Positions 1 through 54,828 of a stretch of 54,828 bases of DNA are shown here, in pieces. The notes under the pieces were generated by a model. It had not been told where the DNA came from. It saw nothing but the letters and a program-made list of their open reading frames with translations, and ran no database searches. Made by a program: the position numbers and the translations under genes. Source of the stretch: Candidatus Hodarchaeota archaeon (GTDB lineage Archaea > Asgardarchaeota > Lokiarchaeia > Sigyniarchaeales > SOKP01); contig JBHLKA010000003.1 of the NCBI GenBank assembly GCA_048887145.1, positions 1 through 54,828 on the forward strand, given 5' to 3'. The stretch's first letter is position 1. Every line of letters begins with the position of its first letter.

Positions 1-132
1 AAATAAGTCATCTAAAGACTTAAGTAAGACGTTACCTTTTTAAGAAAAAACACATACATTTTTTTATTACAATCAATACTTTTTGTTTAAAGGAAATATT
101 GTTCAAAAAAAAAAAAATAAATATGATCTAGC

Positions 133-1659
133 ATGGCAATACCCCTCCCTGGAACATCGGTAATTCTCGATATCGGGTCTGCCTATACCAAAATAGGCTT
201 TGCTGGCGAGCCAGGTCCGCGTTTTGTCTTTCCCACAATTACTGGAACAGAGAAATATAAAGCTGTAATGGTGGATGTAAGTGCCAGAAATATATATGTC
301 GGAAATGATGCTGCAAAGATGCGTGGAGTTTTAAAGATCAAACGCCCTATCGAAAGGGGAGCAATAATGGATTGGAATGATTTTTATGAAATTTTAAATT
401 ATTGCTTTTATTCACTTTTAAGAATCCCTGATCTTTCTCAGTATCCTGTTTTATATACGGAGCCACCATTTTTACAGAAAGAAACTAAAGAATATATTGC
501 ACGAGTATTATTTGAAACTCACAGAGTGAAAAGCCTAATAATGGTTCCTACGCCTATATTATCCATGTTTAGTGTAGGATTAACTTCAGGTTTAATCCTT
601 GAAAGTGGAGATGGTATTACTTGGATTGTTCCAATCATTAATGGCCAAATTATTGATCAATCCGTACAAAAGTTAACATTAGGAGGTACTGACGTTAATC
701 AATATCTGAAAAATTTGCTAATGAGAGAAGGTATTCATATAGAATCTAGTGCTGTTGATGAAATTATAAAAGATATGAAAGAAAAGAATTGTTATTTCGT
801 ATTGGATCCAAAAAAACCTCCAAAACAAGATGAAAGATTTAATATTGCTATGCCAGATGGTTCTACTATAAATATTCCACATTATATTTTTCATGAGGCA
901 CCTGAAGTACTATTCCAACCTAATTTAGTGGGATATCCGATAAGTAATATTCCTCAAGCTATTATTACAAGTCTACAAGGGATTGATAAATATTATTGGA
1001 GTGAATTATTATCACATATGGTTATTTCAGGTGGAAATTTTTCATACTCTGGTTTTGAAGCAAGGTTAAGAATAGAATTAACAAAGCTACTCCCTCAATT
1101 AGGAAAAATTCCTAAACCGAAAAAACAGAGCCCTAAGGCTAAGGAAAAGACGAATCTAAAGCCAATTGAAGGTTCGAAGAAAAAGAAAGATAATTGTCCT
1201 CACTGTGGAATCCTTGTAGATTTATCTGATGAAAAAGAATTGTGTCCTAATTGTGGTGGTAGAATTGCATTACCAGAGCTTTCTATTAATATAAAAAAAA
1301 CTAGTAAAAAGGCTCCCGTCATTGATGGTAAACTCTTATGTCCTCATTGTGGAAAGGAAATAACTGATATCGACTCTCTCTTTTGTCCATATTGTGGAAA
1401 AAACGTAGAATCACCCGATTTAGAAGAGATATCAAAAAAAGTTATTGATGAAGCACCTCCAGCTAAAGAGTTTGCTGGTTTTTATGATTCCTCAGAGGAA
1501 ATCCTTAGATTCTATGTTCCCGATAATCTTGAATATGCCATTTTTAGTGGAGCAACAATTTTAGGAACACTTCCCTCATTTCAAGGGTTATTTATTACCC
1601 ATGAGCAATTTCTTTCCAATAGTGATCTTTTATACAAAGATATAAGCGAAATTTTTTAG
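133..1659 (+). CDS. Actin-related protein (Asgard ARP) with inserted double zinc-ribbon domain
   Basis: Actin motifs ILDIGSAYTKIGFAG, PIERG, VLYTEPP, LESGDG, KEKNCY, PEVLFQP, VISGG and a C-terminal GATILGTLPSFQGLFIT. An insert carries CPHCG..CPNCGG and CPHCG..CPYCG. Confidence 0.93.
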   Translation: MAIPLPGTSVILDIGSAYTKIGFAGEPGPRFVFPTITGTEKYKAVMVDVSARNIYVGNDAAKMRGVLKIKRPIERGAIMDWNDFYEILNYCFYSLLRIPDLSQYPVLYTEPPFLQKETKEYIARVLFETHRVKSLIMVPTPILSMFSVGLTSGLILESGDGITWIVPIINGQIIDQSVQKLTLGGTDVNQYLKNLLMREGIHIESSAVDEIIKDMKEKNCYFVLDPKKPPKQDERFNIAMPDGSTINIPHYIFHEAPEVLFQPNLVGYPISNIPQAIITSLQGIDKYYWSELLSHMVISGGNFSYSGFEARLRIELTKLLPQLGKIPKPKKQSPKAKEKTNLKPIEGSKKKKDNCPHCGILVDLSDEKELCPNCGGRIALPELSINIKKTSKKAPVIDGKLLCPHCGKEITDIDSLFCPYCGKNVESPDLEEISKKVIDEAPPAKEFAGFYDSSEEILRFYVPDNLEYAIFSGATILGTLPSFQGLFITHEQFLSNSDLLYKDISEIF

Positions 1660-1805
1660 AATATTTTCCCAAAATTTCCCTATTCATTCTTCCCAAAATT
1701 TTATCCAAAAATTCTGACTTATCTCTTATAATATAGTTAATTTTTAATTTCAAGTTAAATTAAAAAAATTAAAACTTATTTAAGACTATATTGAGGTTTT
1801 CTTAA

Positions 1806-2888
1806 TTGAAAAATAAACTACGTAGCTTAACAATAATAACTTTAATGTTTACGGTATTTTTAATATTTATTCCAGTAGTTTCAGCGAAAACGAGACAGAG
1901 TTATTTAGCAGATTTTCTTTTTCAAAACCAAATAGGAAATGAACAATTTGGTAATTCATATAAGGATACCTCATATGCTTTAGAAATAATTAACTATTAC
2001 GATTTGTATGAAACTAAAGTTGATAAACAAACTTTTATTGAGAATTTAGAAATAAAGTTGCAAGAAATGTTTGATAATGGAGAAATTGATCTATATGAGT
2101 TATATTATTTATTAAGTTCATTAGATATCCTAAATGAATTAGACACACTAGATTCAAATTATAAAGATAAGATACATGAATATATTAATCAGACGGAGCA
2201 GATTTCTGGAGGATATGCAATAACAAATACATCTACATCAGCAAATCTGGTCTCAACATATTTGGTATACAATATTTATAGCTTATTAGAAGAACCAATT
2301 TTTAATCAAACAACTCATTTAAATTGGATCTTATCGTGTAATAATACTGATGGCGGTTATGGAGGAAATCAAACATTACCTTCTACAATAGTAACAACCT
2401 ATTGTGCAGTATATTTAGTCAGTAAATTAACTACTGTAGATGATCTTGAAAATAAAACTGCTACTTTAAATTACATATTTTCATTCTATTGTGATGATCC
2501 GCTTGATTCAGATAATTATGGAGGATTTTTCCCTGATTTAATCGCAAACAATGCGTTGTTAAGTAGTACTTATTACTGTATTGAATCTATCGAATTAATT
2601 GATGATTCAACATTAAATCCTCCAGCAACTACAGATTGGATATTGGATCGCCAAAATTTTCAAGACGGAGGATTTGTAGATGATCCTAGTGAGCATGAAG
2701 AAGGACTCTCCTCTATATCTGCAACTTATCATGCATTTAAAATACTATATATATTAAATGCTCTTGATCATTTAAATCAAGATGTCTTTATGGTAGAATT
2801 CAATTATATAATTTTGATAATAGTACTTTCAGTTATAGGTATAATAGCTGTAATAATTGTAATTATTTGGAGAAAAAGAAAATTGTAA
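1806..2888 (+). CDS. Secreted, C-terminally membrane-anchored prenyltransferase/squalene-oxidase repeat (alpha/alpha barrel) protein
   Basis: Signal-peptide-like N-terminus; repeats QISGGYA, NTDGGYG, NYGGFF and QDGGFV each preceded by W/Y-I-x; C-terminal hydrophobic helix followed by RKRKL; several N-x-S/T sequons. Confidence 0.75.
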   Translation: MKNKLRSLTIITLMFTVFLIFIPVVSAKTRQSYLADFLFQNQIGNEQFGNSYKDTSYALEIINYYDLYETKVDKQTFIENLEIKLQEMFDNGEIDLYELYYLLSSLDILNELDTLDSNYKDKIHEYINQTEQISGGYAITNTSTSANLVSTYLVYNIYSLLEEPIFNQTTHLNWILSCNNTDGGYGGNQTLPSTIVTTYCAVYLVSKLTTVDDLENKTATLNYIFSFYCDDPLDSDNYGGFFPDLIANNALLSSTYYCIESIELIDDSTLNPPATTDWILDRQNFQDGGFVDDPSEHEEGLSSISATYHAFKILYILNALDHLNQDVFMVEFNYIILIIVLSVIGIIAVIIVIIWRKRKL

Positions 2889-3000
2889 CCCTTTCTCTAT
2901 ATTTAATAATCTTCTAATAACATTTAATTAAATTTGCGATTAACAATTTCATATATTGACTTTTAAATTCATAAAATTAATTTGCTTAATTAGATTAACC

Positions 3001-3861
3001 ATGGAAAAAATCCTTGATGGAAAAAAATTAGCAGAAAAACTTAATTCTGAGTTAAAGCAAGAAATTAATAATATTTTTAACAAAACTGGAGTTAGGCCAA
3101 AATTAGCTGCAATATTAGTAAATGAAGATCCTGGTTCAGAAATATATGTAAATATGAAGAGGAAGAAATGTGCTGAGGTTGGTATTGAATCTGTCTTGAT
3201 TAAGTTGGATAAAGGCATTTCAGAAAATATATTATTGGAGGAGATACATAAACTTAATAATGATGATACTGTTCATGGTATTCTTTTGCAATTGCCTCTT
3301 CCAACTAAATTAAAAGAGGTTACAAATAAGTTTATAGAAAAAATCTCTCCACTTAAAGATGTAGACGGTTTTAATCCGATTAATAAAGGTTTGCTTTTTG
3401 ATTATAACGAAGAATTAGCACCATGTACTCCGAAAGGAATAATTGCCCTTCTTGAATACTATGAAATAGAACTTAAGGGAAAAGACATAGTAATCATCAA
3501 TCGTTCCAATTTAGTGGGGAAACCACTTATTTTTATGCTTCTAAAACGAAATGCAACTATAACTGTTTGTCATACGTCAACAAAGAATATAGATAAGCAC
3601 TTAAAAAGAGCGGATATATTAATAGTTGCTGTAGGGAAACCTAAGTTTATAACAAAAGAAAAAATTAAAGAAGGAGCTATTATTGTTGATGTAGGACAAA
3701 GCAGGATTGAAGGAAAATTATTAGGAGATGTTGATTTTAACAACGTTTTTGAAAAATGTGGAGCGATTACCCCGACACCAGGGGGAGTTGGACCGCTTAC
3801 AGTAGCATTTTTACTCCAGAATACCTTCATTGCATACAATAAGCAGTTAAAAATTAACTAA
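3001..3861 (+). CDS. folD: Bifunctional methylenetetrahydrofolate dehydrogenase/cyclohydrolase
   Basis: ILDGK, YVNMK, HGILLQLPLP, KDVDG, PCTPKG, RSNLVGKP, TPTPGGVGP. The ATG at 3001 fits the family N-terminus better than the TTG at 2956. Confidence 0.96.
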   Translation: MEKILDGKKLAEKLNSELKQEINNIFNKTGVRPKLAAILVNEDPGSEIYVNMKRKKCAEVGIESVLIKLDKGISENILLEEIHKLNNDDTVHGILLQLPLPTKLKEVTNKFIEKISPLKDVDGFNPINKGLLFDYNEELAPCTPKGIIALLEYYEIELKGKDIVIINRSNLVGKPLIFMLLKRNATITVCHTSTKNIDKHLKRADILIVAVGKPKFITKEKIKEGAIIVDVGQSRIEGKLLGDVDFNNVFEKCGAITPTPGGVGPLTVAFLLQNTFIAYNKQLKIN

Positions 3862-3972
3862 TAACTTTTGAAAACAATTTATATTAAGAATTTATAATAA
3901 TAATATACAATATTATAAATTTTTAAATGAGTATTGTAAAAATATTATATTCTTCTGCAGTGAGAGAACAGA

Positions 3973-4425
3973 ATGGCTATTCTTGAAGTTGGAATAAATT
4001 TGGGAATACATAATCTTATTGAAATTAAATATTATTCCTCATCAGATAATTTATTAGATCCCAACCTAAGAGCAGGATTTCTTTCTGCATTAGAATCATT
4101 TACACATGAAGTATTTGGAGATGACATAAATGTTGTTTCTTTAGCCTCATTTAAACTTGTATGCTATTGTGATTTAATTGCTTTACCTAATGATCCTTCA
4201 AATAGCCAACCATTATTATCATATGCAATTATTGAAAAAGAAACAGATGCAGAAATAGTTAAAAAACTCTTGGGTCAAATCAATTCACACTTTTTAAATA
4301 GATATTCTCTAAATGATATTTTTTCAAAAAAAGATAAATACTTTAATAAATTTGTTGATAGAATAAACGAAATTCTCGGAGATTTAAGATTAAAAACTGA
4401 AGATCGATTTAGGTCGATTTTTTAA
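3973..4425 (+). CDS. Longin-like domain protein (Asgard type)
   Basis: 150 aa with a beta-beta-alpha-beta-beta-beta-alpha-alpha pattern and the DPNLRAGFLSALESF helix typical of Asgard longin-like proteins. Confidence 0.65.
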   Translation: MAILEVGINLGIHNLIEIKYYSSSDNLLDPNLRAGFLSALESFTHEVFGDDINVVSLASFKLVCYCDLIALPNDPSNSQPLLSYAIIEKETDAEIVKKLLGQINSHFLNRYSLNDIFSKKDKYFNKFVDRINEILGDLRLKTEDRFRSIF

Positions 4426-4476
4426 AAAGAAAAAATCAAATCTAAATATATTGATATTTGATGGTGATTGATGTTT

Positions 4477-5679
4477 ATGAGTTCGAATATTGGACCAGAA
4501 GCAAAAGCAGCTTATCAGAAGTATTTGGATGCTTCTACTTTGGAGGAAAAAATTAATCGATTGGAAGAATTTATATCCCTTGTTCCTAAACATAAAGCAA
4601 CTGAGAATATAGTAGCTTTAAATAAATCTCGTCTTGCAAAATTAAAAAGAGAGCAAGAAGAGGAAAAAATTCGAAAAAAAAGTACAGCAAAATTAATTAG
4701 CCCCTTTTCAATTAAAAAAGAAGGTATTCAAGTTATTTTAATAAGTGATTATTGCACTCCAGGTGTAGGTAAAACATCCTTATTAAATTTATTAACAGGA
4801 GCAGCCGAAGAAAAAATAGGTAAATTTACAGCCTTACCAGAAATTGGCATTTATGAGTATAATAAGATTAGATTCCAAGTTGTTGATATGCCCTCAATAA
4901 TGAAAGGTGCGTCAACTGGAATAGGTAATGGTAAAGAAGTTCTCTCACAATTACGATCCTGTGATTTAATATGTTTCTGTATAGATTTATCTCGGAATTA
5001 CGAGAACCAGATGAAATTACTATTAAATGAGTTAGATCAGGCTAACATTCGGCTCAATATTTCACCTCCGCCCGTATCAATTGAAAAAACTGGGTCTAAT
5101 AAAGTTCAGGTTTTTTATCTTACAAGTGAAGCAAAAGATACCGAAAAATTTGAAGAATTAACAGAGAAAATAAAAGAACTGGTTAACGCAAGCGGTATGA
5201 GAAATGCTATTGTAAAAATTTATGGTGAGATAACCCTTGATGAAATAGTCGATACATTGAATCCATCTGTTGTATATAAAAAGGCAATAATTATTGGAAC
5301 TAAGGGGGATCTTCCTCAAACAGAGAAAAAATTTGAAAAATTAAAAAAATTCTATTCACATATGTTCCCAATTATAATAGGGACAAGTGTAAAAAAAGCT
5401 GAAGTGCCAGATAATTTAGGAGAAATAATTTTAAAATTTTTAGGAAAAATTAAAATATATACTATGCATAAAGGAGTCATTGCTGAGAAACCATTGGTAA
5501 TAGATACGGAACCTAATGAGCCTTTAATTAAAGATGTTGCTTTAAAAATTCATAAAAGTTTCTATGATCAATTTGATCATGCTGTAGTTATTAGAGCTTC
5601 CGACCGTCAAAAGCGCAAAAAAGTAGGACTAGATTATGAAGTAAAAGATAATGATATTATCGAATTATTTACCAAATAG
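4477..5679 (+). CDS. DRG/OBG-family GTPase-like protein with C-terminal TGS domain (degenerate G motifs)
   Basis: PKHKATE N-terminal DRG motif, PGVGKT, DMPS, G.G.GKEVLS, TKGD, KIYT and VGLDYEVKDNDIIE (TGS). SD-like GGTGA at 4463-4467, 9 nt before ATG 4477. Confidence 0.88.
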   Translation: MSSNIGPEAKAAYQKYLDASTLEEKINRLEEFISLVPKHKATENIVALNKSRLAKLKREQEEEKIRKKSTAKLISPFSIKKEGIQVILISDYCTPGVGKTSLLNLLTGAAEEKIGKFTALPEIGIYEYNKIRFQVVDMPSIMKGASTGIGNGKEVLSQLRSCDLICFCIDLSRNYENQMKLLLNELDQANIRLNISPPPVSIEKTGSNKVQVFYLTSEAKDTEKFEELTEKIKELVNASGMRNAIVKIYGEITLDEIVDTLNPSVVYKKAIIIGTKGDLPQTEKKFEKLKKFYSHMFPIIIGTSVKKAEVPDNLGEIILKFLGKIKIYTMHKGVIAEKPLVIDTEPNEPLIKDVALKIHKSFYDQFDHAVVIRASDRQKRKKVGLDYEVKDNDIIELFTK

Positions 5680-5708
5680 TTCAAAGTATTATTTTAATCT
5701 ATATTAGT

Positions 5709-8393
5709 TTAATCTATACTTTTTATGCGCTCAACAATTAGAGGTATTTTATCTAATTCATTTTTATACGAAGAATCTAATTTCGGAATCCCTTTCAAAA
5801 TGTTTAAGATGCTTTCAAATGAATAGATAAGATTCTCTAGATAGTCAATAATATCACCTTTAAATATTAAAACCTTATATTCTTCTTCAAAGAATTGACT
5901 AATTTCTTCAATTGAAAGTCTATCATCAATTCTTAATGATAATAATAACTTTTCCAAATTTATTCTTCCACATTCACAATAAGGATTATCTTTACAAGTA
6001 CAATTAAAAATGTCTCTAACCCATTTTGTAATATATTCAATGAATTCATTAGAAAATTTCTTCCTTTTCCTTACGTATTCAGCATCCATCAAAGATAAAA
6101 CACTCGCACTAAAAAAATTATTACTAAAATATTTCATACTTATATTTTTAGATAAATCTGCTACAACCTTTTTTGATAAGTAAACATTTTTTAATGGTTT
6201 TAATTCAAGTACTATGTCTATGATCTTTTCAGACTTCAGTTTTAAGGCATTAATAATTTCAAAGCTTTTTTCAATTGTTAAAAAAGATTTAGCAATTGCA
6301 TGCCCCAGTTCGGATACACAATACGCTGAATTATCATTAATTAAAATTAACTTAAAATCTAATAACTTTTTAAGTAATAAATCTAAATTATAATCCGCAT
6401 TTATTAGATTCTGATTAAACTGATAAATTTGCTCTATACTTGTACTGTCTCTAAACGTTGAAATAAATGCAAGTAACTCTGTTATCGATTTATCTTCATT
6501 TGGTTCCAATTCAAAATCCTTAATTTTTCCATTTAATAATCTAATTGCTATATCTTCTTCAGTGATCTTCATTTTAGGCATATATATTTTATTAGGCTCA
6601 ACCAATACATATGCTAAACCAATATCATGTTTTCCCAATCTACCAGCTCGTCCTAACATTTGTTCGAATTCTGCAACTGTAAGGACTTTTATCCCCATTG
6701 CTAGAGATTCAAAGATAACTTGCTTTGCAGGAAAATCCACTCCTGCGGCTAAAGCAGCAGTAGCAACTACAGCTGATATTTTTTGGTTTTGAAACTCAAT
6801 TTCGATTAATTTTCTTTCTTCACTTGTTAAGCCAGAATGATACGCTTCTACCTTAATTCCTTTTGTACGTAAATAAGATGATAAAGATTCACATTTTTTT
6901 CGTGAATTAGTAAAAATTATTGATTGTCCTCTAAACCCGTAGGTTGATTTCTCAGAAAAGGCTGATTGAATTAATTTTACTATAAACTGGTGTTTTACCG
7001 ATTCGTTCAAACATAAAATTAAATGACGCTCAATAGGTACAGGTCTATTATTATAGTTAATCAAAATGCAATCTAACTTTTTTGCTAATATTTCGGGGGC
7101 ACCAATAGTCGCACTTAAATATAAAAATTGAACATGTTTAAAAATAGACTTTAATCTTGCTATAAGACCATCCAATAAGTAACCTCTTTCAGAGTCGATG
7201 AGGTTTTGAATTTCATCAATTATTATTGTACCAATTGTCCCTAATCTATCCTTATTTCCACTCCGTATAATGTAATCAATAGCTTCATAGGTAGCAATAA
7301 TAATATCTGCATCGATCAAATCATCTAATTCAAAATTTTCAATATTATCTAATAATGACTCACCGATCTTTTTAATGACCTTTAAATTCAACTTTCTATA
7401 TTTATTTTCGAATTCTTCCGTTCTAACATTTGCTAAAGCAACAATCGGTACTAAATATAGCATTTTAAGCTTTTTTTGTAATACTTTTGTAATCCCTGCT
7501 ATTTCTCCTATTAAAGTTTTTCCTGAAGATGTAGGCGCCATAACAATTTGATTATTATTGATTTTTAATAATCCTTTTTCAATTGAAATTGCTTGAATAG
7601 GTAATAAGGTTTGAATTCCTTGTTCCTTTAACAAATTTTGAAATTTATTAGGTATTATAACCTCGTCAATAGAATAATTTAAGTATTTTTTGCTTAATTT
7701 AGGGCTTTTCTCAATATCATATAGGGTGAGATCTCTATTTCTTACTGGATTAAAATCTGCTTTAAAACTGATTAATACGTTATCAATATTTTTAAACTTT
7801 AAGAGCATATGATTGAAAAAGTTTTTTAATTTTGGGCTGATCCTTTCAGTTGAAATTAAACCAGTTAGCTTAGCACGGTTCAGAACAATCTCTAAAGCAC
7901 ATTCAGAACAAATTATTTGGTCTTTAAGTGATTTTATTTGTTGATTTTTGTTTAAAATATTAAAATTATTATTTTCCAGGCACATTCTGCAAAAAGTCAA
8001 ATCTATTATTTTTTCTGTATTTATATGGAAGCTTTTAAACATTTTCTTAATATTTAAAAGATATTGTGAATCACTATGACTTGGAAATGCAATAAATTCA
8101 TTCTTATCTGAAAGTAGGAACCTTCTGAATAGTTTTGGATCGATTGGCTCTTTAGTGCCATCTTTTAATATTTTTACAAAAGATAATGGACGGAATTTAT
8201 TTTTAAAATCTAATCCAAAGAGAACTATTCCTCTAAAAAAGGGTTTATTAACATAGGTAATTGTTTTGGTTTTTTTACTAAAAGATTTCAAGTAAAAGAA
8301 ATTTACGTTAAATAAAGGTTCTTTTTTGCTTTCATAATTTCTATCTAATACAATAAAAAATTTTCTTTTAATTATACTCAATAGAAATACCAC
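5709..8393 (-). CDS. Archaea-specific Ski2-like SF2 helicase (ASH-Ski2/COG1202, DUF5814 C-terminus)
   Basis: APTSSGKTL, LVPIVALAN, DEIQ, LSAT, YHSGL, TAALAAGVDFP, QMLGRAGR; N-terminal CxxC..CxxC and C-terminal CTCKDNPYCECG. Confidence 0.88.
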   Translation of the reverse strand: MVFLLSIIKRKFFIVLDRNYESKKEPLFNVNFFYLKSFSKKTKTITYVNKPFFRGIVLFGLDFKNKFRPLSFVKILKDGTKEPIDPKLFRRFLLSDKNEFIAFPSHSDSQYLLNIKKMFKSFHINTEKIIDLTFCRMCLENNNFNILNKNQQIKSLKDQIICSECALEIVLNRAKLTGLISTERISPKLKNFFNHMLLKFKNIDNVLISFKADFNPVRNRDLTLYDIEKSPKLSKKYLNYSIDEVIIPNKFQNLLKEQGIQTLLPIQAISIEKGLLKINNNQIVMAPTSSGKTLIGEIAGITKVLQKKLKMLYLVPIVALANVRTEEFENKYRKLNLKVIKKIGESLLDNIENFELDDLIDADIIIATYEAIDYIIRSGNKDRLGTIGTIIIDEIQNLIDSERGYLLDGLIARLKSIFKHVQFLYLSATIGAPEILAKKLDCILINYNNRPVPIERHLILCLNESVKHQFIVKLIQSAFSEKSTYGFRGQSIIFTNSRKKCESLSSYLRTKGIKVEAYHSGLTSEERKLIEIEFQNQKISAVVATAALAAGVDFPAKQVIFESLAMGIKVLTVAEFEQMLGRAGRLGKHDIGLAYVLVEPNKIYMPKMKITEEDIAIRLLNGKIKDFELEPNEDKSITELLAFISTFRDSTSIEQIYQFNQNLINADYNLDLLLKKLLDFKLILINDNSAYCVSELGHAIAKSFLTIEKSFEIINALKLKSEKIIDIVLELKPLKNVYLSKKVVADLSKNISMKYFSNNFFSASVLSLMDAEYVRKRKKFSNEFIEYITKWVRDIFNCTCKDNPYCECGRINLEKLLLSLRIDDRLSIEEISQFFEEEYKVLIFKGDIIDYLENLIYSFESILNILKGIPKLDSSYKNELDKIPLIVERIKSID

Positions 8394-8489
8394 TAAAATC
8401 TATATTAATAAGATAAGAAATGAAAAATATTAATTCAACTTTACTTATATAAACATTTCAAAAATGAAAGTGAGAAAAAGAATTGAGAA

Positions 8490-8651
8490 TTAAAAACCAA
8501 AAACTTGTTTTATTTTGTCATAAATTTCCTTGATCTGTCTAAGTTTTGTTTCGTCTCCTTGGTTTAGAAAGTGTTCAATCCATTGTTGTAACCCACCTTG
8601 TTGAATCCATTGCAGAAAATACTCAACTGCTTGGCGTTCGTCAGCAGACAT
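8490..8651 (-). CDS. Small 53-aa hypothetical helical protein (absent from the ORF track)
   Basis: Read manually: MSADERQAVEYFLQWIQQGGLQQWIEHFLNQGDETKLRQIKEIYDKIKQVFGF*. It is more GC-rich than the flanking intergenic DNA and fills the gap between two genes. Confidence 0.75.
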   Translation of the reverse strand: MSADERQAVEYFLQWIQQGGLQQWIEHFLNQGDETKLRQIKEIYDKIKQVFGF

Positions 8652-8782
8652 TTTTTTTCTTAGTTTTTTTTGTTTATAATTATAATTTATTTCTATATAA
8701 AATTATAAATTATTCTATTTTATATCTTTATAATTTTAATCTAATTAATTAAAAGTTTATAAAAAAATAGAGTGAGATCTTT

Positions 8783-9742
8783 ATGCCAGAAGTTAGAATT
8801 AAAACTCCAAATTTAGATGATATCTTCGAAAGGTGGAAACAAAGCGCTGTTAGGAAGGATCGAAAGCATATAGAAAAACAGTTTGGAACAAAGGGAGCTA
8901 TATTCTCCTTAGATGTTATATCTGCCGCGGAATATGTTAAAGACACTATGAAAGAAGCGGCTATTTATTTTGCAGTTAAAAAAACTCTTGGTCCCGCACC
9001 AAAAGGTAAAGAAGAAAATGTATTATTACCTTCAAAATTAGCGAGATTATACTTTTATTCTTTTAGGGGATCTGGAAAAGTTGATAAAGAAACCTGGAAG
9101 GGCGATGAATTAGTACCTATGTATGAATCTATTCAACCTGTATCTTGTAAACGTTGTGGAGGAAAAGGATATTTAGAAGAAAAGTGTAAAACATGCAATG
9201 GGAATGGTAAAATTGAAGAAAATATAGTCGTTTTTGTAGGAGAAGAGCAAAAGAAAGAAAAAAAACCTTTTTCTTATTCATGTAATGTTTGTTATGGAAC
9301 AGGAACTCGTCGTAATCCTTGCAAAGAGTGTGGAGGCTATAAGAGCCTATATAAGTATGAAATTCTACCCGTTCCATTTAAGACAGTAGTTACAGGAGTC
9401 CCAGTACTTCATAGTAGTGCCCAAACCAGATATGAGAAAGAAATGGGAGAAGATCTTCACAAAATGCTTGAAGATGTCGAGGGAATTAAATTTAATGAAT
9501 TTAAAGAATTAGAGTCAAAAGCAGAAGCTTCTTTGGGTTATTGGAATAAAAACATAAAAAGGACCATTAGCTCTGCAGGAAGTGATTATAAAAGTTATCA
9601 AAAAGACAAAAATGTGCAGATAACAACACAAATCTATCTATTTCCACTAATTCAAATGTTTTGTGAGACTAAAAAAGGAAAGAAATTCGAAATCTATAGC
9701 TTAGGTTCAGCGAATAAATTTATGATCTATTCAAATTTCTAA
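8783..9742 (+). CDS. DnaJ-type cysteine-rich zinc-finger protein without a J domain (SSUH2-like)
   Basis: Four CxxCxGxG-type motifs: CKRCGGKG, CKTCNGNG, CNVCYGTG, CKECGGYK. No HPD motif. Confidence 0.75.
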   Translation: MPEVRIKTPNLDDIFERWKQSAVRKDRKHIEKQFGTKGAIFSLDVISAAEYVKDTMKEAAIYFAVKKTLGPAPKGKEENVLLPSKLARLYFYSFRGSGKVDKETWKGDELVPMYESIQPVSCKRCGGKGYLEEKCKTCNGNGKIEENIVVFVGEEQKKEKKPFSYSCNVCYGTGTRRNPCKECGGYKSLYKYEILPVPFKTVVTGVPVLHSSAQTRYEKEMGEDLHKMLEDVEGIKFNEFKELESKAEASLGYWNKNIKRTISSAGSDYKSYQKDKNVQITTQIYLFPLIQMFCETKKGKKFEIYSLGSANKFMIYSNF

Positions 9743-10029
9743 ATTTTCCACAATATCAAATATTTTTTTTTAAAAATTATTATGCCTTAAAATTATATCA
9801 AAATTGAAAAAGTAAATTACTTGAAAGTTTATTTGGGGAGAGCTTTATGCAATAATATTATAAAATTACTTCCTTTTTTATAATTACCTATAATTTTATC
9901 TTTTGTATTTCATAGCATTTATTAAAACATTATTAAAGACTTTTTTTTATCGCAAAATTTATAAATAAACTACCAATATCTAGGTTTGAACTTATATAAG
10001 TTGAATCCTAGAAAAAATTAGAATTAAAA

Positions 10030-10626
10030 GTGAGAATTTTATTGGAAAATAAAAATAGTTTAAAAAAAAATAACTTTTTCGGTTATTTCTTACCAAATAA
10101 TACCTTAACAATTTCATTAATTAGTGTCTTCGCTGCTTTAACCTGTGGATTAACATTCATCGTTCCATTTACCATCCCAGCTACACAAGGTTATATCAAT
10201 CTTGGTGATATTGGGGTAATGATAACAGGAATCCTTTTTGGACCAATAATAGGAGGTATCTCTGGTGGTATTGGGTCTATGATAACTGATATAGTTCTTG
10301 CTCCCATCTACGCTTTTCCTACTTTAATAATTAAAGGTTTAGAAGGTTTTATTGTTGGTTTAATTGCTAATCCAAGAAAGAATTATATAAAATTCAATTA
10401 TAAGGACATTTTGGCAGTTATAGCGGGGGGGTTACTAATGGTTTATGGTTATTTCTTAACTGAAATTTTTCTATATGGATTTCCAGGTGCATTATTTGAA
10501 TTTTTCTTTAACGTTACAATTCAATTCGGTTTAGCTTCTGTGGTTACACTAATTTTCACATTTTTCGCAAGGAAAAATATTATAACTAATTTACCACAAG
10601 TTTTTGACAAAATATTTATTTCATAA
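10030..10626 (+). CDS. ECF transporter S component
   Basis: IPATQGYINLGD, FGPIIGGISGGIGSMITD, PTLIIKGLEG; about 5-6 TM helices. Confidence 0.88.
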   Translation: MRILLENKNSLKKNNFFGYFLPNNTLTISLISVFAALTCGLTFIVPFTIPATQGYINLGDIGVMITGILFGPIIGGISGGIGSMITDIVLAPIYAFPTLIIKGLEGFIVGLIANPRKNYIKFNYKDILAVIAGGLLMVYGYFLTEIFLYGFPGALFEFFFNVTIQFGLASVVTLIFTFFARKNIITNLPQVFDKIFIS

Positions 10627-10646
10627 ACACCAAATAAAGATGGGAA

Positions 10647-12077
10647 CTAGAGCAATGTTATTAAAATATCTAAAGCGTCTAAAACCTTTTTTCCTGTTTC
10701 AGTTATAAAATATAAAACTTTTTTTCCTTCTTTTTTTCGATATATTAACCCTTTAAGTTCTAATCCTTGTAAATGTTGATAAATTGATGCCAGACTTATG
10801 GATACCATAACTTCTTTGATTTCAGTTCCAGTAATCCCTTTAATACTTGAAAGCGAAATCTGTGATAGAATTTTTAATTTAGTAATTATAATAGAACCCT
10901 TTCCAGCTGTTTTCGCTTGAGAAGAGATTGCTTCAAGAATATAAGGAGCCTTTAACCCACTACCAGTAATTAGACATATTATGCTTTCATCGGGATGAAA
11001 AAGGTTTTTTTTATTTAATACTTCCACAGCACCTAATGTTAAAGTTGATGCGGGTTCAGCAAATATCCCTTCATTTCTAATTAGGTTGTCGATCGAATTT
11101 AATATTAATTCTTCTTCAATAGCAACTACAGTTCCACCACTTTCTTTAATGAATTTAATTGCCAAATCTTTAAAGACAGGTTTTTTTACAAAAATCCCTA
11201 ACGCAATAGATTTTTGAATCTCAAGATTCTTCAATTTCTCTCGAGGTTTTCCAATGAATTCATTTACAATAGGGGCTGAGATTTCTGATTGAACACCAAT
11301 TAGTTTTGGAAATTTACTTATAACACCTGATTTTTCCAACTCATTAAAACCTTTCCATAGACTAACCAATAATTCACCACTACCCATTGGAATAATTATA
11401 TAATCCGGAATACCTTTTTGAATAAAAATTTCGAAGGCTAATGTTTTTTGTGCTTCGATTGTTAAAGGATTATATTCAGGAGTACATTGATAATATTCAT
11501 TAAATCTGTTATCTAAGGCATATTCAATCGCATCATCAATAGTGATACCTTTTGTTTCTAGTTCTGAATTATATGCGATCATCTGAGCTTTTTTCCCGAT
11601 ATCGATTTGATTAGGGATTATATTTATGCATTTCATTCCTTCTAATGAAGCATAGGCGGCTATAGATGCTCCCTGATTACCATTTGATGCGCAAACTACT
11701 TTATTATAATCCCAATTTCTTGCATGAGATATTAACAAAGCACCTACACGATCTTTAAATGAACTAGTAGGATTTTGAGTTTCATCTTTAAAACTTAATT
11801 TATTTAATCCTAAATTCTTTCCAATCTTTTCAGAATTCTTGCAAGGCGTTCCTCCTTCTCCCAATGTAACAATGAAGTCTTTGGGAATTTTGGGCAAACT
11901 AAAACTAAAGTCCCAAAATTTAAATGATTTACTGATTTTAGAAAAATTTTTATTAAAACTACTCAAATCTGTGTTGATCCATAAAAAGCCTTTACATTTT
12001 GGGCATTTGTATAGAATATAATCAAATTTAAATTCTTGATTACAACTAGTACATATTAAATTAAGTTGAGTTGAGAT
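10647..12077 (-). CDS. thrC: Threonine synthase-like PLP enzyme with N-terminal zinc ribbon and C-terminal winged-helix domain
   Basis: VTLGEGGTP, KDETQNPTSSFKDR, ASNGNQG, PMGSGEL, EGIFAEPAS, LITGSGLK; C-terminal SIYQHLQGLELKGLI..LYFITETG wHTH. The frame stays open upstream of TTG 11966 through CTSC..CPKC. The start at 12077 is proposed (see findings). Confidence 0.8.
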   Translation of the reverse strand: MSTQLNLICTSCNQEFKFDYILYKCPKCKGFLWINTDLSSFNKNFSKISKSFKFWDFSFSLPKIPKDFIVTLGEGGTPCKNSEKIGKNLGLNKLSFKDETQNPTSSFKDRVGALLISHARNWDYNKVVCASNGNQGASIAAYASLEGMKCINIIPNQIDIGKKAQMIAYNSELETKGITIDDAIEYALDNRFNEYYQCTPEYNPLTIEAQKTLAFEIFIQKGIPDYIIIPMGSGELLVSLWKGFNELEKSGVISKFPKLIGVQSEISAPIVNEFIGKPREKLKNLEIQKSIALGIFVKKPVFKDLAIKFIKESGGTVVAIEEELILNSIDNLIRNEGIFAEPASTLTLGAVEVLNKKNLFHPDESIICLITGSGLKAPYILEAISSQAKTAGKGSIIITKLKILSQISLSSIKGITGTEIKEVMVSISLASIYQHLQGLELKGLIYRKKEGKKVLYFITETGKKVLDALDILITLL

Positions 12078-12143
12078 AGTATAGTGACCTCTTTTTTTTT
12101 AATATCTTTACTGATTTATTCTTAAAAAATATTATCAATACTT

Positions 12144-12626
12144 TTATTTTATATCATTAGAAGCATAAGCTGCTAGAATTTCCCCATAAAAATAATGATG
12201 GCTGCTTAGATCTGATTTATTATCTTGAATTATCTTGCATTCATAATTTAATAAACAATCTTTTATAGTAGGCACTATTGTTTTTTGTCCTGGAATAGTT
12301 ATTAGTCTAGCTATTTGAAATTTATCTGTATTTCTCCCTGAATAAGATCCTGCCATCTCAACAGCATCATATATCTTATCTGAAGGAATATTTATCGTGA
12401 ATTCATTTACACCTTTAGTTAATAAGGTATAAGTATATCTACTATAGTCTACTTGGGCTCTAATAACTGGTTTACCTTCTATTTCTTCCATTTTTTTCCA
12501 GTCCAAAGCCATCACATTTAATTTTCCCTTTTTATCCATAGTTACCATTAAAGCAGTACTTCTTCTAAAATACTCCATATATTCAAAGGGATTAATTTCT
12601 TTTCTACTTTTTACCAACCTTTGCAA
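12144..12626 (-). CDS. Flavin reductase-like FMN-binding protein (flavoredoxin family)
   Basis: NVMALDW, SRYTY, EFTINIP, GSYSGRNTDKF, YECKI, HHYFYGEI. Confidence 0.88.
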   Translation of the reverse strand: MQRLVKSRKEINPFEYMEYFRRSTALMVTMDKKGKLNVMALDWKKMEEIEGKPVIRAQVDYSRYTYTLLTKGVNEFTINIPSDKIYDAVEMAGSYSGRNTDKFQIARLITIPGQKTIVPTIKDCLLNYECKIIQDNKSDLSSHHYFYGEILAAYASNDIK

Positions 12627-12647
12627 TCCTCACTCAATTAAGTGAAA

Positions 12648-12887
12648 TTACGGTTTAAAAGGATGATCGTGAATAACTTTATCAATTGCTTCCAAACAAG
12701 CTTCTTCCCAATCGTTATCTGGATCTATATTTTTACTACAATCTGGGCACCAATCATCAGAATACCCTTCATCCCAATCGTCTTCTTCTAAATCGCCGTT
12801 TAAGGTGCTTCCACAATATAAACAAACACCATCATCATACCTATCTAAAATTTCTGAAATTAATTCAACTTTTTTTTTGGAATTCAT
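12648..12887 (-). CDS. Small acidic putative zinc-binding hypothetical protein
   Basis: CLYC...WCPDC motifs around an acidic loop; co-oriented between neighbouring genes with coding-like composition. Confidence 0.7.
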   Translation of the reverse strand: MNSKKKVELISEILDRYDDGVCLYCGSTLNGDLEEDDWDEGYSDDWCPDCSKNIDPDNDWEEACLEAIDKVIHDHPFKP

Positions 12888-12957
12888 TTGATTTCAACTT
12901 AATAATATATTCTTATATAATAGTAAAAAAAAGGGAATTAAAAGATTATTTCTTAAA

Positions 12958-13992
12958 TTATTTAATTATTTGGTTTACGTTTACTAAATATTTCTCAGCA
13001 TCTTGCACAATATTATTAATTATATCTTTAACACTTTCTATTGAATTTATAAGTCCAATTGTTTGTCCCAGTAATACTGCTCCATCTTCTATATCACCGT
13101 TATATATCATCTCATATCGTTTATTTTCTTCAACTAACTTTTCGGCTGTTAATTCTGATTCTAACTCTAATTTTTCTTCTTTACTAGATACAGGTTTATG
13201 AGCTAATGCATAATCGTTTTTCCATAAGCGAATTGGGCCTAATACACCAAGACAATACATTGTATCACTTGCTTTGGCAGTAGGAATAACATTTTTATAA
13301 TTTTCATGAAATTCACTTTCTTTTGAAGCAATAAATCTTGATCCCATTGCTATTGCTCCTGCACCCATAGCTAGAGCTCCTGCTAAACCCTCTCCAGTAG
13401 CAAATCCCCCACATGCAATTAATGGAGTATCTGGAAATTTTTGTTTAACTTGCTGAATAAGAACTAAGGTACTTACTTTTTCATAAGATTGATGTCCTCC
13501 TCCTTCCCAACCTGTAACAACCATACCATCTACTCCTGCAGACACACATTTATCTGCAAGCCATAAAGCAGGAGCGACATGAAAATGTTTAATATTTGAA
13601 CCACTTTCTTTTAATTTTTCAAATGATCTATTATGAATCATCTTTGGAGTGCCAGCACTTGTGACGACATAAACGCATTGTTCTCTTATTCTTTGATTTT
13701 CCCTAATAAACCTTGGAATTGCTCTGCAAAGAGTAGGAGCATCTACTTGCAATCTGGCAGTTCTAATATTGAAACCAAAAGGTTTATCTGTATGTTCAAC
13801 TACATATTCCATATTTTTTTTCATTTCATCTATACTGCTTTTTCCGAAGAGATTTGTATGACTTATAACTCCTAACCCTCCCGCCTCAGAAACAGCAACT
13901 GTCAGTTCAGTTGTATAAAAAGGACCCATAGGAGCGGCAATAATAGGATATTTGATCCCTAACATTTCTGTTATATTAGTTTCTAATACCAC
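12958..13992 (-). CDS. Nitronate monooxygenase/FabK-like FMN-dependent oxidoreductase
   Basis: LGIKYPIIAAPMG, AVSEAGGLG, TDKPFGFNI, GWEGGGH, IACGGFATG, AMGSRF. Confidence 0.9.
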   Translation of the reverse strand: MVLETNITEMLGIKYPIIAAPMGPFYTTELTVAVSEAGGLGVISHTNLFGKSSIDEMKKNMEYVVEHTDKPFGFNIRTARLQVDAPTLCRAIPRFIRENQRIREQCVYVVTSAGTPKMIHNRSFEKLKESGSNIKHFHVAPALWLADKCVSAGVDGMVVTGWEGGGHQSYEKVSTLVLIQQVKQKFPDTPLIACGGFATGEGLAGALAMGAGAIAMGSRFIASKESEFHENYKNVIPTAKASDTMYCLGVLGPIRLWKNDYALAHKPVSSKEEKLELESELTAEKLVEENKRYEMIYNGDIEDGAVLLGQTIGLINSIESVKDIINNIVQDAEKYLVNVNQIIK

Positions 13993-14232
13993 TTTTCTAA
14001 CCCAATTTTCCCTTTTAAATTTATATTTATTATATTATTAAACGTAGTAAAATTTAAAATTTTAATCGGTTTTAAAAGAGATTCTAGTAAATAATTATTT
14101 TGTATTTTTTTATGGACTTCTTTTTTAGAATAGTTTAGCTTGAAGAAAATTAATTACTAAATTGATAATTTTTAATAATATCAGAGCTTTATCCTTAATA
14201 ACATTTCTAATGATTTATCTCATCGAATTATT

Positions 14233-15189
14233 ATGTATCCAGATATAATTTGTATAGGGGAATTATTAGTTGAAATAATGCGAAAGGATATTGATAATCC
14301 TCATAGAAAGATTGGTTCTCTATATAAAGGGCCATATCCAAGTGGTGCTCCCGCTATTTTTATTGACTCGGCAGCCCGCATGTCAAAACCATTTAAATTT
14401 TCAACAGGAATTATTGGTGTTGTTGGCAACGATGAATTTGGAGAGTGTATTATAGAAAAACTTCAAATAGATGGCGTTGATATTTCTCAGATTCGAACTA
14501 TTAATAATGAAACAACGGGAATTGCCTTCAATCAATATAATTCTGATGGAACTCGTAAGTTTATTTTTGCAGTGGGAGCGGCAGGTAAAACATCATCTGA
14601 TGACATAAGAAAAGATTATTTCTCAAATATAAGGGCTTTGCATATCACGGGTAGTGCTCTTTCTGTTAGTGAATCCTCTCGGGATGCCTGCTATAAGGCA
14701 ATAAATATAGCTAAAGAAACGAATCCAAATGTTATCATTTCATTTGATCCAAATTTACGACCTGAAATGCTTGATATAGATATTATCTTAAAAGTTTCTG
14801 AACCAGTATTAATTAATACTGACATTTTGCTACCTAGTGGAGAAGAAGCTGAAATGCTAGCAGAAATAACGGGTGAAATTAAAGCATGTAAGTTATTATT
14901 AGAAAAAGGTCCTAAAATCGTAATTTTAAAACAAGGAAGTAAGGGATGTACTATATTTTCTGCGAATAATGAGGATGGTGTAAAAGTTTCAAGCTTTCAT
15001 GTTAAAGAAATAGACCCAACTGGTGCAGGAGATTCATTTGGGGGTGCCTTCATAGTAGGATATTTAGCTGGATGGCAATTAATTAGAGCTGCAAAATTTG
15101 CTAATGCAGTAGGAGCTCTTAAAGTTCAACATTTTGGACCCATGTCAGATACAACCTATAAAAAGGTTGAAACCTTTATGAAGAGTTAA
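14233..15189 (+). CDS. PfkB-family carbohydrate kinase
   Basis: IGELLVE, SGAPAIF, VGNDEFG, FDPNLR, DPTGAGDSFGG. Confidence 0.93.
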   Translation: MYPDIICIGELLVEIMRKDIDNPHRKIGSLYKGPYPSGAPAIFIDSAARMSKPFKFSTGIIGVVGNDEFGECIIEKLQIDGVDISQIRTINNETTGIAFNQYNSDGTRKFIFAVGAAGKTSSDDIRKDYFSNIRALHITGSALSVSESSRDACYKAINIAKETNPNVIISFDPNLRPEMLDIDIILKVSEPVLINTDILLPSGEEAEMLAEITGEIKACKLLLEKGPKIVILKQGSKGCTIFSANNEDGVKVSSFHVKEIDPTGAGDSFGGAFIVGYLAGWQLIRAAKFANAVGALKVQHFGPMSDTTYKKVETFMKS

Positions 15190-17182
15190 ATTTTTTAAGA
15201 TGTAAAGAATATACTTTCACTTGAGTAATCTGATTGTTTTTTATAGAATAAAACCTAAATCCAGGGGGTTTATATTTGAAGCGTGCGGATAATGGACCCA
15301 ATGCATTACATTGAAAGACAAAAGGCTTATTTACATCAAACCATATTTTCAAATCAGAGCTATCTTTAAATCTATCGAAATTTTTACGATAAGTTGAGGT
15401 ATATACTTCGCAAGGTACTTCAATATATATTGGAAAGAACCAAAATCCAAAGTTAATTCGCTCAGTTTCTTGAGCTTCTTTTAATCGATATTCTTTTAAT
15501 GTATGGGTATGACCACACAGGATAAGATCTACTTTTCTTCTGATTATTTTATCAGAACCAGTAGCTATTCTAAGTAAAGTAGCCCAATTATACATAATTG
15601 TCTGATACTTTAAATTTAAAATTTGATCTAATCGTCCTGTCTTATTTATTTTCTTTAAGTTATCTTCATGTAAATCAGACCACTCTAATTTTCTATTCTT
15701 GATTCCTAATTGTTTTTTATATTTTCTTTGTTTAAAATTGTTTAAATTCGGAGATATTGGAGGTGTATGCATAACAATGATGATTTTCTCATTATGTGAA
15801 AGTTGAATATACGCTCTTAATAAATCAACTTGATAATCTTTAATGCCTTTAGTGCTTGGTCCACCTGTAAGTAAATCATGGAGATCAGCAACTGAATCTT
15901 GCCCTGTATCAAGAAAAATAAAAGTATAATTATCTCCTATTCTTAACCTAAAATTAAGATTTGGATTAAAATATCTAAAATAATCTATTAAATATTTATC
16001 TTTTGACTTAAGAGCCGTTAAATAATTAAAAAATTTAATATCATAATAACCTTTAATATCAGGCTTTGTCATACCAAATATTTTATGAATTTGGCTAAAT
16101 CTCATACCGTAATGTTCCTTCCGGTAATCATGATTTCCTACAGTTGTAAAGATAGGAACTAAAATTTCTTTTTTATTGATATATTCAGAGTCTCTTCCTA
16201 AGTATGGAGGTTTCTCTAAACCCCTGTTCAAACCTAGTAAAATTTCCATAAAAACATGAAAGTTATTCTCATATTGATAATTACCCCTAGCTATATTAAG
16301 ATAATCAATTAAATCCCCAGTCATTAATACAAAATCTAAATCATTTTTTATAGCTTTTCTATTTACAAATTCAATAAAAAGTCTTAAACTGTAATTGAAA
16401 TTATACTTAGCATATCTCAATTCTTCGTATTTTTCTTCCTGAAAATCTTCTCGAAATTCAAAATCTCTTGTTAGAACGAATGTATCAACCTTCTTAATTT
16501 TCTTCTTTCTTCTTTTATAATATTCCAATTTAGCTCTTGTTTTTTCTTTAAGAAAGTTTAAGATAAAATCATTTCTACAGGCTATATGAAAATCTGAAGC
16601 ATGGATAAACTCGAAATTTTTCCAATCCTTATTAAATATAGCGATACTATGATAATTTACTTTATTATCGGTTCTATTAGGAATATCATGAACAATGTCG
16701 AATAATAAGAAGTTTCTATTTATTTCCTTTAGCAATTGTTCAATTTGTTTTATAATAGAAATTTCTAATTCAAATTTAACATGATATAACTCCTTTCTTT
16801 TTCCGAATACATTATCTAATTGTAAAACGCAATTAAATATGTCCCAAATAATACAATTTTGTTCTTCCAAAATAGATTGATCTCTAAAATCTAATTTTTC
16901 AATTTTAGAAATTTCAGTTAATTTAATAGGATATAAATCTCCCCTTCTTTGTTGAAAATTTCCCTCATCCCTTAATATTGGTTGAATGTATAGATTTAAA
17001 TGAAAATATTCTAAAATTCTCGTAATAGAATGTGACGGTTTAGTAATTATTAAGGAATCAAATATAATACTTCGATTATACTCATTTGCTTTATTCTTAA
17101 AATCTCCTAAATTGAGTAAAATAGGTTGCCCAAAATTTGGTTTTATTATTATTGGAAAACTTCCTTTTGAAAAATCTAACAT
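15176..17182 (-). CDS. Large calcineurin-like metallophosphoesterase
   Basis: All five motifs present: HASDFH, TGDLID, GNHD, MHTPP, CGHTH. Confidence 0.85.
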   Translation of the reverse strand: MLDFSKGSFPIIIKPNFGQPILLNLGDFKNKANEYNRSIIFDSLIITKPSHSITRILEYFHLNLYIQPILRDEGNFQQRRGDLYPIKLTEISKIEKLDFRDQSILEEQNCIIWDIFNCVLQLDNVFGKRKELYHVKFELEISIIKQIEQLLKEINRNFLLFDIVHDIPNRTDNKVNYHSIAIFNKDWKNFEFIHASDFHIACRNDFILNFLKEKTRAKLEYYKRRKKKIKKVDTFVLTRDFEFREDFQEEKYEELRYAKYNFNYSLRLFIEFVNRKAIKNDLDFVLMTGDLIDYLNIARGNYQYENNFHVFMEILLGLNRGLEKPPYLGRDSEYINKKEILVPIFTTVGNHDYRKEHYGMRFSQIHKIFGMTKPDIKGYYDIKFFNYLTALKSKDKYLIDYFRYFNPNLNFRLRIGDNYTFIFLDTGQDSVADLHDLLTGGPSTKGIKDYQVDLLRAYIQLSHNEKIIIVMHTPPISPNLNNFKQRKYKKQLGIKNRKLEWSDLHEDNLKKINKTGRLDQILNLKYQTIMYNWATLLRIATGSDKIIRRKVDLILCGHTHTLKEYRLKEAQETERINFGFWFFPIYIEVPCEVYTSTYRKNFDRFKDSSDLKIWFDVNKPFVFQCNALGPLSARFKYKPPGFRFYSIKNNQITQVKVYSLHLKKFNSS

Positions 17183-17588
17183 TTCTAATATATATATCTC
17201 AACTTTAAATGAATAAAATTAGCTTAATAATAATTAGTTGATTTTTTCAAATAAAAGAATTTATTTATTATTTTTAGTCATATTAGAAATCTAAGTTTTT
17301 TAGAAAAAACTTTTGAAAATTAATTATCTTAATATATAAATTTATCTATTGAATTCTTTTCTGTGATATAAAAAAATCTAATAAAGTCAAAGATTTAAAT
17401 ATATGAAAATTGTATATCTTATAAGAATCTTAAATTGGATGTTTAAAATGAAATTTTATTTAATTAAACGTCTATTTGAACAAAACGAAATTCATTTTTT
17501 ATATTTAAATGAAAATTAAATTTTAAATTACAAATTCTACTTTTAATTTAATATAGAGTATAAAACATAATAATCAAAATTCAACAAT

Positions 17589-19082
17589 ATGACGGATGAA
17601 CTAAGGGAAGACAATAAGGAAAGTAAGTCGGAAAGCAAAGTAGAAAAAGATGATGATAGAGTAGATAAGGAATTTTTAAGCAAAGCAAAAGATTCAAGAG
17701 ACTTAATAGATAAAAAGTTAAGGAGTTTTGAAAATAGCATTGAAGATATTTCTGATACTATTAAAAATGGCGAAACTGAAGAGGAGCCAAGGAAAAAAGA
17801 AGAAACTCAGATAGAGGAATTAAGTGAAGAAATTAAGAACAAACAAGAAAAACTTGAGCAAGTTAAAAAAAAAATCGATGATAAAGAAGATTATCTAACT
17901 GCTATCGAAGAAACAATAAAAGCATTAGAGGATCGATACAATCGGAAAAATGAAGAAATGCAAAACTTAGATGAGAGAATAAAAATTACCAAAGAGAGTA
18001 AAGAAACATTAGAAGAGGAATATAAGGAACTAATAAAAAATAATGAGCAACTAATCAAAACCTATGAAGCTAGGCAGGTAGATTTAATAGTACTTACTGA
18101 TAGTGTAAAAGAAAAAGTCGCAACCCAGGATGATTTAAGATCAAAAATAGCTAAAATTAATCAAGAATTTCAAGAAAAAGAACAACTTTTAGAAAAACAG
18201 AGAGAAGAAGCAGAAGCTTTAGATAAGAAAATTAAAAGCCTAACAGCAGAAAATGAGACTTTAAAAGTTTCAATTGGAAAAAATAGGTTTGAATTAGACC
18301 ATACGAATAAAGAAATCGAAGCTAAAGAGGAAGAAAAAAAACTGCTTACGGAACAGTTAGAGAAAAAAGAACAGAGAATAAAAGTCATAGAGCAACATAT
18401 TGAAGATTATAAAGAAGGATTTCCTGAAATGGAAAAACAAAGACAAACATATGAAGAACTTTTAGCAAAGTATAAAGTTCAATTAACTGAAAAGCAACAA
18501 CAATTAATTGATGTTGAATCAAGGATTCAAGGTCTGAATGATAATATAGAAGCTTATGATGAACAAATTTCTAAAAAAGAAACTTTAATTGAAGCTAATG
18601 AAAAAAGAATAGAGGATTTGAAAAAAGATATTGAAATTACCAATAAGGAATATATTGAAAGAGAAGAGCGGTTAAATTCACTTACAGAAAAATTAGAATA
18701 TATGCAAACTGAACATGATAAACTTGTTAAAGCAAAAGAAGTCATTGATAACAGCACAAATGAGTCTAAAGCATTACTTCAAAAACTAAAAATAGAATTA
18801 GAGAATCAAGAAGAAGAAATAAGAGATAAGGAAAGTAGAATTCACAGATTAGAGACTTTATCATTCATCTATAAACTTTCAAAATTCTTTGGTGGGATAT
18901 TGATAGGTGTAGGGGTGTTCTTTATTATTCTTGTAGTAGGTGATATGTTTAATTTTATCAATTTTGGAGATGTTCAGATTATAAATTTTGGAAGTTTCAG
19001 TTTGGGGGTTCTGGGATTATTACTATTAATTAGCGCTATATTTTCAATAATTTCTGGAATATTTCACCTCGAGAAATCTTAA
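17589..19082 (+). CDS. Long coiled-coil protein with two C-terminal transmembrane helices
   Basis: About 400 residues of E/K/Q-rich heptad sequence nearly free of Pro/Gly, followed by two hydrophobic helices. Confidence 0.8.
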   Translation: MTDELREDNKESKSESKVEKDDDRVDKEFLSKAKDSRDLIDKKLRSFENSIEDISDTIKNGETEEEPRKKEETQIEELSEEIKNKQEKLEQVKKKIDDKEDYLTAIEETIKALEDRYNRKNEEMQNLDERIKITKESKETLEEEYKELIKNNEQLIKTYEARQVDLIVLTDSVKEKVATQDDLRSKIAKINQEFQEKEQLLEKQREEAEALDKKIKSLTAENETLKVSIGKNRFELDHTNKEIEAKEEEKKLLTEQLEKKEQRIKVIEQHIEDYKEGFPEMEKQRQTYEELLAKYKVQLTEKQQQLIDVESRIQGLNDNIEAYDEQISKKETLIEANEKRIEDLKKDIEITNKEYIEREERLNSLTEKLEYMQTEHDKLVKAKEVIDNSTNESKALLQKLKIELENQEEEIRDKESRIHRLETLSFIYKLSKFFGGILIGVGVFFIILVVGDMFNFINFGDVQIINFGSFSLGVLGLLLLISAIFSIISGIFHLEKS

Positions 19083-19138
19083 AATTAATAGTTTCTTAAA
19101 AACTTCTAATTTTAAAAAATATTAACTGACGATTAAAA

Positions 19139-21001
19139 TTGAGTGAATCTAAAAAGGAAGAGACTTTACCAAAAAGGACTCTAAAATTATCTCAGGCAGT
19201 AATATATGGGATAGGTTGTGGAATAGGAGGATCTATCTTTATTCTTCTAAGCGATGGAATTGCATTTGCAGGACCTGGAATTTTAGTAAGTTTGATTCTA
19301 TGTGGAATTTTAATTTTTTTTACTGGTCTTAATTATTCAGAATTATCTACAAGTTTACCGATCGCTGGAGGTGCTTATAATTTCACTAAAGAAGGTTTAG
19401 GTGGCTTTTTAGCATTTATTATTGGATTTTTTTTATGGATTGCTAATATCGCTGCTTGCTCATTTTCAGCACAAACTTTTGCTTTAGTAATTGAAGAAGT
19501 TTTAAATATAAGTTTTATAGATATAGATCCCCTATATATAGTTCTTATAAGTATTTTACCTCTATTATTAACAAGTCTGGTAATATTTAGAACACAGAAA
19601 ATTGCTATCAGAGCCTTATTAATTTCTACTATTATTCTAATTGGAATGTTTATTTTTTTCATATTTTCGGGTTTGATAATATCTCCAATCTTTCAAACAT
19701 CAAGTTTTAACTCCGATTATTTATTTTCAGGTACTACTTTCTTTGGAGTTATTTCAGCATTCTCCTTGTTATTTATTTTATTTACATCAATTACATCTAA
19801 CTTAGCATATTTGAATGCAGATTTGAAAAACCCTTCTAGAAATGCACCAAAGACAAATATTTATGCAATTTTAATAACATTAGGTATATATTTATCAATA
19901 ACTATAACGGTTCTACTAAACATAGAGATAGGCTCAACAGGAAGGCCTTTTTTACTAGCCGATGTTCTAGGTAATATTCTGGGCCCTTTTGGATTTTATT
20001 TTATGGCGGCGGCTGCTTTAATCTCCACAACAATAGCTATTAATGCCGCTCTTGGATCAGCAGTAAGTGTTATAACTGCATTAGCAAGAGATAGGTATAT
20101 TCCAAAAAAAATTAGAGCCATAAAGAAAAGAACTGATATGCCTGCACTAGCTTTAATGATTACTGCTTTTTTGACCATTATCTTTACAATTTTTGCAGGA
20201 ATAGGATTAACCGCTGAAACTACAAATCTTATTTTTTTTATTGCTTTAGCTTCAGTTAATTATGCTGCTGTTAAATTAAGACATAAAAGGAAAGAATTAG
20301 ATCGGCCATTTAAAGCCCCATTTTACCCTTTTCTTCCAACTTTATTATTTATCTGCTTTTTAACCTTTGCAGTCTTATTTGGAATTATTTGGATTGAAGC
20401 TCTTTTTTTAGCAATAATTATTTCTATTATTGGTGTGGCGTATTACTTATTATCAATTGCGGATAAACCCTCCATTTCGTTAACATTAGCTGGAATTAAA
20501 TTTTTTGTAGTTATTGTGATTGGATTTGTTATTTGGATGATAAACAACTTCTCAAGTGTTAATTCAACCATTGTCTCAATGAATAGGATATTAATAATTG
20601 TTAGTGTGTTTACAATTGGCACGATTGTCTTTGATCTATTCCCTCTTCGTCAAGTTATTTACTTTTTTATTAAAAAAGTCGATAAATCAAAAGTAGCTAT
20701 CAGATTTGGGAATGCACAAATAATTGAATTAGGAAAAAAAAGATCAAAAATCATTCATGGAGTAAATACTTTAATAATATTATTACAATTTGTTTCTGTC
20801 ATTTTTATATTTTCTATCGTTTACCTATTACTGAATAATACGATTGTTATTGAAGAAATAAATCTTGGTACAACAATAATATCTAAAGAAGCTGGAAGAT
20901 TTCTCTTTATTTCAACCTTAATGTTTTTTGGCATAGTCCTATTTTTTAGCACAGTAATATTGTGGTATAGGAATAGAGAATTAAAACAGCTTGGAATTTA
21001 A
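19139..21001 (+). CDS. APC-family amino acid permease with extra C-terminal TM helices
   Basis: GIGGSIF, AGPG, YSELSTSLPIAGGAYNF, KNPSRNAP, ALARD, RPFKAP. Confidence 0.88.
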   Translation: MSESKKEETLPKRTLKLSQAVIYGIGCGIGGSIFILLSDGIAFAGPGILVSLILCGILIFFTGLNYSELSTSLPIAGGAYNFTKEGLGGFLAFIIGFFLWIANIAACSFSAQTFALVIEEVLNISFIDIDPLYIVLISILPLLLTSLVIFRTQKIAIRALLISTIILIGMFIFFIFSGLIISPIFQTSSFNSDYLFSGTTFFGVISAFSLLFILFTSITSNLAYLNADLKNPSRNAPKTNIYAILITLGIYLSITITVLLNIEIGSTGRPFLLADVLGNILGPFGFYFMAAAALISTTIAINAALGSAVSVITALARDRYIPKKIRAIKKRTDMPALALMITAFLTIIFTIFAGIGLTAETTNLIFFIALASVNYAAVKLRHKRKELDRPFKAPFYPFLPTLLFICFLTFAVLFGIIWIEALFLAIIISIIGVAYYLLSIADKPSISLTLAGIKFFVVIVIGFVIWMINNFSSVNSTIVSMNRILIIVSVFTIGTIVFDLFPLRQVIYFFIKKVDKSKVAIRFGNAQIIELGKKRSKIIHGVNTLIILLQFVSVIFIFSIVYLLLNNTIVIEEINLGTTIISKEAGRFLFISTLMFFGIVLFFSTVILWYRNRELKQLGI

Positions 21002-21053
21002 AATTAACAATTATTTAACTAAAAATCAAAAATTATAATTCTTTTTTAAATAT

Positions 21054-21788
21054 ATGGACTTTCCACGGCTGAATTTGCATATTCATTCAAAGTATTCAGA
21101 TGGAAGAAATAATATAAAACAAATAGTAAGAAAATCAATAGAATATAAATTAAAATATATAGCTATAACTGATCATTTCACAAATTCCTGGAAAGCAGGC
21201 ATTATACCCACTTTAGACTCTAAAGAAAAAATTTTTAATTATATTTCAGAAATTAAGCAATGTCAAAAATATTTAAAAAGGGAGGATATTGATTTAAAAG
21301 TATTTAAGGGTATTGAAATAGATTTAAGTAGTTCAAAAAGCTACATTTTAAATCTTATAAACCCATTTGAATTTGATATTATCCTTTTCGAGTATCTCGA
21401 GAGCCCTGAAGGTATAGCATTTATAAAGACTCTTCTTAAATCTTGGAAAAAGAAATATCTTAAAAATAAAAGTTTCCCAATTTTAGGTTTAGCTCATTTT
21501 GATCCATCAATGTTCATTTATAGTTATTTTGACGTCTTAATACCTTTTTTAAAAGAATTTAATATTTACTATGAATTTAATTCCAGTTATTCGCAATATT
21601 ATGCATATAAGTTTCAAGATTTTTTTTATAAATTAAAAGAGAATAACATTTTGGTTGCTATTGGATGTGATTCTCATAATTTGTTAGATTTAATGAATAT
21701 TGAAGAACCATTCAATAAGATAAGAGATTATGAGCTTGAAGAAAATTTAGGAATATTAATTAACATCCTTGGATCGAGAGAGGATTGA
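21054..21788 (+). CDS. PHP-domain phosphoesterase
   Basis: NLHIHSKYSDG, AITDH, GIEID, LAHFD, GCDSH. Confidence 0.9.
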   Translation: MDFPRLNLHIHSKYSDGRNNIKQIVRKSIEYKLKYIAITDHFTNSWKAGIIPTLDSKEKIFNYISEIKQCQKYLKREDIDLKVFKGIEIDLSSSKSYILNLINPFEFDIILFEYLESPEGIAFIKTLLKSWKKKYLKNKSFPILGLAHFDPSMFIYSYFDVLIPFLKEFNIYYEFNSSYSQYYAYKFQDFFYKLKENNILVAIGCDSHNLLDLMNIEEPFNKIRDYELEENLGILINILGSRED

Positions 21789-21807
21789 TTTTTTAACAAA
21801 AAGAAAA

Positions 21808-22152
21808 TTACACTCTTAATTTATTTATATATTCCATATAATATTTGAAAGCCCGTTCAAATATAATATCCAAGAGCAATTCATTTTGTTCTTTAGGTTC
21901 ATTTAACATTGTTTTCAATTCTCTCTTTCCAATATTGAAAATCTCTTTTGCAGCAATAATCCTTTTACTCATTGACATCTTAGTTATTTCAGTTATTGAT
22001 TTATTATATTTCCTCTGCCATTCGCTCAACGCATGCCAAATTATACCTCGCATAGCAGGTATAGATACATTGATAAGTTCACATAAACGCTTAGCAATAT
22101 TTTGAATCAATTTTAATTGATCAGGATTAAAATTTACTTTAATATATTCCAT
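21808..22152 (-). CDS. Hypothetical protein
   Basis: 114-aa helical ORF with coding-like composition; no family recognised. The frame is open for 23 further codons upstream. Confidence 0.6.
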   Translation of the reverse strand: MEYIKVNFNPDQLKLIQNIAKRLCELINVSIPAMRGIIWHALSEWQRKYNKSITEITKMSMSKRIIAAKEIFNIGKRELKTMLNEPKEQNELLLDIIFERAFKYYMEYINKLRV

Positions 22153-22448
22153 TTCAGTATTTCTTAATGCATTTTCGTTGAAATTAACTACGTATGTAAT
22201 AGGTTCCTCAACCCAATCATTTTATTATTAATTCGTTAAAATTGTATATAAATATTTAGGTATTAATAATCCCAAATAGACAATTTTGTTTAATATTTTT
22301 AAAATACACTATTTAGTTTTGGAAATTTGTAGATTTATTTTGACAAATTAAATCCGTTTTATAACTTATTCTTAATAAAATCAGCTAAAGGTTTCAATCT
22401 AAGCGAAAGTAATTAGCTTTATATTTTCAATTAGTTTTTTATTTAAGT

Positions 22449-23225
22449 ATGAGTCTTGAAGAGAAAATTAATCTAGCAGCAAAATGGATTTTTGATTCAG
22501 AAAATTTAGTTGTATTTACCGGAGCAGGAATATCCACTGATTCAGGCTTACCAGATTATCGTGGGCCGGATGGAGTATGGACAAGACGTGATAAGGGACT
22601 GCCTCCACCTAAGACACCCCCATGGGATCAGGTAAAACCGAATCCTAACCATTACGCAATTGTAGAGTTAATGGAAATGGGTAAGCTAGATTATTTGATT
22701 TCCCAAAATGTAGATGGGTTACATGCTAAATCAGGTATTCCTTTTGATAAATTAGCAGAACTTCATGGTAACATGTATTTCATGAAATGTTTGTCATGTA
22801 ATAGGAAGATGACATTCGAAGAAGCAGGGTGGGATAAAGCAAAATGGGGACCAGGATATAGAACAAATCAAGTTCGAAAAGGTCAACCTGATTGTCCTCA
22901 TTGTGGTGGTAGAATCATTTCAAGTATCGTTAATTTTGGCGATCCATTGCCTTATGACGAGTTAGAAGAGTCAATTAGGCGATCTGAAAATACTGATGTA
23001 TTTTTTGTAATTGGTTCATCTTTAGTAGTGACACCAGCAGCTAATATGCCAGGTATCGCCAAACGAAATGGAGCAAAATTAATAATCTTAAATAAAGGAG
23101 AAACTCCTTATGATTTTGTGGCAGATTTAAGATTTGATAATTATATCGAAGAAATTTTTCCTCAAATTTTAGAAAAAGTTAAGGAAATGCTAAATAAAAA
23201 TAGTTCGTCTATAATGTTTAATTAA
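22449..23225 (+). CDS. NAD-dependent protein deacylase, Sir2 family (class IV/SIRT6-7-like)
   Basis: [30 protein letters not shown], ELHGN, CxxC..CxxC, [9 protein letters not shown]. Confidence 0.93.
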   Translation: [258 protein letters not shown]

Positions 23226-23237
23226 ATTCCAGAAAAA

Positions 23238-24887
23238 TTATTTTAATTTCCCATATAAAACTTTATTTTTATTATATTCTTTTAGAACTCTTTTTCCTTC
23301 TTTTTTTGATAATGATAAAGAGATATCACTTTTCTGACTTAATGAACCTGTAAAAATTGGTTGATTATCAGCAATAACAATGATGTTATTGCTAGCATAT
23401 TCTGGCTCAGCTTTTAGTACTATTTTTTCCCTTTCGACTTCTACATCAAGTTGGAATTTTACCTTACTTGATTTCATCTCTCTAGAGAAGCTATTAAGTT
23501 TTCTATATTTTTCTGATCTTATTGGAATAATTGGATTTACAACAATATCTTGTCCAAAGGAATACATTTCATACTCTAACTGTCTTGTTTTATAATCTCT
23601 TACTTCAACAACTGGTCTAGCAAGATCTTTATCCCTAAAGCCATGGGGTACTTTCACTGTCATTTTTATAGTTAAGACTCTTGAAATATCTCCATCTTTA
23701 ATGAAAATGATAGTATCTATTATTGAGGGGAGCATACCAAGTTCAATTCTACCGATAAATCTCTGAACTGCGTCAATTGCAGAAGATGAATGCACAACGC
23801 CTACCATACCTACTCCAGATAATCGAAAATCAGCATAAACTTGAAAGTCTTTTGTTGTTCTTACTTCATCAAATATTGTAAAATCAGGTCGAACCAATAG
23901 TAGGATATCTGCTGAATTTTCAAGACTTCCTTCAAGCTTAGTATATTGTGTGATTTCTGGTTTAACTTGTAAATCTCTCACACTTTCTAATGTTTTTACA
24001 ACCTTATTTTGGCGTAAATAGTAATTTGCTAATGCTGCTGAAAAGGTGCTCTTACCCGCTCCAGGCGGTCCTGCAACTAGAATTCCCTCTGCTTTTTCCA
24101 GACGTTTGCGGAGTCTTGAGTCGATGGTGTAATCTGATAACGTCAAATTAACGAGTGGTCGTACTGCAGTTAGTTCAACATCATTAGAAAAAGGAGGGCG
24201 AGTAATAACTATTCTAAATTCTCGTAATTGAGCTACGACGGCACCAAACTTTTCAATTTCAACGAAGGAATGAGCATCTTCCCTTACAAATTCTATAATT
24301 TCAATTGCTATTTCTTCTATTTGATTTTTAGTTATTATGTCTTCTCTTACTCTTTCTAAATACCAATTACCTGGACTACCTTTTTTCGCATATGGAGGCA
24401 ATCCTTGCTTTAAATGGACGCTCATTGTGTTTTCATCAAAAAAATCAATTAATTTGAGTGAAACTGAAGTAACTTCTGTTGGTGCTACTTTTTCCTTTAC
24501 TGACATTACTTTAATTCCTTCAAAAATACCTACATCTCCTTGAATCCTATCTGATGTAATTAAAACAGCCTCATTTTCTCGAGCACTTTCTCTAATTAAC
24601 GCATCTAATTCTCCACCAGGAGCCATTTTAATTTCTTCTCTGGTAGGTCTTTTTCCAATTATGTGTAGCTTAATTTTATTGTCATCATGATACTGTCTAA
24701 GTCTTTTAAGAACATTTAAACCCAAGAACCCAATTTCTTTTTGAATATTAGTTCTGTATTCTACTTCAGCAACAACTACGCTGGAAATGAAAATCTCTGG
24801 ATATTCACCCAATTCTCCATCTTCAATCAAATCTAAAATTAGCCCATTAAAAATAACAGACGTATCACATGCGAACTTATCTGACAT
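23238..24887 (-). CDS. PIN-domain ATPase (PINA)
   Basis: N-terminal PIN domain (DTSVI, AEVE, DALIR, LITSD); Walker A GPPGAGKST; ESVRDLQ, FDEVR, GVGMVGVVH, IELGMLP. Confidence 0.92.
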   Translation of the reverse strand: MSDKFACDTSVIFNGLILDLIEDGELGEYPEIFISSVVVAEVEYRTNIQKEIGFLGLNVLKRLRQYHDDNKIKLHIIGKRPTREEIKMAPGGELDALIRESARENEAVLITSDRIQGDVGIFEGIKVMSVKEKVAPTEVTSVSLKLIDFFDENTMSVHLKQGLPPYAKKGSPGNWYLERVREDIITKNQIEEIAIEIIEFVREDAHSFVEIEKFGAVVAQLREFRIVITRPPFSNDVELTAVRPLVNLTLSDYTIDSRLRKRLEKAEGILVAGPPGAGKSTFSAALANYYLRQNKVVKTLESVRDLQVKPEITQYTKLEGSLENSADILLLVRPDFTIFDEVRTTKDFQVYADFRLSGVGMVGVVHSSSAIDAVQRFIGRIELGMLPSIIDTIIFIKDGDISRVLTIKMTVKVPHGFRDKDLARPVVEVRDYKTRQLEYEMYSFGQDIVVNPIIPIRSEKYRKLNSFSREMKSSKVKFQLDVEVEREKIVLKAEPEYASNNIIVIADNQPIFTGSLSQKSDISLSLSKKEGKRVLKEYNKNKVLYGKLK

Positions 24888-25494
24888 TTTCTTCCTCATC
24901 AGCTTCTAATTTACTAATTATTTCAAACTTATTAACACTATAATAAATTGGTTTAGATAACCGATCAACAGTAGCAACAATTAAATCTTTACGAGAGCTC
25001 ATTGCTACTCGGGACATTTTATCCAAATCTTTTAACTCTATTGGAGATCCTTCAAAAATAGGGTAAATTAAATATTTAGCAGCATTTTTCTCAAAATCTA
25101 CCCCCCTCTTATACACACGAAAATCAAGACCATCACCATATCCAGCTCGTACAACATAACCCCTTTTACGTAAATCCATATAAATTATATATTTTTGCCA
25201 TAATCTTGGGTCATACTGAGTGAAAAATGTTAGTAAACTTTCAAAATCATATATTTCCTTGCTTTTATCATTATCTTTCCATAATAGAATCCTATTTCTT
25301 TCACATAAGAGAAGTACTTCTATTGGTTCCAAAATAAGCTTCTGTTCTCCATTATCACTCTCTTCTAGGGTACCAATATAGGAATTGCTGTAAAATTCTT
25401 CGATAGCTTTTTTATCATAGATAAAGACTTTATCTTCCTCGAGAACTGCCTCGAACTGACTTTTCTCTGCTTTTTCATTAGCTTTTTCTGTCAT
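24877..25494 (-). CDS. endA: tRNA-intron endonuclease subunit, probably the non-catalytic structural subunit
   Basis: LEPIEVL, YMDLRKRGYVVR, DFRVYKRG, RVAMSSRKDLIVA. Catalytic Tyr and His positions appear substituted. Confidence 0.85.
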   Translation of the reverse strand: MTEKANEKAEKSQFEAVLEEDKVFIYDKKAIEEFYSNSYIGTLEESDNGEQKLILEPIEVLLLCERNRILLWKDNDKSKEIYDFESLLTFFTQYDPRLWQKYIIYMDLRKRGYVVRAGYGDGLDFRVYKRGVDFEKNAAKYLIYPIFEGSPIELKDLDKMSRVAMSSRKDLIVATVDRLSKPIYYSVNKFEIISKLEADEEENVR

Positions 25495-25620
25495 TTTCCA
25501 ATTTATTATAGTATTTGATGTTTAATGAATTTAATCATAATAAGAAAGTTAATTAGAAAAAATTATTCCTTGGTCATTTAAATTATTATTATAGGAAAAA
25601 TATTTAAGAAAAGTAATTTG

Positions 25621-26502
25621 TTAGACTTGTCTAGATATTATGAAATCCACCAATTTTCCGAGATTCTTAACGTTTTCATAAACTTTTGGAGCCTTCTCTT
25701 CTAAATAATCTTTAAAAGTCTCCCAATTTTCTTTCTTTTCCGAAGGTGCCCCTACTAATAACTTTTTAACTTCATTAATATCGTTAGTAAAGATTAAAGC
25801 ATTATTAACCCTATTAGCATCATTACTTAATAGGAAAATGTAATAATCATTTAAATCCCAAGGATTTAAAACATAATCTGGTTTGTTTCCATCTCCCGCA
25901 TTCTTTCCTCTTAATAAGCGTGTATCCACCTGTGTTGGCAATACCATATTAAAAGTGATATTCTCTCTCTTATATTCTGCTACCATAGATTTTTGCATTC
26001 CTACAACAGCAAATTTACTGGCAACATACGCAGTAAGTCTTATGGGAGCAATTGGATATGCTTCGCTCCCAGTAATTATAAATCTCGCTTTATTCTCTTT
26101 ATCATCTTTTTTCATATATGGAAAAGCCGCTTTAAATGTAAAAAACACCCCTAATACATTAACATTTAAAATTTGGGAGAATATTTCATTTTTAAATTCA
26201 TGAGTTGCCCACATTCGTGAATAGCCAGCATTAGCAATAACTCCATTTAACAGGCCAAACTCGTTATAATATATTTTAAATGCATCTACCACATCATCAT
26301 ATTTGGTAATATCTACTTTTTTTACAACTACATTTGTATCAATACCGAGAGAAATGATTTCTTCTTTAGTTTGAGTTAACTCTTCAAGAGTTCGAGACAT
26401 TAATCCGATATTTGCTCCTTCTTTAGAACAAGCAATCGCAATAGCTTTACCAATTCCCCTTCCTGAACCAGTAATTACAATGTTTTTCCCTTTTAATAGC
26501 AT
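25621..26502 (-). CDS. Short-chain dehydrogenase/reductase
   Basis: ITGSGRGIG, NAG, NVLG, YVASK. Confidence 0.93.
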   Translation of the reverse strand: MLLKGKNIVITGSGRGIGKAIAIACSKEGANIGLMSRTLEELTQTKEEIISLGIDTNVVVKKVDITKYDDVVDAFKIYYNEFGLLNGVIANAGYSRMWATHEFKNEIFSQILNVNVLGVFFTFKAAFPYMKKDDKENKARFIITGSEAYPIAPIRLTAYVASKFAVVGMQKSMVAEYKRENITFNMVLPTQVDTRLLRGKNAGDGNKPDYVLNPWDLNDYYIFLLSNDANRVNNALIFTNDINEVKKLLVGAPSEKKENWETFKDYLEEKAPKVYENVKNLGKLVDFIISRQV

Positions 26503-26622
26503 AATAAAATCAAAATTTATTAGAATATAAGATTTACTTTAAATGATAAAAAATCCACATTTAATAATTCTAAATGCTAAAAATAAAATTTAATTTAGAG
26601 TATCTTCCTTACTCAATTGATC

Positions 26623-27201
26623 ATGAAAGAATTTTACGAAAAAATTCTGAATAAACTGAATAAAGCAAGAAAAATAGTATTTATGGGAATTGGAGAAGAG
26701 AAATTAACTGATGATGGAGTAGGGCCATATATTATCAGCGAACTATTATCATATTCAACTGATAAAGTTATATTTATAAATGGTGGAATAGATCCTATGG
26801 CTCGAATCGATGAAATAATTGATTTCTCCCCTACAAATTTGGTCATATTAGATACTTGCACATTAAATGAGCCACCTGGAACTGTTGCACTAATAGAAAG
26901 AGAATCGATATGTGATTCAGTTCCAATTTCAACACATACGATTCCAGTCCATATTGTAATTGATTTAATCTTGGAGAAATTACCTGATTTAAACGTGTTC
27001 ATGATTGGATTTGTTCCAGAAAGTCTTGAGGGCTTTAAGGATTTGAAACTCTATAAAGGTGAAAAAATCAATTTTGATGACTTAGGTGATAATATTGATC
27101 TTCCTTTTTTTGAAATTAATTTAACCAAAAAAATTCAACAAGCAGCTTTACAAGTAATAAAAATCATTAAAAGATTGGTTAATGAACTAAGCCTTATATA
27201 G
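26623..27201 (+). CDS. Hydrogenase maturation protease (HycI-like)
   Basis: MGIGE..TDDGVG, VILD, PPGTV, ISTHTIP. Confidence 0.85.
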   Translation: MKEFYEKILNKLNKARKIVFMGIGEEKLTDDGVGPYIISELLSYSTDKVIFINGGIDPMARIDEIIDFSPTNLVILDTCTLNEPPGTVALIERESICDSVPISTHTIPVHIVIDLILEKLPDLNVFMIGFVPESLEGFKDLKLYKGEKINFDDLGDNIDLPFFEINLTKKIQQAALQVIKIIKRLVNELSLI

Positions 27202-27272
27202 ATAAATAGGTTAATATTTAAATAAGTCTCAATGTAAATTTTTAGTTAAAAATTTAACCAGAGTTTGAAAGC

Positions 27273-28490
27273 ATGGCAATTGTACCGATATGGGATCCCT
27301 TAGAACGATTCTTTTGGGGAATTGCACTAGCAATAGCATTAATGTGTGCAATATATTTTATATATAAAGCGAGAAAGAGGGAAGTTTTTAATGAAAAAGT
27401 CATTATGTTTGGATTATCAAGTCTTCCCCTTGGTTTCGCACTAAGTTTAACATTTACTTATTTTCAAGTTTTTCAAGTTCAAGGAACGTTTATTAATAAC
27501 ATTTTTTACGGCGATTATGATATTGTTAAATCACCTTATGAAATTCTTGGTAGATTAAGTTATATTTCACTCGGAATTGGGTTATTGTTCTTTATATTAG
27601 CTTTTGATATAATCATAAAGCGCACAAGATATTTTTTAACAATTATTTACGCGATTTTAATAGCAATAGAAATTATTCTTCCCATAGAAGGATCCCTTTT
27701 CAACACTCCCTTTTCAACAATAGCTAGATATATATTTAATTATCCTATAATACTTGGATTATTAATCTTAGTTCCTCTTGTATTATATCTCTACACGAAA
27801 TGGTCCCATCTTGAGTTTAAAGCCGTTTCTTCATTTTTATTATTCGGATTTTTATTATTTGTGATTTCATTAAATTTAGCTAAGAAAGTTCATAAAAATC
27901 TCGATGTTTATCCATTAATATTGGGACCTCTCCTTTTAATTTCAGGTTGTTGCATCACTATACTCCCTACACTTATTAATCCGAAAATCATATCTCGAGC
28001 TTTAACTTACTGGGTCTTATTTGCAATTTTAACAATTCCTTTTCTTGTAGTTATGTTATATATTGATATTATCAATGAATTGGCGCTTCAATTTATTATT
28101 GAATTTCTTGTAGCATTTGTGTATATATACATAATATTCTTCCTTATAATAAACAATATAAAGTCTGAAATTATTTCAGAGAGTCGAGAAGCAGAAAAAA
28201 GACTAGAATCGCAGGTTTTAGGAATATTCACCAGACCTCAAAAAGTCACAGAGGAAGAGGTAATATTTCACAGGGAACGGAAAATTTGTCTAGTTTGTAA
28301 GGGAAAATTGTTAAGATCAATATATCTTTGTCCAGAATGCGATGCACTCTATTGTATTAAATGTTCTGAAGCATTAAGTACCATGGAAAATGTATGCTGG
28401 GCATGCTATACACCAATCGATCCAGCTAAACCCGTAAAACTCAAAGAAAAAGATATTGAAATTTCTAAAGATATAAGAAAAAAATTGTAA
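27273..28490 (+). CDS. Multi-pass membrane protein with C-terminal C4C4 (RING-like/C1-like) zinc finger
   Basis: About 9 hydrophobic helices, then FTRPQKVTEEEV and C-x2-C-x10-C-x2-C-x4-C-x2-C-x10-C-x2-C. Confidence 0.8.
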   Translation: MAIVPIWDPLERFFWGIALAIALMCAIYFIYKARKREVFNEKVIMFGLSSLPLGFALSLTFTYFQVFQVQGTFINNIFYGDYDIVKSPYEILGRLSYISLGIGLLFFILAFDIIIKRTRYFLTIIYAILIAIEIILPIEGSLFNTPFSTIARYIFNYPIILGLLILVPLVLYLYTKWSHLEFKAVSSFLLFGFLLFVISLNLAKKVHKNLDVYPLILGPLLLISGCCITILPTLINPKIISRALTYWVLFAILTIPFLVVMLYIDIINELALQFIIEFLVAFVYIYIIFFLIINNIKSEIISESREAEKRLESQVLGIFTRPQKVTEEEVIFHRERKICLVCKGKLLRSIYLCPECDALYCIKCSEALSTMENVCWACYTPIDPAKPVKLKEKDIEISKDIRKKL

Positions 28491-28530
28491 TCAATTATAA
28501 AAATTGAAAAGGTATATTATTTCGCTCTAG

Positions 28531-29751
28531 TTAGAAAACCCATATAAACAAAGAAATGATAAATAATATAATAAGGATTAAACTAATGCATGGCCATGAA
28601 AACAAAGCATTTTTAACATAATTTATTTTAAAGTCAACAGCTTCATGGGGACATAATTCTACACAACAATAGCATGTTATACATTTTTTTTTAATCCATC
28701 GTGGGATATTCCCTTTTTTTATTTCAAGTGGAGGTCTAATCGCATCTCCAGGGCAATTACTCCAACACGTTGAACATAATTTACATTTTTCACGGCTGAA
28801 TTTAACACTAGCCTTAAAAATAGTTTTACCCACATAATCTGCCAGCCATTTTGGTAATGGCATTGAAATTGGACGTTTCCTGGGACGCTTGAAATCTCTC
28901 CTAATATTTTCAATTTTTTCTCCTAAAAATTCTATATCCTCTAAATTAGTAGTTCCTAATCCTTTTTTTTCGGCTTTGGCCAAATATATAACTTCAGTTG
29001 GGTCAAAACCAATAATTTTACATACAGTTGTATCTAAAGCAACTCCATCGTAACCGGCTAAAATTAAATCTAATTCCACGACATCTCCTTGAGATGGACC
29101 TTTTCCTTCTTGACATAAATATCCGTCTATTATGGTTAATTGAGGATTCGAAACAGAATAAATATCTGCTAATGCAGAACAAAACCGGTCTAGAGTGGGA
29201 AATTGAGCATGAGTTTTTGCCTTATTGCCTAATAGTATAGTACCGAACATATTTTTAATGCAACAGGTAAGGAGACACTGCCAATGCGTCTTAATTTTTG
29301 GAATATTTATGATTAGATCTGCAGTTTTTAACAAATGAGAACTAGTGAATTCTTTTAAATCAAGAGGGGCTGGCACCTCATAACGTTCTCTCTCAGTTTT
29401 TTCAAACGGCATACATTCTACACCTTCCTCTTCGCAAATAGCTTTAATTCCGCTCTCATTCATCGCAGTTTCAGTAATACCAGGTTTTTGTCCTCCTGCA
29501 GAGTCACAGACGTAAATTTTTAATGGATTAAATTGCTTTACCCATTGAATTACTGAACGAACTACCTCTGGATTTGTATTAACAGCTCTTTCGGGTGGTT
29601 TCCCCATTAATAAGTTTGGTTTTAATAGCATAGTCATACCCTCTTTATTCATTAGCATTTGAGCACCAATTAATTCTAGAGCGGAAAAAACAGCAGTTTT
29701 TATATCATTACCTTCTATTTTTTTAATTGCTATCTGAGTTTTATTGCTCAT
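28531..29751 (-). CDS. DUF362-domain protein with two 4Fe-4S motifs and C-terminal TM helix
   Basis: LLKPN, TNPEV, INIPKIKTH, KNMFG, EGKGP; CKLCSTC..CP and CITCYCC..CP. Confidence 0.88.
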   Translation of the reverse strand: MSNKTQIAIKKIEGNDIKTAVFSALELIGAQMLMNKEGMTMLLKPNLLMGKPPERAVNTNPEVVRSVIQWVKQFNPLKIYVCDSAGGQKPGITETAMNESGIKAICEEEGVECMPFEKTERERYEVPAPLDLKEFTSSHLLKTADLIINIPKIKTHWQCLLTCCIKNMFGTILLGNKAKTHAQFPTLDRFCSALADIYSVSNPQLTIIDGYLCQEGKGPSQGDVVELDLILAGYDGVALDTTVCKIIGFDPTEVIYLAKAEKKGLGTTNLEDIEFLGEKIENIRRDFKRPRKRPISMPLPKWLADYVGKTIFKASVKFSREKCKLCSTCWSNCPGDAIRPPLEIKKGNIPRWIKKKCITCYCCVELCPHEAVDFKINYVKNALFSWPCISLILIILFIISLFIWVF

Positions 29752-29832
29752 AATAAGCTCTCAAATTATAGCTTATTAAAAAAATTTGACTTTAAGAAAA
29801 AAAGGTTAAAAATTAGGAAAAAAGAGATGAAT

Positions 29833-29862
29833 GAGAAAATTAAAAGCCGGTTTTATTTTCTC
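29833..29862 (-). terminator. Stem-loop downstream of the ubiquitin-like gene, followed by a T-rich tract
   Basis: On the + strand gagaaaattaaaa-gccgg-ttttattttctc is an inverted repeat with a one-base bulge. On the - strand it is followed by ATTCATCTCTTTTTTCC. Confidence 0.4.
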
Positions 29863-29884
29863 TTAAAACTCCCGTGATGTTTTT

Positions 29885-30139
29885 TTAAACCCCGCCTGCC
29901 TGTGTAGCCATTACAGTTATAACGTCTTTTTTTGGATGAATGCCAATTTTCGCAAATTTTAAATCATCTGGAAGTACCTTGCCTTTAAAAATGAACTGAA
30001 TTGCTAAAATTGGGTTAAGTTTATATTCTCTTTGAACTGTCTTTTTGATGTCAGCTATGGATTGGTTTGGATCCACTTCAATCAACTTTATTGCTTGATC
30101 TGGAGGAACTCCAGTAAGTCTAAATCTATATTGAGTCAT
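29885..30139 (-). CDS. Ubiquitin-like (beta-grasp) protein, precursor ending in GG-V
   Basis: 84 aa; IEVDPNQSIADIKKTV, QFIFKGKVLPDD (cf. ubiquitin LIFAGKQLED), C-terminal TQAGGV. Confidence 0.88.
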   Translation of the reverse strand: MTQYRFRLTGVPPDQAIKLIEVDPNQSIADIKKTVQREYKLNPILAIQFIFKGKVLPDDLKFAKIGIHPKKDVITVMATQAGGV

Positions 30140-30261
30140 TTTTTTTCAAATTATTTTTAATTATTTAATTTAATAATGAGAAAATTTTTACTTAAGGTCT
30201 ATGGTCTTCTTAGTTAGACTGAAGTTTATATTATGTAGATATTTCAATTAGGTAGACATAC

Positions 30262-30462
30262 TTAAAATCTAAAAGGCTCTGGAGGAGGTCCAGGGGGTCC
30301 AGGTGGCTTAATGGGTTGAGGAAAGGGGCTTGGTTGTGGTGATGGTTTATATGGAAAACGACCTATTCTTTTTTCTAATTCTGATATGCGATTCTCTATT
30401 TTATCCAATCTTTTTTCAATTTCAATAATTCTTTCTAATAGATTTGGGTTTTCTACTAACAT
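30262..30462 (-). CDS. Small coiled-coil protein with proline-rich tail
   Basis: LLERIIEIEKRLDKIENRISELEKRI heptads, then PYKPSPQPSPFPQPIKPPGPPGPPPEPFRF. Confidence 0.75.
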   Translation of the reverse strand: MLVENPNLLERIIEIEKRLDKIENRISELEKRIGRFPYKPSPQPSPFPQPIKPPGPPGPPPEPFRF

Positions 30463-30710
30463 TGTTTATTATACTATCTTTAAGTAATTTCTAATTCCGA
30501 ATGAAAGAATAATAACAGCGTATTTATATTTAACCATATTTCGATCTCATATTTCTTTTCTTAGATCAAAGAAAGAATTGAAGTCTTGATTAATTTTATA
30601 TCTACTTTTAAACTATACTCTTTTTCCTATTTTTAACTAAAAAAAATTTTTTAGTATGAGTATAGAAAAAAAGTATAGGTTTATATATTTAAAATAATAT
30701 ATATAAAACA

Positions 30711-31817
30711 ATGGAAAGCTGGAATCTATCGAAAAAGTTAAAAAATGAACTGTTAAAAAAATCTAGCAATATTGAAGATAATAATAGGAGAATTTTATTC
30801 ATTCTTAGAAATTTAGGGCCACAAAGATTTACTAGTTTAATAAAATATTCAAATTTGAGTAGATCCACAGTTTCAAAATATCTGAATATCCATAGTAAGA
30901 AAGGAAATGTTGAACAAAAACTTATAACAGATAAGATAACAAATAAACAATACCAAGGTTACGTAATTACTGACAAAGGCATAGAAAAGCTTGGAGAAGA
31001 ACCTTTGAAACTAAAAGATGAATTATTCATAATTAATGAATTAAAAGAAAATGTTAGAAAGCTTGAAGATTTAATAGATTTTTATAAAAAAATAAACATA
31101 GAAGACCCATTTATTATACATATTGTAAGGATTATTTCTAAAATAGGAGATAATTTTTTTAAATTACAACAAGATAGAGATCTATATTTATCACTATTTT
31201 ATATTTTTTATAACTCTATTCAGGGTCAAGGAGCCTTAGCAAGAAAATATTGGCATTTTGATAAATCTAGTACTCAAAAGTTTGTTGGTTACAAATTAAA
31301 TTTAGATCAATTCTGTAATTTATATAATGTTTCAAGAGAAGCAATCAATTATTTAGCTAGAATTAAATTAATAAAAAGTGATTTCGGATTTTATTTAATT
31401 AAACGGGAGAATAATGATTTCTTTTTTCATGAGGAAGATCTAGTAGGAACAACGACTATTAGACTCATTAAAGATAGACTAATTGATGAGATAATTAATC
31501 TTCAAGAAGGGATCTATGATATGATTTATGACTTGGATATTATAGCTGAAGAAATAACAGAACAATTAAAAGAAATGGGTTTAATATGGGATGCTATTGA
31601 AGAACAATTTCAATTATTGGTTTTAAATCTAATCGTTAAGAATGCTATCGAAATGGGATTTTTAGATATAGAGAGAGAGAAATTATTGGAAGTGATTTCA
31701 CAATCACATAAATTATCCATGTCTGAAGAGGGAAAATTACTTCAACAAAAAATTGTAAGTGGTTCCAAGATTGAGTTGAATTTAAATATTCTTACTTTAT
31801 TACCGGACTCTGTTTAA
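30711..31817 (+). CDS. Winged-helix (ArsR/MarR-like) N-terminal domain protein, putative regulator
   Basis: ILFILRNLGPQRFTSL, LSRSTVSKYL, YVITDKG; large helical C-terminal region not recognised. Confidence 0.75.
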   Translation: MESWNLSKKLKNELLKKSSNIEDNNRRILFILRNLGPQRFTSLIKYSNLSRSTVSKYLNIHSKKGNVEQKLITDKITNKQYQGYVITDKGIEKLGEEPLKLKDELFIINELKENVRKLEDLIDFYKKINIEDPFIIHIVRIISKIGDNFFKLQQDRDLYLSLFYIFYNSIQGQGALARKYWHFDKSSTQKFVGYKLNLDQFCNLYNVSREAINYLARIKLIKSDFGFYLIKRENNDFFFHEEDLVGTTTIRLIKDRLIDEIINLQEGIYDMIYDLDIIAEEITEQLKEMGLIWDAIEEQFQLLVLNLIVKNAIEMGFLDIEREKLLEVISQSHKLSMSEEGKLLQQKIVSGSKIELNLNILTLLPDSV

Positions 31818-32758
31818 GAATATAAGAGCATTTTTTCTATTGGTTGTATAGCTTTTTTAGCAATTTTTGAAGGTACTTTTATTTCGTGAAATTTATCATC
31901 TAAATTTTCTAACAAATATTTAATTAACTCAAGATTATGTTTTTTCATATTATAACAGATTAATTTCTCCTTAGCTAAATAATATGTTTTATCGGGAAAA
32001 TCCTGCGACATTCTTTCAAGTAAGCCTATTTCTGTTCCAATTATAAATTCACGTTCATCAGAAGAACTATTCTTGATTCTATTATACATCTGAGAGGTAG
32101 AGCCTACAAAATCAGCAAATTCTCTCACACCCCTTATACATTCTGGGTGAACAAGAATTATTGCATTTGGATATTGAGTTTTTGTAGCCTTAATATCTTC
32201 AATACTAATTTGAGAATGTACATAACAATGACCTTTTGGGGGCATTTTAATAGTTTTAATCTTTGATAATTGTTCAGCGTAATCAGCTAAGTTTGCATCT
32301 GGTCCAAATAAAACACTATCTACATCAAATTCTTTGCTAATATTCTTAACTATATTGACAGCATTTGCCGATGTACAGCAAATGTCAGATTCAGCTTTGA
32401 CAGCTGCAGTAGAATTGACATATAATACAGTTGGGGTCTCAGGAAAATTCTTTTTAAAATCAATCACTTTTTCTGGTGTAAGAAAAGCAGCCATAGGACA
32501 ACATGATTCAGGATTGGGAATTAAAACATGTTTATCTTGGTTTAATATAGAAGCTGTTTCTGCCATAAAATCTACACCAGCAAATATAATATATTCAGTA
32601 TTAGTTTTTTCTTTGGCAATTCTTGATAATCCGAGGGAATCTCCTAAAAAATCTGCAATTTCTTGAATTTCTATCGGTTGATAATAATGTGCGAGGATTA
32701 TTACATCATTTTGGTTTTTTAGTTTTAATATTTCTTTTTGTAAATGTTTAACATTCAT
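31814..32758 (-). CDS. nadA: Quinolinate synthase
   Basis: ILAHYYQ, GDSL, GVDFMAETA, CPMA, LYVNS, CTSANA, PDANL, HCYVH, VHPEC, GTEIG, CYNMK. Confidence 0.96.
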   Translation of the reverse strand: MNVKHLQKEILKLKNQNDVIILAHYYQPIEIQEIADFLGDSLGLSRIAKEKTNTEYIIFAGVDFMAETASILNQDKHVLIPNPESCCPMAAFLTPEKVIDFKKNFPETPTVLYVNSTAAVKAESDICCTSANAVNIVKNISKEFDVDSVLFGPDANLADYAEQLSKIKTIKMPPKGHCYVHSQISIEDIKATKTQYPNAIILVHPECIRGVREFADFVGSTSQMYNRIKNSSSDEREFIIGTEIGLLERMSQDFPDKTYYLAKEKLICYNMKKHNLELIKYLLENLDDKFHEIKVPSKIAKKAIQPIEKMLLYS

Positions 32759-32788
32759 TTTTTTTCTTAGCAATTTTTATATAAACAA

Positions 32789-34003
32789 TTAAATTATATT
32801 ATATTTCTCAGAAATTTCTAAAAACGCAGAAACAAAATGTTTTACTTGATTCCATGTAAGACCATATGTATTAAATTTCATTTCTTGGGAAATGCCTGGA
32901 GCCATTCCAATAATACCCCTTTCTTTAAATTCATCTCTAACAAAAAACCCTTTACGTGGATGTGATTTAGCAATCTCTGCGAAACATTCTGTTTTTATAT
33001 TTGTCAATGTATGAACTTTTGGTAATTTTCCTAGTATACTGATTCCATTAACATCTTTAATCTGATTAATCACATAATTGGCCTTTTTGGATTCTTCATC
33101 AACATTCTCTTTCTGAGTTCTTTTGACTATACTTGGAAAACTTGCCATTAATGTAATTAAAGGAGCACCATAAACTGGTGGACACCCCAGAACTGTACAA
33201 ATTTTATTTGGAAAAGATTTTGAAGTCAGGTTTCCTCTTATCTCAGAAAGTTTAATTATATCATCATAATAATGACTATTAAATCCTAAGAGTCCTATTG
33301 GACCAGATGCTGCCATTGATTTATGACCACTGCATGCAATAAAATCAATATTATTCTCAGTACAGTTAATAGGTAAAATTCCTGCGGAATATGCCGCATT
33401 TAAAAGAAACGGGATTTCATACTTTTTACAGATTTCCCCTATCGGTTTAGGATTATTATAATTTCCATATTTATAATCAACATGAGTTAAAACAACCAAT
33501 AGGGGTAGTTGTCCTGTTTCCCTTTTAACCTCATTAATTACATTCTCATACTTCTCACTTTCCAAAATGTATTCGGGTTCTCCTGAATTGGGTACTTCCT
33601 TAACTTTTAGATAATTATTTTCAATTGCTAAATAGGTAGTATAATGTGCCAAACTATCTATTACAACAGTTCTTCTCTTAGGATATTTTTTAGCTAATGC
33701 TTCCATTACTAGGCGTTTTGACTCTCTTGCAGCAGCAGTAGGTAAAACATTATTAATACCTAAGAAAGTTGCCATATCTTTTAAAAAATCAACAACTGGA
33801 GGATTTTCGATTTCGTCAATTCTCCCTTTAAGACAGTTATCGCAAATTGAATAACCATCTCCATAACTTATCAATGCTTTATAGGCTTCAGGGGTTAATA
33901 ACCCACCCCTTTGAATTGGATGAATGTTAATAAACTCTTCATTTATCGATCTATAAAGATTAGAGTATTTTTGAGTTAGTCTGACATTGTTTAATTTATC
34001 CAT
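32789..34003 (-). CDS. pscS: O-phosphoseryl-tRNA:Cys-tRNA synthase (SepCysS)
   Basis: INIHPIQRGG, GDGYSICDNC, AHYTTY, THVDYKYGN, LNAAYS, SGHKSMAASGPIG, LGC. Confidence 0.93.
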   Translation of the reverse strand: MDKLNNVRLTQKYSNLYRSINEEFINIHPIQRGGLLTPEAYKALISYGDGYSICDNCLKGRIDEIENPPVVDFLKDMATFLGINNVLPTAAARESKRLVMEALAKKYPKRRTVVIDSLAHYTTYLAIENNYLKVKEVPNSGEPEYILESEKYENVINEVKRETGQLPLLVVLTHVDYKYGNYNNPKPIGEICKKYEIPFLLNAAYSAGILPINCTENNIDFIACSGHKSMAASGPIGLLGFNSHYYDDIIKLSEIRGNLTSKSFPNKICTVLGCPPVYGAPLITLMASFPSIVKRTQKENVDEESKKANYVINQIKDVNGISILGKLPKVHTLTNIKTECFAEIAKSHPRKGFFVRDEFKERGIIGMAPGISQEMKFNTYGLTWNQVKHFVSAFLEISEKYNII

Positions 34004-34145
34004 TTTAATAACTTTTAATTTATCAAGGCTTTCTATTTGAATAAGTTATAATTAATAAATAATCTTTTTTTATTTTCAGAATTCCATAATTATTTTATCT
34101 TTTATATAATTCTAAATCAAAGAAGTAACTTTAAAGTGATATTTT

Positions 34146-34691
34146 ATGCCAATAATTATGCCTAGTCCAAGAACAGGAACGGAACCTCAGATACACGATT
34201 CTGCGTTTATTGCGCCTACTGCCGTTATTATTGGAGACGTGTATATTGATGAAGGTACAAATATATGGTTTGGCGCAATACTTAGAGGAGATTGGGGTAC
34301 TATTAAAATAGGAAAGAACACTAGTATACAAGAAAATGTTACAATCCATAATGAAATTGGGTCCACTGTTGAAATAGGTGATCATTGTATAATAGGGCAC
34401 CATGCGATGATACACGGACCTTGTACAATAGAAAATGGGTGTGTAATCGGCATTGGATCTAATGTTTTACATAGATCTATAGTTAGAGAAGGAGCTCAAA
34501 TCGGCGCTGGAGCTGTTTTAGTTAATAAAGAGATCCCACGACGTATGTTAGCAGTCGGAGTTCCTGCAAAAGTTAAAAAGGAATTGCCTCAGACTGGTAA
34601 GTTTGTAGGAGCAAGAACGTCTGCTGATTATGTCAAAAATGGTGAAATATTTAAAGAATTTTTTACTAAAAATCCACAATATGAAAAATGA
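34146..34691 (+). CDS. Gamma-class carbonic anhydrase family protein
   Basis: AFIAPTAVIIGDV, WFGAILRGD, SIQENVTIH, IGHHAMIHG hexapeptide repeats. Confidence 0.92.
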   Translation: MPIIMPSPRTGTEPQIHDSAFIAPTAVIIGDVYIDEGTNIWFGAILRGDWGTIKIGKNTSIQENVTIHNEIGSTVEIGDHCIIGHHAMIHGPCTIENGCVIGIGSNVLHRSIVREGAQIGAGAVLVNKEIPRRMLAVGVPAKVKKELPQTGKFVGARTSADYVKNGEIFKEFFTKNPQYEK

Positions 34692-34899
34692 TATTTCTTT
34701 TTTATTTTATTCCTTCAAAATAATCAAAAGTTAAAAGCCAATATATCTCAATATTATTTTAATATTAATATATCATCGATGTTAGAGTAAATTAATATTA
34801 AATGAAAATAAACTCTAATATATTTATATATTTAAAACGATTAAGTAATAATTAAAGGAATCTAAATCTCAAAAATTTAAAAAAATTGGTTAGATACTT

Positions 34900-35430
34900 A
34901 TGAATTTTATAAAAACGTTTTTATCATCATTATTGATTTACCTAGGATTAAATCTTGTATTCGCTCTCATCATAGTATATTCTTCCCCTTTAGCATCTGT
35001 ACCAGATGCGCCTATTCTCATAATATCATTTATGTTTGGTCCTATTACTACATCTCCAGCTGTTGCGTGGGTTGATCAAGGAATTATAGCATTAATTCAA
35101 ACAACCGATCCATTATTAGATGTAATGATGTTTCTTTATTATGTAGTTCCTCCAATACTTACTGTAATCATTAGTGGAACTATAGCAGATAGCACTACAA
35201 TTGCGTTTATGTCTTGGTTATTGACTGCTTTAGTTTGCATAGCGGTTTACGCAATTATTATTGGTGTATTCGGGTCTAATCCCACAAGTACTCTATATTT
35301 TCTGGTATATATTTATTTAGTGTACTATTATGGACCGACGGATCTGTATATAGCAATGATTCTATTTGGAATACTTAATTTATTCTTATATGGCTGTGTT
35401 TCATTCCTAGTTACTCGAAAGAAGTTATAA
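34900..35430 (+). CDS. Hypothetical membrane protein
   Basis: Four to five hydrophobic helices and a basic C-terminus RKKL. Confidence 0.7.
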   Translation: MNFIKTFLSSLLIYLGLNLVFALIIVYSSPLASVPDAPILIISFMFGPITTSPAVAWVDQGIIALIQTTDPLLDVMMFLYYVVPPILTVIISGTIADSTTIAFMSWLLTALVCIAVYAIIIGVFGSNPTSTLYFLVYIYLVYYYGPTDLYIAMILFGILNLFLYGCVSFLVTRKKL

Positions 35431-35470
35431 ACAGAAAAAATCTAAAAACTTTATTTTTTTAATTTATCTC

Positions 35471-36205
35471 CTATTTTGAGCATATACAAGTTTCATTTTT
35501 AACTAAATCTATTTTATCAAACATGAGATTAATAAGATTAACCATAAATAACTTATTTTCTAAATTCGGTAAGCCTAATGATGTTTTAATGACCTCTAAG
35601 GCTTCTAAAGTTCCTAAAATTCCAGGGGTCACTCCAATTACTGGTAAAGGTTCTGAATCTTGATTTATAGTTTCCGGCTCATTAAAAACACACTGATAAC
35701 AAGCAGTGCGTTTTGGGTCAATTGTCATTATTTGACCAAAAAAATCTTTTATTCCAGCAATAACACATTTTAAATTATATTCAACAGCAATTTTATTAAC
35801 TAAAAACTTGGTTTTGAAATTATCGCTACAGTCAACAATAAAATCTTGATCTTTTATATACTTCTTAATAGAATTTTCATCTAAATAATCCTTAAATACA
35901 TTTATTTTAACTTCTGAATTTAAATTAGAAAGAACTTCCTTTGCAACCTGAATTTTTTCAATACCGATATGATTTTCATTATATAAAATTTGTCGTTGTA
36001 AATTAGAAATCGAAACAATATCATTATCTATGATAGTGAGTTCTCCAATCCCAGCAGCGACTAGATAGAGAGCAAATGGAGATCCTAAACCTCCTGCCCC
36101 GACTTGGAGTACTTTAATGTTCGATAATTTTTCTTGACCATCTTCTCCGATAAAAGGAGATAAAATTTGTCGTGAATATCTTTCTTTTTGATGTTTAGTT
36201 AACAA
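35471..36205 (-). CDS. HesA/MoeB/ThiF-family (E1-like) adenylyltransferase
   Basis: RYSRQ, GQEKL, VGAGGLGS, DNDIVSISNLQRQ, DCSDN, CYQC. A start at TTG 36205 behind GGTGA is preferred to GTG 36214. Confidence 0.92.
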   Translation of the reverse strand: MLTKHQKERYSRQILSPFIGEDGQEKLSNIKVLQVGAGGLGSPFALYLVAAGIGELTIIDNDIVSISNLQRQILYNENHIGIEKIQVAKEVLSNLNSEVKINVFKDYLDENSIKKYIKDQDFIVDCSDNFKTKFLVNKIAVEYNLKCVIAGIKDFFGQIMTIDPKRTACYQCVFNEPETINQDSEPLPVIGVTPGILGTLEALEVIKTSLGLPNLENKLFMVNLINLMFDKIDLVKNETCICSK

Positions 36206-36206
36206 T

Positions 36207-36581
36207 TTAATCACCCTTCGTATAATTTTGTAGATTTTTTAAACATTCTTCAATTTCAATGAAAATCAATCCTAGATCTATGTTTATATCTGCAAGTGAA
36301 ACAATAATTACTTCTTCATCAACACCAAAAATAATTAGCTGGTAATCATTGAATTCAACTGTTATATTAATTAATTTATCAAAGAAGGTTGATATGGCCG
36401 TTTCCATTGCTCCAAACATAGTTGCTGCCATAGCACCAAACTTACGCTCATCTATATTTCTTGGTAGATTTGATAGAATCGTTAGACCATTACGATTTAC
36501 TATTGCTATTCCTATAATTCCTCCTACAACTATGAGCCTATCTAATTCCTTACTAAAATGCCCTACTTTAATTGAATTCAT
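36207..36581 (-). CDS. Roadblock/LAMTOR2-domain protein
   Basis: GIIGIAIVNRNGLTILSNLP, FGAMAATMFGAME, ITVEF, DLGLIFIEI. Confidence 0.9.
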   Translation of the reverse strand: MNSIKVGHFSKELDRLIVVGGIIGIAIVNRNGLTILSNLPRNIDERKFGAMAATMFGAMETAISTFFDKLINITVEFNDYQLIIFGVDEEVIIVSLADINIDLGLIFIEIEECLKNLQNYTKGD

Positions 36582-36683
36582 TGAAATAAAAGCAAATACT
36601 AATATGAAAAATTAATAATATGCAATATAAATAATTGCATGTAAAGTTTACTTTAGGATTTAAAAATAAAAGAAAATAAGTAT

Positions 36684-36884
36684 CTACCTATAGAAACCCT
36701 TATTTCCATTAAAAGGGCGATGTCTATTTCTCCAACTTGGTTGTCGTAACTTCGCAGTTCTACCAAAACCACAACTGGCACAAAATTTTTTTCTCCGATG
36801 ATAACTATGCTTACCACATCTACGACAAGTTTTATGAGACGCTGCTTTATTTTTTTTTCCCTTACTTGGAGTGCCTTTACCCAT
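36684..36884 (-). CDS. rpl37e: 50S ribosomal protein L37e
   Basis: MGKGTPSKG, HKTCRRCG, SYH, CASCGFG. ATG 36884 lies downstream of an SD-like AAGGTGTGAT. Confidence 0.96.
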   Translation of the reverse strand: MGKGTPSKGKKNKAASHKTCRRCGKHSYHRRKKFCASCGFGRTAKLRQPSWRNRHRPFNGNKGFYR

Positions 36885-36896
36885 TGATATCACACC

Positions 36897-37211
36897 TTAA
36901 GATGAACTTTCTTCGAACTCTTCTCTATACATCAGTTTATCTTCATCTGTGTCAGAGAAAATTAATTTTTCCCGGTCTTGACCAATAAAAATTACTGAAG
37001 CGCCTCTTATCATTACTGTTCCAAGATCTTTACTTCTTTTTCCTCCACGACCAAAATAGATTTCTTTAGCATTTTCAACAATTAAATTCATATAATTGTC
37101 AAACATTTTTAGTTTTCCTGTTAAATATGTGTTCCAAATTTTTAATTTTATGCGAACCTCTGGTTTTAAAATTGCTTTACTCAAAGTTCTATGTATTGTT
37201 TGTTGAGACAT
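36897..37211 (-). CDS. Sm-like archaeal protein (Lsm/SmAP1)
   Basis: Sm1 motif GKLKMFDNYMNLIVENAKE and Sm2 motif LGTVMIRG; the conserved archaeal Lsm-rpl37e order. Confidence 0.9.
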   Translation of the reverse strand: MSQQTIHRTLSKAILKPEVRIKLKIWNTYLTGKLKMFDNYMNLIVENAKEIYFGRGGKRSKDLGTVMIRGASVIFIGQDREKLIFSDTDEDKLMYREEFEESSS

Positions 37212-37393
37212 TTTCGATCAACGAGAATTAATAGAATATTCTATAAAATGTATTAAAAATATAAATATTTTTTGATTACAGCTTTCCTATACATTAAATA
37301 AATTTTCTAAAAGATAAACATTTTTTTATTCTAAAGGATTTAATTAAGCACAATAATTAACTTAAAATCAATAGGTAAGTTGGACAATTAAAT

Positions 37394-38431
37394 ATGCAAA
37401 AAATTGGTATTTTTGATAGTGGAGTCGAAACCCCTGAAGAAATTGTGATGGCTGCCGGCTTCACTCCTTATCGATTCTTTGGTGATCCTACGATGGAACC
37501 AGATAAAGCTAATGAGCATATACCGCCAACACATTGTGTATGGACTCGAAACCTCCTTGAACAAGCAATTAAAGGATTAAATGAAAATATAGTAGGAATA
37601 ATCGGGACACATGGATGCGATAGAACTAATCGAGAATTTGATATATGGATTGAATGCCTAAATCTAGATTTTATGTTCTTCCTGAATTCTCCACGAAAGC
37701 GCGATAATTTAGCCCTAAATTTCTTTAAAAATGATCTGAGAGAGCTCATCCTACGTTTAGAAGAATGTTTTAATATTGATATTACAACGGAAAAGTTAAA
37801 AGACGCCATTAAAAAAATGAATAAAATTCGAAAGTTATTGAGAGAAATCTCTGATTATAGAAATAATTTGGTTCTTAAGGGATCGCAATTTCATGAACTA
37901 GTTAAAAATGCTCAATACCAAAATAAAAACCAAGTATTAGAACGCCTTGAGAAAAAATTAGAAGAACTTAAATCTGCAACCCCTTTTTCAGAAAAAAATC
38001 TTAAAAGAATTTTGCTTACTGGTTCTGAAATTGATGATACTGAATTTATAAAATATCTTGAACATTTAGGATTTCATGTTGTTATTGATGATCTAGGTGT
38101 TGGAACTAAATATTTCTGGAATTTAGTGGACAAAAATTTAGAACCAATTGAAGCACTTGCTAAATACCATTTAACAAAACCAATCAATTCTATTAAATAT
38201 CCCTCTTATGAGAGATTTAATGTTCTTGAAAAATTAATGGAAGATTATAGAGTTGATGGTGTGATAAATATAGCACAGAAATTTTGTGAACCCGTCTTAT
38301 ATGATCACCCCTATTTAAATAAAAAATTTAAAGAACTTGAGATTCCCTACTTATTCATAGAAGTTACATATAATAGAGAATCATATAGCCAATTATCAAC
38401 CAGATTTTCTGCATTTGCAGAAATAATATGA
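37394..38431 (+). CDS. 2-hydroxyacyl-CoA dehydratase / benzoyl-CoA reductase-like subunit (HgdB/BcrC-like)
   Basis: PEEIVMAAG, HGCD, VVIDD, VDGVI..KFCEP, TRFSAFAE. Confidence 0.88.
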   Translation: MQKIGIFDSGVETPEEIVMAAGFTPYRFFGDPTMEPDKANEHIPPTHCVWTRNLLEQAIKGLNENIVGIIGTHGCDRTNREFDIWIECLNLDFMFFLNSPRKRDNLALNFFKNDLRELILRLEECFNIDITTEKLKDAIKKMNKIRKLLREISDYRNNLVLKGSQFHELVKNAQYQNKNQVLERLEKKLEELKSATPFSEKNLKRILLTGSEIDDTEFIKYLEHLGFHVVIDDLGVGTKYFWNLVDKNLEPIEALAKYHLTKPINSIKYPSYERFNVLEKLMEDYRVDGVINIAQKFCEPVLYDHPYLNKKFKELEIPYLFIEVTYNRESYSQLSTRFSAFAEII

Positions 38432-38441
38432 GGATGGTAAA

Positions 38442-39704
38442 ATGTCAAAAGAAAAAACAAAACATAGAAAGATGCTAAATGCAACACAAGGTTTAAAAAA
38501 TGTAATGGGTCGGCATTTTTTAGCAATTGAGCAAGCGTTTCGAGATGGAAAACCAACTGCTTGGGCAACATCAGGCAGTCCTGTAGAACTTCTATATGCC
38601 ATGGATGTACAACCGATATTACCCGAAAATTCTGCAACCATCTCGGCAGCTCAAAAATATTCTAAAGATTTCATTGAAATTGCTGAAGCAGAAGGATTCT
38701 CATATGATTTATGTTCTTATTTTAAAACTAATGTAGGAGCTGTTATAAGCAATGCTGATATAACTAAGGGAGGTACTGGAAAACCGAGCTTTATGTTATC
38801 TACAGACGTTATATGTGATACGCATGTTAATTGGTTCGAAGTTCAAGCAGAAAGATTAAATGTTCCTCATTATACACTAGATATACCACATGTTGTCAGT
38901 AATACTAATAATAGACAATATAATTACTTTAAAAAATATATAGCGGACCAACTTCATGATTTTCTTGATTTCATTCAAGAAGTTACTGGGAATGAATACA
39001 ATGAAGAAAGAGCTAAGGTAATCACACAGAATTCATGGGATTTAAGTATGGTATGGCAAGACATCTATGAATTAAGAAAGGCAGTTCCATGTCCAATAAG
39101 TACAAGGGATACTTTTGGAGGATTATTTCCCTTGTTTACAATGCCAGGTCTGAAGGAGCCTATTAAACTATATAAACGAATGTATCGAGAAGCAAAAATA
39201 AGAGTAGATAACGGAATAGGAGCACTTGCGCAAGAAGAATTTCGTCTGATGTTCGAAGGCATCCCCTTTTGGTATAATCTCAAGTTCTTTGGCATGCTAG
39301 AAAGATGGAATTCTATTATAGTTTATGAGCCTTATACATACGCATTTAGCAAATATATGAACCCCAAAGTAACTAAAGATATGGTTTTAAGTAAACCTAT
39401 TGAAGCTATGTCTGAATTACTGCTTAGTTTTTGGTATATATATGATTTGAAAACACGCATCAAAAAATTTGAAGAAACAGTACGAGAATGGAAGATAGAT
39501 GGAGTGTTATTACATGAAAATTTATCATGTCGACCAAATTCTTGTGGATTATACGATTTAAAACGTCATTTAATGGATGATTACGATATCCCTTGCTTAG
39601 TAATCTCTAGCGATATGAATGACCCTAGAAAAATGAATGAAACTCAAGTTATCAATCAGATAGAAAGCTTTATAGAAATACTTCGCAAAAGAAAGAAAAG
39701 ATAA
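38442..39704 (+). CDS. 2-hydroxyacyl-CoA dehydratase / benzoyl-CoA reductase-like subunit (HgdA/BcrB-like)
   Basis: PVELLYAM, PEN, DLCSY, ICD, IDGVLLHENLSCRP, DMNDPR. Confidence 0.88.
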   Translation: MSKEKTKHRKMLNATQGLKNVMGRHFLAIEQAFRDGKPTAWATSGSPVELLYAMDVQPILPENSATISAAQKYSKDFIEIAEAEGFSYDLCSYFKTNVGAVISNADITKGGTGKPSFMLSTDVICDTHVNWFEVQAERLNVPHYTLDIPHVVSNTNNRQYNYFKKYIADQLHDFLDFIQEVTGNEYNEERAKVITQNSWDLSMVWQDIYELRKAVPCPISTRDTFGGLFPLFTMPGLKEPIKLYKRMYREAKIRVDNGIGALAQEEFRLMFEGIPFWYNLKFFGMLERWNSIIVYEPYTYAFSKYMNPKVTKDMVLSKPIEAMSELLLSFWYIYDLKTRIKKFEETVREWKIDGVLLHENLSCRPNSCGLYDLKRHLMDDYDIPCLVISSDMNDPRKMNETQVINQIESFIEILRKRKKR

Positions 39705-39749
39705 TGATAAAAAAAGTATTATTTCATATATAAAAAAGATAGAAGTTGG

Positions 39750-40427
39750 ATGCCTAGTTCTGTACTTTCTCACCAAGCACCCGCATTGCTAATTAAATTA
39801 AAGTATCCAAATAGATTTGATGGAACAGCACTTTGCATCAGTACATTTATTCCTGATATAGATGTAATAATTGACTTTTTTTTACCGTTTTCAATTAGAG
39901 GAATTACTCATAGCCTTTTAGGCTTAATATTATGGACGATTCCCTTAACGATTATCCTAACAATAGTATTTTCTAGATACATAGGACCTTTAAGTGCTAA
40001 AATTGTGAAGAAAGAAAAAATCTTCAAACCCTTAAGGTATTTTGGCATAGATGAATGGACTAATTTGAAGAATAAAAGATATAACCGCAAATTTTTTATT
40101 GTTGCATTTTATTCAGCTTTAATTGGAGGCATAACACATCTTTTACTTGATCTCCCTTCACATGCATTAATATATATCTTTTATCCATTGATAATACAAT
40201 CTCCTGATTTCTTATTATTCACTATTAAAGAAGGTACCACAATTTATGTTGGACAAAATCTTATAGATACGAGCTTATATGTTTATCGTCTTATATGGCT
40301 TATCGAAACTATTGTAACCTTATTTTTATCTCTTTATCTTCTCAGATATATTAAAAAGCATAAATTAATTACCAAATGGTATAAAAAGAAAAGATTAAAT
40401 CATGAAATAAATAACCTTAACCTTTAA
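39750..40427 (+). CDS. DUF4184-like membrane-bound metal-dependent hydrolase
   Basis: SH..PA, FIPD, THSLLG, THLLLD motifs with TM helices. Confidence 0.75.
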   Translation: MPSSVLSHQAPALLIKLKYPNRFDGTALCISTFIPDIDVIIDFFLPFSIRGITHSLLGLILWTIPLTIILTIVFSRYIGPLSAKIVKKEKIFKPLRYFGIDEWTNLKNKRYNRKFFIVAFYSALIGGITHLLLDLPSHALIYIFYPLIIQSPDFLLFTIKEGTTIYVGQNLIDTSLYVYRLIWLIETIVTLFLSLYLLRYIKKHKLITKWYKKKRLNHEINNLNL

Positions 40428-40429
40428 AT

Positions 40430-40783
40430 TTAGTTTGCAATCTTAACAAGAGAATTGGGGGTTAGAATCAAATATTCATCACCAATTCGTGCCATAGAAC
40501 CACCATTGTCTCTTAAAAATGATTTTAAATCCTCAATTCCTCGTTTAAGTTTTGTAACATCTACTTTTTGTAGAAGGTTTTTTACACTAATAATTAGAAT
40601 TCTACGCCCTAACAATTCTTTTTTTATATCTTCAATCTGTTCTAAGGATGAAAAATCATATTTCTTAATTAAGAAACTCTGTTTTAACGAAGGTAAATCC
40701 CTCGAAAAACCCATAGTTTCCTCAGGTGATCCTAGCAAATCTTCATCAAATCTTTTCCAAAATTTACCCAATTTATAATTCAC
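40430..40783 (-). CDS. sepF: Cell division protein SepF (archaeal type)
   Basis: Amphipathic N-terminus LGKFWKRF (true start may be TTG 40771), GRRILII, LKRGIEDLK, GGSMARIGDEYLILTP. Confidence 0.85.
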   Translation of the reverse strand: MNYKLGKFWKRFDEDLLGSPEETMGFSRDLPSLKQSFLIKKYDFSSLEQIEDIKKELLGRRILIISVKNLLQKVDVTKLKRGIEDLKSFLRDNGGSMARIGDEYLILTPNSLVKIAN

Positions 40784-41081
40784 TTCCTAATAATTACGGT
40801 TAAAATGCATATAATCTCATATTTAAATTAATAAGTTATTGTGATAATAGCTTCTCAAATATAGAAAATACAAAATTATAAGATAATTCTTACAGATTCT
40901 CCTTTTATCTATACAACTTAATTTAGAGATATAAAGTAAAATAATCCACTTTAAACAGTGTAATATATAGATAACACCCATTTTAAGTAGGTCACTGTCA
41001 ACAGAATTGAGAATTTATTTATACTACTAATCATAATATTAATCATTATAAAATCATTAAAGAAATATCGAAAAACTAATT

Positions 41082-41543
41082 ATGACCGAAAAAGTTATTG
41101 TTACGAATAAAGGTTTCATTCGGGCAGAATTTGACTTCTGGGTGGGTCAATATCTTGATAAATTTTATGATAACCTTGAAAATAAGAAATTTATTGGAAA
41201 TAAATGCCCAAAATGCAGTAAAGTGTTTGTACCTCCAAGAAAAATATGTGGCAACTGTAATGAAGTGATTCCTCTTGAAGGGAATTGGGTTGATTTGCCT
41301 GAAACTGGAACATTAATGAATTACACAATAACTCATTACAAAGTAAATGATAGAGCATTTAGGAAAGTGAAGAAACCTCAAATAATAGGCATGATTCAAA
41401 TTGATGGAAGTAATACAGCTATTATTTACCGATTATTAGACTTAGAACCAAATGAAATCAAATTAGGGATGAAATTAAAAGTTGAGTGGGAAGAAAAAAC
41501 AAAAGGAGACCCTTCAGATATAAAGGGTTTCGTAAAACTATAG
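41082..41543 (+). CDS. DUF35 Zn-ribbon/OB-fold protein
   Basis: GNKCPKC..FVPPRKICGNC, GTLMNYT, IKLGMKLKVEW. Confidence 0.92.
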   Translation: MTEKVIVTNKGFIRAEFDFWVGQYLDKFYDNLENKKFIGNKCPKCSKVFVPPRKICGNCNEVIPLEGNWVDLPETGTLMNYTITHYKVNDRAFRKVKKPQIIGMIQIDGSNTAIIYRLLDLEPNEIKLGMKLKVEWEEKTKGDPSDIKGFVKL

Positions 41544-41558
41544 AGGGTGATAAAATCA

Positions 41559-42701
41559 ATGCAAAAAGTTGGTATTGTTGGATATAATCAAGTGAAATTA
41601 TACTCAAATGCTAATTATGGAAGATATGAGATGATATTTGAGGCGGTACGAGGTGCTCTAGACAGCGCAGGTCTCAAAAAGAAAGATATAACGACTGTAG
41701 TCTCTGCTACTAATGATTATTATGATGGTCGAACCATCTCAAATGCACTAACTGTAGAGCCTGGAGGAGGATACTTAGAAGATGAATCTAAGGTTGAAAT
41801 GGATGGTGCTCATGCTGTATTATATGGATTAATGCGGATATTATCTGGTAATCATAGTTTGGCAGTTGTTTGGGGTGGGAGTATGGCATCATGTTTTCCA
41901 TACCATACTGCTCGATTATATGAAACAGATCCTATATGGGAGCGACCATTAGCCTATGTAAATGATATAAGTTCTTCTGGCTTTCAGATGAGAGCTTATA
42001 TGGAAAAATTTGGGGTAAGTGCTGAAGATATTGCTAAAATCGCTGTTAAAAATAGAAAAAATGCTGCAAAAAACCAATTAGCTTTAGCAGAAGCTCAACA
42101 TCCAGATTTAAAAATTAAAGACGTTTTAGAATCTGAGATTTATGCGGATCCAGTAACAGAATTAATGGTTGCTCAACCCTGTGATGGTGTAGCTGCTTTA
42201 TTATTGGCACCAGAAAAACAAGCATTAAAGATTACAGATAATCCAGTTTGGATTATAGGTGTGGGTTATAATCAAGAAACATATTATCTTGGAGAAAGGG
42301 ACTTATCTATTAGTAAATCCATGGAACTTGCAAGTAAAATGGCCTTTAATGCGGCTGGAGTTAAAGATCCTTTAAATGAAATTGATGTAGCTGAGTTATT
42401 TGAAGCATATGCTCATGAAGAGTTAATCCTTAGCGAAGCTATAGGATTTGCCGAAAAAGGTAAAGGGGGAGGTTTGAACTCTGAGATTGGTGGAGATTTG
42501 CCCATTAATCCCTCTGGAGGAGCTTTGGGGGGAAATCCACCCTGTGCAACTGGTTTAATAAGAATTATTGAAGCTGTTAAACAACTAAGAGGGGAGGCAA
42601 ATGGTTATCAAGTTAAGGGCGCCAAGAAAGCTATTGCTTCGGGTCAAATAGGATTGTGTGCCCAAAACAATATATTGTATGTATTAGAGGGAGGTAATTA
42701 A
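41559..42701 (+). CDS. SCP2-type thiolase-fold protein, Ltp4-like
   Basis: ESKVEMDGAH, DGVAALL, DVAEL, INPSGG, ATGLIRIIEA..QLRG. SD GAGGGTGAT upstream of ATG 41559. Confidence 0.88.
   Translation: MQKVGIVGYNQVKLYSNANYGRYEMIFEAVRGALDSAGLKKKDITTVVSATNDYYDGRTISNALTVEPGGGYLEDESKVEMDGAHAVLYGLMRILSGNHSLAVVWGGSMASCFPYHTARLYETDPIWERPLAYVNDISSSGFQMRAYMEKFGVSAEDIAKIAVKNRKNAAKNQLALAEAQHPDLKIKDVLESEIYADPVTELMVAQPCDGVAALLLAPEKQALKITDNPVWIIGVGYNQETYYLGERDLSISKSMELASKMAFNAAGVKDPLNEIDVAELFEAYAHEELILSEAIGFAEKGKGGGLNSEIGGDLPINPSGGALGGNPPCATGLIRIIEAVKQLRGEANGYQVKGAKKAIASGQIGLCAQNNILYVLEGGN
42690..42695 (+). promoter_or_regulatory. Shine-Dalgarno site
   Basis: GGAGGT, 8 nt upstream of ATG 42704. Confidence 0.7.
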
Positions 42702-42703
42702 AA

Positions 42704-43951
42704 ATGGGAAGACAAGTTTGTGTAGCAAGTGCAGGGTTTAGTGAGCATGCTTCGAAGCGCTCAGATGTAAACATGCCGGAGCTAGTTAGTGAAGCAATAG
42801 AAGATTGTTTAAAAAGAGTTCCAAGTCTTGACATTAAAGATATTGATGCTTTTGTAAATGGGAATATGCCTGCGTTTGAAGGATCAAATATTCCTGAATT
42901 ATGGATGACAGATTGGATGGGTGCCAGAAATAAACCATTACTGCGAGTCACTACAGGAGGTACTACAGGTGGTTCAGTAGCTATTGCTGGATATTACTCG
43001 GTTGCTGCTGGGATACCTGGTGTTGATACTGTGTTAGCTATCGCTTTTGAACAGCAATCTCAAGGTGATACAAGTGTTGGGCTTGCTAGTGTAGCTTATG
43101 GAGAAATATCAGTCATGAACTCACTAGGTATTCCTTATGATCAATTAACACTACTTCTATCTGGTGGTGCTGCTATAGGAATTGCTTCTTATCAAGCCAC
43201 TAATTATATGCGTAAAAGCAAGATTACTGAAGAAGATTTAGCTAGAGTTGTTGTTCAAAATAGGCATAATGCTGCAAAAACATGGTGGGCTCATCTTAAA
43301 ATGCCTGATCTCACGATTGAGGATGTTTTAGATACACCCTATATTTCGTATCCTTTAAGATATGGAATGGTTTGTCCAGCATCCGATGGAGCATGCGCAA
43401 TGCTATTTACAACCGAAGAAAAAGCGAAAAGTTTGTGTGACATTCCCGTTTATGTAAATGGTGTAGGCAGTGTAGCAAATGAGACAGCTCTCATTGGGTA
43501 TGGGGGTAGTGGATCGGGGCAATTAGACCTATCTGAACAATTGGGTGCTCAAAAAACTTCTGAAATAGCTTTTAAGCAAGCAGGTATTCGTTTTCCGAGA
43601 AAAGAAGTTGATTATGCTGAAGTTTATTCACCATTTCCAAACCAAGAACTTATGTGGGTTGAAAAACTGGGTCTATTTGAAGAAAACACCTCGCCAAAAA
43701 TGTACGAAACAGGAGTAACCGCTTTAAATGGTGAATTGCCCATCAATTGTTCAGGAGGTGTTAATTCTACAAATGCCATAGGAGCCTCAGCATTAGAAAG
43801 ACCCGCTGAAGCAGCTTTACAAATTATGGGAAAGGCTAGTAATCAAGTCCCTAAAACAGTACATACGTCACTGGGACATGGATGGGGGGGTTATGTTAAC
43901 TTAGTCACAATGATGGTAATGGCTGATGAACCAGCTAGAAAATATAAATAA
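42704..43951 (+). CDS. SCP2-type thiolase-fold protein, Ltp3-like
   Basis: KPLLRVTTGGTTGGS, CPASDGACA, AEVYSPF, INCSGG, AIGASAL, HGWGG. Confidence 0.88.
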   Translation: MGRQVCVASAGFSEHASKRSDVNMPELVSEAIEDCLKRVPSLDIKDIDAFVNGNMPAFEGSNIPELWMTDWMGARNKPLLRVTTGGTTGGSVAIAGYYSVAAGIPGVDTVLAIAFEQQSQGDTSVGLASVAYGEISVMNSLGIPYDQLTLLLSGGAAIGIASYQATNYMRKSKITEEDLARVVVQNRHNAAKTWWAHLKMPDLTIEDVLDTPYISYPLRYGMVCPASDGACAMLFTTEEKAKSLCDIPVYVNGVGSVANETALIGYGGSGSGQLDLSEQLGAQKTSEIAFKQAGIRFPRKEVDYAEVYSPFPNQELMWVEKLGLFEENTSPKMYETGVTALNGELPINCSGGVNSTNAIGASALERPAEAALQIMGKASNQVPKTVHTSLGHGWGGYVNLVTMMVMADEPARKYK

Positions 43952-43956
43952 AAGAT

Positions 43957-43962
43957 GGAGGT
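43957..43962 (+). promoter_or_regulatory. Shine-Dalgarno site
   Basis: GGAGGT, 8 nt upstream of ATG 43971. Confidence 0.7.
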
Positions 43963-43970
43963 AATATAAA

Positions 43971-44501
43971 ATGTCTAAAAGAACGTTAAGAAAGTCAATG
44001 GAATATATTAAAAAAGAATATATTAGAACAAGAACCATACCAGCAAGTTGGTATTTATCTAGCTATAAATTTAAATTTAATATTACTCATATGAAACCAT
44101 TTCTTGATAAATTAAAGCAGAAGAAGTTAGTTGGGCTACAATGTTCAAGTTGTAATAGGATTTATTTTCCACCACGCCAAATTTGTGGCAAGTGTCTAGT
44201 GAAACCTGATAGGTGGGTCGATTTGCGTGAAACTGGGAGAGTTGCTTCATTCACCGCAACTTATTTAAAGGATCCCGAAACTGGTAAAGTTTTAGAACGA
44301 CCTATTGTGTGTGCTCAATTAGATGGGGCGGATACTTCCTATCCAGCGCAATTGGATCCTGATATTGAATTTAAAGATACTTACATCGGTATGCCCATAA
44401 AGGTTCATTGGGCAGAGGATATTAAGGGTGGATTAATGGATATCGAATATTATGATCCTATTGAAGACAATGCTAAAGATTTACAACCTAAAGAGGATTA
44501 A
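43971..44501 (+). CDS. DUF35 Zn-ribbon/OB-fold protein
   Basis: GLQCSSC..FPPRQICGKC, GRVASFT, LDGAD, IGMPIKVHW. Confidence 0.92.
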   Translation: MSKRTLRKSMEYIKKEYIRTRTIPASWYLSSYKFKFNITHMKPFLDKLKQKKLVGLQCSSCNRIYFPPRQICGKCLVKPDRWVDLRETGRVASFTATYLKDPETGKVLERPIVCAQLDGADTSYPAQLDPDIEFKDTYIGMPIKVHWAEDIKGGLMDIEYYDPIEDNAKDLQPKED

Positions 44502-44528
44502 CAAAATCTTTTTTTAACTCCTATTTAA

Positions 44529-46202
44529 TTATTTGAAAATTATTCCCTCTAAAGGAGTTAATTTAATATTTCCATTATACACTTCCAAATCTAAAGCAAC
44601 TCTGTTAGACAAGGTGGAGAATAGTAGACTTGGTTTATGTATTGGACTTTTGATTAATCTTTCTTTTTTAGAGAAATTTAGGATTACAAAAATTTGCTCA
44701 TTAAGATAGTATCTACGATATACTAAACATTTATTTTTTGATCCTTTTAGTGTCAAAAATTCAAATTTACCCTCTTGTAATAATCTATTTGCTTTACGTG
44801 CCTTCAGTAATCTTTTATAGCAATTAAATAAAGAACTAGGATTCTTTTTTTCCATTTTCACATTTACTTTTTTGTATGTTTCTGAAACTCTTAGCCATGG
44901 TTTAATTTGAGAGTCTACCGAGAAACCTGCATTTAGTTCCGAATTCCATTGCATAGGTGTTCGACATCTATCACGAGTCAAAGAAAAACCAAATAATTTA
45001 CTGATTAATGGAATTGGGAAAAATGAAAATTTCTGGCCAATTGGATCTTGACTATCTTTTAATTTAAAATCGACATTTGACATGCCAATTTCTTCTCCAT
45101 AATAGATAAATGGGATTCCCCTTAAAGTTAACTGCATAGTAGCTAACAACTTAGCTTTTTGAATATTTTTATTTATAAGAGAAATGTATCTATCTCTATC
45201 ATGATTCCCGTAAACATAAGTAGGCGTAAAAGGAGGAGGTAATGCTTTCTCTATTTGTGAAATTACTCTAGAAATCTTTCTTGGTTTAAATGAGGGAGCT
45301 GTTGAGGCGAATTTGAATAGAAAAACTGAATGCAAACCATCATTATTAGGACCATAGTATTTTGCTAATTCTTCAATATTTCCGAATACTTCCCCTACTA
45401 GGAATCTTTCTGGTTCATATTCATCTATTACTTTTCTCAATTGCAGGGCAAAATCAAATGTTTCAGGAAGATTTAAATCATATTTATGCTTTCGAAATAA
45501 AGAAGCCACGCTTTTTTCTGATGGAAATAATTTTAAGCAGAATTCATCATTTTTCAAATTGGCATCTTCAAAGATGGAATGCAAAATATCTAAACGAAAC
45601 CCATCAACTCCCTTGTCTAACCAAAATCTTAATGTATTAAACATTTCTTCTTTAACTTCTGTGTTCCTATAATTTAAATCAGGTTGAAAAGGTAGAAAAT
45701 GAAAATAAACCCATTGATCTGTATTATTAAAATATCTCCACGCTGAACCACCTGGTATGGCTTTCCAATTATTGGGTGGTTTCTTCCCTTTAGGCTTCTT
45801 ACCATCTCGCCATATATACCAATCACGTTTAGGATTATTTTTACTGGAAACTGATTCTCTAAACCATGGATGTTCATCTGAAGTATGATTAAGAACTATA
45901 TCTAACACGATTTTCATATTTCTGTGATGTATTTCATGGAGAAGTTTATCAAAATCCCTCATTGTACCATAAATAGGATCTACAGATCGAAAATCAGAAA
46001 CATCGTAACCATGGTCTCTTTGAGGAGAGTTAAAAAAGGGATTAAACCAAATCGTTTCAACGCCTAATTCTTCTAAATAATCAAGATTTTCAAATATTCC
46101 TTTTAGATCTCCTATTCCATTACCACTAGTATCTTTATAACTTCTAGGATAAATTTGATAAACAACTGTTTTTTGCCACCACTTTAAATAAACACCACTC
46201 AT
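44529..46202 (-). CDS. GH13 alpha-glucosidase / oligo-1,6-glucosidase family protein
   Basis: WWQKTVVYQIYPRS, DIVLNHTS, QPDLN, GVDGFRLD, VGEV, GNHD, YYGEEIGM, RTPMQW. Confidence 0.94.
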   Translation of the reverse strand: MSGVYLKWWQKTVVYQIYPRSYKDTSGNGIGDLKGIFENLDYLEELGVETIWFNPFFNSPQRDHGYDVSDFRSVDPIYGTMRDFDKLLHEIHHRNMKIVLDIVLNHTSDEHPWFRESVSSKNNPKRDWYIWRDGKKPKGKKPPNNWKAIPGGSAWRYFNNTDQWVYFHFLPFQPDLNYRNTEVKEEMFNTLRFWLDKGVDGFRLDILHSIFEDANLKNDEFCLKLFPSEKSVASLFRKHKYDLNLPETFDFALQLRKVIDEYEPERFLVGEVFGNIEELAKYYGPNNDGLHSVFLFKFASTAPSFKPRKISRVISQIEKALPPPFTPTYVYGNHDRDRYISLINKNIQKAKLLATMQLTLRGIPFIYYGEEIGMSNVDFKLKDSQDPIGQKFSFFPIPLISKLFGFSLTRDRCRTPMQWNSELNAGFSVDSQIKPWLRVSETYKKVNVKMEKKNPSSLFNCYKRLLKARKANRLLQEGKFEFLTLKGSKNKCLVYRRYYLNEQIFVILNFSKKERLIKSPIHKPSLLFSTLSNRVALDLEVYNGNIKLTPLEGIIFK

Positions 46203-46306
46203 AAATCATGCAATATTTAAAATAATAAAATACTTTTTCAATTATTTTATTGTAGCGTGTAATTTTAAGAAAAGTATAAATTATTTCAATGTCCTATTTT
46301 TAAATT

Positions 46307-46840
46307 ATGGAATCAAAATCTTTGGAATTAATAGATTTTATAAAGTCTCGACGAAGCGTTAGAAATTTTATCTATGAAAAGATTAACAATGATTCAATAA
46401 AAGAAATATTAGAGTGTGGTAGATGGGCGCCATCTGGTCAAAATAACCAACCTTGGAAAGTCTGTATTGTAGTCCATCCAACTGTTAAAAGAATGATTGC
46501 TGAGCAGTCTGAATACGGGGGTATTATTGAAAGTGCTTATGTTAATCTTGTAATATTTTTAGATCTCGATCGAAGTTATGATAGAACAAAAGACCTTCAA
46601 GCCATGGGTGCTTTTATCCAGAACATTCTTTTAGGAATCCATGCAAAGGGATTTGGGGGAGTATGGATTGGAGAAATCTTAAAGAATAAGGAGAAAATAA
46701 ACGAAATTTTCAAGCTTCCAACAGAAAAATATGAACTCATGTGTGTTATTACATTCGGTATAATTGACGAAGCACTGGAAGGAAAAAGAAAAAAAGAGAG
46801 GGAAAGAAGGCCTATAGATGAATTTATTGATTGGTATTAA
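46307..46840 (+). CDS. Nitroreductase family protein
   Basis: RRSVRNF, APSGQNNQPW, QNILL, GFGGVWIG. Confidence 0.93.
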   Translation: MESKSLELIDFIKSRRSVRNFIYEKINNDSIKEILECGRWAPSGQNNQPWKVCIVVHPTVKRMIAEQSEYGGIIESAYVNLVIFLDLDRSYDRTKDLQAMGAFIQNILLGIHAKGFGGVWIGEILKNKEKINEIFKLPTEKYELMCVITFGIIDEALEGKRKKERERRPIDEFIDWY

Positions 46841-46890
46841 CAATACAAAGTAATTCGTTTACAATGTTGAATACCTATTTTATTACTTTT

Positions 46891-47592
46891 TTATTGCATT
46901 TCTTTTTTCGTTCTTTCGAGATCTAAATTAAAAAAAGCATGCCCATAATGAGAGAATAGCACCGATGCGGGATTATGGGGGGCAGATCTTTCTTTTGCAA
47001 TTAAAGTAGTAACTGGTGCTTTTGATAGATGAGTAAATGTAATATCATGCCCAACACAAAGACCAATTATAACATTCATTTCTGTTTTGAATTTATTTAA
47101 TAACAAAGCTTGAGCTACTGGATTACAAGTTATCCACCCTATCACATACCCTGTTTTGGAGTTCATTGTATATTCTTTTGGTACACCTACTTCTGCTTTT
47201 TTAATACCCCCAGTTTTACAACAAACAGAAAATATATTAAATCCATATTTTTCTAATATTTCAGCGATTTTTTCAGCTTCTTTTAGGAGGCCAATGCAAA
47301 AAGCTAAACCGATTTTTTTATAATTCATTCCTTTGGCATATTCAATAGTATCTTTTAATCGAGGCCAATGAATATACCCCTTTGCTTCTACAATTGATGC
47401 AACCGCAGTGGAGCTTTTTATAAAATCTTCTGTATCATACAATGCTTTTGCTTCTTTTTGAATTTCAGGATTAATTATCATTGGGCAATTTCCAATTTTC
47501 TTATTTGGACGTCCAATTGTACAATAATTCAAACTATTACATTTATGACAAGAGAGTTTTGAATGAATTTCTTCATTATTATTCTGATTCAT
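46891..47592 (-). CDS. DUF1847-like metal-binding protein
   Basis: KIGLAFCIGL, SVCCK, CNPVAQA, GLCVGHD, HNP. Confidence 0.85.
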   Translation of the reverse strand: MNQNNNEEIHSKLSCHKCNSLNYCTIGRPNKKIGNCPMIINPEIQKEAKALYDTEDFIKSSTAVASIVEAKGYIHWPRLKDTIEYAKGMNYKKIGLAFCIGLLKEAEKIAEILEKYGFNIFSVCCKTGGIKKAEVGVPKEYTMNSKTGYVIGWITCNPVAQALLLNKFKTEMNVIIGLCVGHDITFTHLSKAPVTTLIAKERSAPHNPASVLFSHYGHAFFNLDLERTKKEMQ

Positions 47593-47728
47593 ACGAAATA
47601 TCTACTCAAGGAAAAAAAATTAATTTAAATAAAAAATATTTTTAATTCTTTAAATTAATTTCAAATTTATTTCAAATGAAAGTTTTTTAGAGAAAAAGAA
47701 GGAGAGAAATAGAAAAATAGAGATTATT

Positions 47729-49174
47729 TTAAATTTTATGGGAATTATTTTCACGTAATTCAAGTCCTCTCTGTTTAAGTATACCTGAGATTCGTTGTAC
47801 ATCTTTATTTACCCATCTTGTGGCAAGAAACCATAATAAACCGCCAATTATTCCAATACTCATTGTTATAGATACCGTTATTTGATAATTTTGATTAAAA
47901 GAGGCTAAGAGAAAACCTGCTATAATGGGACCTGTACCGCTTCCAAACAACTCTAAAAACTGGTTTGCTGAACTAACTGTTCCTTGTGATTCAGGTAAAT
48001 TAATCGCTTGTAATATGGGCGGCTGATTTATGTTCCATAATCCAACAACAGCACGAGCAAAAAATGCTAATGAACCCATCACCCATACTATAGGAAAGGA
48101 AAATACATATAATAGATTTTCTCCATCTTCCTTAGAGATATGAGGGATCGGAAGATTAAATATAACTATATAGAAACTAAAAAGAATAACAATAGACAAG
48201 ACAATCATATAAATTCTATTTTTTATATTTCTCTTAGCTAATTTATCAGAAAGCTTAGCTAATGCTAAAGATCCAAATAGTCCACCAGGAAGACCAAAAA
48301 CTATCATATATATACTTGAAACAAATGGGGATATATTATATGGAGGGGATTGTATATACGGAACGAATAAGAAGTCAGGAACCATCAATAAAATTGTAGT
48401 AAAAATGCCTTCAACAAAAGCTATAATATTTGTAGGGGCAAAAATAGTTAATTTTATCGTTTCTCTGTTCAATTTATAATCATATTTAATTCTCTCATCT
48501 AATAGGATATGTTTTAGCTCGTCATGGCTTGCTGCTCTTTTTGGTTCTTCACCTTTTAAAAGGATTATAAATCCAAAAATAATGAAAATTGAACCTGTAA
48601 ACCAAAAATATTCTCTCCAATAAAGATTTTGAAATAAAAGTGCGGAGATTAACATTCCCATTATTTGAAAAAGTTGAAATAATGCCTGTAAAATCCCAAA
48701 AAATTGAGATCGTTGTTTTTCTTCGGTAGCATCATTTACAAAAGAATTGATAATTGGATAAAAACCGCCAGAAGCAAAACTTCTAACTAAATTGAAAACT
48801 AAGAAAAAATTAAAAGTGGTTGTTCCTATTCCAGCAGGAGCAAGACCATTATAAAGTAATCCAACCCCAAAAACTATTTCTGTAAATGACATTAATACTA
48901 TACGGGAATATTTATCTGCTAAAACTCCAAATATGATACCTGATATAGCCATGCCATACATGCCAGTACCCACCATTATACCTAATTCACTCGCATGAAA
49001 ATCATCCCCTGGCCACATTATATTTGAAAATATCAAGAAATTAATGAAAATTGTAGATAAGGTAAATGCATAAGAATTATATATAAGAAAATTCGACCAC
49101 AGTTTTCTTAATAGATAAAAAAAACCTTTTGATTTTTCTGAATTTTTTAAATTATCCTCAATTTCCATAACCAC
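47729..49174 (-). CDS. MFS transporter
   Basis: About 12 TM helices; GVLADKYSR, WREYF, EPKRA, LSDK. Confidence 0.9.
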   Translation of the reverse strand: MVMEIEDNLKNSEKSKGFFYLLRKLWSNFLIYNSYAFTLSTIFINFLIFSNIMWPGDDFHASELGIMVGTGMYGMAISGIIFGVLADKYSRIVLMSFTEIVFGVGLLYNGLAPAGIGTTTFNFFLVFNLVRSFASGGFYPIINSFVNDATEEKQRSQFFGILQALFQLFQIMGMLISALLFQNLYWREYFWFTGSIFIIFGFIILLKGEEPKRAASHDELKHILLDERIKYDYKLNRETIKLTIFAPTNIIAFVEGIFTTILLMVPDFLFVPYIQSPPYNISPFVSSIYMIVFGLPGGLFGSLALAKLSDKLAKRNIKNRIYMIVLSIVILFSFYIVIFNLPIPHISKEDGENLLYVFSFPIVWVMGSLAFFARAVVGLWNINQPPILQAINLPESQGTVSSANQFLELFGSGTGPIIAGFLLASFNQNYQITVSITMSIGIIGGLLWFLATRWVNKDVQRISGILKQRGLELRENNSHKI

Positions 49175-49294
49175 TGAAAAGGAGTAAAAAATTTAAAACT
49201 TACTTTTATATATTAAATAAAAATGAGCAATTCTAGAATTGATAAAAATCTTTAAAATCAGTTTTTAAATTACTTATTCTTTAAAATGAAGTGT

Positions 49295-49942
49295 CTATCT
49301 CCAGAAATGGATGAAATCAGAAAAAAGTGGCCCAATCCAGTAGTAGAAATCAACCCATAATTGATATGTAAATCCAAGATATAAAAAAGCGTATATAAAA
49401 GCAAAAATAAACCCAAAAATTACATCAATTGGAAAATGAACTCCTAAAATAAGTCGCGAAATAGCCATTACAACATCTAATCCAAAGAAGATGATGAATA
49501 TATAAAAATTGTTAAAATACCAAGCAAAGATTATTCCAAAAAAAAGAAAAAACGTAACATGACCGCTTGGAAAAGATTTTTGTTCAGATTCTGACATTAG
49601 GTAAGGGATTCTTATGAAATCATCATGCTTTTTTACTCCCTTGCTTTCCAAAATAACATAAGGCCGTTTTCTTCTTATTAATCGATATCTAATAAGACTA
49701 TGAATTAATATACTTTGTTCAAATCCGCTTGTGAAAATTACGAGCAAGTAATAATCCTTTGTGATATACCCATAGATAAACCATACTAACCAGACTCCTC
49801 CCCAAAAATAAAAACTACCAAAAAAGGAGTATATTTCAGCAAAAATTTTAGTTCGTTTACTAAAATCACTATTATATAAATTTAGGAAGATTCTATGATC
49901 CCAATTCTCTAGTTTTTCAATATATTCTGAAAGAAAAGCCAT
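49295..49942 (-). CDS. PAP2-family membrane phosphatase
   Basis: RRKRP, SFPSGH, SRLILGVHFPIDV. Confidence 0.92.
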   Translation of the reverse strand: MAFLSEYIEKLENWDHRIFLNLYNSDFSKRTKIFAEIYSFFGSFYFWGGVWLVWFIYGYITKDYYLLVIFTSGFEQSILIHSLIRYRLIRRKRPYVILESKGVKKHDDFIRIPYLMSESEQKSFPSGHVTFFLFFGIIFAWYFNNFYIFIIFFGLDVVMAISRLILGVHFPIDVIFGFIFAFIYAFLYLGFTYQLWVDFYYWIGPLFSDFIHFWR

Positions 49943-50164
49943 AGCATTAAATCCCTATTGGATGATTTACTTTTATAAATTGAAATATTAAAACTTTATC
50001 CTACTATTAATAATTTTGATACTTTTAATCTTATAGTAAAGATTTTTTGTAACTTTTTCATACTATGTAGAATCAACAACATTTATATAGAATAAGCAAT
50101 ATATAAATCTTAACTAATACTGTAATTCCCTTTATAATTTAAAATAAAAATATAAAGTGATAAT

Positions 50165-50677
50165 ATGGTTGAAAAAAAGTATGCTGGATTTTCGGAAGAA
50201 CATTTACGTAGAATTGCTTTAAAGAAAGTACAATTTAGAATGTCAATTAAAATACATATAGGGTTATTTATTGTGGTTAATACTTTATTGCTAATTTTGA
50301 ATTTACTTTTTAATCCAACTACACTATGGGTAATCTTTCCATTCTTTGGATGGTTAATCGGACTTGCTGAACACATAGCAACATATATTGTTTATGCTAA
50401 GGGAATATACCCTGGAGCCAAGAGAGCAGTATTTTTTCATTGTATTGCTTATATTTTTGTTATTTTGTATCTCTTCATTATAAACTTAATGGTAACTCCT
50501 GATTTTTACTGGGTACTATTTCCAACAATATTCTGGGGTACAGGGCTAGTTATTCATCTAATAGCATATTTCATATATCGTCGACCTTCTATTGATAGTG
50601 AAGGCACTTTAAAATCCAGAACTGAGCGTGCCGTTGAGAAAGAGTTAGAAAAAATGAAAAAAAAAATGAATCAGTAG
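50165..50677 (+). CDS. Tandem 2TM-domain membrane protein
   Basis: Two repeats of H..F..(V/I)N..W..FP...W..GL..H and a terminal AVEKELEK. Confidence 0.8.
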   Translation: MVEKKYAGFSEEHLRRIALKKVQFRMSIKIHIGLFIVVNTLLLILNLLFNPTTLWVIFPFFGWLIGLAEHIATYIVYAKGIYPGAKRAVFFHCIAYIFVILYLFIINLMVTPDFYWVLFPTIFWGTGLVIHLIAYFIYRRPSIDSEGTLKSRTERAVEKELEKMKKKMNQ

Positions 50678-50691
50678 GGTGTATTAAACTA

Positions 50692-51330
50692 GTGTGGCTT
50701 GGTAAATTCCTAAACCTTGAAGAAGATTTGGATGAATTAAAAGATAAAATAAAACGAGGAATTTTGGAAGATATCACTAGGAATAAAATTACACCTCTAG
50801 AATTTACTATTATTGAGACAATCTTCAATAGTAAGGAATTATCTGGATATGATCTTATATTAAATTTAAATAGACATTTTGCCGGTACTTGGGAAGCTCA
50901 ATCTGGTACAATTTATCCGATTTTATCAAAATTAAAAAAAGAAAATTTTTTAAAATCTAGACCTGTAAAAAGTCCAATAGGTCCAATTAGAAAAGTCTAT
51001 TCTTTAACAGAAGCGGGAGAACAAATCCTCAAAGTGAAAGTTAATAAAAACTTTGAAGATCAACTAAGATTTATTGAAAATTTTCTTGTCGAACTGTCTT
51101 CAATTTACATTCAATCATTCCCAGAAAATGAGAGAGAACAAAGGATCGAAGAAGTAAATAATAGTCTGAAAGAAATCCTCGAAAATGCAGTAAAAAAAAT
51201 ACCACCTACCCTTAATTTTAAAACAAAATGCTCAGAATGTGGAGCTGAAATTAATAGACAGGCATTATATTGCCCAAAATGTGGTATTTCTATAATTTCT
51301 AAAGATAAAAATACTAATTCCGCTGAATGA
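50692..51330 (+). CDS. PadR-family transcriptional regulator with C-terminal zinc ribbon
   Basis: SGYDL, GTIYPIL, RKVYSLTEAG; CSECG..CPKCG. Confidence 0.9.
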   Translation: MWLGKFLNLEEDLDELKDKIKRGILEDITRNKITPLEFTIIETIFNSKELSGYDLILNLNRHFAGTWEAQSGTIYPILSKLKKENFLKSRPVKSPIGPIRKVYSLTEAGEQILKVKVNKNFEDQLRFIENFLVELSSIYIQSFPENEREQRIEEVNNSLKEILENAVKKIPPTLNFKTKCSECGAEINRQALYCPKCGISIISKDKNTNSAE

Positions 51331-51441
51331 TATGTCAAACCCTTTAAATAATTAAATCAGATTTATTTTTTTACCTAAAACAACTATAATTTATATTTAA
51401 TTTATATTTTTAAAAATAAGGAAATTTTTTTTTTAATTTTA

Positions 51442-52014
51442 TTAAGTTTTTACTATTGCATTAACATAGAAAGATACTATGATAAGTGAGCCTCCTGTAA
51501 TAACGTATATTAATCTCCAATAAAATAGACCCAAAAAGTTAAAGATGATGAAAGAATAAAGTAGAAGGCCAAGAAAAACAACTATAGAGATTATTATATT
51601 AATTCTGTTTTCTTGTCTAGGGAATATGTTATTGAGGGAGAATTCATACATGATTGGAATTGAAAACCCACTGATAGGACCACCTATGATTGTTAAGATG
51701 ATATAGTGTTCGTATCTCCAAGTAAATGAGAAAAAAATAAGTAAGAATGCTGAAATGAGAATGAATATAATAAAGATCGAAGTATTTTGGATTTTCTCCT
51801 TGAGTTTAAAACTTACTATAAAAGCTACGAAAAAGAGTATAAAACTAATCGTACTAAAATCTGCTATAAGATAATTACTGAAAAACCAGGAATAATAATA
51901 CTCCGGATTTGAGGATAGCAAAACAAATGCTGTTATCATGTAAAAGGGTAATAGTAATACACTAAATACTGAAATAATATTTATGGTATGTTTTGTAATA
52001 TTTTTAATATTCAT
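51442..52014 (-). CDS. Hypothetical 6-TM membrane protein (half-MFS-like)
   Basis: Six hydrophobic helices; FPRQENR loop and YWRLIY resemble the N-terminal half of an MFS transporter. Confidence 0.6.
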   Translation of the reverse strand: MNIKNITKHTINIISVFSVLLLPFYMITAFVLLSSNPEYYYSWFFSNYLIADFSTISFILFFVAFIVSFKLKEKIQNTSIFIIFILISAFLLIFFSFTWRYEHYIILTIIGGPISGFSIPIMYEFSLNNIFPRQENRINIIISIVVFLGLLLYSFIIFNFLGLFYWRLIYVITGGSLIIVSFYVNAIVKT

Positions 52015-52115
52015 AAAATTAATTTATATTAAATGCTTTTAAAAGTTTTTTCAAATTAAAAACTCACTAAAAATCATGAGTAAAAGTTTATAAAGTATAC
52101 AATAAATAATTTATT

Positions 52116-54176
52116 ATGTCTAAGCTATTCAAATTAAGGCTTTCTTTGATTCTATTAATAGTGGGTATAGGTTTAATACCAACTGCCTTTCTAGCTAAGG
52201 GGTATTTTCAAGATCAAGTTCCCGCCAATGTACCAGAAACGCTTTTAAAGCTCAAAAATGAAGGAATTTCATATGTAGAACAAGAATTTAAAGGATTATG
52301 TATTCCAGACCTTGTTCCCCTATTGGTGGAAGAAAAATTAATTGAAATTGAAGAAGATATTGCTAAAGTAAGAGATATTCCTAAATTTCTTAGATTTATA
52401 AGAAGTGAACTCATTAATAGTTTTCCTTCGATAATTAATGGGTCAAAAGCCGCAGGTGAAATAAACAACGTAATATCCTTGGTTCAAACGCAGAACTCTA
52501 CATCTCTGGAAATTGCTAGGAATAAATTTTTTAATAACTATACATTTCAAGATAATTATTCTACTCCGATTGAAGGTATTTCGGAGCGTATGATGGGTTC
52601 AGTTAGTCTTAATTATTCTGATATTGCTCAAGCAAGAATACTTGAAGGCTATACATATAATGGAACTCCCTATCCTGGAATAACTACTGATACTCGTCTT
52701 GGCGAAGGAATTAATGATTGGCTTGAATTTTATTCTCTTGCCGAGTCTGATCCTGGAAATCAGTCATTAATGGAACAAGTTTATAATTGTTCCTGGACAT
52801 CTGGTCAGTTACAGAATTTATCAGCTTATATAAAGAGTTACTTGTGGAACACGGTTGTAAAGAATTATTATGACTCTAAAGGGATTACAGATCCTACTGA
52901 ATTTGAATTTTGCGCTCAATGGGCCAATTTAAGCTTTTATATGAATTATATAAATTTGGATTATTTTAGTGAAGTAATTAATCAAACTTTATTTCCATAT
53001 GAAGCAGCAACAATTCTTGCTGGAATAATCATCACTCCAACAGGTATATCATTTTCATCAGCAAAAGATCTATGGAATTCAACTAATCCTTTATCATTTG
53101 TTAATGATACTGGCTTTTTAACATGGTTAAATGCTAGTACAGATGCGAGTTATCGACCGGGATTAACTTACGCTTTCAGTATAACATATGATCAAGTATT
53201 AAAAATTCTTACGTGGTTATTTAGCCCTGTAAAAGAGAATATCGTTCCAAATTTGATTAAATATCCTCAACCTTATGGTTATGGTATGAATACTACAGAA
53301 TATTCAAAGGTTTTGTTTTATGAACAGTGGGCAAATGGGACAGTTGTTGAAGATGGACTTGTACTCCATATTATAGGTAACATTACCTATAAAGGTATTG
53401 AAGCAGGCATTCCTACTAAAACCAATATTTCATTAGAAGCAACCCGAGCTCTTTTTGATGAAACCAATACCTCATCATTCATAAACAGGTATGGAATCTT
53501 GAAATGGATTGAAGCCTCAGAAGGAGATGTTACAGTTCAAAATGAATTAATCTCAAAATTTAAGTTAAATATAGTTCAAATAAATTTAACCAATAATTGG
53601 CTATTTTCCACTCTTCGATATGATGTACTACCTTATATTTCATTCCGATATCCTCTAGTAAAGTGTATGGGAGTTAGAAGAACGACGTTAGACTATGCAG
53701 AAATTGAATTTTATCGTCAATGGGCAAACGGGTCGATATTTACTGAAGGAATTGATATTGCACCTTTCTTATTGTTAGAATCTCCGATTAAAAATTTTGA
53801 GGCCGGAATACCAACTCTGAATTGCACCCAATCAAAATTATTATGGGATGAAGATAATTACTACTCATTTGTTAATCCAAAAGGAATATCTATTTGGTAT
53901 GAAGCTTTAGGATTTCCCAATCACAGAAATACGCTTAAATCATCTACTACCAATTTTAATCTAACAGATAGTGAATTAAATTCTATCTTAGATTGGTTAA
54001 TCTATGTTAGAGATAATTTAACTCTTCAATATACACTAGTAAAAAATAATTTACCGGCAAATTATTATATACTAGCTGATTGGTATTTTATGGGAATGAT
54101 GATAGGTGCTATTGGATTTTCAAGTGTTGGTTTGATAGTTGGTGTGATAGTAATAATGTTCCAAAAAAAAAGATGA
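52116..54176 (+). CDS. Two-TM surface protein with three ~133-aa QWAN repeats
   Basis: N- and C-terminal hydrophobic helices; QWAN at 52917, 53325 and 53718, each followed by EA.., L(W/F)..N..SF(V/I)N..G...W and a WL-terminated helix; many N-x-S/T sequons. Confidence 0.8.
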   Translation: MSKLFKLRLSLILLIVGIGLIPTAFLAKGYFQDQVPANVPETLLKLKNEGISYVEQEFKGLCIPDLVPLLVEEKLIEIEEDIAKVRDIPKFLRFIRSELINSFPSIINGSKAAGEINNVISLVQTQNSTSLEIARNKFFNNYTFQDNYSTPIEGISERMMGSVSLNYSDIAQARILEGYTYNGTPYPGITTDTRLGEGINDWLEFYSLAESDPGNQSLMEQVYNCSWTSGQLQNLSAYIKSYLWNTVVKNYYDSKGITDPTEFEFCAQWANLSFYMNYINLDYFSEVINQTLFPYEAATILAGIIITPTGISFSSAKDLWNSTNPLSFVNDTGFLTWLNASTDASYRPGLTYAFSITYDQVLKILTWLFSPVKENIVPNLIKYPQPYGYGMNTTEYSKVLFYEQWANGTVVEDGLVLHIIGNITYKGIEAGIPTKTNISLEATRALFDETNTSSFINRYGILKWIEASEGDVTVQNELISKFKLNIVQINLTNNWLFSTLRYDVLPYISFRYPLVKCMGVRRTTLDYAEIEFYRQWANGSIFTEGIDIAPFLLLESPIKNFEAGIPTLNCTQSKLLWDEDNYYSFVNPKGISIWYEALGFPNHRNTLKSSTTNFNLTDSELNSILDWLIYVRDNLTLQYTLVKNNLPANYYILADWYFMGMMIGAIGFSSVGLIVGVIVIMFQKKR

Positions 54177-54300
54177 AGATTATATAAATAAATATCTCTT
54201 TTTCTTAATTTTCATGTAATTAGTATATAACTTTCAATAATTTTTACAAGTAAAAAAGTTTAAAGAAAAAAAATTTATTTTATTATTTAAATTTCTTATT

Positions 54301-54828
54301 TTACTCTGTATATATTCCATACTTTTTAAATACTTTAATTAATTCTTCACTCGCTAAAAGTTTCATAATATCTGACATTGGAGCTAAAACTTCTTCTTTC
54401 TTTAATTCTCTTTTATTACTAATTCTTCCTTCTTTTACTTCAAAAGCACTTTGCGCCCAACTATACTCGTCATTAAAGGTAAACCAAATATCTTTATATG
54501 CACCTTCCTGTCCACCATCTCTTGCAAGTGGTTTTTCTTCGATGGGAACTTCTGGGTCTTGTAAATAACACCAATCCAAAATGACCCATTCAAAATTTCT
54601 CTCGGAATCAGGTCTATCAGCCAGATATATACAATATGCATGCCCTCCAAGTTCAGAATCAGATGGCGCAAAAACAGGATCCGCTATAACCTGTGCAGCA
54701 CATACTTTAACCCGCCATGAAGGAATTCCAGCGTTAATCAATAAACTCGCAATAAGAATAGCACCATCTTCACAATCTCCTATCTCAGATTGAATCGATT
54801 CGAAAGGAAATTGCCAAAATTCTGGGCA
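54301..54828 (-). CDS. Transglutaminase-like cysteine peptidase domain protein (5' end outside the window)
   Basis: The frame is open to the window edge: EFWQFPFE..GDCEDGAILIASLL, GGHAYC, WVILDW give a Cys-His-Asp triad. Confidence 0.85.
   Translation of the reverse strand, partial: CPEFWQFPFESIQSEIGDCEDGAILIASLLINAGIPSWRVKVCAAQVIADPVFAPSDSELGGHAYCIYLADRPDSERNFEWVILDWCYLQDPEVPIEEKPLARDGGQEGAYKDIWFTFNDEYSWAQSAFEVKEGRISNKRELKKEEVLAPMSDIMKLLASEELIKVFKKYGIYTE

Follow-up and report, generated by a model that had tools for sequence, protein, structure and literature searches.

An actin-family gene near one end of the window (the whole 54,828-nucleotide stretch of Asgard archaeal DNA analyzed here) encodes a protein whose actin sequence is interrupted by two zinc ribbons. 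The locus raises the questions of whether this interruption is a genuine part of a functional protein and, if so, what an actin relative equipped in this way might do. Previous work centered on Lokiactin, profilins, and gelsolins, and other actin paralogues were merely listed in trees.

Architecture of the ZnR-ARP gene

The gene is open throughout and specifies a 508-aa actin-family protein, here designated ZnR-ARP (Table 1). The Pfam actin family (PF00022) matches residues 8 to 324 over profile positions 5 to 357 with 223.5 bits (cutoff, 27 bits), and a phmmer search against the PDB aligned residues 6 to 326 and 458/459 to 495 to actin and nothing between them. In a MAFFT alignment with 24 actin-like sequences, an insert of ~132 aa (residues 325 to 456) follows the equivalent of actin M325, precedes that of K326, and replaces the stretch in which actin has residues 325 to 328. 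The preliminary description had reported an actin-related protein (ARP) with an insertion in subdomain 3, and the Pfam matches, the AF2 model, and the family alignment support an intact fold with a tandem zinc-ribbon module inserted there; the module is also conserved. The span that it had assigned to the insertion (positions 1096 to 1500) corresponds to residues 322 to 456, and the sequence elements that it had listed (i.e., CPHCG..CPNCGG, CPHCG..CPYCG, a Lys-rich linker, an acidic linker, and LRFYVPDNLEYAIF) are all present in the translation. An Rfam scan of the window gave no match.

TABLE 1 Features of the ZnR-ARP locus and its downstream neighbor (positions in the window)
Feature	Position	Strand	Details
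Whole ZnR-ARP gene	133..1659	+	508 codons plus stop
Actin core, residues 1-324	133..1104	+	Pfam, alignment; pLDDT mostly >90
First linker, residues 325-354	1105..1194	+	Lys-rich in the window protein
Zinc ribbon 1, residues 355-374	1195..1254	+	C355, C358, C371, C374
Inter-ribbon linker, residues 375-402	1255..1338	+	Variable; pLDDT <50 at 381-391
Zinc ribbon 2, residues 403-422	1339..1398	+	C403, C406, C418, C421
Acidic return linker, residues 423-456	1399..1500	+	E446-F447; 447-450 modeled as strand
Resumed actin C-terminus, residues 457-508	1501..1656	+	Corresponds to actin K326 to the end
Conserved downstream neighbor, 360 aa	1806..2888	+	Directly 3' of ZnR-ARP throughout the order

The insert runs from a linker through a C4 zinc ribbon, a second linker, and a second C4 zinc ribbon to an acidic linker, after which the actin C-terminus resumes. 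Three Pfam families (Zn_ribbon_3, DZR, and Zn_Ribbon_1) exceed their cutoffs at residues 355 to 378 and 403 to 424; Zn_ribbon_3 (PF13248; cutoff, 27 bits) scores 39.4 bits with the whole protein and 45.1 bits with the insert alone, and DZR (PF12773; cutoff, 27.3 bits) scores 30.9 and 33.6 bits, respectively. DZR, Zn_ribbon_3, and DUF7575 are Pfam families without a defined function, and the likeness of the insert to such modules consists of its scores above the DZR and Zn_ribbon_3 cutoffs. Rather than standing alone or at a terminus, the ZnR-ARP module sits in the middle of an actin fold. All 126 aligned family members have the four cysteines of ribbon 1, and 124/126 have the four of ribbon 2, the exceptions being two aligned one-ribbon forms; this degree of conservation indicates that the insert motifs exceed chance. 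The E446-F447 pair of the return linker is invariant in the 27/27 rows of alignment A1, and the first linker has a conserved IPKP start, modeled as a short strand at residues 327 to 329, with the rest at low confidence. The net charge of this first linker spans -10 to +10 in 126 sequences (e.g., -8 at locus L087 and -10 in member P0124), and the ribbons range from neutral to mildly acidic (median net charges of -2 for ribbon 1 and -1 for ribbon 2 among 126 members).

When searched against the PDB with phmmer, the two-ribbon region gave matches at the level of cysteine knuckles only (17 sequences with E values of ≤10; best, 0.0039). An ESM Atlas search with the insert returned no usable match, and a shared-word search, which distant relatives may escape, yielded a single short stand-alone relative of the insert, itself a partial ZnR-ARP member. 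The ubiquitin-binding finger zf_UBZ, which scored 27.2 bits with the insert alone and 18.6 bits with the whole protein (cutoff, 25.6 bits), was rejected because the match extends over no more than a single knuckle plus the 10 residues that follow it. The zinc-ribbon module is a promiscuous local building block, since 16 places in the same genome match it at E values of ≤0.01.

An AF2 model built with 150 sequences reached a mean pLDDT of 82.5 and a pTM of 0.73, with most of the core above 90, and superseded a poor run with 27 close relatives (pLDDT, 64.5). Its best match among solved structures is actin (4pl7_A; Z score, 44.9; RMSD, 1.9 Å over 346 residues; 34% identity), followed in the VIA-align ranking by ARPs, crenactin, and MreB, in descending order. 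The four-subdomain actin fold is thus kept in the predicted model. The pLDDT falls below 50 at residues 333 to 348, 381 to 391, and 429 to 442 and is ~70 on the ribbons, which look flexibly tethered in the model; the strands modeled at residues 327 to 329 and 447 to 450 adjoin the actin core.

An assembly chimera or a decaying gene, in which the insert forms no part of a functional protein, might be suspected from the fragmented state of the genome (253 contigs; 82.5% complete) and from the position of the gene, 132 bases from a contig end. This explanation has been refuted and retains practically no probability. The 5' junction is bridged by a 333-base Logan contig (positions 914 to 1246; 0 differences) in runs X1, X2, and X3, and the 3' junction is bridged by contigs covering positions 1394 to 1568 (X1; 0 differences), 1386 to 1568 (X2), and 1386 to 1538 (X3). 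These three runs belong to one study and possibly represent the source sample; in a run from another study (X4), a 2,757-base contig of a relative spans positions 1 to 1528, including the 5' junction and the entire insert, with 91 differences and no gaps. The site of the insert is shared by all 126 aligned relatives, the same architecture occurs at 80 independent loci, the frame is uninterrupted, and the insert is clearly constrained, so that the misassembly envisaged in the preliminary description was not borne out. One X3 contig that skips positions 1239 to 1591 was considered as an insert-less allele and rejected, as it has just 26 letters on its shorter side; it is taken as a cross-match between the ribbons or as a sequence of another organism.

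Distribution and relationship to actin and ARPs

Each of the four families of a single Asgard order has ZnR-ARP, and no member was found elsewhere. A profile of the insert and C-terminus matched 128/134 genomes of family f1, 1/1 of f2, 13/14 of f3, and 4/4 of f4; a relative is encoded in 116 of the 126 matched stretches in species-representative genomes, and the 80 loci retained each span all or nearly all of ZnR-ARP. A search of 1.84 billion representatives revealed no insert-less close relative: matches above ~39% identity were insert-bearing or fragments, and the next matches were actin-like proteins at ~35%. Across the four families, the insert is a constant part of the protein. One-ribbon forms occur in two lineages, and all four f4 genomes carry such a form (ORFs of 489 to 532 aa); by a count from the tree topology, two changes are needed whether one or two ribbons are ancestral. 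In a tree of 32 ZnR-ARP rows, the genome's own Lokiactin, and actin-like representatives, the ZnR-ARP rows group together as a clade on a long stem (SH-aLRT, 100; stem, 0.75), apart from the Lokiactin, which groups with the actin-like representatives. ZnR-ARP is thus a lineage-specific actin paralogue kept across one Asgard order, in which it is near-universal, cultured species included.

Lokiactin and eukaryotic actin have the four-subdomain fold in common with ZnR-ARP, as well as the phosphate loops, the region of the C-terminal helix, and a D-loop of much the same length; ZnR-ARP is 36% identical to the genome's own Lokiactin. It differs from both in the two-ribbon insert at actin position 325/326 and in changed equivalents of Q137, H161, and D154. 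Its identity to solved ARP representatives is 18 to 26%, compared with 34% to actin, although Arp1 chains are approximately equal to actin in phmmer (E value, 7e-64). Structural matches to ARPs include Arp3 (Z score, 39.9), Arp4 (37 to 39), Arp8 (34), and Arp5 (33.7 to 33.8). ARPs with insertions (i.e., Arp3, Arp5, Arp8, and Arp11) follow a common principle, in which an actin-fold scaffold acquires lineage-specific insertions as new interaction surfaces, but ZnR-ARP is less identical to these proteins than to actin, and among solved ARPs none is known to us that has a zinc ribbon inserted. The possible likeness to nuclear ARPs raised in the preliminary description finds no support, given the separate clade and the 18 to 24% identity to solved Arp4, Arp5, Arp6, Arp8, and Arp7/9 chains. 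Judged from these comparisons, the label "ARP" would be apt only in a loose sense, denoting a divergent actin paralogue.

A member of the family is already on record. UYP44711.1 of "Ca. Lokiarchaeum ossiferum," identical to the protein of locus L087, falls inside the ZnR-ARP clade and shares the flanking genes of ZnR-ARP; it differs from the window protein in having ribbon 1 only, a length of 499 aa, and a longer acidic linker, and the two are 38% identical. The main text of the published study of this organism (Rodrigues-Oliveira et al. 2022, PMC9834061) presents UYP44711.1 as one of three "ARPs," groups it among "Asgard archaeal and eukaryotic ARPs," and reports from reverse transcription-quantitative PCR (RT-qPCR) that Lokiactin transcripts were severalfold above those of UYP44711.1; the words "zinc" and "ribbon" do not occur in that main text. 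Full-text literature searches returned no paper that describes an Asgard homologue of actin with a zinc ribbon; supplementary tables of orthologous-group domain architectures may list one. We found no description of this type of inserted domain for any actin-family protein.

Nucleotide site and contact surfaces

The core contains the phosphate loops D13-G15-S16..K20 and E157-G159-D160-G161 and the adenosine-associated pair GG300-301. D13, G15, K20, G159, G161, E217, and G300/G301 are each kept in all 126 family members, K216 in 125, and D160 in 110; the predicted phosphate- and adenine-contacting motifs are hence kept. Actin Gln137 and His161 are the catalytic residues in ATP hydrolysis, and their positions are occupied in ZnR-ARP by T140 and W164. 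Across the 126 rows, the Q137 equivalent is T in 104, S in 20, and A in 2, and the H161 equivalent is W in 117, followed among the residues listed by T (3), F (2), and Y (1), with H not among the four commonest residues listed. The D154 equivalent in ZnR-ARP is E. The genome's own Lokiactin retains Q and H at the catalytic positions.

Actin-type contact surfaces are largely preserved. In the D-loop equivalent (residues 37 to 52), the hydrophobic residues of ZnR-ARP are V45-M46-V47 and V49, of which M46 is kept in 120/126 members, V47 in 116/126, and V49 in 118/126, and the residues of the cleft that receives the D-loop are also conserved (F146, 124/126; L477, 125/126; F483, 123/126). The alignment shows the D-loop and hydrophobic-plug loops to be near actin length. 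Residues 322 to 328 of actin contribute to a longitudinal contact and to the tropomyosin-facing surface of F-actin, on which K326 and K328 point outward. ZnR-ARP is near-universal in the order, has a constant insert, and has lost the hydrolysis residues; it is therefore a candidate regulator or anchor of archaeal actin that lends itself to testing, and with an orthologue in the cultured "Ca. L. ossiferum," localization and biochemistry are feasible now.

Possible roles of the inserted module

Largely by inference from these features, we consider it about as likely as not that ZnR-ARP is present at low abundance in the Lokiactin cytoskeleton, as an accessory or end subunit that carries its own docking module. 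The protein would bind ATP/Mg and hydrolyze it poorly, and poor hydrolysis would point to a stable structural subunit rather than to treadmilling. Since the hydrophobic D-loop and the receiving cleft are kept, actin-type contacts would most likely be made with Lokiactin or with further copies of itself in short oligomers. The insert would leave the core along the edge of the barbed-end face, where it could limit or modify subunit addition, and the two flexibly tethered ribbons might be held out as an adaptor for recruiting or anchoring a partner, more probably a protein than a nucleic acid in view of the ribbon and linker charges given above. The transcription of the orthologue UYP44711.1 below Lokiactin, as reported in the main text of that study, counts as support for an accessory role but does not prove it. 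The conserved D-loop and cleft would suit a homopolymer equally well, and the conserved cleft residues could alternatively serve profilin- or gelsolin-type binders.

Such a homopolymer, formed by an independent filament-forming actin whose modules would serve as regularly spaced surface docking sites (e.g., for cargo, membrane, or DNA positioning), seems unlikely to us. The contact residues, the near-actin length of the D-loop and plug loops, and the occurrence of the gene in nearly all genomes of the order would be expected of it, and with K326 and K328 facing outward, a filament could tolerate the insertion at 325/326; however, the insert start adjoins the longitudinal contact at residues 322 to 325, replacements at the Q137 and H161 positions are not usual in actins that form dynamic filaments, and the transcripts of the L. 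ossiferum orthologue are, in the published main text, below those of Lokiactin. Distinctly unlikely is a monomeric chromatin- or RNA-associated ARP analogous to Arp4, Arp5, and Arp8, which would act as a scaffold in a larger complex and bind nucleic acid through the ribbons and the basic linker. Zinc ribbons often bind nucleic acid, the first linker of the window protein is very Lys-rich, the loss of catalytic residues resembles structural ARPs, and there are weak Pfam matches to NOB1, TFIIB-type, and YacG ribbons, all below or near the cutoffs. Against this, the basic character of the linker is unconserved (down to -8 and -10 in L087 and P0124), the ribbons are neutral to acidic, the identity to the corresponding solved ARPs is below that to actin, the conserved neighbors scanned had no Pfam match to a chromatin family, and such strong D-loop conservation would be unexpected in a buried monomeric ARP. 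Nothing supports nucleic acid binding or the nuclear-ARP analogy.

It is also improbable that the insert is mainly regulatory, that is, a zinc/redox switch or an autoinhibitory acidic linker (E-F/Y) that folds onto the core and gates the contacts of the protein itself without recruiting a partner. The eight invariant cysteines, the invariant E446-F447, and the strands modeled beside the core would be compatible with such a device, and thiol chemistry may be relevant to dwellers in anaerobic sediments. As a rule, however, CxxC..CxxC ribbons of this type bind zinc in a structural capacity, the two long linkers modeled at low confidence resemble tethers rather than a packed regulatory domain, and the persistence of one-ribbon forms in two lineages fits a modular adaptor more easily.

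The gene order around ZnR-ARP carries little weight as functional evidence. The conserved downstream neighbor begins with a signal-peptide-like stretch, continues into a prenyltransferase-type alpha/alpha-toroid domain, and ends in a membrane helix, and because the conserved block also contains FolD and a DRG-type GTPase, the order may merely reflect slow rearrangement. A more specific form of the accessory-subunit reading, to which we assign a small chance, is that the insert on its barbed-end face makes ZnR-ARP the terminal subunit of Lokiactin filaments and that its ribbons fasten this end of the filament to a complex at the membrane or surface, which might include the putatively secreted, membrane-anchored alpha/alpha-toroid protein. 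If true, such an end anchor would foreshadow, in a prokaryote, the coupling of the cytoskeleton to the cell surface. Cultured Asgard archaea show protrusions and crawling, for which such coupling is needed.

The hallmark of WH2/beta-thymosin elements is an amphipathic helix followed by LKK[TV]. A strict [LIVM][LIVM]KK[TV] motif occurs in the return linker of only 8/126 members (including P0126, P0128, L087, L088, and L090), and the ISKKV of the window protein does not fit it; Pfam WH2 and Thymosin were absent among the matches listed for six members at E values of up to 10 (for four of them, among the best 25). In the f3 subclade, the return linker contains a conserved KEKKL[LI]KKT followed by acidic-aromatic residues, and in a bolder variant confined to this subclade, the linker would be a built-in WH2-plus-acidic element and the protein a single-polypeptide nucleator.

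Zinc-ribbon insert within an actin paralogue

The ORF that begins 132 bases into the window encodes an actin-related protein (ARP), in which Pfam matched Actin (PF00022, 223.5 bits, profile positions 5-357 of 410) and several zinc-ribbon models above their cut-offs (see the table). In a phmmer search against all PDB chains, actins aligned to residues 6-326 and 458/459-495 and left the stretch between them unaligned; the top match was 9wc4_A "HC1 actin" (E = 2.3e-68), and many actins and Arp1 matched at ~1e-64. In a MAFFT alignment involving 24 actin-like sequences, the break falls after the equivalent of actin M325 and before that of K326. All of the sequence elements on which the preliminary description based a double zinc-ribbon insertion (bases 1096-1500) were recovered at the positions given, and the presence of the insert in an actin paralogue, here named ZnR-ARP, is confirmed.

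Features of the ZnR-ARP locus, its insert, and actin loci of the same genome
Feature	Location	Remarks
ZnR-ARP ORF	window 133-1659 (+)	508 residues
Actin (PF00022) match	residues 8-324	
Zinc-ribbon model matches	residues 355-378 and 403-424	
Insert	residues 325-456	~132 aa
First linker		Lys-rich in window protein
Ribbon 1	C355, C358, C371, C374	
Inter-ribbon linker		variable
Ribbon 2	C403, C406, C418, C421	
Last linker		acidic; actin chain picks up again afterwards
Toroid protein	window 1806-2888 (+); loci L007-L092, L101-L103	360 aa
150-aa ORF	window 3973-4425 (+)	between FolD and DRG-type GTPase (MMR_HSR1 + TGS); in 73 of 87 loci; no Pfam match
Actin loci of the window's genome	contigs C164 + C145 (L002, L006); C5 (L001); C42 (L003); C50 (L005)	

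A word-indexed search of 5.8 billion proteins identified 305 relatives of the window protein. Precomputed Actin and zinc-ribbon Pfam domains were present in 119 of the 120 cluster representatives listed, and the remaining one (P0078), which is cut N-terminally, shows both ribbons in the alignment. Scanning one genome per species led to the identification of 116 stretches encoding a relative, and all 80 loci that were kept span the full or near-full protein (60-93% identity). The cysteines of ribbon 1 are conserved in all 126 family rows of our protein alignment, and those of ribbon 2 in 124. Both insert junctions are bridged, with zero or few differences, by Logan contigs from three runs of one study (possibly that of the source sample), and a 2757-base contig of a ~94%-identical relative from a different study is gapless over bases 1-1528. 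A HMMER search of 1.84 billion 50%-identity representatives found no close relative lacking the insert: six representatives at 39-57% identity (P0122, P0123, P0124, P0126, P0127, and P0128) carry it, some further matches are fragments, and the next matches lie at ~35% identity, those inspected being tandem actins and actin fusions. Misassembly and a pseudogene are both rejected as explanations.

Distribution and phylogeny

Residues 322-508 and a profile built from seven sequences of that region served as queries against 400 genomes of the phylum, and strong full-length matches were confined to the window's own order. Across its four families (f1 to f4), the profile matched 128 of 134 genomes in f1 (132 when the single sequence was the query), 1 of 1 in f2, 13 of 14 in f3, and, weakly, 4 of 4 in f4. 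The f4 gene is a one-ribbon form in all four genomes (ORFs of 489-532 aa, 66-70% identical to P0127). Profile matches outside the order (E = 1e-8 to 1e-12) could be actin C-termini or unrelated ribbons; the one genome of another order probed together with the f4 genomes (G129) yielded only a plain 378-aa actin.

In a tree of 68 rows and 367 columns from which the insert columns were left out (a quick method with SH-aLRT support only and no named ARPs), the 32 ZnR-ARP rows form a single clade (SH-aLRT, 100; stem, 0.75) apart from the genome's own Lokiactin and the actin-like representatives. The one-ribbon P0127 is sister to all other members, and the one-ribbon protein of locus L087 falls inside the two-ribbon forms, which indicates a secondary ribbon loss in L087. 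The record titles of several close relatives (L010, L012, L020, L053, L074, L075, and others) say Odin-, Hermod-, Thor-, or Hodarchaeota, and these labels look inconsistent, since the strong genome-search matches all fall in one order. Locus L033 (DATKTW010000100.1), titled "Candidatus Nanopelagicaceae bacterium," encodes a 70%-identical ZnR-ARP with flanking genes as in the Asgard loci, and the bin is probably mislabeled or contaminated.

Besides ZnR-ARP, the window's genome encodes one complete Lokiactin, which shares 36% identity with the window protein, another Lokiactin copy divided over two contig ends, and two more divergent actin homologs (389 and 383 aa). The match to the C50 homolog passes through one TAA. 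Sixteen places in this genome match the ribbon module (E <= 0.01), and a published survey (10.1101/2020.10.19.343400) lists a Zn-ribbon family for all Asgard genomes; a building block common in this genome is thus the probable source of the insert.

Predicted structure, nucleotide site, and possible role

An AF2 model built with 27 close relatives was poor (pLDDT, 64.5); with 150 rows, the mean pLDDT was 82.5 and the pTM 0.73, with most of the core at >90, the ribbons at ~70, and the linkers (333-348, 381-391, and 429-442) at <50. At each conserved end of the insert, the model has a short strand (327-329 and 447-450), and the two may form a stalk. The model keeps the actin fold, as the preliminary description had supposed. 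Compared with 48,161 solved chains by VIA-align, it best matched actin 4pl7_A (Z = 44.9; rmsd of 1.9 A over 346 residues; 34% identity); other matches included Arp3 (Z = 39.9; 23%), Arp4 (37-39; 20-22%), Arp6 (32-36; 21-22%), Arp8 (34; 18%), Arp5 (33.7-33.8; 20-22%), crenactin (32.6; 19%), and MreB (27.7; 15%).

In actin, Q137 and H161 position the water molecule for hydrolysis and activate it. The nucleotide-contacting motifs are near-invariant among the 126 family rows (D13, G15, K20, G159, G161, K216, E217, and G300-G301), and D154 is replaced by E in 122. The Q137 position holds T (104 rows), S (20), or A (2), and the H161 position holds W in 117; unlike ZnR-ARP, the genome's own Lokiactin retains Q and H. 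From this pattern, we infer that ZnR-ARP binds ATP and that hydrolysis is slow or absent.

The hydrophobic residues of the D-loop equivalent (M46 in 120, V47 in 116, and V49 in 118 of 126 rows) and the cleft that receives a D-loop (F146, L477, and F483, in 123-125) are kept, as would be expected if actin-type longitudinal contacts persist. The insertion point adjoins actin residues 322-325, which make a longitudinal contact at the barbed-end face, and precedes K326 and K328, whose side chains point outward to tropomyosin; the insert could thus block the next subunit or just jut from a filament. We give about even odds to the reading that ZnR-ARP, an actin paralogue specific to the order, would bind ATP, hydrolyze it poorly, and serve the Lokiactin cytoskeleton as an accessory or end subunit, displaying its tethered ribbons as an adaptor. 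The main alternative, that ZnR-ARP builds a separate homopolymer decorated with ribbons, appears unlikely. The family is of interest as one testable in a cultured Asgard archaeon.

Across the 126 rows, the net charge of the first linker ranges from -10 to +10 with no consistent basicity, the ribbons carry little or a slightly negative net charge, and most return linkers are acidic (median net charge, -3; lowest, -18). These values argue against charge-based binding of nucleic acid or membrane as a conserved function and lean toward a protein partner. Of the earlier interpretation, an actin fold with a putative binding module stands; the nucleic acid role and the analogy with nuclear ARPs are unsupported. 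In f3-subclade orthologs (L087, L088, L090, P0126, and P0128), the return linker carries a conserved basic KEKKL[LI]KKT (MLKKV in P0128) and, next to it, acidic-aromatic residues on the C-terminal side. This stretch, which resembles the LKKT/V signature of WH2/thymosin motifs, found no support in Pfam and is absent from the window protein.

Published record and gene neighborhood

The L087 protein is identical to UYP44711.1, which is annotated in "Ca. Lokiarchaeum ossiferum" as a "hypothetical protein" and placed in UniRef under "Actin-related protein." PMC9834061 gives RT-qPCR primers for it and reports Lokiactin transcripts to be severalfold higher; the main text of the paper contains neither "zinc" nor "ribbon." Database labels of members include "zinc ribbon domain-containing protein," "actin-related protein," and "centractin." The family is therefore already catalogued, with one member published as an ARP; full-text literature searches turned up no paper that describes an Asgard actin homolog with a zinc ribbon, nor one on the family's defining insert, distribution, or altered catalytic site.

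The gene order in 86 loci and the window is as follows: a metallo-beta-lactamase-fold gene, a 136-aa protein (weak HTH match), a CBS-pair protein, ZnR-ARP, an alpha/alpha-toroid membrane protein, FolD, a 150-aa protein, and a DRG-type GTPase. The toroid gene lies downstream of ZnR-ARP in 85 of 87 loci (in 81 of them as the next ORF, by ORF calls), and the other two loci stop at the ZnR-ARP gene. The divergent loci L087-L092 and three of four f4 loci, in which ZnR-ARP is 36-39% identical to the window protein, likewise have the toroid gene downstream. The toroid protein starts with a stretch that resembles a signal peptide, contains a prenyltransferase alpha/alpha-toroid domain (PF00432, 76.7 bits), and has a C-terminal membrane helix that ends in RKRKL; it is probably located at the surface. 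Because FolD shares the block, we take this adjacency as a lead and do not count it as evidence for coupling, and the AT-rich, 146-base spacer between the two genes would allow separate transcription of the toroid gene. No part of the window scored above the gathering cut-off of any Rfam family, which rules out an rRNA/tRNA cluster at 42001-44000, a segment in which G+C rises to 0.387 (versus 0.24-0.32 elsewhere) and the GC skew is +0.23.

Follow-up and report, generated by a model that had tools for sequence, protein, structure and literature searches.

Positions 29885..30139 of the DNA analysed here encode a small protein that ends in Gly-Gly followed by a single valine, and the question raised by this locus is what kind of ubiquitin-fold protein carries such an end. 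A first-pass annotation of the whole stretch (the window, 54,828 nucleotides in full) had read the product as the precursor of a distinct, protease-gated modifier with a SUMO-like C-terminus. The gene and its 3' end are laid out as follows:

29885..30139, minus strand: ubiquitin gene, 84 codons plus stop, orthologue of Lokiarch_37670 'Ub' (PF00240, 39.5 bits)
29891..29896, minus strand: codons of Gly82-Gly83, the presumed conjugation end (ATQAGG in 80 of 80 species loci)
29888..29890, minus strand: codon of Val84, the one-residue tail behind Gly-Gly (tail lengths compared in 80 loci)

The open reading frame starts with ATG, its stop codon occupies 29885-29887, and its 84-residue product ends TQAGG-V; the segments FIFKGKVLPDD and DVITVMATQAGG and the lone valine behind Gly-Gly, as quoted in the annotation, were each found in it. 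The Pfam ubiquitin profile PF00240 matched residues 17-80 at 39.5 bits (cut-off 25.4; E 5e-10), and the reading frame is real, far above chance expectation. An AlphaFold2 model built with 52 homologues has a mean pLDDT of 91.4 and shows strands and helices in the beta-grasp order (strands 2-8 and 17-22, helix 28-38, strand 46-51, helix 62-65, strand 73-79), with disorder limited to residues 82-84. Searched with this model, Foldseek returned 438 PDB matches at E<=0.001 and, among the matches listed, these were mostly ubiquitin chains. Ile50, Gly53 and Lys54 align with Ile44, Gly47 and Lys48 of ubiquitin in the HMMER alignment, and all three are invariant in the 52-sequence alignment of the family. 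The gene is single-copy: with the family HMM, it was the only one of 17,967 six-frame open reading frames to match at E<=1 in its own genome, an assembly of 2.96 Mb that is 82.5% complete. Membership in the ubiquitin family (PF00240) is borne out by the profile score above cut-off, the beta-grasp fold, the conserved Gly-Gly and the presence of enzymes in the same genome.

An orthologue is already in print. Supplementary Data 1 of Hatano et al. (2022, Nat Commun; PMC9192718) gives 'Lokiarch_37670|Ub', a protein of 88 residues from Lokiarchaeum sp. GC14_75 that has the same TQAGG end, with a five-residue tail there and a single valine here. Counted by eye, 79 of the 83 pre-tail residues are shared, the differences being V22L, Q26N, S27A and D59Q; beyond tail length, there is no difference of substance. 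Judged by sequence, the window gene is the Lokiarchaeal ubiquitin that is already known, so that the finding is real but a rediscovery, and the description of the protein as a 'distinct' modifier is overtaken by the published orthologue. The same paper reports that Lokiarchaeotal ubiquitin bound an ESCRT-I UEV-domain protein in a yeast two-hybrid assay, and places the ubiquitin and ESCRT genes of Lokiarchaeota in two separate regions (PMC9192718).

The comparison between ubiquitin and SUMO was made at the level of sequence and of structure. The SUMO-type profile Rad60-SLD (PF11976) scored 19.3 bits (E 0.001), below its cut-off of 23.8, as against 39.5 bits for the ubiquitin profile. Used as a single sequence against the PDB, the protein matched polyubiquitin, Get5/MDY2, RAD23 and ubiquilin best; the first chain that contains SUMO was a SUMO1 fusion (9q9e_A), over residues 42-83 and at a weak E of 0.29. 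With the family profile, the PDB matches were, in order, polyubiquitins, Get5/MDY2 (33.5 bits), di-ubiquitins, RAD23 (27.5 bits), ISG15 and RUB1, mono-ubiquitin scored just 17.9 bits, and no SUMO chain was among the best 60. The SUMO tail has Gln two residues ahead of Gly-Gly and is uncharged or acidic, and it was from this tail that the annotation drew its likeness. When only the last 23 residues were compared with the PDB, no chain matched at E<=10, so that this likeness is indistinguishable from chance. In the Foldseek comparison, ubiquitin chains reached a TMq of 0.74-0.77 at 20-23% identity and NEDD8 reached 0.76, with SUMO2/3 at 0.63-0.71 and 16-18% identity. The protein is nearer to ubiquitin than to SUMO: the difference is clear in sequence and slight in structure. 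A SUMO-like N-terminal arm is absent from the model, whose first strand starts as early as residue 2 and whose mean pLDDT over the first 10 residues is 94. Ulp/SENP peptidases (C48) were found in none of 161 genomes of the class, including none of 40 high-quality ones, in a search in which the positive control genome was matched; the own genome, at 82.5% completeness, had none either. The protein thus shares with SUMO (Smt3/SUMO1-3) the superfold and a propeptide of one to a few residues, but unlike SUMO it has no N-terminal arm, fails the SUMO-type profile and belongs to a class without Ulp/SENP.

Eukaryotic ubiquitin shares with the window protein PF00240, the beta-grasp fold, counterparts of Ile44, Gly47 and Lys48, and a Gly-Gly with a precursor tail. 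The two are nevertheless just 20-23% identical in the structural alignment, the first hairpin of the window protein is five residues longer, and the residues ahead of its Gly-Gly (Ala-Thr-Gln-Ala) are uncharged, unlike those of eukaryotic ubiquitin. It is also encoded as a single unit, rather than as the polyubiquitin or ribosomal fusion of eukaryotes.

The conservation of this protein was followed on three scales. Word-indexed searching retrieved 190 homologues at E<=1e-3, of which the 120 listed are 72-98% identical; their source names, where given, are Lokiarchaeota, Promethearchaeota and Hodarchaeota, and several are called 'ubiquitin-like protein'. A relative (P0027) served as the query against 400 genomes of the phylum, of which 136 had a match: 135 of the 161 in the window's class, its own genome counted, and only 1 of the 239 outside the class, weakly (E 6.5e-6). 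Within the genus, 33 of 41 genomes were matched; the same search found no match in the other 8, four of them 92-99% complete, so that the ubiquitin gene may be dispensable or the search may have missed copies. Across 80 species loci the ubiquitin is 90-98% identical to that of the window, neighbouring genes range from 24 to 96%, and only an LSM protein among them approaches this conservation. The ubiquitin protein is under strong purifying selection. Among 26 longer relatives compared with Pfam at E<=1e-6, 20 had no family, one had a TIR domain, one a UQ_con fragment and four ubiquitin only. One relative (P0171) has a weakly E2/UEV-like N-terminus, at 16.8 bits and below the cut-off for UQ_con, and this N-terminal part had no match in the own genome.

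The extreme C-terminus behaves differently on the two sides of Gly-Gly. The motif ATQAGG is unchanged in 80 of 80 species loci. Past it, the tail is of length 0 in 19 loci, 1 in 55, 2 in 4, 3 in 1 and at least 5 in 1, and the 55 one-residue tails are Ile (24), Phe (13), Val (8) or other residues (10). The database homologues gave a similar picture: 113 of the 120 listed carry the x-x-x-x-GG motif, with tails of 0 (26), 1 (54), 2 (8), 3 (1), 4 (5) and at least 5 (19) residues, and the seven without it appear truncated or frameshifted, or end in Gly-Val. Distant paralogues, taken from an exhaustive profile search that collected 293 proteins at E<=1e-3, often stop exactly at Gly-Gly (for example P0138, P0142, P0145, P0162 and P0197). 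In sequence terms, an invariant Gly-Gly with a free tail is what is seen in an ordinary ubiquitin-type precursor, and the tail appears not to be under selection. The valine that was said to mask the di-glycine is present here, and in this protein trimming would be needed before any E1 could use Gly83, since Gly-Gly is followed by Val84. As a conserved gate, however, it does not hold, because 19 of the 80 orthologues, about a quarter, end at Gly-Gly and need no trimming. A literature search on a C-terminal TQAGG motif found no archaeal or ubiquitin paper, as judged by title.

The enzymes on which such a precursor would depend are encoded away from the ubiquitin gene, with E1, E2, JAB and RING-like genes on a different contig. 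The own genome holds five ThiF-family matches, three E2 matches over cut-off and six JAB matches, none adjacent to the ubiquitin gene. Outside the window they include:

Contig C13, minus strand: run of a membrane protein (381 residues, zinc finger at its C-terminus), a JAB protein (270 residues), an E2 (175 residues) and an E1 (411 residues)
Contigs C39 and C8: two orphan E2-like genes
Contigs C18, C34 (three) and C35: five large JAB proteins
Contig C81: sulfur-relay cluster of ThiS, ThiF, TusA, a ThiI-like protein and NifU
Contig C109: divergent ThiF

The E1 of C13 scored 118 bits on the eukaryotic Ube1 model, the top score among the E1s of the genome. The run on C13 continues into a ubiquitin-like protein of 111 residues, and a second of 138 residues lies nearby, together with a membrane-anchored protein whose C-terminal domain is ubiquitin-like. 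Both small proteins have Ser-Thr-Ala-Gly as their last residues, and neither is detected by the window protein's family HMM. The E1-E2-JAB cluster may therefore serve its own Ala-Gly-ended ubiquitin-like genes rather than the ubiquitin of the window.

Two other archaeal systems with a processed ubiquitin can be compared with this one. In Caldiarchaeum subterraneum, whose ubiquitin (PDB 6fnn, chain 6fnn_C) matches the model with a TMq of 0.75 at 20% identity, the protein is made as a precursor, as here, and the JAB protein Rpn11 is reported to process it (PMC6043591). Its ubiquitin, E1, E2, RING and Rpn11 genes form one operon, whereas the window ubiquitin gene stands alone; the window genome has JAB genes as well (six), but its operon carries other ubiquitin-like genes. 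Helarchaeial pro-ubiquitin is described as having four residues past Gly-Gly; once these were trimmed, its E1, E2 and RING E3 are reported to have attached it in vitro to a UEV-Vps23 protein (bioRxiv 10.1101/2023.07.25.550441). That gene lies, as described there, inside a ubiquitin/ESCRT operon, unlike the window gene, and the likeness between the two is in the residues past Gly-Gly.

We consider it probable that the window gene encodes a conjugatable Lokiarchaeal ubiquitin. The protein would be translated as a short precursor, Gly-Gly plus valine, and Val84 would be trimmed, most likely by a JAB/MPN metalloprotease by analogy with Caldiarchaeum. Gly83 would then be adenylated by a eukaryote-like E1, for which the C13 operon enzyme is favoured as the eukaryote-like one, and passed to an E2-like enzyme for attachment to target lysines, whether or not a RING protein takes part. 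Free or attached, the ubiquitin may be recognised by Vps23, an ESCRT-I protein, through its UEV domain.

The alternative that survives best is a non-covalent adaptor, in the manner of the ubiquitin-like (UBL) domains of Get5/MDY2 or RAD23, that would bind a partner such as the UEV protein and never be conjugated. Among the best 60 PDB matches of the family profile, the single-domain chains that score highest are indeed Get5/MDY2 and the RAD23 UBL, the sole NCBIfam match is a Rad23 model, far under its cut-off, the ubiquitin gene lies apart from the conjugation enzymes, and the experimental datum in print, as reported, is a binding assay (PMC9192718). Against this, ATQAGG in 80 of 80 loci together with a freely varying tail is the pattern of processed modifiers. 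Adaptor UBL domains do not require a conserved Gly-Gly end, and in this family the distant paralogues too end exactly at Gly-Gly; the residue that aligns with Lys48 of ubiquitin is, moreover, invariant in the 52-sequence alignment. We regard the adaptor as unlikely.

The annotation had seen no adjacent E2 or JAB gene, and this stands: UQ_con and JAB had no match in the 53 open reading frames of the window that were scanned (22 + 31). Besides a MoeB-like ThiF, no gene for an E1, E2, JAB or RING protein was found in the 54.8 kb of the window. The neighbours of interest are:

30262..30462, minus strand: coiled-coil, proline-rich protein of 66 residues, directly upstream of the ubiquitin gene on the same strand; conserved neighbour
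30711..31817, plus strand: protein of 368 residues with an N-terminal winged-helix domain, divergent from the ubiquitin gene; conserved neighbour
35471..36214, minus strand: ThiF/MoeB-type adenylyltransferase, E1-like, 247 residues (PF00899, 231.8 bits)

The 66-residue neighbour, which has no Pfam or NCBIfam family, was detected by tblastn in 52 of 80 loci, mostly about 300-420 nt upstream and about 2.4 kb upstream in three. In 77 of 80 loci the winged-helix gene lies upstream and points the other way; its product scores 22 bits with HTH_5, at the cut-off of 22, and 21.6 bits with HTH_45, below the cut-off of 25.5. These two upstream genes are the real conserved partners of the ubiquitin gene. 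The E1-like ThiF, absent from the annotation, lies 5.3 kb from the ubiquitin gene and adjoins a Roadblock/LC7 gene; its best NCBIfam models are MoeB, ThiF and UbaA, all under cut-off, and it reaches 58 bits on the eukaryotic Ube1 model.

This ThiF (35471-36214) raises a second alternative, in which the protein would be a sulfur carrier, or a dual-function protein of the Urm1/SAMP kind, activated by the syntenic MoeB-like enzyme. In 43 of 80 loci this ThiF stands at a distance of 5-10 kb from the ubiquitin gene, and its resemblance to MoeB, ThiF and UbaA would suit such a role. In one related locus (L051), the ubiquitin gene is followed immediately downstream by a different, compact gene of the ThiF family; the best match of this compact E1 in the own genome is the operon E1, at 32% identity, besides a 68-residue fragment at a contig end. 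The synteny, however, belongs to a block of at least 20 kb that is conserved as a whole and not to the gene pair, and in one locus (L038) an inversion has parted the ubiquitin gene, along with both genes upstream of it, from the ThiF side. The arrangement in L051 occurs in 1 of 80 loci, neither ThiS/MoaD nor Urm1 is among the five Pfam families listed for the protein at E<=10, and a proper ThiS sulfur-relay cluster is present on C81. A sulfur carrier is thus, in our judgement, very improbable.

The weakest reading takes the protein for a distinct modifier of the SUMO type whose gate is a dedicated protease and which bears on the origin of SUMO. It is hardly credible: the Thr-Gln-Ala-Gly-Gly end with the likeness to SUMO drawn by the annotation, the match to 9q9e_A (E 0.29), the Rad60-SLD score (19.3 bits, E 0.001) and the presence of SUMO2/3 among the Foldseek matches (TMq 0.63-0.71) are set against a Rad60-SLD score below cut-off, no SUMO among the best 60 profile matches, no PDB match for the tail alone at E<=10, a slightly better fit of ubiquitin chains, the missing N-terminal arm, C48 in 0 of 161 genomes and 19 of 80 orthologues without a tail. 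What stood of the first-pass annotation is that the protein is of a conjugatable ubiquitin-fold kind, by its fold, its invariant Gly-Gly and its variable tail; a SUMO-like character of the protein was not supported by the SUMO-type profile or by the profile search of the PDB. The dedicated protease gate was likewise not supported, given the class-wide absence of C48 and the tailless orthologues, and a bearing on the origin of SUMO was not supported by the tests of profile, structure or genome content.

In relatives outside the window, the ubiquitin gene shows a separate feature. Thirteen listed homologues of 93-95 residues carry about ten highly variable residues in the last strand, between '...KKDVI' and 'TVMATQAGG'. 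At the nucleotide level, two genomes, G213 (88% complete) and G181 (93% complete), each with one ubiquitin match, have a 30-nt insert at the Thr75 codon with an in-frame TAG. A pattern scan of metagenome contigs added nine more insert loci, for a total of 11 loci and nine distinct sequences, three of them with TAG; the other six of the nine versions contain no stop codon, so that their translation is possible in principle. All nine sequences can be drawn in one fold: an outer exon-exon helix pairs GAYG with CGUS, a central helix of 4 bp pairs exon 1 (U-Y-A-U) with the insert's 3' part, the opposite strands carry two bulges of 3 nt each, and the inner hairpin, with nine pairs at most, closes on a 5-nt loop. 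In the nine-sequence alignment, 88.9% of cells are paired, a share that falls to 34-54% if the partners are shifted by 1-3 columns; every sequence pairs throughout the central helix (100%), where six have C-G and three U-A, and five pairs are changed on both sides. Minimum-energy folds recovered the inner hairpin and did not always recover the weak A-U central helix, with modest z-scores of -1.5 to -2.1. The tRNA-splicing endonuclease EndA cuts after the second bulge nucleotide. Cutting inside both bulges takes out exactly 30 nt and rebuilds a Thr75 codon, ACC or ACG, in 9 of 9 sequences. The structure agrees with the definition, as given in bioRxiv 10.64898/2026.10.13.758758, of the motif termed bulge-helix-bulge (BHB) that EndA cuts.

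Other inserts and stops were separated from this one. Genome G281 has a different 30-nt insert between the codons of Lys70 and Lys71, with a 9-bp hairpin, a TAA and less regular flanking helices; this genome belongs to another family of the same order. Two further genes with a 'stop inside' are not introns: that of G123 (L113) has a normal gene end with tail codons duplicated after the stop, and that of G182 (contig C22; L114) is a second, N-terminally truncated ubiquitin copy. The intron core had an exact match elsewhere in neither G213 nor G181, only at the ubiquitin locus, and matches with two mismatches numbered seven in G213 and one in G181, compared with three and five in controls, no sign of spread. 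On the evidence of these alignments we lean towards the view that, in some Lokiarchaeia, the sole ubiquitin gene is interrupted within the Thr75 codon by a candidate tRNA-type BHB intron; if it is spliced, production of ubiquitin would depend on the tRNA-splicing endonuclease and a ligase. A literature search on BHB introns in Asgard archaea gave no paper about protein genes, as judged by title, and the closest one concerned tRNA genes. The candidate intron in the ubiquitin gene of these relatives was not found in print, and it deserves a follow-up of its own.

As regards the biology of the family, the idea of an origin of SUMO falls at the tests of profile, structure and genome content, and the finding as it was first given matters little. 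The composition of the C-terminus does have a practical consequence. The last Lys or Arg of the protein is Lys71, so that the remnant left by trypsin on a target would be 12 residues long (Asp72-Gly83) in place of a di-Gly tag, and standard di-Gly proteomics, which the annotation had proposed, would miss conjugates of Lokiarchaeal ubiquitin. The Ala-Gly-ended ubiquitin-like genes in the E1-E2-JAB operon may represent a second, parallel modifier. Very few archaeal mRNAs are known to be cut by the tRNA-splicing enzyme, and the candidate intron would bring a protein gene from an Asgard archaeon into their number; if it is spliced, the mRNA of a eukaryote-signature gene would undergo splicing in those archaea that are most closely related to eukaryotes.

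In two species genomes of relatives (G213 and G181, each with a single copy of the gene) and in nine metagenome contigs, a 30-nt insert splits the codon for Thr75 of ubiquitin.

Insert-bearing stretches of the ubiquitin gene (L-numbers are loci or metagenome contigs of relatives)
L100, 1640-1699: ubiquitin gene with the Thr75 insert
L101, 1708-1767: ubiquitin gene with the Thr75 insert
L115-L123: ubiquitin gene with the Thr75 insert

The insert occurs in nine distinct versions, three of which contain an in-frame TAG. A bulge-helix-bulge motif in its canonical fold fits all nine versions, the central helix of this fold shows a compensatory switch between C-G and U-A across versions, and excision of the insert rebuilds the Thr codon in every one of the nine. 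The Thr75 insert is a candidate intron of the tRNA type, here within a protein-coding gene of an Asgard archaeon.

A second, different 30-nt insert was observed in the ubiquitin gene of the related genome G281, which belongs to another family of the same order. Here, the codons of Lys70 and Lys71 border the insert (L112, contig C61, approximately positions 473-502 of the locus). An in-frame TAA is present in it, as is a hairpin of 9 bp capped by a 5-nt loop, and in this single sequence the flanking helices are less regular.

The codon aligned with Met1 is ATG in only 41 of the 80 species-level loci of relatives (L020-L099), the other codons at this position being ATT (29), ACG (5), TTG (2), ATA (2) and GTG (1); the window's own gene starts with ATG. 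At a further locus (L113, contig C118 of the related genome G123), the codons for Ala-Thr-Gln-Ala-Gly-Gly recur in frame a few codons past the ubiquitin stop, amounting to a small tandem duplication of the gene end.

The gene content around ubiquitin, with its actin-family, Roadblock/LC7, LSM, SepF and EndA genes, is typical of Asgard archaea.

Genes around the ubiquitin gene (window positions, except for the last line)
133-1659 (+): actin-family protein fused to zinc ribbons
24877-25494 (-): tRNA-splicing endonuclease EndA
30262-30462 (-): 66-aa coiled-coil protein with a Pro-rich tail, kept near ubiquitin in 52 of 80 loci
30711-31817 (+): 368-aa winged-helix protein, kept near ubiquitin in 77 of 80 loci
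36207-36581 (-): Roadblock/LC7 protein, overlapping the ThiF (E1-like) gene
36897-37211 (-): LSM protein
40430-40783 (-): SepF
L051 (locus of a relative), 798-1670: compact ThiF-family E1-like gene

The 66-aa and 368-aa neighbours stay with the ubiquitin gene even through an inversion, and neither matches a known family above its cut-off. Of the 80 loci from relatives, one, L051, has the compact E1-like gene directly downstream of ubiquitin; a clear orthologue of this E1-like gene was not found in the window's genome, where the best match has 32% identity.

Four related proteins, P0171, P0219, P0169 and P0179, are fused forms of the ubiquitin family. The N-terminus of P0171 weakly resembles E2/UEV (UQ_con at 16.8 bits, which is under the cut-off) and is followed by a ubiquitin-like domain. 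Among the remaining three, an E2 fragment adjoins the ubiquitin-like segment in one, a TIR domain is found on one, and one has a Cys immediately after the Gly-Gly and then 80 more residues. To the eye, the residues past this Gly-Gly-Cys recall an autoprocessing (Hint-like) domain; a Pfam scan of the protein returned no match for that part.

The window's genome also contains a eukaryote-like ubiquitin operon on contig C13 (25073-31615; locus L131), encoding a zinc-finger membrane protein, JAB, E2 and E1. The operon includes a 264-aa membrane-anchored protein with a ubiquitin-like domain at its C-terminus, as well as two ubiquitin-like proteins, each of which has an acidic N-terminal arm and ends in Ser-Thr-Ala-Gly, not Gly-Gly. 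These Ala-Gly-ended proteins may form a second modifier system, in addition to the orphan ubiquitin.

Follow-up and report, generated by a model that had tools for sequence, protein, structure and literature searches.

The window, a stretch of 54,828 nucleotides, contains at 52116..54176 (+ strand) a complete ORF whose 686-aa product (P0001) is a two-TM protein built of repeats of a domain, the QWAN module, which profile comparisons identify as homologous to the insert at the apex of long-form CD36/LIMP-2-family proteins; the CD36 beta-barrel is absent. We consider it fairly probable that P0001 derives from the CD36 gene family of Asgard archaea, having lost the barrel and retained the apical "crown", and that it serves as a fast-evolving recognition or adhesion module rather than as a lipid channel. 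The QWAN module has no Pfam entry and is an uncatalogued domain, and a literature search found no paper on a QWAN repeat surface protein. The host is an Asgard archaeon, in agreement with the original prediction: the close relatives are titled Promethearchaeota and the genome encodes eukaryote-like actins. Profilin (PF00235), sought as a further Asgard marker, gave no match, a result that carries no information since the controls were likewise silent.

Architecture of P0001 and its repeat unit

P0001 has the topology of the CD36 class, i.e., two TM helices around an ectodomain. Kyte-Doolittle values above 1.6 in 19-aa windows are restricted to aa 1-31 and 657-684, and these two regions correspond to the terminal TM helices that had been predicted: TM helix 1, of the signal-anchor type (about aa 5-29, 52128..52202, +; helix 3-37 in the AF2 model), and TM helix 2 (about aa 657-682, 54084..54161, +; AF2 helix 650-685), which is followed by QKKR. 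Basic residues are present at either end of the protein (MSKLFKLR..., ...QKKR), which under the positive-inside rule fits cytoplasmic termini, that is, an N-in/C-in orientation with the loop outside; P0001 is predicted to be displayed at the cell surface. TM helix 1 is followed by a long-helix stalk region (about aa 30-130, 52203..52505, +), modeled by AF2 as helices 39-57, 63-86 and 88-126.

The motif QWAN occurs in P0001 at aa 268, 404 and 535, which reproduces the originally reported spacings of 136 and 131 aa, and the strings on which that report was based (FYEQWANGT, TNISLEATRALFDETNTSSFINRYGILKWIEASEGD and QINLTNNWL) are all found in the protein. The three units are R1 (aa 255-383, QWANLS, 52878..53264, +), R2 (aa 387-508, QWANGT, 53274..53639, +) and R3 (aa 520-638, QWANGS, 53673..54029, +), matched by the family HMM with E values of 2.4e-34, 1.1e-42 and 6.2e-37, respectively. 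In pairwise blastp comparisons, the similarity among the units (28-35% identity; E values of 4.4e-13 for R1-R2, 1.4e-11 for R1-R3 and 9.4e-18 for R2-R3) is far beyond chance. The degenerate earlier copy that had also been proposed, R0 (about aa 131-252, 52506..52871, +), is supported in part. The family HMM matches its C-terminal half (aa 197-248, i-E 0.037), and the AF2 model gives R0 a hairpin (178-187) and then three helices, the arrangement also seen in the clear units; however, the best pairwise blastp E value against the other repeats is only 0.37. An equivalent half-unit stands before the first QWAN unit in the CD36 proteins P0121 and P0122.

The units of P0001 comprise approximately 125-135 aa each, with the motif FY-QWAN-G-T ... 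GFE-G-P ... LWD-x-N-x-x-SF-x-N-x-x-GI-x-W ... IL-x-WL; across the family, the consensus of 245 units has conserved HMM positions Q18, W19, N21, E45, L60, W61, G74, W78 and W109. The AF2 model of a single unit (R2; pLDDT 87.8, pTM 0.79) consists of a helix, a beta-hairpin and four helices, and all three units of P0001 agree with this description of the module. The model of the complete protein (pLDDT 91.0, pTM 0.76) is made up of helices apart from three 2-stranded hairpins, and it contains no barrel.

Structure searches yielded no informative relative. For the whole model, Foldseek against the PDB gave a best E value of 0.035 with TM below 0.13, and in the VIA-wide search (best Z 9.4) only generic helical hairpins that pair the two terminal helices were retrieved. 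The single-unit model reached a best E value of 5.6 with Foldseek and a best Z of 4.4 in the VIA-wide search, where no chain attained Z >= 5; the homeodomain-like three-helix matches in the latter (Z <=4.4) were judged generic. The ESM Atlas, queried with the whole protein and with aa 251-655 among named entries, produced no usable feature match, all structure rows having TM <= 0.35. Such weak or absent structural matches of the QWAN unit do not amount to proof of a new fold.

The loop (aa 31-655) contains 24 N-x-S/T sequons compared with a mean of 8.0 (sd 2.5) in shuffled sequences, and 24 were reached in 0 of 5000 shuffles. Of the window's 32 ORFs with 200 aa or more, P0001 has the greatest sequon density (3.5 per 100 aa; median 0.45), and in 74% of the 245 units the QWAN motif itself forms a QWAN-x-S/T sequon. 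Together with the STT3/AglB encoded in the same genome, these features favor exposure at the cell surface, and P0001 is probably N-glycosylated; of the glycosylated loop originally described, the excess of sequons is an observation and the glycosylation a prediction from it.

Homology to the apex insert of CD36-family proteins

A Pfam scan of P0001 returned 0 families at E <= 10, and the protein has no sequence match in the PDB. A phmmer search of 1.84e9 (1.84 billion) representative proteins retrieved 135 relatives, 16 of which contain PF01130 (CD36) split in two around the repeat (14 of 30 proteins in the first Pfam scan and 2 of 105 in the second; the same 16 were recovered with local CD36-N and CD36-C HMMs in a scan that covered the relatives, P0001 standing outside that set). 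A repeat HMM of 129 positions built from the 245 units of 108 stand-alone proteins, with the CD36-bearing ones left out, matches all 16 CD36 relatives (full-sequence E values from 8e-58 to 5e-11, Z = 1.8e9) and also the CD36 homolog encoded in the same genome as P0001. In this homolog and in the 12 of the 16 relatives that show both barrel halves, all repeat matches are located between the halves. Furthermore, hhalign aligned the family with archaeal long-form CD36 over 566 columns (probability 100%, E 1.4e-52), pairing aa 27-636 of P0001 with the apex-insert columns 201-834, so that the stalk corresponds to the start of the insert. Thus, the homology of the QWAN repeats to the CD36/LIMP-2-family insert, proposed in the original prediction, is borne out at the level of sequence profiles. 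The profile match was obtained with the archaeal CD36 insert; no fold match was found in the PDB.

The CD36 homolog of the same genome is located on a different contig (C93, L003:163-2547) and is a true member of the family: a protein of 795 aa with two TM helices. Its matches to LIMP-2 (E 2e-36) and CD36 (4e-33) fall into two segments separated by an insert of ~290 aa, which is placed near chain residues 116-121 of 4Q4B. TM helix 1 and the juxtamembrane region of P0001 are 35% identical to those of this protein over 34 aa (BLASTP E 5e-5 in a single comparison). Together with P0067, P0068, P0071, P0076 and P0121, it represents the Asgard long-form CD36 proteins, which share with P0001 the two terminal TM helices, a similar TM helix 1, the stalk with QWAN-type units and the phylum, and differ in that the PF01130 barrel flanks the module on both sides. 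P0001 has three full units, whereas the C93 protein has one degenerate half-unit.

The absence of the CD36 barrel motifs, noted already in the original prediction, is confirmed by both the Pfam scan and the barrel-free AF2 model. The lipid tunnel of CD36-family proteins is formed by the barrel, and because this barrel is missing, P0001 is predicted to have no intramolecular lipid tunnel. The possibility that P0001 handles lipids or sterols in the manner of CD36, SR-B1 and LIMP-2, with uptake or export through the protein, could be entertained on the strength of its homology to a part of these proteins, and lipid or particle binding was suggested in the original prediction, but the shared part is the apex alone and the tunnel-forming element is lacking, which makes this function very improbable. 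The human proteins LIMP-2/SCARB2, CD36 and SR-B1 (PDB 4F7B, 4Q4B, 5LGD) have the same hairpin membrane topology; however, they possess the lipid tunnel, a short bundle of three helices forms their apex, the ligand-recognition site, the place of which is taken by the QWAN module, and P0001 has no detectable sequence or fold similarity to them.

The original prediction likened the repeats specifically to the insert of Dictyostelium LmpA, which presumably carries QWAN-type motifs (FYQQWANAT ... QIDMILNWW). The LmpA of Dictyostelium discoideum (GenBank AF124329) is a protein of 779 aa with two TM helices and 19 sequons, and its inserted sequence, roughly 480 aa at the apex position, extends from about aa 160 to about aa 640 (Karakesisoglou 1999, PMC2148220). 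The matched CD36 proteins carry the module at this position, with no amoebozoan protein identified among them. LmpA, LmpB and LmpC of Dictyostelium and the protist long-form SR-B proteins, compared here by their partial published descriptions only, resemble P0001 in the two-TM topology and the many sequons but, unlike P0001, keep the CD36 barrel. The apex expansions of protist SR-B proteins, which occupy the same position as the QWAN module, have been described as multi-helical in structure and as "lacking homology to known domains" (Boohar 2023, PMC10715195).

Among the CD36 matches that can be placed, at least five (P0071, P0121, P0076, P0068 and P0067) are archaeal. The data suggest that some others (P0107, P0112, P0118, P0122, P0124 and P0125) might be eukaryotic; when P0124 and an alignment of eukaryote-like CD36 proteins were used as queries, homology searches yielded 2 and 3 matches, respectively, and the search of metagenome contigs with P0122 and P0175 for mRNA features found no locus encoding a relative.

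Genomic context, distribution and divergence

Upstream of the P0001 gene lies a divergently transcribed gene for a multi-TM protein of 190 aa without a Pfam family (51442..52014, -), which is part of the conserved context; the neighboring genes, which code for a 2TM protein, PadR plus a zinc ribbon, and DUF4332 plus a weak transglutaminase-like match, provide no functional link. The five-gene neighborhood is shared by four further genomes of the genus. The syntenic orthologs are 39-67% identical to P0001, compared with 72-93% for the flanking PadR gene and 80-95% for the downstream gene, and the 190-aa protein is also fast-evolving (40-78% identity). P0001 thus evolves fast, as gauged by these identities and not by dN/dS.

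In a sample of 400 genomes of the phylum, which is uneven in that 134 come from one family, the repeat was found in 95 genomes and CD36 in 28, the latter spread across 5 families. It might be argued that the gene is foreign, either because the MAG is contaminated with eukaryotic DNA or because the gene was acquired very recently from a protist, given the patchy presence of CD36 in the 28 of 400 Asgard genomes and the fact that, to our knowledge, CD36 is otherwise known from eukaryotes. However, the conserved neighborhood, the occurrence of the family in so many Asgard genomes, the GC content of the gene (0.31, like the 0.24-0.39 of the rest of the window), the uninterrupted ORF and the archaeal-type neighbors make a foreign origin hardly credible. 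Contamination in particular is effectively refuted by the synteny, GC content, neighbors and Asgard spread.

Outside the order to which the window belongs, the repeat is represented by a single match per genome in 6 genomes, and in 5 of these it sits inside a CD36 ORF (its location in the sixth, G090, falls outside the listing). Of the 41 genomes of the genus, 26 carry the repeat and 5 carry CD36; the 15 genomes without a repeat match are incomplete. In families f2 and f4, the repeat is found in 5 of 14 and 1 of 4 genomes, and CD36 in 0 of 14 and 0 of 4. This distribution bears on the possibility that P0001 is an obligate co-receptor or decoy for the CD36 of the same cell, pairing crown to crown and handing ligand over to the tunnel. 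The presence of both proteins in the genome, with the module and the TM helix 1 similarity in common, would fit such a partnership, but most genomes that carry the stand-alone repeat lack CD36 and the two genes reside on different contigs, so that obligate pairing appears improbable.

Many paralogs occur per genome (up to 10 matches), with variable repeat numbers and lengths between about 500 and 1600 aa. Along with the high sequon density and the lack of a recognizable binding fold in the QWAN unit, this multiplicity would suit a coat protein of the glycocalyx or S-layer-like type with a purely structural role, whose glycosylated helical repeats passively space and protect the membrane without a specific ligand. 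Yet the module is located at the CD36 apex, the region tied to ligand recognition in the literature (Boohar 2023, PMC10715195), the orthologs diverge much faster than the neighboring genes, and the absence of the repeat from 15 of 41 genomes of the genus, incomplete as they are, would be odd for an essential coat. We regard a purely passive coat as rather unlikely. The sequencing runs containing the gene, none of RNA among those listed, comprise 7 DNA runs from sediment metagenomes.

Candidate function and origin of the crown

Under the reading favored here, P0001 would be a hairpin-anchored, N-in/C-in surface protein, probably N-glycosylated. Its helical stalk, the degenerate R0 and the three full units would be exposed and serve in recognition or adhesion, the target being a ligand, a particle, a virus or the cell of a partner. 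As a derivative of the CD36 gene family, it would have kept the TM anchors and the crown and lost the lipid-tunnel barrel. Since the apex module is retained and the tunnel-forming barrel is not, a role in recognition or adhesion is suggested, by analogy with the apex of CD36, and P0001 is probably not lipid-conducting. The apex of CD36 is tied to ligand recognition in the literature (PMC10715195). Because most of the repeats outside the order sit in CD36 ORFs, in an unevenly sampled phylum, and TM helix 1 resembles that of the C93 protein over a short stretch, the direction of evolution appears to be from CD36 to the stand-alone form; the reverse, insertion of a stand-alone module into CD36, is also possible.

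The module at the CD36 tip is a discrete domain that can be modeled with confidence. Loki-type Asgard archaea carry it abundantly, mounted on CD36 barrels as well as alone, and its existence without the lipid-tunnel barrel implies that recognition is separable from lipid conduction in the CD36 family. In PMC10715195, the variable tips of CD36/SR-B are described as lineage-specific, independently evolved inventions that have no known homologs, within a family treated as eukaryote-wide and linked to phagocytosis. Tentatively, and with more doubt than confidence, the QWAN crown could instead be an archaeal-born ligand-recognition domain that already capped SR-B/CD36 in the Asgard branch from which eukaryotes arose. 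If the crown is indeed ancestral, the protist apex expansions, in LmpA and others, would be homologous remnants of one crown, the metazoan three-helix apex would be a reduction, and the stand-alone forms would be Asgard surface receptors for recognition of a partner, prey or virus. A genuine link to eukaryotes would provide a testable archaeal root for a component of phagocytic receptors and a handle on what Asgard cells recognize at their surface. The Asgard long-form CD36 proteins themselves are annotated as "hypothetical protein [Promethearchaeota archaeon]" or "[Candidatus Hodarchaeota archaeon]".

The QWAN-repeat protein and its family

The repeat protein, P0001, is encoded by a single complete ORF (52116–54176, + strand; 686 aa). 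Hydropathy windows above 1.6 are confined to aa 1–31 and 657–684, and the AF2 model contains long terminal helices (aa 3–37 and 650–685), in agreement with the two terminal TM helices originally proposed. The QWAN motif is found at aa 268, 404 and 535, that is, at the proposed spacings of 136 and 131 aa. Pairwise blastp comparisons of the three units yield E-values of 4.4e-13, 1.4e-11 and 9.4e-18 at 28–35% identity, and the family HMM matches each of them (R1, aa 255–383, E = 2e-34; R2, aa 387–508, E = 1e-42; R3, aa 520–638, E = 6e-37); by these measures the three units are evidently truly related. The degenerate earlier copy, R0, stands in part: its C-terminal half is covered by the family HMM (aa 197–248, i-E = 0.037) and the region is modelled as a hairpin with three helices, but the pairwise comparison is weak (E = 0.37). 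As a whole, the observation recorded for this ORF in the original prediction is confirmed.

In the AF2 model of the whole protein (40-sequence alignment; mean pLDDT 91.0, pTM 0.76), a helical stalk (aa 39–126) is followed by units built of a helix, a two-stranded hairpin and four helices. No barrel is present in this model and Pfam detects no families in P0001 at E ≤ 10, in line with the reported absence of CD36 barrel motifs. The single-unit model of R2 (28-sequence alignment) is of similar quality (pLDDT 87.8, pTM 0.79). Because the models are good and comparison of the whole-protein and single-unit models with PDB structures gave a convincing match for neither, the unit is a confidently predicted domain without a recognisable solved relative; the missing match falls short of proving a new fold.

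A PDB sequence search with P0001 likewise produced no matches at E ≤ 10. A phmmer search of 1.84 billion representative proteins retrieved 135 relatives at E ≤ 1e-3, of which 90 reach E ≤ 1e-10 and 48 reach E ≤ 1e-30; they range from fragments to 2659 aa and differ in the number of matched stretches. Among 36 database matches, the named ones are ‘hypothetical protein [Promethearchaeota archaeon]’ (9) and ‘[Candidatus Hodarchaeota archaeon]’ (1). The Pfam scan, which took in all 135 relatives, identified CD36 (PF01130) in 16 (14/30 in one scan set and 2/105 in the other), LVIVD repeats in two and lone stray families in four (P0087, P0097 and P0133 above the gathering score, P0016 below it), with no Pfam family in the remaining 113 at the thresholds applied. 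Local HMMs for the N- and C-terminal CD36 halves recover the identical 16. On sequence grounds, P0001 belongs to a real family that lacks a catalogue entry. The LVIVD-containing proteins, P0074 (785 aa) and P0120 (804 aa), join QWAN-type units to these repeats (PF08309, E = 5e-52 and 2e-49, respectively), and therefore the module serves other extracellular architectures too. Many tandem QWAN units are present in a 1597-aa ORF of a congener (G023:C3:74300–77956), and a unit of one relative contains an in-frame TGA (G173:C20:35091–35453).

The loop of P0001 contains 24 N-x-S/T sequons, compared to 8.0 ± 2.5 in composition-preserving shuffles (0/5000 attained 24), and its sequon density is the highest among the 32 window ORFs of at least 200 aa (3.5 sequons per 100 aa; median, 0.45). 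Given this enrichment and the presence of an STT3/AglB oligosaccharyltransferase gene in the same genome, glycosylation is plausible, and P0001 is a putative glycoprotein.

Relationship to the CD36 apex insert

The source genome, a 2.96-Mb MAG (82.5% complete), matches PF01130 on contig C93 in two stretches (E = 2.6e-60 and 2.9e-30), with no matches in 14 control genomes. The corresponding 795-aa protein (C93:1187–3574, equivalent to L003:163–2550, outside the window) has TM helices at the N- and C-terminus and archaeal-type gene neighbours, and is similar to the solved structures of LIMP-2 (E = 2e-36) and CD36 (E = 4e-33); this genome thus evidently encodes a true CD36 homologue. Its barrel stretches (aa 73–175 and 465–744) are separated by an insert of ~290 aa that includes one degenerate half QWAN unit (aa 404–470; stand-alone HMM, E = 3.6e-7 at Z = 1.8e9). 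TM1 and the juxtamembrane stretch are 35% identical to those of P0001 over 34 aa (E = 5e-5, single comparison).

PF01130 is matched as two stretches in 11 of the 14 CD36-bearing relatives of the first scan set, and the local HMMs find both halves in 12/16, the N half reaching profile position ~150 and the C half beginning at ~125–160. A repeat HMM of 129 positions, trained solely on proteins without the barrel (245 units from 108 proteins), matches 16/16 CD36 proteins (full-sequence E = 7.9e-58 to 4.6e-11, Z = library size), and wherever both halves are recognised (12 proteins), all of the units map to the stretch that separates them. The aligned units have in common the motifs QWAN-x-T, GFE-x-G-x-P, LWD-x-x-N-x-x-SF-x-N-x-x-G-x-x-x-W and IL-x-WL. 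In profile-profile comparison, the P0001 family (40 sequences) aligns with archaeal long-form CD36 over 566 columns (probability 100%, E = 1.4e-52), insert columns 201–834 of the latter corresponding to P0001 aa 27–636. Because of this span, the ectodomain in its entirety, with the stalk and R0, corresponds to the CD36 apex insert. The link, as judged from these alignments, is one of homology, beyond resemblance, and the proposed homology of an Asgard protein to CD36-family inserts is accordingly supported.

Distribution and direction of change

Among 400 genomes of the phylum, CD36 is encoded in 28, representing 10/85 genera and families f1, f12, f14, f15 and f17, and the repeat in 95 (f1, 82/134; f2, 5/14; f4, 1/4; f14, 2/3; f15, 3/12; f17, 1/2). 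In f2 and f4 the repeat is present and CD36 absent. Outside the order of the source genome, repeat-positive genomes have one match apiece, located inside a CD36 ORF in five of six (G082, G083, G091, G096 and G119; coordinates are unlisted for the sixth, G090). From this distribution we infer, on an uneven sample and an unrooted comparison, that the crown on CD36 is the older and more widespread arrangement, and that the stand-alone forms emerged and expanded in number within a single order. The opposite direction, with the stand-alone crown older, is possible.

All 11 CD36 loci found are archaeal. For those 80–92% identical to the C93 gene, the MAG titles read Promethearchaeota or Promethearchaeia, with ‘Candidatus Odinarchaeota’ in one case; the remoter ones are titled Heimdallarchaeota or just ‘archaeon’. 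The label of the exception (L018, JBHLPZ010000113.1; 92% identity) looks inconsistent, since the other close relatives are all titled Promethearchaeota. The source genome contains six actin-family matches (best E = 3e-130), a complement that fits an Asgard archaeon; one is an ORF of the window (154–1104, + strand; PF00022, E = 1.7e-63).

Among the 16 CD36 proteins, P0071 shares 90% identity with a locus from an archaeal MAG, and P0121, P0076, P0068 and P0067 are 35–53% identical to archaeal loci, whereas P0107, P0112, P0118, P0122, P0124 and P0125 reach just 26–32% with any archaeal locus compared. The contigs of P0122 and two relatives (2909, 2919 and 2927 nt for 938–939 aa) and of P0137 (2299 nt for 743 aa) hardly exceed the CDS, which suggests that they are transcripts and possibly derive from eukaryotes. 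Dictyostelium LmpA is described as a 779-aa protein that has 19 sequons and a pair of TM helices; its homology to CD36 extends to aa 160 and resumes at aa 640, the intervening part holding ‘several insertions’ (PMC2148220). The SR-B survey of Boohar et al. covers 165 eukaryotes and proposes independent origins with LmpA as exemplar; its main text has no word beginning ‘archaea’ or ‘prokaryot’ (PMC10715195). No published account of archaeal CD36 or of the QWAN module was found among the main texts of openly accessible papers.

Gene neighbourhood and predicted role

The repeat gene is preceded by genes for a 2TM protein and a PadR protein with a C-terminal zinc ribbon (50165–51330, + strand), a pair that adjoins it in four related genomes, and a multi-TM protein (− strand), and is followed by a DUF4332 protein gene (54301–54828, − strand, cut at the window end; whole in L011:3644–4939, − strand, 431 aa). 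The latter protein has an N-terminal DUF4332/HhH region, together with a transglutaminase-like match that is weak and below threshold (GDCEDG...H...D). The five-gene neighbourhood recurs in four further congeneric genomes, with orthologue identities of 39–67% for the repeat protein, 40–78% for the adjacent multi-TM protein, 72–93% for PadR and 80–95% for the downstream DUF4332 gene, which is far better conserved than the repeat gene. The neighbours point to no pathway; the rapid divergence, seen as identities, fits an exposed surface protein. Most likely, P0001 is a hairpin-anchored, putatively glycosylated and fast-evolving crown, lacking the lipid tunnel of the barrel, with a predicted role in recognition or adhesion.

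Elsewhere in the window, a four-gene cluster (41082–44501, + strand) encodes a ChsH2-type OB/zinc-ribbon protein, two thiolase-like proteins and a second zinc-ribbon protein, and coincides with the sole GC bump of the window (0.387 at 42001–44000).
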